Shown here: positions 1 through 64,000 of the stretch, piece by piece
Numbering within the stretch: position 1 is the first letter of the stretch
How the letters are laid out: each line of letters begins with the position of its first letter
Assembly: GCA_964035545.1 (NCBI GenBank)
Contig: OZ037768.1
Coordinates: 4,620,741 to 4,684,740 of the forward strand
DNA: 64,000 nucleotides
Direction of reading: 5' to 3'
Source: Bugula neritina
Lineage: Eukaryota; Animalia; Bryozoa
The notes under the pieces: model-generated
Databases searched by the model: none
What the model saw: the letters and a program-made list of their open reading frames with translations, nothing else
What the model was told of the DNA's origin: nothing
Translations under genes and position numbers: made by a program

Positions 1-1898
1 AACAACACTGGTGTGACCAGCATTCTTACAGGCTGGGACCAGCAGTAGCCTTGTAAACCTAATTAGTAGAAGATATTGGAAGTTATGTAGAATGCTGACA
101 GTTCCAGTAACTGCTTCCACTTGCAATTTTCAGATTTTCAAAATGGACAATTCAACTTCAAACCAAGGGACATAAATCCAATAAAAGAAAACAAGCAATA
201 GCAAAGCAGTCAATGTTCTATATATAGCCAAATGGTTAGTAAGTGACTTCACTGCTCAGTCTGCCTTCCCAGGCTTGAGCTACTAGTGCCAGTGGTGTGA
301 TGAAAAGACCTTACCCAGACACTGCTAGACACTGCTAGGAGAGTAAATAGAATGCATTCTTTAAAGTAGCTCAAAATTATAATGTAATTAGGATTTCTAG
401 CAATAAATCCACCTAACTATGAAAATCAACACTAGCCAATAACAAAACAGGAGAATGAGATATATTTTAATTAATTTAACATTTTAGCTTATGATGTTAT
501 AATATCCACTACTAGTACATATACATACTGAATTAGTACAACTACTACAACATTTTATAATAAAAATATATATTTTCTACTTCATTACATATTGTACTAT
601 GATAGTCGCATTTTACTGCTTCAGAACTGACATCACATACATGTATTGAATGTTTTCTGTATTTAAACATATTATAAAATATTGGTTATTAATGAGCATT
701 TTTTGCTTATTTGTAAACAAATGAAGCGAATTATAAGCTGTTGTCATTTTGAGAATACTAAGCACATAATATAATAACCAATAGCCCATGACATAGAATA
801 TGATTTCATACCAGAGTTTACTCCAAATGAACGACCACCACCCGAATATCTGCCAATCCTGCGCAGTAACAAAGGTTCCACAGAGTGACTGGCTGGTAAG
901 GAGCTAGAACTTCGCGTCGGGGAAGTACATCTGGCGAGACCTTCCAGGGCAAAGATAGGAGGGTAGCTGGACGTGGAACTGGCGTGTGTGCATGCTGTGT
1001 GGTGGGACCTACCTGCTACAGCCTCTCCTGCAAACAGATACTTAGGCTAAACACAACTAAATATATAGTCTGCAGCATTGTGTGACATAGATGTTAACTA
1101 AACTGTCCTTTTTTCAGATATTCCAAGATGGTAGCGGAGTATCACAACTCTATTTAATAGCATAGAGGTGGGCAGAAGCTCAGACTAATATGATTAGACT
1201 CATAAGGGAAAATGTCAGTTACACAGACTAGTAGTTTTTTAATATTAATGGATGTAGAGTATCCCCTGCTATACTACAGTCTTCTTCTATCAGATAGTGG
1301 TGTAATTTCACTTGACTGACACACTTAACTAACAGCGCAAATCCTGCCACCCCCACCTCCCACATCACAACTTCGTATGCTATCATCTAAGACATGGTAT
1401 CACATCAAAGAGGGGTAGAATTTAGGACATTCCTCAAGTAGAAGCTATGAAACTGCAAAGGTATTCTATCATCTAGACTTTTAACATGGGTTGACTCACC
1501 AGCTTGTGCAGTGACTAACTAGAGACTGGCAAACCCATAAGAGCAAATATAAAGACTTGAGAGCTAGAGTGATGCTATGTTTAGCATGAGTGTATGAAAT
1601 ACATATAAATTGCTCAAAACACTTACCTAAAAGACTACACAAAGAAACATTATATTAATTCAATTACACTTTTTACAGTATATTTTATATCATACTGACC
1701 AGTTGGAAGAGGAGAAGCAGCGAAGTGACAAGAGGGTAAGGAGAGGTGGGCAGCTGTCCCCTGTGTAGCTCGGAGAAACACCCTCATGCCGGGTGTAAAG
1801 TGACAGACTCCAACTCTTGAACACAAAGTAATGACTAGCATTAACAAAAGGACATTAGAGTCTATTGAGTCAACAGCACAACACACTGGTTGTTGATG
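1..1898 (-). CDS. 5' coding exons of an unidentified gene running off the left edge (Ser/Arg/Leu-rich N-terminus)
   Basis: Three minus-strand exons with canonical sites and matching phases: 1898-1700, 1027-812 (216 nt, phase 1-1) and 58-<1. They join into an open frame ...MRVFLRATQGTAAHLSLPSCHFAASPLPTG|EAVAGRSHH...GVNSG|LQGYCWSQPVRMLVTPVL. Candidate ATGs at 1841 or 1787. No recognisable domain. Confidence 0.55.
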
Positions 1899-4800
1899 CT
1901 GAAAATTAATATCAAAAACTGAATCAAAAACTGGTGACTCTCATTAAAATGCCCACTTTTTAGACACATTTTGTATAAGGGGGCTTGTAAGTCATTATAC
2001 AATATCGAGGGCTCCAACATAAAATAATGAGTAAAGGATTAATAGTTTAGGGCAAGACATTGCAAATAATGCAATGAAAACCCTTTTACTTAATTTAATA
2101 ATTCCAATTTATTTTTACATTCTATAATTTTTCTGTAACTCTATAAAGAAGTGACAAAAATTTACTATTGGACAACACTGTTTTTAGAAAAAGAAGATAA
2201 ATAGAAATTCAATTGATTTTTATTAAACAAAATGAAATAAAGCAAAATAAATGGTTTATTTTTTCTATATTTGTATACTGAAATTCACAATTTAAATAAG
2301 CAGAACTAAAGTTAACAAACTAAGATAATGTTTATTATACAACTAAGTAATGCTATTCAAGGCATTCTGTATTTTTGGAGGCATGTGCAGATGTGAAATT
2401 TTTAAAAAGTGCCTGGTATTCATATTGAAAACTTATTTGTGATTTTCAAAATTAGCACGTTTAACCTGCATTTCAAACCAGGTGACACAAATTTAATGTG
2501 AAAAACAAAGCAACACCACAGTTACTCACATAACACATTTTATAACTGCAAGACTAGTTTCAGAAGTAAAATGTACCAAAGTTGGTTTTGATACTTATTG
2601 CTACTGATCATTCATTAATATGCATAGCCATATGATAATGATCATCTTACTTAGTTAATATAAATTAAAACATTACTATGACTAATAGTAATACTATGAC
2701 TATGAAGCATGTATTAAAATACTAATCAGATTGTCAATGATACAGCTATCATTTGTTATTTTTATTATATATTAATTATTGATAATAATATTAATATATT
2801 TAATTTTATACTTAACTTCAAATTCAAGTTTATAGGACAATACGAGTACAAGTATTGCATAGTCTAAGTCTAGTAGTAGTACTAATAGTAGCAGTCACTA
2901 CTAGTACTAGTAGTAAAGTAACAGTATTGTTATTACTATTACTATTAGTATTATTTTTTTACTATTACTATTAGTATTACTATTACTAATATAAAATATT
3001 GAAAATAAATTTATGATCACCATTATTTAAATCATTATCATTATGATATTATTTATCATTATGGCTATTAGTATTAGTATTATAATTAAATTATTGTATT
3101 AAATTTAATACTAATGTTGAACTTCATATCAAATTTATATCATGGTGATGATCATCATGATAGTCATAATCATAATGATAATGACTAATGAGACGGAGTT
3201 GATAATCGATTATATTTATAATAATATTTATAATTACATTTAATGATTTATATTATCATTATGAATATGATCATCATCATGAAGTGATCATCATGATGAA
3301 TGATGAAACTTTCTAGTTCCAACATTAACTATTAGTATTAAGATTAGCGTAGAACTAGTTTATGCTTCTAAATTAGGCATCAAGTAAAATAAATCGAATT
3401 GTTTAAAGTGAATTGTGTTGGGAGTAGGTCTAGCGACTAGTTCAGTCTATCAATTGAGTTTTGACAGTTGTGTAGGGCTTTCGGAGGTTACAGATGAGAT
3501 TGGATGCTAAGCCTCTTCGATATTATATTGTGGTTTAACAGATACTGAATTGAGAAGAGGCTGTTGAAGCTCTTGCTATCAGGAGATAATAATCATTTGT
3601 AACAAAATAACCAGTAAACACGTACGTAACAAAAACCAACCAATGATTGTTGACCTTCTAAAAGCCATAGAGTTTTGTATACAAACTTTATCCCACACTT
3701 GTTCATTGAACAGCTATTGCTTATTAACTTATTATTACAGCTACTTAGAACTATTAATATTATTCTCGGTACTATTTGTAATTAAGTGCAAGGTATCCAA
3801 CTATTTAAATTTCAAATTCTGACCAGAAGAGTTTGCTGCATAATTTTTGTTGGCTTTTACTATTAAGCAATCGCAATAGTTCAAGCTGTACAGTAGGCGT
3901 AACCGTAGTACTAGTACTAGTTCAAGTTGAAAATGTCAAACTCAAGTCAATGACAGTTTGAGTCTTAGTTTAAAAAAAATTGAAAATCAAAACGAAATAC
4001 TTGAAGTTAGATGTTTACACTTGCAGTAGATGTGTAACTGTTACACTTACTGTTAGTGTTAGACTTGGTAAGTGTAGGTAACTTGGACTTGGTCATGGTG
4101 GTACTCTGTCAGGTACTAATACTAATACAGTAAATGAGTAATAGTTTTCAGTTTTACTAATAGTAATACTACTTAACGCAGTAATTACTTTTTAAAAACT
4201 GGTTAATAATATTAATAAATTATCATTTTGTTTATTGGAAACAACATTGAATATTCATTTATTGTGGTTCTCTACATCATATTTTTGATAAATGATGGGT
4301 TATTTCAAATTCATAGTGCTACAATAAATTTAAATAATGATGACCATGGTCAGCTTAACAACAAATTTTAGTATTGTTAGTAATACAAGAATATAGACAT
4401 GTGTTCAAAACTTACAAAATTGACTGTGACAAACTATTTGTATCTTATTATAAGTTTTATTAGGATTAAAACAGCAAAAAGTGTAATTATGCTCTAAAAA
4501 TTGTTGTTTGCTAGTGGAATATATCACAGCACCGCATAGTTTGTTTAAAGGTAGTCTGTGTATAAATAAAAAACCGCTGTTGAAAATAAAAGTTAGTTTC
4601 AGTAATTTTAATTATTATAACTATTACTAAAAAGTTTTATGAATCTGTGTTAGAACTGTTGTGATTAGATTGAAAGGTGTTGGTGTGATAGTTAGGGACA
4701 ATTTATTTTAAAACATAATAGGCTATGACAGTGGTAATTTATAGATATAGCTTTGGTGTGCAAGGATAGCTAGTCATGTAAATGTAAGTGCTGTTCTGTA

Positions 4801-5039
4801 ATGTGTAAGAATGTAGTTAAGATCTGTGTAATCAAAGTATGAACACCAAAATTGTGTGTTTGCACTTGGAAATTAATTTTACTGATTTGAAATTTACAGA
4901 CCTGTGGCAAAAGTTGTAATTGTTATTTTTGATATATACAAGAAAATTGTGTTGCCAAATCTTGTACCTCCTATTTTGTAGTTTTGTGAATGAAGCAAAT
5001 GTGACCTGTTTTTGCTGAGTTGGCAGAAGTTGAAGCTAA

Positions 5040-19424
<14,385 letters not shown>

Positions 19425-20235
19425 AATGGGATTACTTTACCTTGAAATGAATATTTAATTATTTCTATTTATTTTTCCAACATTAGCCTGGCGTGAGTTT
19501 TTATTGTGAATATTGGTTTTTTTATGTGACATGATTAGTTGCTGTGTTAAGAATTGCTTGGGCTATTGCTGTTACTATTACTATATTATTTTGTGTAATT
19601 TTTGTATATTTATGAGACTTGATTTCATGTGTAATTTGCTCTCCTGTCTACATGTTTTTATGAATAATAATAATTTTCAATCAATTTGTAAGTTGTACTG
19701 TTTTATTACAAGCCTGACAAATCCTCAACATTCAAAGTAGCAGCTGTAGAACTGTGGTACCAATATAGTGCTGATTGATTTTATTTTTAACAGAAGATAA
19801 GAGCTAGACTTGTATTAAAGTGTCAAGTAATGTAGTGAGAGTGTTGCATAATGCAGGTCAACCTCAAAGATAAAAACGGTATTGATCAAATCACTGCAAT
19901 TACTGAATCTTTTCTCATTAACCACTCTTTACATCAAGATAATTCTTCAAAATTACAACAATCCAATTTTTTGTAGCCTTCATAGAGTAAGTTGTGTTTT
20001 GCCAATTGTTGACCATAAAGCTTTTAATTTGTCTAGAAAGCAATCTAAAACAGCAAATGAAATTGCAAGGATGTGCATTGTTGGTTGAGCATACATAGTA
20101 CATTCATTCATTGTCAAGAGTTATGTAATTATTTTGTGTATAATTACACACTAAGCAACTGAGAGTTCTTATTGCTACAGTTTGCCATAAAAATAGATTG
20201 CTATTGTTCCAATAAATACAGGATACTCGGGCAGA

Positions 20236-23200
20236 ATGGATCATAAACTTATTCTGTTGTTGGCATACATGCATACATTCTCAGTGTTATTTGCTGTGGA
20301 GGACAGTGAATGGCATTCTGTTACAGTGAAGGTAGTAGCACAGCCTTTCTTTTCTTCTCATTTAAATTTAGCTACCAGGGATGATTTGGATAAGTTAACA
20401 GAACTCATAAGCCAGAGGAATAAGTATGTCATTCCAGACCTGATCATATCTGGACCATCAGTAAAAGTCATGACTTTACAACTTAGGAGAGGCCATAACG
20501 CTGTTCTAGATAATAGCACCATACAACATTTCCGTGCTGTAAACCCTCAAGAAGCGTTTAAGGATTTTAATATGGACTCCTGCTATTTTATTGGTGAAAT
20601 AACAGAGTATGACCAGTCATTTGTGTCCTTAGATTTATGCAACGGTGTCAGGGGACAGCTTGAATTTTCTAATTTTCGAGCTACTCTCGACGTCATAGAA
20701 ACCCAAAATTCATCAATACAAATATTTCTAAAATATGAAAAACTATTTGAAACTCTTGATAAAAACTTGACTTGTTCTACCAACGCACCAAAAACTGGTA
20801 AAATAAGCAGAGTAAAGAGACAAACAATAGTAAGTGAACAACTATGGAATTCTAAATACATTGTACTCTTCGTAGTTTGTGATCACAGCATGTATCTCCA
20901 ATATGAATCTTCACCTAAAAAGTGTCTCAAAAGAGTTATGGAAATCATCACATATAGTAATTATTACTTCAGTCAGTTTAACTTATTCATATCACTAACT
21001 AGCATGGAAATATGGAGCACCAGAGACAGAATACCTTACAACACAGTTAATAATGTTGTAGGAAGTCGAATTATCAACAGTTCGTCGCTTGCCAGTGAGT
21101 TCAACTCTTACCGATACAAAAACAAATGGATGCATCGGGGTGATGCGGCACTGCTTATAACAGGAAGAGAACTGGACCACTCAGTGAAAGCTGAAGTAGA
21201 TGGTATCTGCTCTTTAGCTGGTGGAGGTATTGTAATCAGTGACAATCTCGCATGGACCAGACACTCTGCTACTCTTCTAGCTCATGGAATCGCACACCTC
21301 CTTGGTGTAGGCCATGTATCCGATGATGCTGACTGTCGCTGCCCAGCTTCAACATCTTGTATAATGCAGGAACAGATTGGTAAGTTTTACTACAAATATA
21401 TTTTTGATGTTAGACATGCATTTGAGAGCAGAATGTCTCGAAAATCAAGTAATTACAAGGTACAATTTTAGGTGAAAATGGCACAGTAATAGCGGCACAG
21501 GTAAAACTGGCACAAATTGAAGAGTAGGTAAAATTGATGTTAAATTTACCCAAAACCAAGCCCCACAAAAAGCTCAAACCCCAATATTGAAGATGTGCCA
21601 TTTTACCTATAACTTTCCCAGTTGTGCCATTTTTATCTGTACCATTTTTAGCTGTGCCACTTTTACCTGTGCCATTTTGTCAAAAAGTCACAATATCAAT
21701 AGTATTGAGATGTTTTAGAAAGTGTACTTGCTCAGTCTTATATTTAGTAACCACAAGTATTATACTGTGGTTCTTAGGTTCTCAAAGTGAGCAAAAGAGT
21801 TGGTCAGATTGCACAAAAAGACAACTGAGAGAAAATTTGCATCTTGATGGGTTTGCCCCCTGCCTGAAAAATGAACCACCAGAAATAAATTACGCAGTGG
21901 AGTATGACAGCAGATGTGGAGACTTTGTACTGAACCCTGGTGAACACTCTTTACTATAAATTATGGAAAACAATAACCTGCATGATACATCAGGTCTACA
22001 CACGACAAATACAATGTGAATCTTTCAAGAATAAACTCTGCTAGCTATAATTGGATATATCTAAGATATTATTTTCCTTTCTTTTTGTTTAGAAATTATA
22101 TTACAATTGAGAAATAAACTGTTTGTAGGGGAGGAGTGTGATTGTGGGCCAGCAGGTTTATGCGACAACACTTGTTGTGATCCACAGACGTGCAAACTTA
22201 AAAGTAATGCAGCTTGTGCGACAGGTAACTGCATTTCAATTTATACATGCTGAATGGTTTTTATGACGTACAGTTATCATTGTCATAAAATAGGACACAG
22301 GGTCTTGTTTTGGGAACATGCAAATCACACCCTGCTCTGTGTGGATATTGGTTTATCAATTTTTAGTATAAGTCAGTTAGAAGAAAAAATTAGTGACTAT
22401 AAACAAACAAGAAACGTTGTACCTGTACCTCAAAACACATGCAGCCATGTAGCAAAAATCAGAAAATTATTTTACTACAAAAACAGTTGGTAATTTTATT
22501 TTAGGACCATGTTGTGACAAAGGGACATGTAGTATTAAATCATCAAGCGCTATTTGTCGGCCTACAAATGGAGAAACTTGTGACTTACAGGAAACGTGTG
22601 ATGGAGAATCGGAGTGGTGCGGGGAAGACAAACATAGACCAGACGGGACTCCCTGTTTCAACAAAGAAGACTCTCACTGCTATGGAGGTCAATGCAAGTC
22701 ACGGACCTCTCAGTGCCAGCTTATTTATGGTGAAGACTTTGTAAATGCTGAACCAAGTTGCTACGAGGCACATAATTGGAGAGGTGATCGCACATACAAC
22801 ATTGCAATTTTATTTCAAAAACTAGGTAGGTGCAGTAATTGAAAAATTTAGAGAAGATTAAAAGTTTAGCAAGAGAAGTTATGCCCCCACAAGACTTTCA
22901 ACCCGTGCCCAATTGACTAAAATTTCACAATGAAATTAAAGAACTTAGGTTATATCAAGTTCTCCAATACTGCTCCTAAGTGCAATTTTATTCAAACAGA
23001 CTGACTGTAAACTATTGAATGTGCACCAAAACAGCATATATAGTAATTAATATTAGCTAGTAAACTTGTAGGAGATACAAGTGGAAACTGTGGATGGACA
23101 TCAGTTGGCGAATACTCTGCCTGTTACCGAAAAAAAGATGCTTTGTGCGGATTGTTGCATTGCAGCAAAAGAGATGGTGTCAGTACAGATGCTGTTCCTG

Positions 23201-24138
23201 TAATCAGAGGATTTATTTTATCAAACACGACCTCTAACAGCGCCTACGATAACTATTGCAGCCAAGTCATATTTGACGTTGGTAATTCTCTATTTAGAAG
23301 TATCTTTAAAATAGTCTTTAAACAGTTTTGACTTTGAATTTTAATTTGAGCGACAAACAACACATAAGAGTAAATTGCTACTATAACTCATGAATCTCAG
23401 TATTATCACCATTGTGAGCGGATCACACAGTGGTTTAGAGCATGTTCTTCTTGTTATAAGGAATTAATTCACCCCCAAATACGCCTGTCAGATGTAGCTC
23501 TGTAAAAGTTTCATTATCGGTTAGGCATTTAAGTTTGTATCTTTTTCACCAAGTTGAAAGATGAATACTCAGATGGTTTATTGCAATTTCAGGTAGTGAC
23601 AGCGATGACAATGGCTATGTGCCAAATGGTGCTGCCTGTGGTGAAGCTAGAATGTGTGTAAATTACAGATGTATCAATGTTGACCCACTCCCTGCCATAC
23701 CTACAAACCCTGAAACTTGTGAGCACACAAACGTGATTGATATAACGAATCTAATAGTTTTTCCAGTTGCAGCAGTTCACATCATGATATTTTTGGTAAG
23801 CAGATGAAGTATAATAGTTACCATCTCAAAACAAGAGAAATAAGAGCATGTTACATAATAGTAGCATAATAGCATCATGGATAATGGAGGTATACTGTAG
23901 TTTGCAATATATGAAGTTTAATAATTCACAACTAAATTAATTTAGTTTATTTTTTAAGAATAAACAAAATTTCATGATAGTTAATGTAACTGTTATAGCT
24001 ACAATGTGTTTTATATACAGCATTGCCTGGACCTATGATAATATTATGGTAATATTGTGTTGTTAGGTGATGTTACTAAAGCTCTGCTACAAGACAGAAA
24101 ACCTGCCAGCTAACATCTCCACAATACAAACTAACTAA
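20236..24138 (+). CDS. ADAM-family (reprolysin, M12B) membrane protein, predicted catalytically inactive
   Basis: Signal peptide, prodomain ([11 protein letters not shown]), furin site RVKR, zinc motif [11 protein letters not shown], Met-turn CIM, disintegrin ([15 protein letters not shown]...[11 protein letters not shown]), Cys-rich domain, [17 protein letters not shown]|VMLL and a short tail. Exons 20236-21379, 21778-21939, 22129-22224, 22505-22783, 23072-23281, 23593-23795, 24067-24138; the last exon was chosen because it completes the TM helix in phase. Confidence 0.9.
21460..21690. mobile_element. Foldback/MITE-like element with inverted arrays of a ~15-bp subrepeat
   Basis: The left arm repeats (ag)gtaaaa(a)tggcac; the right arm repeats its reverse complement gtgccatttt(t)acct around a central spacer. 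Confidence 0.7.
22827..22978. mobile_element. Short MITE family B, copy 1
   Basis: Termini taggtgcagtaattgaaaaatt ... aagttctccaatactgctccta are imperfect inverted repeats; the internal aaattaaagaacttagg is shared with the copies at 30414 and 56998. Confidence 0.7.
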
Positions 24139-24957
24139 ACAAGCATTGTATGAATTTAATATGCAAATATAATAAATTAAATATCTTCAATAAAATTTTG
24201 TTGCAAATATTTATAATTTGACAGTCATACGAGGAACGGAACTTTTTAACTGACCTAGCAAAAGGTAAAACTGGTTACTGTATACACAGTTCCCCATATC
24301 AAGCCCTAGTGTAATTGACAGAGGCAATAACTCTCAAATAATATATTATGCTACAAACTTGTTATAACAGGAGCTGCTGGAAAGCTCAGCCAATCAAAAT
24401 ACACGCGTCATCAGATAAATACTACAAATCAATTTACATTCTTCAGAAATTATGACTCAGATCCCTGTATGACTTACATACAAGTTGAAGCAAGTTTGCA
24501 ATGCTTCGGTGTTGCCGTATTTGCCCAACCTGGAGTTCACACAATATACATACACGCACGCACACACATACGCGTGAGCTACTGCATCTATAGAAGCAAG
24601 CATAATGTGAAGACAAGAAACTGATATTTTCCTCATAAGAATTTCAATATTATTATTGCATTCTACTATAGAAAATTGTTTGACATTCCATCAGAAAGAA
24701 GACAAAATTACGACAGCCTTTGACAATATAAAATGCTGGGACAAAAAAATTTCCAACACATAAAATCATCGGTTCAAAAAAATAATAAAATATATTAAAA
24801 TTTACTGTCTGGACGATCATAATACATTCGAGTAGCTATTTAACTAAATACTATTGCTGAGAAAGGCAGCGCAAACATTTAAAAATACTGAAGATAATCT
24901 ATACATTAGTGAAAGCGATGCCGGATGTGTGGTACCACAAAGCATGGCTATGATTGG

Positions 24958-27900
24958 CTAGCACTCATCATGAAAGCACCACACCTCCAGCTGCTTGATA
25001 TGAAAGTCTTCAGGTCCACCAGTTAATGGATCATTTGCATACGTCTGACAGTTCTGTGTTCTACCAATATAGATATCTCCATCTATCCATAACCCATGTG
25101 ATCCCCTGCAAGATAAGGGGTGCACCTTATAATATGAATAATGTCCCAGTAGCTCATTTTATGATATAGATAATTTACAGTGTATGAAGGTTTGTAGTAA
25201 ATTTCATTCAGTCAGTAAGAGCACTGGTTTGGAAGCATGTAAATGGAATAAACATAAAACAGATGATACTTTTATGAAATAAGTTATTAGGAGTTGCTTC
25301 ACTTTTTCCAAAACTTTTAGCTGTAAGCTTTCTTATTGGATAATGTCGTAGCTTTAAAATAACTAAATGGAAGATGGAAAAACTATTTTTAATAATGATA
25401 CAATATAAATAATAAATGAACGGCTTAAAAAACCACACAAGTATCAAGGGGAAGCACAATTAACTGGACATAGCCTTTTATTAACTAATGATTACGTAAT
25501 GCAATTACAAATTATAAAATTTCTCCAGCTACTTGTTTAATTAAATTAAAAGATTTCATTTGTAGCTACATGTCTTTAAAATATGGGCAAATCCAAATAA
25601 CTTTTTAGGAATGAAAATTAATGGAAGTTATGTATCATCCACTTTACTGCTTCCCATATAAAGTCAGAGAAGTCCAAACACAATCAATTTTTTATCTTTA
25701 GTTCTAATATTACTTAGGCACTGATATGATTTGTGTAGCAGTTGGAAAATTCAGTATAAATTTTAAAGGTTATCTAAAACAAAAGATTTGAAACTCAGAT
25801 TATGGCTAAGCATGAAATCAATTAAAAGAGATATTATGTATATATAATATATATATATATATATACAAAATATAAAAAACAGTTGATGTTTGAAGTAACA
25901 AAACACTCACTCTCCACAGCCAATAGAAAGACTTGTCTGGTCTCCCTTGTTAAAGAAGCTATTGGATCCACTCCACGGATATGTCTTAAAATCATTAACA
26001 AATGTGAAGAGGAAAGATTCACCAGTTCCGTAAAAAGATTCAGATGTATGGAAGGCACATGATGAAAGAGCTCCAAACACCTATAATATAACAACGTTAT
26101 ATATATCCATAAGTTATGAGTATCATCGCTATCAGTTAGAATAGCCATAAAGAATACACAATAGAAAGACCCCAATTAAACTTCAACTAGAATATGATTA
26201 CATGCAGCCCAATCTTTATATAATATTTACAGAATTACTGGAATGTAATAGTGAGTAGTATTACTATTGCACTATGAGTACTACTATTATACTGTGAGTA
26301 GTACTATGTACTGTGAGTAGTACTATGTACTGTGAGTAGTACTACTATTATACTGCGAGTACTACTATGTACTGTGAGTAGTACTATGTACTGTGAGTAG
26401 TACTATGTACTGTGAGTACTACTATTCTACTGTGAGTAGTACTATATACTGTGAGTACTACTATGTACTGTGAGTAGTACTATGTACTGTGAGTACTACT
26501 ATGTACTGTGAGTAGTACTTTGTACTGCGAGTAGTACTATGTACTGTGAGTAGTACTATGTACTGTGAGTAGTACTACTATTATACTGCGAGTAGTACTA
26601 TGTACTGTGAGTAGTACTATGTACTGTGAGTACTACTATGTACTGTGAGTAGTACTATGTACTGTGAGTAGTACTATGTGCTGTGAGTAGTACTATGTAC
26701 TGTGAGTAGTACTATGTACTGTGAGTAGTACTACGTGCTGTGAGTAGTACTATGTACTGTGAGTAGTACTATGTACTGTGAGTACTACTATGTACTGTGA
26801 GTAGTACTACTATTCTACTGCGAGTAGTACTATGTACTGCGAGTAGTACTATGTACTGTGAGTAGTACTATGTACTGTGAGTACTACTATGTACTGTGAG
26901 TAGTACTATGTACTGTGAGTAGTACTATGTACTGTGAGTACTACTATGTACTATGAGTAGTACTATGTACTGTGAGTAGTACTCTCTTACCTGATTCTCT
27001 GTAGTGTGAATCACGAGTAGAACTGGCGAATCAACATCTTGAAGATTTCTGTACAGCTGACTGAGACTGAATCCATGCTGCTCTGAACAGAAGGCCATAG
27101 CCCAGGGATAGCCTTCAACTCTGGCAGGTAAACACCGGGCCAACTACAAGATTAGAGCAACACATATAATAGTATAATATACCATATCATATGTTATATA
27201 TTATGGTATACGAGATAGAACACACTACACTTTATACAGCATAAGTACGAGTAGTAATAAACTACAGCAACGGCAGATGTTACAGTATACAGAACATACA
27301 CTACAGTATCCAAAACATACACTACAGTATACAGAACATACACTACAGTATACAGAACATATACTACCGTATGCAGAACATACAAACTCACTTTCCTAAT
27401 GTGAGTCTCAGTGAAGATACGCGACTCATCAAGTAGCTCAGGAAGAGGCATATATCTCTCAATGTCTTCTAACGTGCGTCTTCTCCTAACTTCTTCCAGA
27501 CTGACAATCTATACACAGATACACAATGTAGACTTGAAACATGATACTAGATAACAGTTTAAATTATCAATTTGATATGGATGTTTGTAAAAACATTAAT
27601 TATTAGTTTATATTATCTCACTCTACTTATGGCAACAAATCATACCTCCCAATCTAAAGAAACCTGTCGTCCCATTTTATGGCGAATAACTTTAGAGCCA
27701 GGAGAAGGCTTTGGACTGCTTGGGACATCTTTACTAAAGTAATTTTCAGTTATGGCAATGAATCCTTTCTCTACAGTAGATGCGTCTTCATTGTCATATA
27801 CTTCAGATTTCCAGTGGATGAAGAATGCATATAGTTTGTCAACTCTGCAAGTGAATCTCGATTCATTGATGTGAGTCATACATTTATGACATATGTGTCC

Positions 27901-30900
27901 TACATGTATGACACATATGTCATAAATGACTTTTACAAGAATGACTCATGTGGCATATATGTCAACTCTGCATGACATGTGTCATACATGCATGTCACGT
28001 ATGTATGACACTTGTATGACATGTGTCATGCAAAATTTAGCCAACTTAAAGAATCAGATAACTCCAACTCAGACAAATACACACACACACACACACACAC
28101 TTACTTGTCTCTTGGCACCGAGAACCAATATTCTGGTCGTATTTTTCTGTGATATGTTTCTGGAGAACTGGAAGAGACAGTCCCCTTGCTAATAGACTGA
28201 CCAACCCGTAAACATAAGAATAGACAGGATTCTTTAGTATATGAGTGAGCTTTTCCTGTCACTGACCCCTCAGATACTAAGTCTATAAACGAAAAGAGCA
28301 TGGAATGGATACAAAATTGATCGGTAAACGAATCAGGATATCAGTTGGCAACTTATTCTGCTGTCAAAATAGCCAAAGCCAAAAACATCCCACATGTACA
28401 TCTATTAATATAATATTCTAATTATGGTAACGCAGTTGGCATAATATGCAGTTTGTTGATACAATTATATTAAAATATAGCAGAAAGATTCGAAGATTAA
28501 CATCAGAAGTTGCAGAACATAGAGATAGAGAGGCAGACAACAGAAAGCCTGAAAACTTGGGCAAATAATTCTGATAGCTAGTCCTAGCAGACACTACGCA
28601 TTCTTACCTGCTGGTTATTCGAGAAGACAATCAAATTTCAACACAGTTCTACTGCTTTAATTATTTTTAAAAAAGCATAGATGTTATTGAATGAGCACAC
28701 ACCCCACCCCCTCTGGTATATTACAAACAGTAAAAATGGTGGCGAACGACAAATAGTATAAAAGGTAAAGTAGGTGTTAGCAGCAGTTGAGTTTAGGGGC
28801 ATGCACAGCAGCATCTGGTGGCACCAGAAATCTTTGCACTAACCATTCAGTGGTTCAAACAACTTAGGCCTATCTTCCAGCGTCACAGCTCCATGCAGCT
28901 GCACAAGAGGAGCCACAAACCTATCATCACCTTTTTTATGTCGCTTTTTCTTTTGGCGCTGAGCTTTACGAGTTTGACTGCTATGGGTGGTGGGCCGCTC
29001 AATACTGACATAGAATGAAGAATTTCCGACTGTCTTGGAACACGACAAGTCACGATCAACAAATAAGAACTCACATGATGACGGGTCATCCACAACACTG
29101 TGCTCACCTGACGTCACAGCACTATCTGATTGGTCGCAGCCCTCAACGCCATCTGATTGGTGGACCGACAGCGTCATATCTTCTGATTGGCTACTGGGAG
29201 CAGCGTCGTGTATCATGGAGCTACTATGGTGAGATGTAGTACTTGTAGCTGCCTCAAAGTGACTATCAGACAGTGTGAGAGGCTCATTATCATGCCCACT
29301 GGTTTCATCCACAGATGCCGAGCTGACAGTACTCTCTGAATGCTGGTGCACAACGTGTTTAGATTCATCAACATCATTTAGATTAGAAGTCAAAGGGCCA
29401 CTTGCATCTGATTGGTCCAATTCGCTAGTCTGAGTATTAGATGGACTGATATTAGAGTCAAGAGGTAAAAAAAGGCTGCTGTCAGCCGGTGCCCCATCAT
29501 GGGGAGATGATTCCAACAAACTGGTTGGGTTAAGTATAAATGAGCTGTTGATAGACAGTGAGGCTGATGACTGGAGAGGTTGAGGAGCAGATTTCTCACA
29601 GTTGGTATCTGTGACAGAGTCTGCTGAGGGAGAGTCTGTTGAAGGAGTGGTTACAGGAGACAAACCGGCTTCTGGACTCTTGGAGTGGTAGACGGGAGGC
29701 TTCTCCACTGTTGGGTCACTCCTGTATGTACAGTGTATGTATGTACATGTACAATGTATGCACGTACAGTGTATGTATGTACATGTACAATGTATGTACG
29801 TACAGTGTATGTATGTACATGTACAATGTAGGTATGTGTGTACAGCGTAGAGGTAAAATATTGGTCATAACATATGCTAGTCAACAATACTAAGGAATTA
29901 TTCCACTGGGCACTTAGCAGCAACTGTTATGCAGTTAAAAATTATACAGAAATCATTCACACAAAACAAGTCAACTACAAAATCATAATCAATAACAGCT
30001 AGGAGCTGCAGACTTGCAATGAAGGAGGTGAAATTCTCAACAGTTATTCAAGGAACTACAGTAAAACAGTAGAGCTTTTAGATACCAGTCACTACAAACT
30101 CTATCCAAACACATTAAATTCAATCTAGTTGAATTTAGCCTGTGAATTTTCACGTGACTTACTTTCTTTTATTAAGGCACTCCATGGCACCGATGTCGTG
30201 ATAGATGGCTGCAGACATGATAGTGTCCATGCTGGCTATCATTCCAAACTCTTCCGCACCTTTCGAGATGACTACAGGGGCGGAGACATTCGGGTCAAAC
30301 ATGACAGCGTTTGGAGTGACGAGCAGCACGCCTTCCACTGGGCCCTGGCAGCACAACATATCAACAGTCAGGCATACAGCAAGACAGTAATCAACAAGCA
30401 GCCGCATGTGAGGCATGTGCAGTAATAGAGAAATTGAAAAAAAGCTTTCGTTCTAGATTAGAACCCAAAACCAAAATGTAATAATAAAATTAAAGAGCTT
30501 AGGCTATCTCAAATTCTTCACTACTGCTTCTAAATGCCTCGTACATCTGAAAAAATTTAATCAAGTTAAAAAGATGAATTTATGAACCACTGGTGTTGCC
30601 ATTTGAGTTGCTGGTAAAAGACATAACGTTCTCTGAGCAACCAAACAGACTTTGTAGCTGGTGAGTCAGAGTGAGTCAGTGGTAGGCAGTGGTGGGCAGC
30701 AGGCAGTACCAGTATAGCTGAAAGTCTATCACCTCCCAGGCTGGAAAAATACAGCTTTCCAGTCCATGATTGAAAGACGTGTCCAAAATCCAAGTAATTA
30801 AACTCACAAGGACATGTTAAACAAGCTGAGCTCACATATATTGTTATAGCATAAACTGACGTCTTAGATGAGAAATGCTGAGTACATATGTACTACAAAT

Positions 30901-33900
30901 ATGTAATATCTTATAATGGTGACAAATTGTATATAAACAAGATATTTAAATACTGGTGAGTGAACTGTGAGTTATCAAAGTCATAGAGAAATAGTCTTTG
31001 CAGGTAAATAAACAGTACTTTATACAAAAACTTCTACTCCAAAGACGTGGTAATACTCCACTGAGACTGACAATGATTTACATCTGATAAGTTCCATTAA
31101 TTGGTTCTAATCTAATAAGATCAAATAACTAATATTTCATTATCTAATCAATAGATGAAGATTATTTCTTGTTGTCCATCTGAATGAAACATAAAACACT
31201 AACTACACAGTCAACCAACAGCCCCTTACTCTGTCATTGAACTGAGATAAAACCTGGTGCAGGTTACCAGCTAGTTTCTATAGACTATTACTTACATCAT
31301 GTTCCGTTATATAGAAGGATTCTATTTTAATAAACCGCTCAAAGCACTCCTGATCAAGATATGCAGCTTCGTCACTAGTCAATGGACGGGGTGGACCCTC
31401 CAGTTCATCCTCTATGGAGTGACAGGAAGTTTCTGTTCTCAAGATATAGCCCGGGAGAATTTTCTCTTGTTTCTGGGCAACATGAGTCCCACCCGTGTTC
31501 TAAAATAATAGAAGGCATTGAGATATTTATTATAACCTATTCGTATATTACACGCGATGACTGGGAAACCTAAGTTAGATGGTCTATTAGTCTATAAAGA
31601 ATACAGTAGTAGGCGCCGCCCGTTGTATTATATGTTTGTATCATATGCTAAAACTATATTCGGTTATATGCTTATGTTATGTCTGAACTATAATATGTTT
31701 CTATTATATTATATACTTGTGCTAATGCTTATATGATATGATTATATTATATGTATATTCAATGTACATATTTATATGCTACATTAAATGATGAAAGCCA
31801 TGTTACATTGTCTATGTAATTATACTTCATTTGTACTATATTTATATAAATGAACACAATTTATAGCTTCTATAGTCTATAGATAGTGTAGAATCGATGT
31901 GTACTGTATCTATTAGAATATGGTCATAGGCCAATCTTATATCAACCAAAATAACAATCTAATAAGCTGGAGTTGAGAAAGTTGCTGATAAAATAGCTTA
32001 GGGCTAAAAATAGTTCAGCATCAACAACAAATCATCTTATCTACGCAACAAAATAATATAATATTTAAAATGTAGCCTTACTAACTGTCAATATAATATA
32101 ATAGTAATCTGTTTTTGTTATTATGCTAGCAAAACATCATGTGAGTGAATTATTACATAGGATAGTGAACAGAATATGACCAACTATTGCAATAGGACAC
32201 ATTTCCTCTGATAATTCAATTGGGTTCTCTGGATTATAAAATTTATTTGCCGTCTGCAGCTATAGTGTGATGAAATGACAATTCACTAGAGAATAGAGAA
32301 AGAGGGTAATTTTATAGACTCTTAATAACCCAACTTATATTAGCACCAATAAATGTCCAGGGCTCAGCTGTATGTACAGCCAAAGAAAAATCACCTTGTA
32401 AAGTAACTTCATTACATGCAACATGATCAAAACGTGCAGGGAAAATCAATATGGATTGTTTGAAGAGCTGGTCTCATGATACAGGATCTTAGGAAGAATA
32501 AAACCAGCTGCTTTAATCTTTACATATGAACTCCTTTATACAAAGTAACTGTGTGTTTACCAAGGCCCAGGATTACAGATTTTTATACAAATGGATAAAA
32601 AATGTTTGCTGGAGTCGAAAGTGTTTTCGCATATAAAAGTATTAAAAACATTTATATAAACATTTAATCAATACAACTTTTATCAGATTTAATAGACCAT
32701 TATCACGGTTGTTGGCAGCAAATGGTTGTATTTTACAGTATTTACATCTGGTATCAGGACACAAAAACACTGCATCACTTACTACACTGAAAAAATTCAT
32801 AAATATTGCACCGGAACATTGTAACAATTATTTCTCCTAACATGGTTTAAAGTTGAAATGATTTAGTGCCAGCATAACATTAAAGGGAAAAATTGTTTTA
32901 AAAACCAGTTATGAGGGGATCCACCTACAAGCATATTGTGTATGGAGTGAGTCACTTGTAAGTTGTAATCACATGTCTTTATACTTTCAACATTTACAGC
33001 TTAGACAAATCTGTGATCATCAGCTAGCGCCAGCTCATGTGACATGGTATCAACATGGTGGGTGATATGATATCAACATGGTGGGTGATATGATATCAAC
33101 ATGGTGGGTGACATGGTATCAACATGGTGGGTGGTATGATATGATACCAACATGGTGGATGATATTATATTAACATGGAGAGTGATATATGATATCAACA
33201 TGGAGGGTAATATATCAGCATGGTGGGTGATATAACAGCATGGTGGGTGATATAACAGCATGGTGGGTGATATGATATCAACATGGTGAGTGATATGATA
33301 TCAACATGGTGGGTGATATGATATCAACATGGTGGGTGATATGATTTGGTTTGAAAAATCAGTTCTGAAATACCAAATTCTTTCTCACATGTTCAGTGCA
33401 TCTCCATATCAACTATTGCTACTGGTTCAAATGTATTTTTGGCACCAAATAGAAATTGCATAAATGGTGCTTTTAATATAATATATTATCTTTCAAGACT
33501 AATGGCTTGATTGCATTCTATGACCAACCTTTTGATGTATTGTGGGAATGAAAATGCAAATTGAAACAGTTAAATAATTATATAGTCAACAAAAATGATT
33601 ACAAGCTTTCAGTGAACTTATCAATCTCCACCATAATTGTATACTTTACATACAGTCAATCTATGCTTTCAGTTCAGCCCATGGCTATCATTTCTTTAGC
33701 TAAAATATGCAAGCCATTAATTTACTATCAGCAGTTGTTGAAGTCAGTTTTCACCCTTTCGGAAATCATAAGTCTTCTCAGTCTGAAAATGTTACACACG
33801 CCAAAACAGTCAGCTATAACGACAGCACATTTCACATCTCTAAATTCCAATAATCAATAGACTTGCCTGTTTACCATCACCACCAGTGTTGAGGGTGGCG

Positions 33901-36900
33901 CTATCGTCAGCAGACTTAGCGGGCTTAGCGTTTAAGGCAGCATAGTCAGAATTTGGTATCCACAGTACCTGATCACATAGCAACAACATTGAAGAAATAA
34001 AATGAACTCAAGAAACGTACACACAATATTCAGCTAAGACTGTAATCAAAGGGGGAACAACTACACAACTATGACTTCTTTTAGCTAGCCAGCTGAATTA
34101 TTGAATGAAAAGACAAGAATGAGCTTGACTACAGGTTGTCTCTATTCTCACAGTAATTGATTTTTTAACTAAGACAAAATGAAACTTAGTTTCTACTGAA
34201 GAGTGACTTCATATAAACAACTGCTGAATCGAATGTGTCACACATGCTGGCACTAAAGCAGCATATGCAAGACTGGCAGCATTAGCGGCATGCTATTTCT
34301 CACTCTAATTTGAAATTAAACTTACTTTGTAAGTAGGTTTAATTTCGAACTAAGTAAATTAGTGTTAATATCGACAAGGCAACTGTAAAAATGTATAAAT
34401 CAAATTTCACTGAGCACAGATTTTCTTGGAATACTCCGAAAAATACCAAAGAATTATAAATATTTTCATCTGTCTACCGCACAGGCATTCTATATATTTA
34501 CTAATACAAACACGCATGCTAGTAGATGTTAGCTTTTGAAGATTGAAAACTGAATTTGGGGGAAAATTGTGTTCATATGTCAAGTGAGGTTAACTAGAAT
34601 TACAGACTCCTCTATATTGTCTTTACTATCTAATACATACTTGAACGTTGAACATAGTAAAATAGCCATACAATGACATCTACTAGCAAAGCCAACAGAT
34701 GTATAGCATGCCAGTACATAGGGAACCATTACAATAATCTCTAATTTATTCTTTATATACAAAAGCTTCAAATTTAGAATAGTAACTTTTTAGAAGCATG
34801 AAAAGCTAAATTTTGAGAGTAAAATAGCTTCACTACCTGACCAGGGTAGAGGAAATCCATCGTCAGTCTATTCAGCTTCTTCAACACTGAAGGTGTCGTG
34901 TCAAACTGAGCAGCCAAACCCCTGAGGTTTTCTCCCTCCTTCACCTGCACCACCGAATACAGTATAGAGTGTGTATACTGTGTATAGACTATATACAGTA
35001 TAGAGTGTATACTGTGTATAGACTATATACAGTATAGAGTGTATACTGTGTATAGATTATATACAGTATAGAGTGTGTATACTGTGTATAGACTATATAC
35101 AGTATAGAGTGTGTATACTGTGTATAGACTATATACAGTATAGAGTGTGTATACTGTGTATAGACTATACACAGTATAGAGTGTATACAACTTATACATT
35201 ATAGAGTATAGATAATATAAAATATAGATACCATAGAATACAGACAGTATAGACATTTTAGAATATATATCATATAGACAGTTTAGAATATAGATCATAT
35301 AGACAGTATAGAATATAGATCCTATAGACAGTATAGAATATAGACAGCAAGATACTGAAAATAATTTAGAGGGAAGGTGGGGTGACCCAGCAGCTAAAAG
35401 TACACCAACTGTTGGACAGTTCTCATTCCACCCTGCAATTCATACCCCCAATAGTTCAAACCCCACTACAGGCCGTAAAATCTAACCAAATACTACATTT
35501 TGTATAAATACTTTACAGGCTACACAATAATACTGTGCTACTATAACTAGCATAGCAAAACAGTCCGAAGGATAAGCCAGACACCTAGAAAACAACTAGT
35601 TATACTATTAGGAAGAGCACCTACTAGCCACTGTCCCAAAGCTGCACACTCTATTACGAGCATTACTACATTGAGTCTGCAAGCATCTAGGTCCTGGGGC
35701 TACCATAATTAACTGGCATTAATTTATTCATTACAACACCTAACCCAGCGGAAGCCCGTTGTCTCAGCAAAAAAGATAAGAAAGGAACTGCATTATAGCA
35801 GGCAATAAATTGCAAAACCATTTCATGAGTTGTGGTAATGTAAAATTTGCATAGTTATATCATTCTATTAGTGTCAACATGAAACTAAAAAGGAATTAAA
35901 CTTTCAACTTAGTAATAAATTGTAATAATTTCACAGCTTTCATTAATGATGAAATTAATAAAAAGCAATTTCAGTATTTTTGTCAACTTGAAAAAATGTA
36001 CGAAACCTTTAGCTAACTAATTATTCACATTCATATTATACTCACAGTATATTCATATTATACTCACAGTATATTCATATTATACTCACAGTATATTCAT
36101 ATTATACTCACAGCATATTCATATTATACTCACAGCATATTCATATTATACTCACAGTATATTCATATTATACTCACAGTATATTCATATTATACTCACA
36201 GTATATTCATATTATACTCACAGTATATTCATATTATACTCACAGTATATTCATATGTACCAGGAGGGGCTGACGACCTTTTCTTCATGTAGGACGAAGG
36301 GGCGGCAGCATTCTCAGACTCAGGAGGGCTTTTTCTAGGAATTCCATCTTCTATTGGAAGTAAAAAAGATAAAGTGAAATAATACATATACACTATATAT
36401 AATATATATTATTTATATGTTATCATCTAAACAAAATATAGCAAAATATTTTCATAACCTAAAGCATTGGTTGCAGGCAGATGGAAGTAGCTAAGATAGT
36501 GGATTTGAACTCCACAAACCATCAACAGGTAAATTAGAATCCATAGAGCATAAAAAATATTTTTGGGCTAAACTTTAATAATAAAGGTTAAGACTAGAAA
36601 CATTTTTGAACAAAGTTAAAAAAATATGCTTTATTAAAAGATATGAGCACCACCAGTTACATGTAGAGTGCAGGCTAGTATGATACAGGCCATGGGTTTT
36701 AATTCCTGGTGGGCTATTGGTGATGTCAGGTGAAGAATCCCACCATAATTGTTACTGTGCCACACAAAAGCCCTGCAAATCATGTTGCTAACACATCCTT
36801 AACCTGCTTCTAAATCCTCGCCATGAGGGGTTCTCACAGGGTGGATACTTTAAACAAAATGTGAGCCTTTTCTTTGTTAAAAAAAATCCATCTGGTTTTA

Positions 36901-39900
36901 TGCCTTACAATGATGCCTGGCACTAAACCAAAATTTTTGTTGAAAATGATTATTTGGCAACAAAATATTTCCTGCATCATCAATACTAACAGCTTTGGTA
37001 TAAAAATAACAAAACCAAAAAATGAGGGGGGAGTATCCATGATTCAATCTCACATGATGTCAGGAAAACATGAACAGGAGAACATTAATGGACGTTACAT
37101 GTACTAGATATGGAATACAGGTGTACTACTGCAACATTTCTTCAGTTACCATTATCTTGGGAAATACCCACCAGCTATAAACTATAAACAATTATAGTAA
37201 CCGGAAAGGACAATAGTTTGAAATGCCAAGTATTCCCCAAGCAACTGGCAAGCAGACATGATGGAACATGTGACATTAAGCTATTTGTTGGCCACTCTTT
37301 TGCAATAATGCTACTTTTTACAATCACTAACTACTAGTTTAAAATATAAAATTCCTATATTACAAATATATGTTAAAATCCTAACAGCTTTGTTGGTCAC
37401 AACAAAATACTGTGGGGCTGCGTCATGTATCAAACTGTCCATTTATTGCCTGGTGAATGAGATATTTTATCTCTAAACTTTTAACAACTCATGAAAACTA
37501 AGTACAATAATATTATCTAGAAACATATTCCGGAGTATCAGTACTACAGTGATGTAGAAGTAAACTCACTATCTGCAGCTGCAGCATTACCACCATTGTC
37601 TGCTGGTCTGCTGATGGCAGATATCTGTGGGTTTGCTGAGCCGTAGGTTGGAAAGGATTTGCTGAACTGGTTGCTCAGCATGGCTCTGAGAGATGCTGGC
37701 TTTGTGCCAGACTTTGTATCAGTGGAGGTGCTGTTATCAGCAATCACCACACTGGTGTTGGCCGGAGTGCTGTGCCTGGGTACGTAATATATAGTACATT
37801 GGATTGCCTACACAATAACATATACATGATTGGTTGAATGCATTACATACTAAAAGTATAAAATATTCTAGCATATCATCAACATTTCATCTTGAACTAT
37901 TCCCACTGAGCAAACTACCACTATATAACAGGTAGGTGTTGAAGACAGCATGCCACATGTGACCTAACAAGTACATTCCTACACATGCAATTAGTTACAG
38001 AAACTGTACAGGGCACTATTATAGTGTCTGGGTTAGTTAAGGCTTCATCTGCAGTTATCTTTGATTAATCCAGAATTTGTTCACAACTAAGCCCTGCAAT
38101 GAGAGCCTTGGTGTTAAGGTTGTACAGCTGATGAGAGATTGTAGAGGTAAACACACTAATGGAAAGATTAGGAAAAGTCCATGTTATAAATAAGAGATAT
38201 AGCAGAAGAAGTTATTGGAGTTATTGAAGAAGCTATTCTTTTCTTCATAATTTCAACAAGCATCTCAATCCAAAACTAATAGACAATTTAAGAACTTAGG
38301 CTATTAAAATTTATCAAATACTGAATCTAGAGATTTGGGATGACATTACAAGACACCAATGAGATGTGATATTACAAGACACCAATGAGATGTGATATTA
38401 CAAGACACCAATAGGATATGACATTGCAATACAGAGCAACCTTGAAGATGGAGGTCTGATATAAACAACACCAAATCATATTATTCACTTTTCCATTGAT
38501 TGAGGCTACTGCTTATTGAAAGACACATTAGCAGCGGCTTCGCTGTATATCATATAGACAGTGATAATATATTGGGTTTTAACTAATACTCATAGATATG
38601 TAGATATTATGTAGATAGAGTTCTATACATCACTATCAACTTGTTTACTGGTGCAACTTGCTAAGATGCCAAGACTCTGATGTGTGGTTCTAAGTCTTAA
38701 GTAGCCTGAGACAGCCAAATGAGTCTATAAGCAGCTCGGAGTTGGGGGTGATTGAGTGCAATAGTTTGCGGTTCTTGAGTTTGGAGTTCCGGGTTCCAAT
38801 TTAAACCCACAACTCCAAACTAGAGAATCGAGAACTATTGCACTCAGTCACCCCCAACTTGGAGCTGCTCATAGAACCATCAAGACACCCAGGGGAAGGG
38901 TTATTAAACTAGGAGCTTGAAACCCAAAGACTTCTAAGCTGCCATCTTATGCATGAGTAGAAAAGTAATTCACCACTTAAGAGGTGCTAACTTTATGATT
39001 TCGTCTTTAAAATGAATTCAAACTGTTGACTAGGATTTTTTCTACTGATCAAGATTTTGAATGACTAGAAACTAGTAATTGGTGTAACAGAGAAAGAGAT
39101 CAACATTCAAGTAATACAGTTATAAGTGACTAACAAAAGACATAAGAGTAGAAGGTAAAAGAGACAGGAGAAGGTAAAGAAGGCAACATTCAACAAAACA
39201 TAAGATAGTAGGGTTAGTGAAGTGATAGATGTTTTATTATCCTGCAGCAGGCTTAATAAGGGGGCGTGGCACACCCAAACACTAGTAGCATTAACTAGCA
39301 AGTAGAGGCTCTCAATAGCTGCTATATAGTTGAGCAGATAATTAATTGGACATAATATCCCAGAACAATGCACAGCTACTCGTTTGTATCCTGACAAATG
39401 AATAACGGAATGAAATGCCTGTCTTCTAGCCAACCACCACCCAGTCCTTCCTGTTCGTGCTTAAGTAATCAGTTTTGTGACAAAAACCATCACCATGGTG
39501 AAAGTTACATAGAAACTAATAGTAAGATAGAAGTAGCTCCACGTATTAAAGTACAAACAGATACAGGGCTTACCAAATTAGAGCAGAAATTAACTACAAA
39601 CATATTAGAAATGTTTATAAAAAAATATTTGGTCTTTTTTGGTGAATAAAAACAGTGTTAGTAGCTGCATAAGCATACAAAAGATATGAGCCTTCCAGCA
39701 AGAGAGGTAGAACTGTTAAGTTGAAGAACCAACCGGCCAAATAGAAATGAAACAGCAACTCACATCTATGCACCTTGTTATTGACAGGCTTAAAAAAATT
39801 ACTCAAATACTGCTATTCTTTAGGTACCAGTTAACAGAACACTTCATGTAAACACCAACCCACCTGAAGAACTTCTTCCGAGCCCTTTCAGCAAAAGTAG

Positions 39901-39904
39901 ACAT
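24958..39904 (-). CDS. OXR1: OXR1/NCOA7 (mustard)-family protein: LysM + GRAM-like + TLDc domains
   Basis: LysM GTYEYT|VKEGENLRGLAAQFDTTPSVLKKLNRL...LYPGQ|VLWIP; GPVEGVLLVTPNAVMFDP; EYWFSVPRDKVDKLYAFF; TLDc LPARVEGYPW...HGFSLSQLYR...FYGTGESFLF...GLWIDGD...LEVWCF. Exons 39904-39864, 37775-37570, 36350-36244, 34944-34837, 33968-33867, 31499-31296, 30344-30163, 29721-28844, 28282-28105, 27844-27646, 27508-27392, 27143-26991, 26080-25911, 25105-24958. The invertebrate gene is co-orthologous to vertebrate OXR1 and NCOA7. Confidence 0.93.
26250..26983. repeat. 19-bp minisatellite (GTACTGTGAGTAGTACTAT)n, roughly 35-40 copies, abutting an OXR1 donor
   Basis: Highly homogeneous array with occasional 22-bp variants; it ends about 7 nt from the donor at 26990. 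Confidence 0.95.
27280..27385. repeat. 21-bp minisatellite (ACAGTATACAGAACATACACT)n next to an OXR1 donor
   Basis: About 5 copies; translated as repeated YTVVYVL in ORF 27194..27451. Confidence 0.85.
27883..28032. repeat. Nested palindromic (CATATGTGTCAT-type) repeat
   Basis: ttatgacatatgtgtc-N10-gacacatatgtcataa is a perfect 16-bp stem; a second self-complementary block tgcatgacatgtgtcata...tatgacatgtgtcatgca follows. Confidence 0.75.
28077..28100. repeat. (CA)n microsatellite; (UG)n in the OXR1 pre-mRNA directly after a donor
   Basis: The minus strand reads AA|gtaagtgtgtgtgtgtgt... Confidence 0.9.
29724..29835. repeat. 36-bp minisatellite x3 abutting the acceptor of the large OXR1 exon
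   Basis: gtacagtgtatgtatgtacatgtacaatgtatgYac repeats; the last unit runs into ...catacag|G on the minus strand. Confidence 0.85.
30414..30532. mobile_element. Short MITE family B, copy 2
   Basis: gtgcagtaatagagaaattga ... tcaaattcttcactactgcttcta; internal gttctagat and aaaattaaagagcttaggcta match the other copies. Confidence 0.65.
33042..33345. repeat. 23-bp minisatellite (ATCAACATGGTGGGTGATATGAT)n
   Basis: About 13 variably degenerate copies, mid-intron in OXR1. Confidence 0.9.
34957..35345. repeat. 34-36-bp minisatellite (TATAGACTATATACAGTATAGAGTGTGTATACTGTG)n plus a degenerate tail, next to the LysM-exon acceptor
   Basis: About 6 good copies begin ~12 nt from the acceptor at 34945, followed by a related degenerate repeat. 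Confidence 0.9.
36028..36256 (-). repeat. 22-bp minisatellite x10 that duplicates an exon end plus its 5' splice site
   Basis: Minus-strand unit ATATGAATATACT|GTGAGTATA; plus-strand ctcac at 36041, 36063, 36085, 36107, 36129, 36151, 36173, 36195, 36217, 36239. Confidence 0.95.
36665..36855 (+). mobile_element. Degenerate tRNA-derived SINE remnant (putative)
   Basis: B-box-like gggttttaattcctggtggg; the tail catgaggggttctcacagggtgg resembles catcaggggttttgagagggatgg downstream of the tRNA-like head at 59190. Confidence 0.4.
38340..38425. repeat. 26-bp tandem repeat x3 (GATATTACAAGACACCAATGAGATGT)
   Basis: Directly visible. Confidence 0.85.
38724..38875. mobile_element. Hairpin (palindromic) MITE family A, full copy
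   Basis: The left arm tctataagcagctcggagttgggggtgattgagtgcaatagttt...tttggagtt is the near-perfect reverse complement of the right arm aactccaaac...aactattgcactcagtcacccccaacttggagctgctcataga; the loop is short. Confidence 0.85.
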
Positions 39905-42129
39905 GTTGTTGTATCCACTACTCTACTGATATGATGCCCGTGCAGTCAGGATGCTTATCACTGATCATTGAAGTCAACTAATCTATAAAGAGCATGTTTT
40001 ATACACAACGTAGCTCACAAGCCATTCACGACACAGGAATGCAATTCAATTAACTAGTTGATCAATGAAACAGAACTTCCTTGTGTTGCAACATGAGAGG
40101 TCTGGAGCATTTCACAACAAACCTCTCTTATTACAACATATATTTTGATAGCAGCTAGTTATTGTCACCAAAAGCTTTCGAGAACAAAGAAAAAAATTTC
40201 ATTACAGAAGTACTTGGTAGCAATGTAAAGTGAGTCCACAATATTCTATTACTTGTAGAGAGCAGATGTGTTCTGCTATATCAACCAACAGCTGTTTCTA
40301 CCAAGTATAATTAGGATAAGAATTAAATTCTTAACATTAGCAAAACTTAAACTCAAAATAGCATGCCTTTCACAGTTTAATTAAACCAGTAGTTTGTGCA
40401 AAACTGAATTCTTCCATATCTTAGTAATACTTTGGCACATCTTGCTCGCACATAGTATAGTATTGGGTTGTATAATGTACGCGTATATTCCTCTATAAAT
40501 TCACAACAGCAATAACAGCAACTTTTAACATAGATCCGTGGATATGATGAAGAAGTAGCAAATTAGTTAAACTGGCACAGAGATTTTATATACTCAATAT
40601 CCAAGCCCATAAGGTAAAACTAGCAATTACCACAATTTCAATACAACAAGTGCATTTAATAAAGCAAAATCTGACATGAATGACTCATAAATTATTAACT
40701 AAATAATATGATAGAATCAACTTAAATATTAGTTGGTCTAGCAATATGCTTATGCTAGGTGTGACATTGATTATTGCAAAGGTTGTACAAAAATGGTAGT
40801 ACTTGTACAATCAAATAGTTTCATAAAGGGTGCATAACATAATTATATTGGCATAATATTGGGCCAAAAGATTTTAGCCAAAGATTTTATGGGTATATAG
40901 CGCACAATAAAATTATTATAATACAAAATATATTATATTTCTCATAGCTAATTATATCTCTTAATTGTAATCTCTTGACAATTACCGCAGATATAAATAG
41001 AATGACATTTTATTACTTTCAAAAGTATGCACTTGTTACTATAGCAATGTAGAATTGTTTTTCTAGTTTTATATCTAAATACCAAGCCAAAATAACTTAA
41101 TAAACTTGTGCCTACTTCCCTTTTTTAAGTTTAGCTCTTACTCTAGTTAATGTTGATAACATCCAATAACAACAGATGTAGTTTATATGTTCTAACACGA
41201 AATTTTCAAATTATAATGCCAATTGCACACCTACTAGCACTGTTACGAATATAAACTACATTTCTCTAAAAATGTCTTTTTGAAGGTAAAACACTATATA
41301 AAGTTCTAGTATAGCCTTGTATAAAAAGTAGAAATATATTTTAAAAACCCAACTCCTTGATGCTGCAATTAATATTGTTATTTATCCTGATATACTGATA
41401 TTGCAATAGCAAATTGTGATTAGGATTGTCTAATAGTAATACTAATTTAAAACAATTCACTCAACTACTAATAACCAATAAGTGAAAAACTGATTACACT
41501 CACAATGTGAAACTCAAACTGAATGTAAACAGGTCAGTATGACTATGAGTAACTGCAAGTGTGATACTAAATAGTAAATACTAAGTCTAACTAGTAACTA
41601 CTAACACAGTAATAGTACTACTAAGAGTTAAACTAAGAGTAATGGTAATGCTAATAGTATACTAATACTAATAGTAAAAGTAATCCTAATACTCTAATAG
41701 TAATACTAATAGTAATACTAATACTAATAGTAATAGACTAATACTAATAGTTACTCAGCTAGTAGGCATGGCATATGCCAAATCAAAATTTTAATTTAGC
41801 AGCTTTAGATTGAGTATAACTATAACTACAAATTATAAGTATAATAATCAATATTATTAATTATTATTAATAATAATAAATAATTATAATAATACTAATA
41901 GTAATAATATTATTATTTTAACTTATACTTATTCTTATAGTTAAACTTAATTACTTAAACTTAAAGTAAAAGTTGACATTAATAGAATATACAAAATAAT
42001 AAAATCTTTCAATGTACCAAAGACAAGACTGACACAAAATGATATAGTATTATCATAACTATAAAAACACTAACTAAAAACAAACGACAAAACAAACCCA
42101 TCGTGATCAATTTATGTTTTGCAACTTTA

Positions 42130-43044
42130 CCACTATCATACGGACACTTTCAGTTTCAGCAATGGCCAATGAGCAGTGTCATAATAATGTTATTGAAGTT
42201 TTTATTGGTTTCCGCTTTTCAAGTTTAGCCTGCTATTCTTAAATGCTTTTCTCTCTTAAATTCATTTGCGTGTACATAATATTATTGAGGCGCTGAACCA
42301 ATGAACTGGAAAATTTCTAGTACGCTGAATTAGAAGAATTGTTCCTATTTGCGGCTCTCGAGTTTGGCGCTTTGAGCTCTAGAGCTCTAAGCCCACTGAG
42401 CTGGAATAGATATTATTGAGTTTGATGTCTAAGCCCCAACTCCAAACTCGAGAATCTCAAACTACTGTACACATTCACCCCCAACTCGGAGCTGCTTGTA
42501 GAACAATTTGTTTTGCGGTTGCAAAATAGCCTCATTAACTTTGCTTTTACTGAAACTAAAATAATTATGACAACTTTATAACCATTCACGAGTACATCAA
42601 CGTTTTTTTCTTTTTCACTTCCTAACAATTGCAATAACTTTAAAGCTTGGTCTAAGACTGACGGTCTTAAACTAAGAATGCCTATCAGCAGTAATTTTGA
42701 AATTAGTATTAGTATTTTATTTAATCAATGAGTGTAATCAGTGTAGAAAAAAGCAAACATATGCTAAAAGTAGGTCTAATTTCTATTCACTGTTTGATTT
42801 GGCATTGACTCTGAGTCTGACACTAGACACTAAGAGTAAGTCTAACAGAGACAATCTCAATCTGAATCAGTATCACTCGCAGTCTGAGACTGGGAGTCAG
42901 CATCACACTGGTCATTAGTATTAAAGACTATTACCAATGCTGATACTCTTGCTTTCGATTTAGTTTTTCTAATTTCGAAGTCTACTTTTGATCGCACTCG
43001 ATCAAAATCGCCAACGCTGAATTAGTGTTACAATTACAATCACA
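42130..43044. promoter_or_regulatory. Putative bidirectional promoter between OXR1 (-) and MUL1 (+)
   Basis: Head-to-head arrangement. A candidate minus-strand donor (ctttac|c, ~42130) suggests a non-coding OXR1 first exon that could splice to the acceptor near 39983. CCAAT boxes at ~42167, ~42204 (reverse) and ~42298; locally CpG-richer. Confidence 0.5.
42345..42503. mobile_element. MITE family A, partial or rearranged copy
   Basis: 42436-42503 caactccaaactcgagaatctcaaactactgtacacattcacccccaactcggagctgcttgtagaa matches the right arm of 38724-38875; 42348-42368 tttgcggctctcgagtttgg matches part of the left arm. Confidence 0.75.
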
Positions 43045-46000
43045 ATGAGTGAATGGAAGCAGATTTTGATAGAAAACCTTCTTTTTGCTGCTGATATTGG
43101 CTTGATATGTTGGTTTCTTAGACTGTACAAAAACAAATATACTACGGCTGATCAGATAAAGGTAAAAATTATAAATATATGTTTAATTTTGTATCAACTT
43201 AGGATTATATTTATTCTGATTCTATATCGGAGACCGAGAGTGAATTTTTTGAAGTTAAAATTTTACTAATTCTGTGATTATTCATTTTACTTGAAATTTG
43301 ACTGTGTGTTTGATTTTACTTCCACTCAAACAAAATCAGAATGAAGAGTGTGTACATAATGGTAATATGGAATTGTACCATGCAGTTTCCCTAGATTATG
43401 CTATAAAACCTTTAGCTTTCAGCGCTATTCTAAGCAGTAAATATCTGCCAATAAATACGGATTCAACAAATAAATAATAGGAAGAAATATTATTATTTGA
43501 ATAAAAAAAATTGATAAAGCTTTTCAATAAGAAATCATTTCAGGATTGATATAAAAAGGAGTAATTTTAGAAAAAAAATTTTGTTGAAATGTTTAGTAGA
43601 AAATCAATTCATGCAAATATAGAATTTTTTTATATATTTGAACCTAATTGTGGCAGTTTCTATAAGTTTTTAAAGCTTTTTTATGCATCTTCAACTCATA
43701 ATTTGACTGTACATGATGACAATAAACATTTCAAATAAACAATTATAGAACTTTGTTTAAAGAAATGTTGCTTATTCAACTTTTTGAAACTATATTAATA
43801 TGATGACCTACCATAATCTACAAATTGATAAATGGTTAGATGCTACTCAATTGTGTGACAGTTTTAGAGCAAAATCCCATTGAAATGGTGATGACAAATC
43901 TCTTCTTTGTACATATAATTCAAAATAAATAAATGATATATTTTAAATTATATTATCAATTTGTAAAGTTATGTTTGATAAATTTTTTGCAGGATTTAGA
44001 AAGTATTGACTGGTCAGCTTTTAAACTAGATTCCCGTGGTTACATTGAATATGGATTAGTAGAAGGCAGAGTGCATTCACTAGAGAAACCTTTAAAAAGT
44101 CAATTTACTGAAGAAGAAGGTCCAATTAAATATTTTAAAAGAGTTTTGCTCAAATCTGAAAGAAATCGAGGCTACTGGTAAAAGATATTACTTGTAAAAT
44201 TGTTGCTAAAATTTCAATAAAGTTTTCTTTTTTCATCCTATATCCTATAGACTTAGTTTTTCAGGATAACACTGTTTAATGCATAATTATATATTAACTT
44301 GAATCATAATATAAATATATATTACCAGTAATTGTGAGTGTAAAAAGAAATCTTTATTTTGCTTTTTAGGACAGACAGACAAAGTGTCTTATCTGAAAGT
44401 TATGAAAGGGTAAAATTTGCATTACAAGATGAACAAACCGCTGAAAGAATTCTGGTTACTGAACCAAGGCTGGCCAATTATCTTCAAGAAGCTCTCCATA
44501 CAACTCATGATCACTTTGAGCCATGCACAAGATCTCTTAGTGGTAATGTTAGCTTAGCTTTGACACTGACGTCAAACTCTATTTCTATAGGCATCTAACA
44601 ATCCAACTAAGTTTTTTAGCAGGTGTAGTTTCAGTTATAAGTAGATGCTTTACCTGCATGATTGAAACTATCCAGTCTCTCAAAGGTTATTTTTGACCTT
44701 TCACCACTCCTGTCCCGCTTGAGTGACAGGTTTTTGCATAATAGCAATTTTAAATAGACTACCTTATATACAAATATAAATGGTTGTGGCATGAGTTCTT
44801 TCAACTGGATAATCTTTTTTTTACCAAACTCTCCGTCTTTGTCCAGACTTGGGACGGGCTGGGTATTGTCTTTAGTCGATATTTCTTAAATGTTATTAAA
44901 ATAAAAATATGGCATTTGCAGTTGTTCTAAGTTTTTATTTATTCAAAAGTTTATGTTTCTTTATTTTTTAGGTTCCTCTATAAATGTTATCACTTAGGTG
45001 TTTGTTTAATTTTGTAGAAAGTTTGTTTGACCGGGTGGTTGGCGAAATCACCAAAGGTTATCAGACGACGGAACAAATACTCAAGAATGGTAACTGTTAA
45101 AACTCACTTGTAAATGATTTAAAGTAAACTGTTCTATATGAGCATAGTAATTTTATATGTGTACTGCAGAAGATTTTGTATTTCTTACGTTTAACATTGT
45201 GTTTTTGAGAAAATATGAGGTTACTTGAAAAAAATCTTTTTTGGCTAGTGTGACTAGACTCTTTTTATAATACTAGCTGTTCTTATATAAAGTAAATATT
45301 TAATTTTTTAATATTTCAAAAACGATAAAAAAACATTTGAGTGATTTCTATATTTTAAATAGCTTGAAGATGTATTTGGGCATTTGTTTGCTCCTCGTAT
45401 TTGAAATAGAGAGATATTTTTGGCTACTATAATTGCTTAAGTTAGTCCTGGACCTTGTTATGTAACTATGTTGTAGTATGTTGCATTTTTATTATTATGC
45501 AGCATTCACATGTGTTGAAATTTCTCACCTAGGCAGCTGTAGTCCTGTGCATGCTTTGAAATATACATTTTATAATATTGATAATAAAACTAAATAAGAA
45601 TTTTAATAGAGCACTGCTTCTTACAGGGACTACCATGCTGGGTGTTGGTAAAATAGTTTATAGCAATGGCTCCTTAGAACTTAGAAAGCCGACTGCCAAG
45701 GGAACGCAATATTTTCTCACTTCTATGTCCAAATCTGAGCTCATCACACATTTAAAGTCCCGGGCCACGATATTCAAAGTTCTAGCTGGAGTTTTTGGAG
45801 TTACTGGTACATTATTCACTTATGGTTTTACTAAAGATCAGAAATATTATCTCAATTTTGTCAACAATTGTTTGAATTTAGCCTAATTTCAATCTAAAAT
45901 GTTGACAATATATTTGAAAATCTAGAGAAAATGATTGGAAGTTAACCAGTAGGTATTGGTAATGAATGGAATTGTTTTTTCTAATTTTTAAGTTTCTAAT

Positions 46001-46661
46001 CAGATCAATAGAACTACACCTAATTTATCCGTGCAGACTAAGTTTTTCACAGAGAAAAGTCATCCAGACATTGAATCAATAAATAAAACATAACTTAGTA
46101 TGTCTTAAGTTCATTTCCTGTTATTTTAGATAACATTCAATGAACACACATCTAAATTATTATTATTGTCATATAGGCAGACTGCTATAATGGTGATATT
46201 CATCCACCATGACTGTGATGCAAGTATATTATTGTTTCTAACAGATGTAGAGTTACAGTTCCATCATTAGCTGAAACCTTTTTCTTGTAGGTTTGCTGAT
46301 ATTGTGGGTGACTACTGGGTCACGAATACGTAAGTGGATAGCTCAGTACAGAGAGCGTGCTGCTGTTGAAGAGGCTCGGCAGCAGCTGCTTGTGATAAGA
46401 GGTGTCAACACTGTCCATTCTAGAAACAGAAATGCTGACTCCGACACAGACTTGGCAGAGGATTCGGATTCACCTCAACGCTCTCCCTCAAGCGAGGCCA
46501 ACTCATGTGTTATATGTCTAATAAACTCACGTGACATAGCTAACAGGCCATGCGGTCACGTCTGCACTTGCCTCAACTGCTATGAGGCAATGCCTGTCCC
46601 AAAACATTGCCCGGTTTGTAGGTCTGCCATCAATGAAATTATTCCTATATATATTCCATGA
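43045..46661 (+). CDS. MUL1: Mitochondrial ubiquitin ligase activator of NFKB 1 (MUL1/MAPL): TM-GIDE-TM-RING
   Basis: N-terminal TM; YGLVEGRV..LEKPLKSQF; GEITKGYQTTEQILKNGTTMLGVGKIV; YFLTSMSKSELI; second TM; C-terminal RING CVICLINSRD...PCGHVCTCLNCYEAMPVPKHCPVCRSAINEIIPIY. Exons 43045-43161, 43993-44177, 44370-44542, 45018-45089, 45627-45806, 46291-46661. Confidence 0.93.
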
Positions 46662-47789
46662 AAATGTAACAACTTTTAACAAAACTATGAAAAGTGTATA
46701 TTTTCGTAATTTTCATTGTTCTTAAATTAAAGTGTATTAAATTGCATGTTAAACTATCATTAAGAATTGAATCATCCCAGTGTTGTAAGTTTTAATCAAT
46801 ATGATATTATATTTCGTGTTTTAGAATAAAATGACTATGAGTTTCAAACTAAGGTTTAATAGAGCAATGGTACTCTGCAAATACTGCTAATTTGCCTTTG
46901 ATTAATGAATGGTCTAGACTTTAGAGTCTAGACTTCAGAGTCTAGACTTTAAGGCAATTGTAGTCACTATAGTGCGAATTTGATTTTGAAACCATTTTTA
47001 CTGTGTTTTACCAGTCTATTTCTGTGCTTGTTTATAAAGACCAAAATTTTACAAAATAATGCTTATACAAACTAGTATGCATGTGTAAAAGCTAAATAAA
47101 AGAACAATACTTGTAAACAAAATAAAAGTCTAAAAATCTAAATGCAGCATAATAGTATACATAAAAGAGGTATTTGCAAATTATTTACACGACTGTACTG
47201 ACATGGTAATACTGAATAGTCTAAGACTCCAAGTCATTTAAGCTGCAAGTAGAAGTATGATAAAGAAATATTTAATAAGGTCATGTTTTGTAATCAAGTA
47301 TATATGTTATATGCCACAAGTGAGATTCATTCTAGGCACAGGAAACATGTTCTTAAAGTCATGAACTTTATTCAAGTCTTAGGTTAAGAAACAATATAAC
47401 CACCTATGTATAGAAGGAAAGTTTTAACAAAATATGAAGTACAGCCAGTGTTGGTCTGAGAGGAAAGACTATTCAATGGTATTGCAACATTGTATACGTT
47501 GAATTTATGCGAACACAACACATATACCTATGCCCATAATTTTTTTACTCGCTTGCTACACTATGAGAATGATAATGGTTACTACTGAAGAAATATTAGG
47601 ATTTTTGCTAACTAATTACAACAACTCCTTTAAACATTTAATAGCAATCTTTATATAAGCTTTCTAAACATATTAACATTCATTACATGTAAAGAAAGCA
47701 TTCAATGATTTGGCTTTTTATTCGGCTGGCTTCATAAATAGAGTTTACTAGAGTTTTTATCATACAGGATCTACACTAACCAGGACAGG

Positions 47790-50700
47790 ATGTATGTAGT
47801 GCTGCAAAGGGTTTTCTTGTGCCTGCTCCTAACCAATCATCTTGTGCGATGCTAAGTATTCAGTGTGGTAATTTATGAAAATTTGGTTTAAATCATATTA
47901 TGGATTATGATATAAGTATTATAACATTATGTAACTTTTTGTGTACACATAGTCTAACTTAAAAACCTACATTTGTGCTATTAGTATGTTTTCCTGCCTA
48001 GTCACTAGTATTATTATTTACTAAAATGTATATATAATATTGTGTTGTATGTTTGAATCTATAGGTGAGCTGGAAAAACCAGCGGATTGTTGCATCAGCA
48101 CCAAGTCCAGTTCCACATGATGATGAGGGTCTTGGAAGAATATATTGTAAGAAATTACATTTGTGTCAATCAAACCTAACAACGGCAGGTCATATGTTTG
48201 GTAATATTAAATGCCATGTTGGCGAGTAGTTTAACTGTGGACAGTTTGTTGGCTTTTTCTTACCAAGTATCTGGATAGCGGCTAGAAAATGTTGTGTCAA
48301 GGTTCAGTTAGGAAAAGCTTTTGAGCATAAAATTTTTTGCCACACTGAAAAGTAAGGTCATGGTTGTGCTCATTAACAAATACTCCTTTCTTATTTTCTT
48401 ATGTCATTGAGTGAAGCCATAATGATAATTAATAGATTTCTGGAAAAAAACTTTCAGTCATGTGGAATAAATGCTTATGCCAATGACATAGTTCTTCTCA
48501 TTAAAAGCCTTAACCATTTGAAACAAACATGGAGATTTACATCTCATTGATCCAATGGTTATTAGGTATTCTGGGTATAAATGTTTTAATATACAAGTTG
48601 CATTGGTAACATACATACAGGTATACTCTTATGTAGATAATGAGTATGTGGTAATTGAAGACACTGGAACCATTTCTAAGCGTGACTGCGTCAAGGGCCA
48701 TCGTGAATATGAACATCATGAATGTGATTGGTTGATTCATATTGAAAATGGAAGCTCTGTGAGTACCTATAACATATATAGAGCTTTCTTAACTTATATA
48801 CTTTATATGCACTCTTCTAATGTAGATATTTCTCAGTTATTTGTAGTTATTGTATTTAGTTTTAAGGCATTTTCACAAGTTTGGATTCTGCAAAAATGAG
48901 AGTTTTTTCTGCTGTCTTTTTATGACAGCAGAAAGAAACTCTGGCTATTAAGTCTTGAATATCTTATATGTTTTTACTTGGTTGTTGTCTGCTCTCTATA
49001 AACAGTGAATTTCCTTACACTTTTCTTTCACATTTGCTTGTTAGATTACCCAGCCTGTTTACTCCCATCTAAAATCTAAATCTATGTTTTTCAGATGAAT
49101 GTGACCAAGCACATTATATTATAGTGCATGGTGTCATATACAGTGATATACTGAATTACATAATATTATGCTGAATTACATAATAATATGCTGAATTACA
49201 TAATAATATACTAAATTACATAACAATAATATGCTGGTTGCAGATTTCTGCTGAAATTTATGTGGATATTCCAAGCCAACCCACACAAGATGAATGCATT
49301 CACTGCAACGTAGAATATGGGTATTTGCATAACAACTACCACCAGAAAGTGTTGAACCGCAGGCTCTGTTTACAGAATTACACTATATCAGTCAGTATGA
49401 ACTTGCTTTCTGTCATTCATGACTGTTTATAAAATGTGCCTTGTTCAGCTCTGTGCAATGTGATGCAGTTCATTCCATTTATCATAAATTTAGTAATACT
49501 TTGACACTAAAACAAAAATTTTTGAAATTAAAACTATTTATACACAACTGGTTAAATATATTTTTACATGCAAAACATTCTAACGCAAGTAAAATGATTT
49601 AAGTATTCTTTACGTTTGTAATTCATTAAACATATTAATTATATACATTCAGTTGTACATGGTTATATACCTTTGTTTTGACTTTAATTATTACCAATCT
49701 TGAAGAAAAATCGAAAATCTAGTTTAATGCTTTTTCCTATAAAAACTAAGTTGTTTGCTTACAGTTACTTACAATAAAATTATTGAGTAGGTAACTTTTC
49801 AGTTGAATTTTCTGGTTGTAGTACAGTGTGAAGACTTCTTTATGGCTAAAATTCAGCTGCTTGGGCCCATTGGCTCATCATCAGTTAAACTGGACCAATC
49901 AGAATGGTGATCGTATGCAAGGCTTTGTACTCAAGTTCACCGTCAGTAAAGAGCAGGTGGTTGTAGAGGATACCAAGTGGAATCTTTCAACTATATTTGC
50001 CTTTACTGTTTCAATACTTTCCGCTGTGGTACTGTTTAGTATTGGGTTCATCTTACAAAGGTACGGCAGTTTATCTCGTTATACCCTTGTTTATCTTTCA
50101 TAAGTTTATGTATTGTAGAATTACAGTTAGGAATATAACAGTTTTGAAGTGCTGTGCTTATTTTTAAACTTTAAAAGAAATAAACTAAATTTGATTTCAG
50201 ATAGTCAAGGCTTTTTAATAATATCCGTTTATTTCAATAAATCACAAAATGGTAATAGTAAACAACCATTTTATAGATATTTATATGTTTGAGCATAAAA
50301 TAATTTCAAATATAATTTACTATCTTACAATGTTTTTTTTGTTAGGTCTTGCAGAAACCAGTCTATTCAGCACAACCTTCTAGAGAGTCGGCATGAGAAT
50401 GTCCACAGAACAAACTCACGACTAAAGAAGCTGTCGCAAATCTCGTATCCTCAGCATAGACTTGGGGTAAATTTTTAGTAACTTGCTTAACGACCAGACA
50501 AATTGGTATACTGATTATGTAAATACACCTGAAAAGAAAAACCTATTTTCTAACAGATTATAGAAAAGCAAGAACTTACCAATTATTTTCCTGCCAAGTT
50601 TTAAGCAGATAAGTTTTGGTCAGCTTAGCTTTTTGCAAACAGGGTGCTTAGATCAGTAGCATTTTATGCTAGTAAAATTTCACTACTGTATAGAAGGTAA

Positions 50701-53171
50701 ATATTTATTTGTGCTTGATGTACTTTATTTTATCTCTTACAGTTGCATGAAGAGTTTTATAAAAGTATGCATCACAGAAACATGCGTTTCAACCAGCCGG
50801 CTTTCATGAGATCAGTTAACGAGCAAAAGGTAAGATTCGTAAAATAAGCAATTTTCAAACTCAAAATATATTCTATGGTTTGTAAAGTTATGCAAACTTC
50901 TGCTGTTGTTTTTTTGTGCAATTTTAGAGAAGCTCAAATGACGCAGTGGATAAAACATCACCAGTGTTCACAAAGTGCAGGAAAGGTATGGCTACACGAC
51001 ATGTAGACAAGCATATGACAAGAGACCTGAGTCCTACCAGAAGTAACCACACTTACGTGTCTGTCACTCAGTTGTAAGTATTAGTCGTTACGTTGAACAT
51101 TGCAACTTTGTAAACGCACTTTTAGCCTCAACTAATTCAAGTTTCTAAGAGCTAAATGATAAAAAATTACCTGTCAATTGCATGAGGAGGGATGTAAAGG
51201 TTTGCTTAGTTTGGATCTTTAAATTCTGGGTTAGCATTGCAATTTATTTCAGATACAGGCAATTTTTTCATGCGATCAATATTTAACCATGTGTTAAGAA
51301 ACATAAAAGTTTAGTAATCCTGAGCAGCTTCTTTCAGGAAATAACGCAAACCTTGAAGTGAATTGCTGAATCAACTCAACATAAATACGCATGTCACTAT
51401 GCAAATAAACTTCATAATATCCTAGGGAAAAAATATATAAGAGATGTGTTTTATGCAATAATTAATCTCATTTTAGACAATTTTTTGCTCAGTTATGTTG
51501 CATCACCGATTTCTAAAGTATTCATAATTTTGTGTTGGTAAAAATAAGGAGATTTAAATTTTTCAACAAACACAAATAAAATTGCTTTTTATCAAGAAAG
51601 CTTTTAATACACTGACTTTTTAGCTTGAACCATGTTCATTCTGAATCTGAATCAGATACAATAAGACCCCCAACGGCAGGCAGATTTGATGTTGGCCAGC
51701 GTAATATGTTAATACAGGAACTGAAATACACTCCGTGGAGAAAGGTGAGTCATGCTCACGTTGAAGCTGCTGGGATAGGCAGTGGTAATTAAAAGAAAAG
51801 CCAGCTGTACTACATATTCTCCAACTGGATTTTAAAGTAATATGCATAATCAAACACAGCATTGTTACAAGTAATAACTGCCATGTCTTTATTGAGCTTT
51901 TTGTGTAACCAAAAGGTGAAAGCCAGAATTTCTCATCCCAAGCTATCTGTGGAAGACAAAAATCTGTTAAGTGCTACTTCAGGTATGTGTTACTTATTTG
52001 TACAACCACAAGTTTTTAAAAAAAAAAAGTTGGTACATTTTTGAAACTGTCTACTATACATGCTTTATATATATATATTGATAGAAAGTATCAATTTAAA
52101 TAATGGGTAATCCAACTTTCAGTAAGCAGTCATTAGTGTTAATTAAATGACTTTTTTATTCTAAGAGCCAACACTAAAGAAAAGGAAAAAGCATCTTCTT
52201 ACAGCTCCCCGATACACTAGTCCAAAAGTTGATAACGCTTTTCACATAATAGTGACCAGAAGTTCCACTAAAAGGAAGAGATTTCCAGAAGGTTGTGGTA
52301 TTTGATAAAATTGATATTTAAAATTACTGTTTTTGACATAAACTGTATACAAAAACCATGTCACATTTTATAAAAATGCATCATTTTATTATGTGATTTT
52401 ATGAACTTGCTATTTTACAGAAACTGTAGAGGCTAATGATGCAGAAAATGGAGAAGCTAACACCAGCATTCAAAGTTTGCCAGAGATGGCAGCGAATAAA
52501 TATAAACATCATATAAAATATCACAGCACATCACGGTAGGGTGTATTGCCATTATAATATTTACAAATATATTTCTGCATGTTTTAAAAAATATAAAAGT
52601 CATTCTATGATTGGTTTTATTTTTCAATTTAGTTACTACCTGTATATGAGCTGAACTGACTACATTCATACAGGTTATTCTGGCTCGATTTCTTGCAAAA
52701 TAAGCATCACGTTTAGTTTGCTAGGTAAAGCTTTCATTTGTGGTGGCATTTTCTCAGAGTCTAGTAGGAATGATATTTTATACAAACATTTATATCACTA
52801 AAAATATTATTTTCAAGTTGAAAGAATGTTGGTTATTTGTTTTATGGTAGTTTAAGTACGATTAGGTTATATATCTATTTGCCTGAAGCTATTTTCTGTT
52901 GCATTGCTTATTACTTTTTGTAGGTGCATATTTTGCTATATATTTGCTTAGTTCCTGAAAATATTTATTAAGTTATCATATTTTATACTCTTAGCTTTGA
53001 TGCATGAAAAAATTTATTTGCATTGAATTATTATGCTTGGTTTGTTTTAGAGTGTTGAGAAGTAACACCCACATAGAAAGTTGTAGAGATAAGAGAAAGT
53101 TTGTTTCAACTCCAAAGAGACTGGTTAAAAAATTCACATCTCATAGATATCCAGACAGAATCTACACATAG
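47790..53171 (+). CDS. Uncharacterised single-pass membrane protein: divergent CUB-like ectodomain, TM, long basic cytoplasmic tail (5' end uncertain)
   Basis: Phase-consistent exons (approx.) 48065-, 48637-48758, 49244-49390, 49822-50060, 50346-50466, 50743-50829, 50928-51073, 51623-51743, 51916-51982, 52166-52291, 52421-52515, 53051-53171. CUB-like pattern GTISK...Y..HECDWLIHIENGSS|ISAEI...DEC..C.VEY...RLC...SLWLKFS...GFVLKFTV; TM IFAFTVSILSAVVLFSIGFIL. The candidate signal-peptide exon 47790-47867 contains an in-frame TAA. Confidence 0.7.
49150..49233. repeat. 20-bp tandem repeat (CTGAATTACATAATAATATG)n x4 next to an acceptor
   Basis: Ends a few nt before ttgcag|ATT at 49243/49244. Confidence 0.8.
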
Positions 53172-54625
53172 CAGTCATGTGTTGAACTAGTGCACTAGCC
53201 TTATGTGAATTCCTAGCTTCATACAAATCATGTGTCATGTTCAAAGCTATTATAGTTACTCGACTTTTTATTGCCTCAGTTGTAAAAAATATTCACATTT
53301 ATTTGATTCAGAATACTACTAATTTTTTTATTTACCAGATTTAGTTTTCAGTACTTTTATGTTTTTTGCAAATCTAGTCTGTGCAGTTTTTTGTGAAATA
53401 AAATTAAAATTTAGTCTAATGCATCATGATGAGTTTAGGAATAGAAAATAGTGATCAAAATCATCTTTAAACGAACATATGTATTAAGTATTTGTACAAT
53501 CTATAAAATTCATCATATAATTGTTATAGTCTGCACAGGTAATACAAATATGTATAACTCTGATCTTCAATGTTTGGGGCTCAACTTTGCTGCACATTTT
53601 AACAGGTATTCAAAACCACTGGCTTTGAATATGACTTCAACTATTCATAAAAAAGTGAAGCATGTTGGAAGAACTTTAATGTTGTTCATTTCTTCTCAAC
53701 TACACAACATATATTTTTATAAAATGTGTGACAGTCATACAGAAAAATTGGATCTTGTCCAAAACTTCTAGCTTTCTTGCACATCCTTAGCTTTTATCTC
53801 AACTTCTAGGCTTTCAAGTATGACAAGCTATGGACCACCCAAGATAATATAATTGCATTAGCTTGAGATCAGCTCTAAATTCCAGGAACTATTCCGTTAT
53901 ACAACTTATAATTTTGAGCATTTTATAATCCAAGGTAGGCCTATTATATATAATGTTTTGTTGGTATTTTTGTTTTACTAGAAGATGTTTGGTACTTCCA
54001 CAGTTTAATCCATTAAATCAAGTTTTTGATTAAAACATGATTGCTGCCAACTGTTAATTGTTGTATATAAACTGCTTTACTAGCTACAAATATAGATAAT
54101 TATTATATAAATACTGATTAATGCAGTTCTATGCAATTTATAAAGAGTCATGAAGCTAGCTTAAACTTGTGTAAAGAATACTTGCTGCATGTATTGGCCA
54201 TCTACTCTAGCATCTTACTAATCTCTATACATTATACAGCTGTGGGTTATCTTCTCATATGTTCTAAAATCTAAGGCAGCAATTATAAAAGTGATATATA
54301 AAGTTAAAAAATGCTTTTTTTGAGAATTAAGTTATTCTCAAAGTTGAATTTACATTTACATTTACACTGTCAGAATTTTTACATAGATAATCTATTTGAA
54401 ACTAATGTTTAATGATGGTTAAGTTATAGTTCACAACTTTTAGGAAAATAGATATATCTATCTTCCTAAAAGACTATAAAACTCTAAATAGTGACACTCA
54501 TTCATCATTGTGCCTGTTACTATTTTATATATATTAGTTCACCTTGTAGTGTAAAAGTTATAGGAGTTATTTTCTCGTTTAGGCAGCTACCATACAGCTA
54601 TACCAAAACAGCCCAGTTGGATAAC

Positions 54626-56167
54626 ATGGAAGGAAGTGATTACGTACAAGCCTATTATTTATTTCTAATGGCCTTCATGATTGTATTACAAGTAATAAAT
54701 TTAGTATTGCTTGGCACCATCATGTTTAGGTAAAAGTATACAGTAGATATAATACATACTCTACTTGCATGGAATTGCTATTTCATGTATTCTTTAACTA
54801 CCCTAACGGGGGGGGGGGGGGGTTTCTGTTGTAAAAACTAAAGCTATATGTTACTATTTTTTACACAATAGGAATTAAATATATGTTACTTTAAAATATA
54901 GGCAGCGCAACATGGTTAGAAGGAGAGAGGGATGCCCTACACAACCCAGACTACGATTCTCCACCAGTGCAGCTAAAAATGTTAGTATATAGCAGTGCTG
55001 AGCCAATATTCAGTCTGTAGGCTACTCAGCGTTATAATATGTTGGGATTTATTTTCTGCTACAATTGAATTGCTTTTATGTGGGTATTTTGTGTTTTATT
55101 CAGCATTCTGTCACAGAGCCTCAAAGTACACAAACTGTTTTCCGGTGTTGAATAAATATATTTTATAAGTCACATGTTGTGCCAAAGGTACAAAATATTA
55201 AAAGTACCGACATCAATGAACAAAAAAATGAATTTTAAAGATACTGAAATGTTAAAATACCCAACAGTTTATTAGCAACCTGATTTAATCTCAACAACAT
55301 CTGCATTTTCAACACCATGTTAGCTTCAGTAAATTGTTAGGAAATTTTAAGAAAACACACACCTGTGGTTGCAATCCTATATATTGTTATAGATGCTCCA
55401 TATGGATTCATCAACAGTGTTAACTCAATTTTATGTCTATTTTTCCACTTGTAAATTTTTTTATCAATACATAAAATACCTAACACCTCATTCAGAAATA
55501 CCAGCTTTATACTAAATGCATTATGGTCTTGCAACATATTATGTTATTTTAAAGGAAGAAATAAAATACAATGCTTGATTATATCCAATTTTGCATTCTA
55601 GTCATACACACCTGAAAGACATAGCATAAAGATGGAGAGTGGTGATGAAAGATATGTTTTACCAACAGAAGTTCAGGCTGTAAGAAGTGATCATACTTAC
55701 CTGTCTATAATACCAAGGTAGGGTCAGTGATAAAAGCATATGCAAATTTTAGACATACCAAATTTATGCATGGTATGACTGGTTTAAATAAAAACTGAAA
55801 TACTTGTTGCATGGATAACTGTGTGTATCTGCGTTGATGTAAAGAGTGCTTGTTACTTACTCAATCATTTGTTGTAGTGAAGCAGATGTGGAGAAAGAAG
55901 GGACATCCTACAGTGTCAATTCAGTAAGTGAGCATCTTTTCAAGACAGGTCAGATTAAAAGACAGGATGAGCAAACAAGGATGTATGAAAACCGGCCACT
56001 GGTAAGACCGGACATAAAATGGTGCTACTGTGAAAAGCTAAATTCAATTAATACATATGCATAGGTAAAAAAAAGTTTTATCAATTTTGATTTAGGTAGA
56101 GAGTAGATCGATAAACAGCAGTAACACATCAGTTGTGCTCAATATTGTGGAACCAGAAAACAAATAA
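54626..56167 (+). CDS. Uncharacterised 164-aa single-pass membrane protein with almost no ectodomain and tyrosine motifs (transmembrane adaptor-like)
   Basis: Good start context aacATGg. Exons 54626-54729, 54902-54980, 55602-55717, 55878-56001, 56096-56167 all join in phase. Sequence: MEGSDYVQAYY-[LFLMAFMIVLQVINLVLLGTIMF]-RQRNMVRRR...RYVLP...RSDHTYLSII...MYENRPL...PENK*. Confidence 0.75.
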
Positions 56168-56780
56168 CTGATGGTCATTGCAGCTGAAAGGTACATTTGG
56201 ATAAATATAAACCAAAATAAATATTATCTATTGCAAATTTTTGTGTATTCACCATTTGGATTCATTCTAGTGTCATTTCCAGGATAAATGGGCTAAAATT
56301 TTTGTAATAAAAAGTTTTATGTACATATATCTTGCATTGGTTTATGTAATTTACCAAAGTCATTAGTTTCAACAGTTCATAAAAAAGTTAACTGATCATA
56401 TTCTCCACATAAATTGAGAAAACAACTCCTTCCTCCACAAGTGTTATTTTATTAGCATAATACAAAACAGATGAGTTTATCAGTCAAATAATTTTTATTA
56501 CATAACTATGATATATAACAACATACTGCATAACTGACATTGTTGATTTCATAACATATTACCAATCCACTAGAAAAACACTTTGAATTCAACATGTCTC
56601 TATTGATACACTTTCAGATGTCAATAGTTTGAAAAAAGACTACCTAGATACAACACTGGCAACATTTACAATACTTTGAAAGATCTACCATTACTCTGTT
56701 TACATCCTAATGTAGATATATGTATTGTAAAGCTGATGTGTTGTCTGAACTAATTATGCAAAGTGTATATGTACAGTTTA

Positions 56781-59700
56781 TCAGTGCTGCTCAGATGACA
56801 GCAATGTTGGCTGAGTCCCACTATTCAATATACCATACTGTTTATATGTAGTATTAAAGTCAAAAGGTAGTCTATTTTCTTGAATACCATATAAGGACAT
56901 CAAGGCATCATGAGCTGCCATCTCTTCTGCTATTTCTAGAGTCTCGCCAGGAGCTAAAATTATACATTACTCTCTGCATTATATTATTCTATAGAGGTTG
57001 GCGCAGTAGTGGAGAAATTGAGAAATGTCTGTGTTCTAGATAGAAAATGTAGCACAAGAAGTTACGCTCTCTTGAGAATTTCAACTGAGAAAATTAAAAA
57101 ACTTAGACAATTGAAAGTTTTCCACTACCGCACCTAATTGATTCTACAGTTCCATAAAGCATGTTTTGCTAAGAATTAATAGTAAATAATCAACAATTAG
57201 CTTTCAAATATAGTATGCAGTAATTAATAAAATAACATGAACTGATATTAATTTATATCTTCCATTAAAGGGCTCCTTTATATTAAGAGTAATTTCACTA
57301 CATAGTTCAACCTAGTTTTATATGATCATTATGTAATGTCAATAAGTCTCAAAATTAAAAATTCAACCTTGTAAAATCACCTAATCATTGCATAACAAAC
57401 TCGGCTTATTTTAGGCAAAAATTAAATTAAATTAAAGGCAACAAGATGGTAATGGTGACACAATGAAGAACCTTAATTGAGCATTACTTGAACCCGCTGC
57501 AATAAACAACAGTACAAGGCACGCCGTAAGTCACATCAGCATATACCATAGTATTTACCTTTCCCAATTAGCTCATTGTCACTGTAGATTCCAACAAAGT
57601 AACACGAGACAGCTGTAGCCTGACCACAATGCTCTAACAGCCTAGATATAGGTTCTCCTTGACCTTTCTTCTGCAGTAAACCTACCAGCCTAGTCATGGC
57701 ACTAGTGATGGGGAATATCGCATCAATGTCCTCTCCTATGAGCTGAGTTATTATAAAATCCCTGACAAACGCACACGCTCTTTCTTCTCCCTAAAATAAA
57801 CCATACAAACATTGCTACAACACATACTGTATAAGTGTATAAACTATAAACAATTTTCCTTCCAAAATGTATATAAAATACTGTTGGGCATATAAAAATG
57901 TGACTCATATGTATAAAATTATTAAAGAGACACATGGTTATAATGCAACCAGTGAACTGTGCTTTGAGTATTTATAGATAATATGTATGTAATTCTCATA
58001 TTTGCTATACATTACATAATATGTATTAATCACAGACTATATAATAAAATGGACACAGACACAATGTTTCAGATACTATTACCTGCTCTTCATTGATAAG
58101 GGAAACTAGAGCTAAAAGCGACCTTGCCACGGGTTCACTTGGTACAGGAAATCCCTACAATAATTATATAATGTGATAACACCAAATGAATTATATAATA
58201 CAGAACCAGAATAACACAGCAAGAAATCTGTAACCTTCCCATCACTAACCACAGAGTATGTAGTAATATAAGAAATGCAAATTTAATAAGCTATGCTAGT
58301 ACGTACATCATATAATATAAGGTCTGTAATACCCAGGTGTTTTCCAACATGTGCCAGCTTTTCTGTTGACATCAGGAATTCTAGAATTGACCTGTTGAAA
58401 AAAGTTTAATGCTGAAGATTGTTCTATTAAAAAACAATGACTCAGAAAATATCTGTACTGCAGAAAACCGAATACAAAATACCATTGAAGAAACAGCAAT
58501 GGTCAGTAGCTAGAAATAAAAATGTCTACATTTTGGTGAGACTGCTCATTGAAGACACAGATACAAGATAACATACCCCACTCCTTCTTCTGGAAGATGC
58601 GGAAACTGCATTTTAATAAAATCTTTAATGAATTTTCTTGCCAATTTATCGCCTGGAATGTTGAAAAAATCTCCTTAATAGTCTCTCCCATAAATTGACA
58701 TGTTTAACATATACTTACTCAGTAATAGCACTGCCTAGCAATTGAAACCCACCACCGTACCCAGCATTTTGTAGATAAAACTCAACAGATATTAATAACA
58801 ACAAAATTAATTTTCAGTCGAATTTGCATCGGATGTATCATAAACCCTCAACACATTCTAAAAAGAAGACAATCAACAGACCTGACTCTGCCATTTGTTC
58901 ATTACCAGCACTAGTATCCAGAGCATCCAACTCCTGGCCTTGAACTGAATCTCCAATAACCTCTTTAACCAGTTGAGCCGTGCTCCGAGAGTATGACCTA
59001 GGATAATGGAAAGCTTGAACTTAACACTGGGAGATGCAACACTGAGATACAACTATAATTATTTAAGTTTACTTGAAACGCACACAGACACCTTTTATTA
59101 AATTAATTATTCCAAAAACCTGAGTTACAAACAAGGAGTTCATATTAATATTGCTTTTAATAACTATGTTCACGAGCCACAACCATTAGACACTGGCTTA
59201 GTAAACACAAGGTCAGTGGTTTGAATCCCAGTGGAGGCCGTTCTTCGCCACAATAGAAAACAAGTCTTTAGCCCACTTAACCCTTTTCATCAGGGGTTTT
59301 GAGAGGGATGGTGACTATAATCATATGGGAGTTCAGTTATAGTGAAACAACTTTTAATAGAAATGTCAAGTTACTCTTATTGCATAAGTATTGTAGACTA
59401 GAACTAAACAACCGTACATGTCGGTAAATGCTTGTCGTACACCAACACGAGATAGCTTCTCAGATATTCTGTGAGTGAATGCCTCCAACTCAACATCCTC
59501 ATTCCTGGAAACACATAAAATACATATACAATGGCAGGTTTTTATACGAAAATCTAATTATTCCACAATTAAACAAACATAACTGAACAATCAGCAAAAT
59601 AATAAAGTAAGAAATTCTAGGATGTCAAATAAGAGAACCAAAAAGTTTTGGTGACTGGTAGTGATGATTCAAAATTAAAAGGTATACCATATTGAGCAAA

Positions 59701-60356
59701 CATGCAATAAATTGATTTACTAAGATATATCTGATTATTCAACTTCTTGGAAAGCTTTTACAGGCAGTTTTTTGTAGCTTATCAGTAATTAAAACATTTT
59801 CCAAAAGCTGTTTGTTATCCTCACAAAATCTATATACATCATTCAAATAACCATATGCCATCCAATTGCATAAACTCGTCTGCTAAACTACAGTTAGCTG
59901 CTGTCCCAAATATCATAGCAAAAATATTTCACACCAGTTGAGCTGTTTAGAGCGAGGAGTTGCTTCTATAGGTCCAACTTTGAGTCTTCTTCTATAAAGC
60001 TCTTTATTATATTTATAAGAATGCTGTTTATAGGTTCGAGCACCTAAACAAATTCAACGAACAATGAATTTAATGATATTTCAGTTTTACAATTAAAAAG
60101 CCAACACTAAAGTAAATTTTCATATCAAATAAACTGAAACATAAAATTTATTGAAAAAATATCTAACATCGAAAGAAAAGGCTATAACCAACTTATGCGT
60201 TCAGAACTTAATAACAATAGCTTACTAATCATCAAACATCGTTGAAGGTAATATTTTCATACCCTGAAGCACTGTGATAGGAGGTGGGTTCATAAAGTTG
60301 GGCAACTCCAATCTGAATCTTTTAATAGCTCCACAACAGGTTTTAGCTAATGCCAT
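56781..60356 (-). CDS. MRPL44: 39S mitochondrial ribosomal protein L44 (RNase III-like + dsRBD-like)
   Basis: Spliced translation contains RRLKVGP...RS..LNWNEDVELEAFTHRISE, FPHLPEEGVGSILEFLMS...LGITDLI, AFVRDFIITQL, EPISRLL...YFVGIYSDNELIGKAPGETLEIAEEMAAHDAL..LYG..ENR.PFDF, typical of mL44. Nine phase-consistent exons from 60356-60263 to 56953-56781; none was predicted correctly by the ORF track. Confidence 0.92.
56998..57136. mobile_element. Short MITE family B, copy 3
   Basis: ggcgcagtagtggagaaattga ... aaagttttccactaccgcaccta inverted termini; internal tagcacaagaagttacgc matches tagcaagagaagttatgc in copy 1. Confidence 0.7.
59190..59320 (+). mobile_element. tRNA-Thr(AGT)-like 3' half (SINE head or tRNA pseudogene) with SINE-like tail
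   Basis: ctggcttAGTaaacacaaggtcagtggtttgaatcccagtggaggcc resembles the anticodon-to-acceptor half of eukaryotic tRNA-Thr(AGT) (…CTAGTAAACAGGAGATCCTGGGTTCGAATCCCAGCGGTGCC), recalled rather than aligned. The 5' half and stems are not intact. Confidence 0.55.
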
Positions 60357-61625
60357 AAGGATTTATTGCAATTAATTATCTCTGAAAATTAATTTATAAA
60401 TAATCAGTTGCTAGATTATAGAGTTCAATAGTTTACTATTCTTCAATAATTGATAATTCAATCGAACAATTAATTTCAACGTCAAAAAAAATGTTGACAG
60501 TAGCAAGTTTATGCAAAAATAAAATGTCTAACTGCTCAAGTTTAACAATAATTAGGCCAACAAAAGAATGAGATTTTGTTAGTCTCATTTATGGCAAAGA
60601 AAAAGCTTTGAACCTTCCAAGTCATGAAAATATACATTGAAAAAATTCATAAAAAATGTTAATTACAACAAGAGTCAAGCTGCGTAAACTTAAAGTTAGT
60701 GATAATCTAATTTCCAGTGAATAGTGTAACTATAAGCATAAGTATTACTATTACTATTAGTTTTAGTAGCATAATCCATAATGACGATTCGGATTACCAT
60801 TATGATTATTATTATGATAATGAAAATGCCCGAAAGGCGAATGGTAATCGTCATGTTGAATCATTCTGATTGTCATTGTGACCACCGTCAGTCACAGTTT
60901 CAGTGTGAGTGTCAATGTGTTGTCGTTGGGTAAGCAGGCAGTATTACTACTAGTAGTAGTTCTACTTCTTGGAATAAAATAAAAATAAAAATAATTAAAA
61001 TGCATTATGATTATGATAATGATTATCATTATGATAAAATTTTAAAAAGATATAGAGAAAATAACAAATTCTGAATTTCAGTTGAAAGAGCAATAATAAA
61101 GCAATCTTACAAGGTTTCGGCAACGATTAACTGAAAATAAATATGATTATCATTATTATTATAAATACCTGATAAAAATTTCGTTTTGATCAGTGAAGTT
61201 CCAATTATGCAAATGCAGAAAAAACCCAGCACGCTTTTAGTTTTAGCCTGATTTTTGAGCAAAGTATTTCTACAAAGTCTAGTAGATACTAATGTCGTGA
61301 AATTTGCATATTAAACCAGTCAGTAGTTTTGGAGCTAGGTGTTTATAAATCTAACGAGTCACTTATTCAAAATGTTAAATTATTTCCGCAACGTAAATCG
61401 CTTGAAACAGCACCTAGCTCATAGTCATTAATTTGGAGCTCAGGAGTTTAAATCCAGACAACGATGGTTATACAAACTCTGCACCCAGTCACCCTTAACT
61501 TAGTACTGCCCCTAGCAGTTTTGTAACAAAACAGTCTCGGATTTAAATTCATTTTCACACAGTACAACTTGAACTAGGTAAATAGTAGCTGTAAGTAATT
61601 ATAAGTATAAAATTAAATGAATTCA

Positions 61626-61676
61626 TTGAGGAGTAATGATGGTGAAATTTATTGAGGAGTAATGATGGTGAAATTT
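61626..61676. repeat. 26-bp direct duplication ATTGAGGAGTAATGATGGTGAAATTT x2
   Basis: Directly visible. Confidence 0.85.
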
Positions 61677-62484
61677 AACGTATTAGTTGTTTTAAATTTA
61701 TCAGGTTTCTCTATCCTCATCAGCCAAAAGTATATGACCCTGCCTTTAAAGTTTAAAGTTTAGGTTTTAGTTATAAGTTAAAGTTAAGAGACTTTCACTT
61801 TCAGTTTGAGTTTCACTTTTGAGATACTGGCTGAGTATAACTCTTCATTTTGATACTGTTTTTGGATTATAATTTCCATCAAAACGAATAGTAAAATATG
61901 TTGAAATTAGTAGTTCAACAACAAATATTTGCACTGTATGAGTGTAAGCATATTTTTGGTTCATTGTCATTGTGATTGTATAATTTGTTACATTCAATTT
62001 CATTGTCACTGTCAGTCTTATTTTTATAAAGTTTAAATATATCAACAAAAGACATTGACTAAGCTGAATGCTGAGTAATGAATATAACCTTTTTAGTAAT
62101 TTGCAGAATTTGACATTGTTTAGAGTAATCCTATATGTTATCTTAAACCCGACTGTAATAAAGTTCTATATTGTATTTATGGGCCCCTCTTCAATTGGTG
62201 TTATGAAACAGAGAAGTCACTAAAGACAATTAATGATTTTCAATGCTATAAATTCATCTATTTATTAAGCCATGCTTGGGGGTTAGATTTTTTCAAAGTA
62301 GTGCTAATAAATATGTCATCTATGAGAGAAATAAAGCAATTCATTCAGTTACATGGTTAAGGAATTCCTATTGCATCTACTTTCTGCATCATCGTACATT
62401 TATTTTAGATTGGACAAATATATTTTCAACTAGTTATAACATGCTGGAGTGATAGCCCAAGTTACTAATATTACAATATGAGCT

Positions 62485-63587
62485 ATGGATGATAGTAGTA
62501 ATTTAGATTTCAAAAATACACTTGCTGCGAATGGAAGTGGAGAAACTGGAAAATATTCGGACACCAATAAGTCTTCGGTACAGATCCAACCAGATGCACC
62601 AGGAAATGTTTTCACCTCAGAAGGTGGTGAAACCAGTTCACACAAGATGCAAACTGAAACTCATTCTTGTGAGAAAAGCATATGCAAATCAGAAATAGAT
62701 GTATCTGAGAAAACTGTAGCAATAGAACAAAATAGTAAGGTAAATGTTTCAATTATTTTCAGCTGGATTCTGTTTTGATACACATACAAGGCAATAAAAT
62801 AACTTTATCTTTTGAAAATAATGAAACATTGAATATTTTTGCCAACAATATTATAAGTGATGTGTTGATGTTTCAACTTTATCCCATAAACAAACTACTT
62901 AGATTTTACTGAGGATTTAAAATCAATTGAACACTTTCTCTGATTTTCTGGCTTCATTATAATTCTAGCTACGGAGTTTGAGGCAAAGAAAGTCAGCCGA
63001 CGCACTAACTCCCACTCCTCCTAAAAAGAAAAGACACAGTTCTACTGATAATAAGTCTAATGTAACGCAAACTAAACAAGGAGCATCTGAATCAATGAAT
63101 ACAACAGGTAGTCACTAAGTCCTGCTGAAAGTCAAGTGGGGCTTGGGCCAAGTTTAATAGAACTTTTTTTTTGGCATGTTTACTAAGTTTTTCTTCATCT
63201 TTAATGTAAGCAACCAATGAAGACCACTGTCTATAGAGCTACTGTTGTTAATAATATGAAATATTGATGTTTTGTCACACCCATGAAAGTGAATTGGGTT
63301 TCTTCGTCTATATCTTCAACTAAGTTGTTTATAAATCTTCACATTAATAGATTGGCTTTTGCAAGAGGATGTTCATTATAAAATATTTCTTCTACTTGTA
63401 ATTTATAGCTATTGTGGGTATTGATCTATATGTTGGCATTTGTAAATATGGAGCATTTCTTTTCTTTATTATGTTCAGAGAAAAATAGTCCAAAACAAAC
63501 GGAGAAAAGAAAACTGCTCCCAAGAAGGTCAGGAATTGAATGGAAAGTAGGCTGTAAATTAGAGGCCATGGACTTCTTGAAGAAATG
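62485..63587 (+). CDS. PHF20L1: PHF20/PHF20L1-like Tudor-domain protein, first three coding exons (continues beyond the window)
   Basis: Exons 62485-62739, 62969-63107, 63479-63587 join in phase. LPRRSGIEWKVGCKLEAMDFLKKW matches the start of the first Tudor domain of PHF20/PHF20L1 ([23 protein letters not shown]). An NLS-like PPKKKR precedes it. Confidence 0.8.
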
Positions 63588-64000
63588 GTGTGTTTGCTAT
63601 GCAATGGCACTGCTAGATCATCAAACTTGTTCTACATTTTCTGTATTCTATCATTTTCATTATTATGTAGTATTATATGTATGGCTATGTGCTATATTTT
63701 GTACACTATATTTTAGTTTAAATAAACTCAACATCATTCATAAAATAGCTTGGTTTTAGTTAATATAATTATACAAGAGCAAGAGGTTTTCCGTAGCCAA
63801 TGGAATATGCAGAAGAATGTAAACTCTATTCAAGTATAATAATAAGTAACTAACTTTACAGAAAGTGTTAAAGCTTCTTTCATACAGCTGTACAGCTATG
63901 CTTTGTCAATAGAACAGCTTACAAAGTTATATAATACTGTGCCCTTCTATTTACTTTGTTTGAGGTGGTATAGAATAAAAGCACATGCTTTAGGTACAAG

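Follow-up and report, generated by a model that had tools for sequence, protein, structure and literature searches.

Two adjacent genes in the same orientation (+ strand) of the bryozoan Bugula neritina, one predicted to encode a cell-surface receptor (hereafter, gene A) and the other a small membrane protein almost devoid of an outside part (gene B), carry nearly the same tyrosine motif, which raises the question of whether the two genes descend from one ancestor and what the shared tyrosine might do in each of them. An original prediction, made on a window of 64,000 nt (the whole stretch of DNA analysed here: contig OZ037768.1, positions 4,620,741 to 4,684,740, assembly GCA_964035545.1), had viewed the pair as diverged tandem paralogues that form a paired signalling module of the immune-receptor kind. 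We assessed this view within the window and by profile searches of the 216-Mb genome of Bugula neritina (tzBugNeri2.1).

The predicted gene A protein (463 aa) consists of a signal peptide, a Pro-rich, mucin-like stalk, one divergent CUB-like domain, a transmembrane (TM) helix and a disordered, non-catalytic tail, and the predicted gene B protein (164 aa) of a TM helix and a five-tyrosine tail (Table 1). Judged from its conservation, gene A is a real gene, with orthologues of exons 2-6 that have the same intron phases and with purifying selection between two alleles. The model originally drawn from 47790 stood as far as motif and phases are concerned, and was corrected in exon 1 to end at 47843: an exon 1 running to 47867 would have an in-frame TAA at codon 22, and its donor is gone from the second allele found in run X1, where the GT at 47844 is kept, the GT at 47868 is lost, and five changes fall in 47844-47868 vs. 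one upstream. The donor at 47844 is more likely than that at 47868; the splice-site matrix, trained on the model's own sites, was left out of this ranking of the exon 1 alleles. An exon 3 acceptor at 48621 was also rejected because the orthologues start at the 48637 site, with phase 1. Exons 10-12 (51916..52539) appear to be the least certain part of the gene A model, the acceptor at 51916 having a weak splice-site score and no orthologue of these exons having been found. The first AATAAA past the stop codon is likely the polyadenylation signal that divides gene A from gene B.

Table 1. Predicted features of gene A and gene B (positions within the window; phases are those of the flanking introns)
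Feature	Position	Strand	Description
Gene A exon 1	47790..47843	+	18 codons; signal peptide (hydrophobic run); donor at 47844, phase 0
Gene A exon 2	48065..48146	+	Signal peptide end and Pro-rich stalk, phase 0 to 1
Gene A exon 3	48637..48758	+	CUB-like domain, N-terminal third with C-x-W-x-I strand; phase 1 to 0
Gene A exon 4	49244..49390	+	Middle of CUB-like domain (CxxC, EYG, RxC), phase 0 to 0; orthologues 38%
Gene A exon 5	49822..50060	+	Last CUB-like strands and TM helix, split Arg codon at end, phase 0 to 2
Gene A exon 6	50346..50466	+	Basic juxtamembrane region, phase 2 to 0
Gene A exon 7	50743..50829	+	Phase 0 to 0; splice sites and open frame; without counterpart in gene B
Gene A exon 8	50928..51073	+	Motif RSNHTYVSV at 51039-51065, phase 0 to 2
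Gene A exon 9	51624..51744	+	Phase 2 to 0; aligns weakly over its whole length with gene B exon 4
Gene A exons 10-12	51916-51982, 52205-52291, 52421-52539 (stop)	+	Frames join
First AATAAA past gene A stop	53397..53402	+	Putative polyadenylation signal
Gene B exon 1 (first coding)	54626..54729	+	Short N-terminus and TM helix (hydropathy 2.5), without signal peptide, phase 2 end
Gene B exon 2	54902..54980	+	Basic juxtamembrane region, phase 2 to 0
Gene B exon 3	55602..55717	+	YVLP (YxxP) and motif RSDHTYLSI at 55683-55709, phase 0 to 2
Gene B exon 4	55878..56001	+	YSVN and YENR (YxN), phase 2 to 0
Gene B exon 5	56096..56167	+	To stop codon; AATAAA at 56216 and 56306

Exons 2-6 of gene A have orthologues with identical intron phases in four other animals, which are presumably bryozoans. 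Specifically, the exon 2 orthologue in L011 has equal phases and a longer, Pro/Thr-rich stalk; exon 3 is 122 nt long in the window, L011 and L012 alike (45% amino acid identity); exon 5 has orthologues in four species (44-53% identity); and exon 6 has orthologous exons in L012 (121 nt, 50%) and L013 (124 nt, 20%). Further, the gene A exons are better conserved than the introns in L016 (p=0.016). At the allele level, which had been proposed as a check, the one other allele (run X1, a small sample) differs from the reference, among the changes listed, by 12 synonymous and 5 non-synonymous changes; the ectodomain lacks a non-synonymous excess and shows purifying selection and no sign of diversifying selection. 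Run X1, the one run found to hold the locus, was discarded as RNA support, since its two alleles and intron coverage are DNA-like. Both genes are single copy for every exon searched in the genome (counts being lower bounds), and no paralogues of either were found elsewhere in it, the matches considered turning out to be a tandem repeat (L002), non-coding DNA (L005), an intron of another gene (L008) and a GPCR 3' region (L059). A large profile search with gene A exon 5 gave eight matches, three of which (P0005, P0007, P0008) are repeat-rich proteins and were treated as noise. Gene A is probably an old, single-copy type I membrane receptor that is restricted to bryozoans.

The CUB-like ectodomain assigned by the original prediction was recovered in part with a profile built from Bugula CUB exons; CUB domains have, in order over ~110 residues, G-x-I, C-x-W-x-I, a central Cys pair, L-x-L-x-F and a terminal GF strand. 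The profile's N-half is matched by exon 3 (E=7e-4) and its C-half by exon 5 (E=0.003), in order and with none of 120 shuffles doing as well in either case, and exon 4 by itself is not significant. With exons queried singly, no exon or orthologue matched Pfam CUB (PF00431) above the cut-off, the locus was absent from the 138 genome matches to PF00431, the PDB sequence search gave no CUB match, and Pfam, PDB sequence, ESM Atlas and Foldseek searches returned nothing usable. For exon 5 alone, AF2 predicted two strands together with a helix at 55-78, the helix with confidence; the fold of exon 4 alone was of low confidence, and Foldseek found no match to the single-exon fold. A subset of CUB domains binds calcium through a Tyr-Glu-Asp-Asp signature (PMC10850435); reading from the alignment, the acidic positions of this signature are invariant Pro, Gly and Cys-x-Gly in gene A. 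We infer that the ectodomain adopts a CUB fold and that the CUB-like domain is disulfide-rich; as predicted from these exons, gene A represents a family of CUB-like receptors, non-catalytic and not described before, that is marked by its own arrangement of cysteines.

Support for gene B as a gene is weaker than for gene A, with exons 4-5 constrained in a diverged Bugula lineage (L060). In this lineage, exon 4 has four substitutions in 87 nt, no indel, and unchanged MYENRP and donor, exon 5 keeps its acceptor, frame and stop with four substitutions in 72 nt, and the gene B exons are better conserved than the introns (p=0.017). An identical 29-aa peptide of exon 3 is called on two JGI contigs (P0010), and was the only match of word searches with the motif exons, exon 4 and the TM exon of gene B; these searches required three shared 5-mers and covered proteins of similar length only, so that blanks carry little weight. 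Likewise, searches that are insensitive for short exons yielded no distant orthologue of gene B, nor one of the motif exon of either gene. The outside part is predicted to comprise ~8 residues ahead of one hydrophobic helix, or up to ~23 if the 14 open codons between an acceptor at 54583 and the ATG are included; no convincing upstream coding exon was present in 52540-54583, and no ectodomain remnant was found between the two genes. The 128-aa tail has five Tyr (YTPE, YVLP, YLSI, YSVN, YENR), the gene B exons scanned gave no credible Pfam domain, and a single Cys sits ~ten residues past the TM helix, without a juxtamembrane CxxC. The predicted topology and start give gene B an adaptor-like build, as originally ascribed to it: few residues outside, one TM helix only, and several tyrosine motifs in a tail that is not an enzyme.

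The motif pair that had drawn attention to this locus was reproduced in all its parts. The Arg codon lies 35 nt ahead of the GT donor in both genes (51073/51074 and 55717/55718), both exons begin in phase 0 and end in phase 2, and the first 24 nucleotides are identical at 20 sites (23/35 overall). Both TM exons close, as had been described, with a split AG/G Arg codon (50060 and 54729), each being followed by a basic juxtamembrane exon of phase 2 to 0. The match exceeds chance expectation in the shuffling that the original prediction had called for: the best ungapped exon-by-exon score (40) was equalled in 4/1000 codon shuffles and, when anchored at the exon end, in 2/20,000, and the best in-frame 24-mer never rose above 18 in 300 shuffles. 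Independent codon choice for the two peptides would give 20/24 identical nucleotides with P=0.011, and the match of the flanking intron phases (2,0,2,0) has a probability of ~0.012 under generic animal phase frequencies. A profile built from the two motif segments singled out these two genes in the genome, plus one chance match in a GPCR 3' region; a motif-plus-donor pattern in JGI metagenomes had five matches, all unrelated. The claim of little other similarity holds for the TM and juxtamembrane exons, which are not significantly similar between the genes (including gene A exon 6 vs. gene B exon 2), but not fully for the exon that follows the motif exon (phase 2 to 0 in either gene; 121 nt in gene A, 124 nt in gene B): the two copies align weakly over their whole length (p=0.044), and each has a Tyr six residues before its end.

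The motif, the codon identity beyond the peptide, the four matching intron phases and the weak match of the following exon make tandem paralogy, as originally proposed, likely, and we are fairly confident that gene A and gene B are tandem paralogues. Alternatively, gene B could be an unrelated small TM gene that acquired a short motif tract from gene A by partial duplication or gene conversion. The identity is indeed packed into the 24 nt (3/11 just downstream and 12/30 upstream) and exceeds what the shared peptide predicts while the remainder is unalignable; however, an equal donor distance with unrelated last 11 nt fits whole-exon descent better, as do the four-phase match and the following exon, which leaves a short-tract origin quite unlikely. 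Convergence or chance between two unrelated, neighboring membrane genes with tyrosine tails is very unlikely: about 0.7 matches of such strength are expected over all 20,000 adjacent gene pairs, the unanchored DNA pattern of the motif has 2 chance and 8 control matches in the genome, and TM exons are commonly followed by a split Arg codon, but fewer than 0.01 cases are expected among adjacent TM-TM pairs (TM frequencies being assumed), and convergence does not foresee codon identity beyond the peptide. That the two genes constitute one transcription unit, with gene A exons spliced into gene B exons as alternative tails, is highly improbable even though the phase-2 donors of gene A at 50060 and 51073 are in frame with the gene B acceptor and phase-0 and phase-2 junctions are swappable between the tails, given that gene A has its own stop and AATAAA, the 14 open codons ahead of the gene B ATG are unremarkable, and a strong donor at 53934 suggests a separate, non-coding first exon of gene B. 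Under tandem paralogy, gene B would have arisen by duplication of the gene A ancestor, entire or starting at the TM exon; it would lack the exons of the ectodomain as well as a symmetric exon of the tail, and the remainder would have diverged past recognition save one site. Such a receptor-to-adaptor conversion, from the gene A type to gene B, is plausible. The full scenario, a tandem duplication leaving gene A as a receptor and gene B as a headless YxxΦ scaffold with an SH2-read site, we hold to be somewhat more probable than its negation.

The shared motif, RS[ND]HTY[VL]S[VI], is a YxxΦ site (H-T-Y-hydrophobic-S-hydrophobic). ITIMs have S/I/V/L, and ITSMs T, at -2 of YxxI/V/L, and ITAMs comprise two YxxL/I ~6-12 residues apart; in both genes, His occupies -2, and the following Tyr comes after 17 residues in gene B (YSVN) and after ~40 in gene A (YTPW), neither being YxxL/I. 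The original prediction had both genes share an SH2/PTB-type site, of which the PTB-type part falls away, as the PTB-binding NxxY is found in gene A only, gene B having Asp at -3. Most likely, by analogy with CDCP1 Y734 (YAVI), the shared Tyr would be phosphorylated by a Src-family kinase and then read by an SH2 protein, and the two proteins may share a downstream binder; gene B, which has YxxP and YxN sites besides, would serve as a membrane scaffold that senses no ligand, in the manner of transmembrane adaptors. Src substrates do not usually have Arg at -5, and the basic, non-acidic upstream context, atypical of such substrates, counts toward a different, unlikely role under the same ancestry, namely a trafficking signal bound by the AP-2/AP-1 mu-subunit (endocytosis or basolateral sorting) as opposed to phosphotyrosine docking. 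Mu2 binding needs less than the five-residue upstream identity R-S-x-H-T, and the further SH2-type sites of gene B also argue against trafficking; on the other side, YVSV and YLSI each fit YxxΦ, and the CDCP1 site also controls surface levels (PMC4395315).

In the paired module that had further been proposed, gene A would sense a ligand and gene B, expressed together with it, would be a signalling partner or a competitor, after the model of paired immune receptors; we consider this unlikely. Adjacency, the shared motif and the adaptor-like build of gene B would suit such a module, the colonial chordate Botryllus has cognate receptor/co-receptor gene pairs (PMC12582321), and the polar Gln and Asn in the gene B TM could mediate helix contacts. 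Against it, neither TM has a charged residue, so that a charged TM pair is absent; the genes are single-copy (lower-bound counts) as opposed to a multi-copy family with related ectodomains and opposing tails; the gene A ectodomain appears under purifying, not diversifying, selection; the motif has neither ITIM or ITSM form nor ITAM spacing; and gene A, with a motif of its own, would not depend on gene B for signalling. As for the tandem position, duplication alone suffices. These observations count against both the paired module and its immune logic. It is similarly doubtful that gene B is a genuine invertebrate transmembrane adaptor, created by ectodomain loss next to its parent, that works with or competes against gene A via the shared phosphotyrosine.

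Most of the known transmembrane adaptors come from vertebrate leukocytes, and few of their ancestors are known to be traceable. If a receptor stands next to a duplicate of itself that has lost its head, the pair would illustrate one way in which such scaffolds originate, and the shared motif marks the one residue to test. Were gene B indeed a genuine adaptor working with or against gene A, bryozoans would have a new module of receptor and adaptor, and the origin of a LAT/PAG-like scaffold could be traced; the interest of the pair is limited by the fact that both building plans are already known and that the functions of gene A and gene B are predictions.

Among known systems, the Fester family/FcoR pairs of Botryllus, likewise a colonial animal, are also adjacent genes for membrane proteins that carry tyrosine motifs (PMC12582321). 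These belong to the Ig superfamily and are multi-copy, highly polymorphic and co-expressed, and their co-receptor bears canonical ITIMs or hemITAMs, whereas gene A and gene B are single-copy, apparently under purifying selection, and without ITIM or hemITAM. DAP12, FcR-gamma and CD3-zeta resemble gene B as small, ectodomain-less membrane proteins proposed as receptor partners, but an ITAM is absent from gene B, as are acidic residues from its TM helix and basic ones from that of gene A. Non-catalytic CUB receptors of the CDCP1/DCBLD type resemble gene A as single-pass proteins that join a CUB-type ectodomain to a non-enzymatic tail, and CDCP1 Y734 has His at -2 as well; gene A differs in its single CUB-like domain, ~460-aa length and lack of a second nearby Tyr as in the ITAM-like pair of CDCP1. 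The YxxI motif at CDCP1 Y734 binds Src-family kinases and SHP2 (PMC4395315). The searches run detected no sequence similarity of gene A to CDCP1 or DCBLD; gene A may be an analogue that works like CDCP1. Finally, gene B resembles the transmembrane adaptors LAT, NTAL, LAX, PAG and GAPT (defined in PMC3342071) in its short outside part, one TM helix and non-enzymatic tail with five Tyr, including one YxN. It lacks the juxtamembrane CxxC, as found in LAX (a feature of raft-type members only), has only one YxN and no sequence homology to these proteins and, unlike them, appears to be derived from the adjoining receptor gene.

Genes A (a CUB-like membrane receptor gene) and B (a small, ectodomain-less gene) lie on the same strand between MUL1-type and MRPL44 genes, and these neighbors can be used as synteny anchors to locate A and B in other bryozoans. 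The genome searched comprises 216,009,554 bases in 321 pieces, with the window on C4 (24.8 Mb).

Features of the locus, in positions of the window
Feature	Position	Strand	Remark
Reprolysin (M12B) metalloprotease-domain ORF	20236-21471		411 codons; E=4.5e-29
MUL1-type GIDE+RING ligase gene	43046-46661	+	Flanks A/B
Gene A	47790-52539	+	12 exons; RSNHTYVSV in exon 8
Donor-like GAT/GTATGT	47791		Strong; overlaps gene A start codon
Tandem repeat, gene A intron 3	49128-49227		20-nt unit, about 4-5 copies
Stretch with W-x-x-S-x-x-F-A	49822-50058		Motif at the outer end of gene A TM helix
Segment omitted by one X1 contig	52196-52797		600 nt, including gene A exons 11-12
Open codons before gene B	54583-54625		14, from acceptor to ATG
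Gene B	54626-56167	+	RSDHTYLSI in exon 3
MRPL44 gene	56781-60360	-	Flanks A/B on the other side
Exon-like coding stretches	62423-63760	+	Acidic, Ser/Thr-rich; close to window end; a further gene probably begins here

The original prediction rested on a tyrosine motif common to the two genes, and its coordinates proved correct: each motif begins 35 nt upstream of a donor, in exons running from phase 0 to phase 2, and 20 of the first 24 nt are identical. This match exceeds chance, being reached in 4 of 1000 codon shuffles of all tail exons and, when the same distance to the exon end was required, in 2 of 20,000, while the top in-frame 24-mer of 300 shuffles showed 18 matches. Holding the peptides fixed and drawing the codons independently gives at least 20/24 matches with P=0.011, which favors descent over convergence. 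Further, intron phases around the motif are 2,0,2,0 in both genes (the symmetric exon 7 of gene A excluded), and the post-motif exons (121 nt in A vs. 124 nt in B) align over their full length (p=0.044) and share a tyrosine six residues before their end. Similarity between the TM and juxtamembrane exons of the two genes was not significant. As to the proposed selective retention of the motif across species, the searches made brought up neither motif exon in distant relatives. A look-elsewhere estimate gives ~0.7 chance cases over all adjacent gene pairs vs. <0.01, under assumed frequencies, over adjacent pairs with a TM helix in both. Taken with the codon identity, phases and post-motif exon, we consider it quite probable that A and B are diverged paralogues, as had been proposed.

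Judged from sequence comparison, gene A is a real gene. A profile search with its exon 5 recovered exon fragments from other animals, and seven contigs (L010-L016) hold exons 2-6 with identical phases and nearly equal lengths, mostly at 38-53% identity, with one juxtamembrane exon at 20%; the narrow distribution, together with one contig at 89% nucleotide identity, suggests that these orthologues come from bryozoans. From these orthologues the acceptor of exon 3 can be placed at 48637. Exon 1 extending to 47867 was rejected, as it contains a stop codon. A second allele in X1, a DNA sequencing run, keeps the GT at 47844, loses that at 47868, and has five changes in the 25 nt after 47843 vs. one in the preceding 54 nt; hence, 47843 is the most likely end of exon 1, giving a stop-free predicted protein of 463 residues, of which exons 10-12 are less certain than the rest. 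Among the changes listed for exons 1-5 of this allele, 12 are synonymous vs. 5 non-synonymous, which indicates purifying selection on the ectodomain. Using the donor-like site at the start codon would drop the signal peptide exon and could represent regulatory or unproductive splicing. The intron 3 repeat probably varies in length, given the raised depth, insertions and loose ends in X1, and the low-depth X1 contig (depth 15) lacking exons 11-12 is probably an artefact (short side of 21 nt, non-canonical ends). Stalk length is strongly variable among species, the orthologous exon at L011:108-354 having 82 codons vs. 27, a threefold difference, and carrying PPVPE-type repeats.

A CUB-like ectodomain had been proposed. 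In comparisons with a profile made from the canonical CUB exons in the Bugula genome, exon 3 fits the N-half and the C-half is fitted by exon 5, both scoring above all 120 column shuffles, but exon 4 falls below significance and no single gene A exon matched Pfam or PDB; folds of single exons were informative for the TM helix and nothing beyond. The ectodomain has six invariant cysteines, two of them in a CxxC; the Tyr-Glu-Asp-Asp signature of calcium binding (PMC10850435) is apparently absent. The CUB-like label is thus reasonable but unproven. One further locus of this genome, proposed to hold small CUB-like receptors, showed no relation to gene A. The W-x-x-S-x-x-F-A is invariant in the window and L010-L013, and an H-H-x-x-x-W loop insertion occurs in the CUB-like C-half of the same five of five species; gene B has neither, and a dimer or ligand surface is possible.

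The predicted gene B product has 164 residues. About 8 of them lie outside; a single TM helix and a basic stretch follow, and the tail carries five tyrosines. The 2 kb upstream of the gene contain no convincing coding exon and no remnant of the gene A ectodomain. A Bugula lineage with 88% identity to the window is represented by a JGI contig, on which exons 4-5 differ at 8/159 nt without indels vs. 75/707 nt plus indels in their flanks (p=0.017). Neither the splice sites nor the stop codon nor MYENRP is altered, and 4 of 7 changed codons are non-synonymous. Two JGI contigs, possibly from this diverged sample too, carry a called 29-residue peptide that matches the motif-bearing part of exon 3 without a difference. 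The searches made found no distant orthologue. The open codons before the ATG are in frame with the phase-2 donors of gene A, so chimeric A-B transcripts would be possible in principle.

The element common to both genes is H-T-Y-[VL]-S-[VI], a YxxΦ site, and the main functional rival is that it serves as a trafficking signal. The motif is neither an ITIM nor an ITSM (His at -2), nor an ITAM (second YxxL/I absent), and the proposed shared PTB-type site is not supported, NxxY being found in A only. We favor, with moderate confidence, as the most likely reading a receptor and its headless duplicate, each of which would have retained a single predicted SH2-docking tyrosine; the tandem position is attributable to duplication. 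A paired, immune-like module is not supported: neither TM helix contains a charged residue and, whereas the Botryllus Fester/FcoR pairs are multi-copy and polymorphic (PMC12582321), each A/B exon searched is single-copy in the genome and the gene A ectodomain is under purifying selection. The closest parallel described for the motif is CDCP1. In this non-catalytic CUB receptor, Src-family kinases and SHP2 bind to Y734 (YAVI; PMC4395315), which is a resemblance rather than homology. Gene B, without a CxxC, is in keeping with the structural definition given for transmembrane adaptor proteins (PMC3342071).
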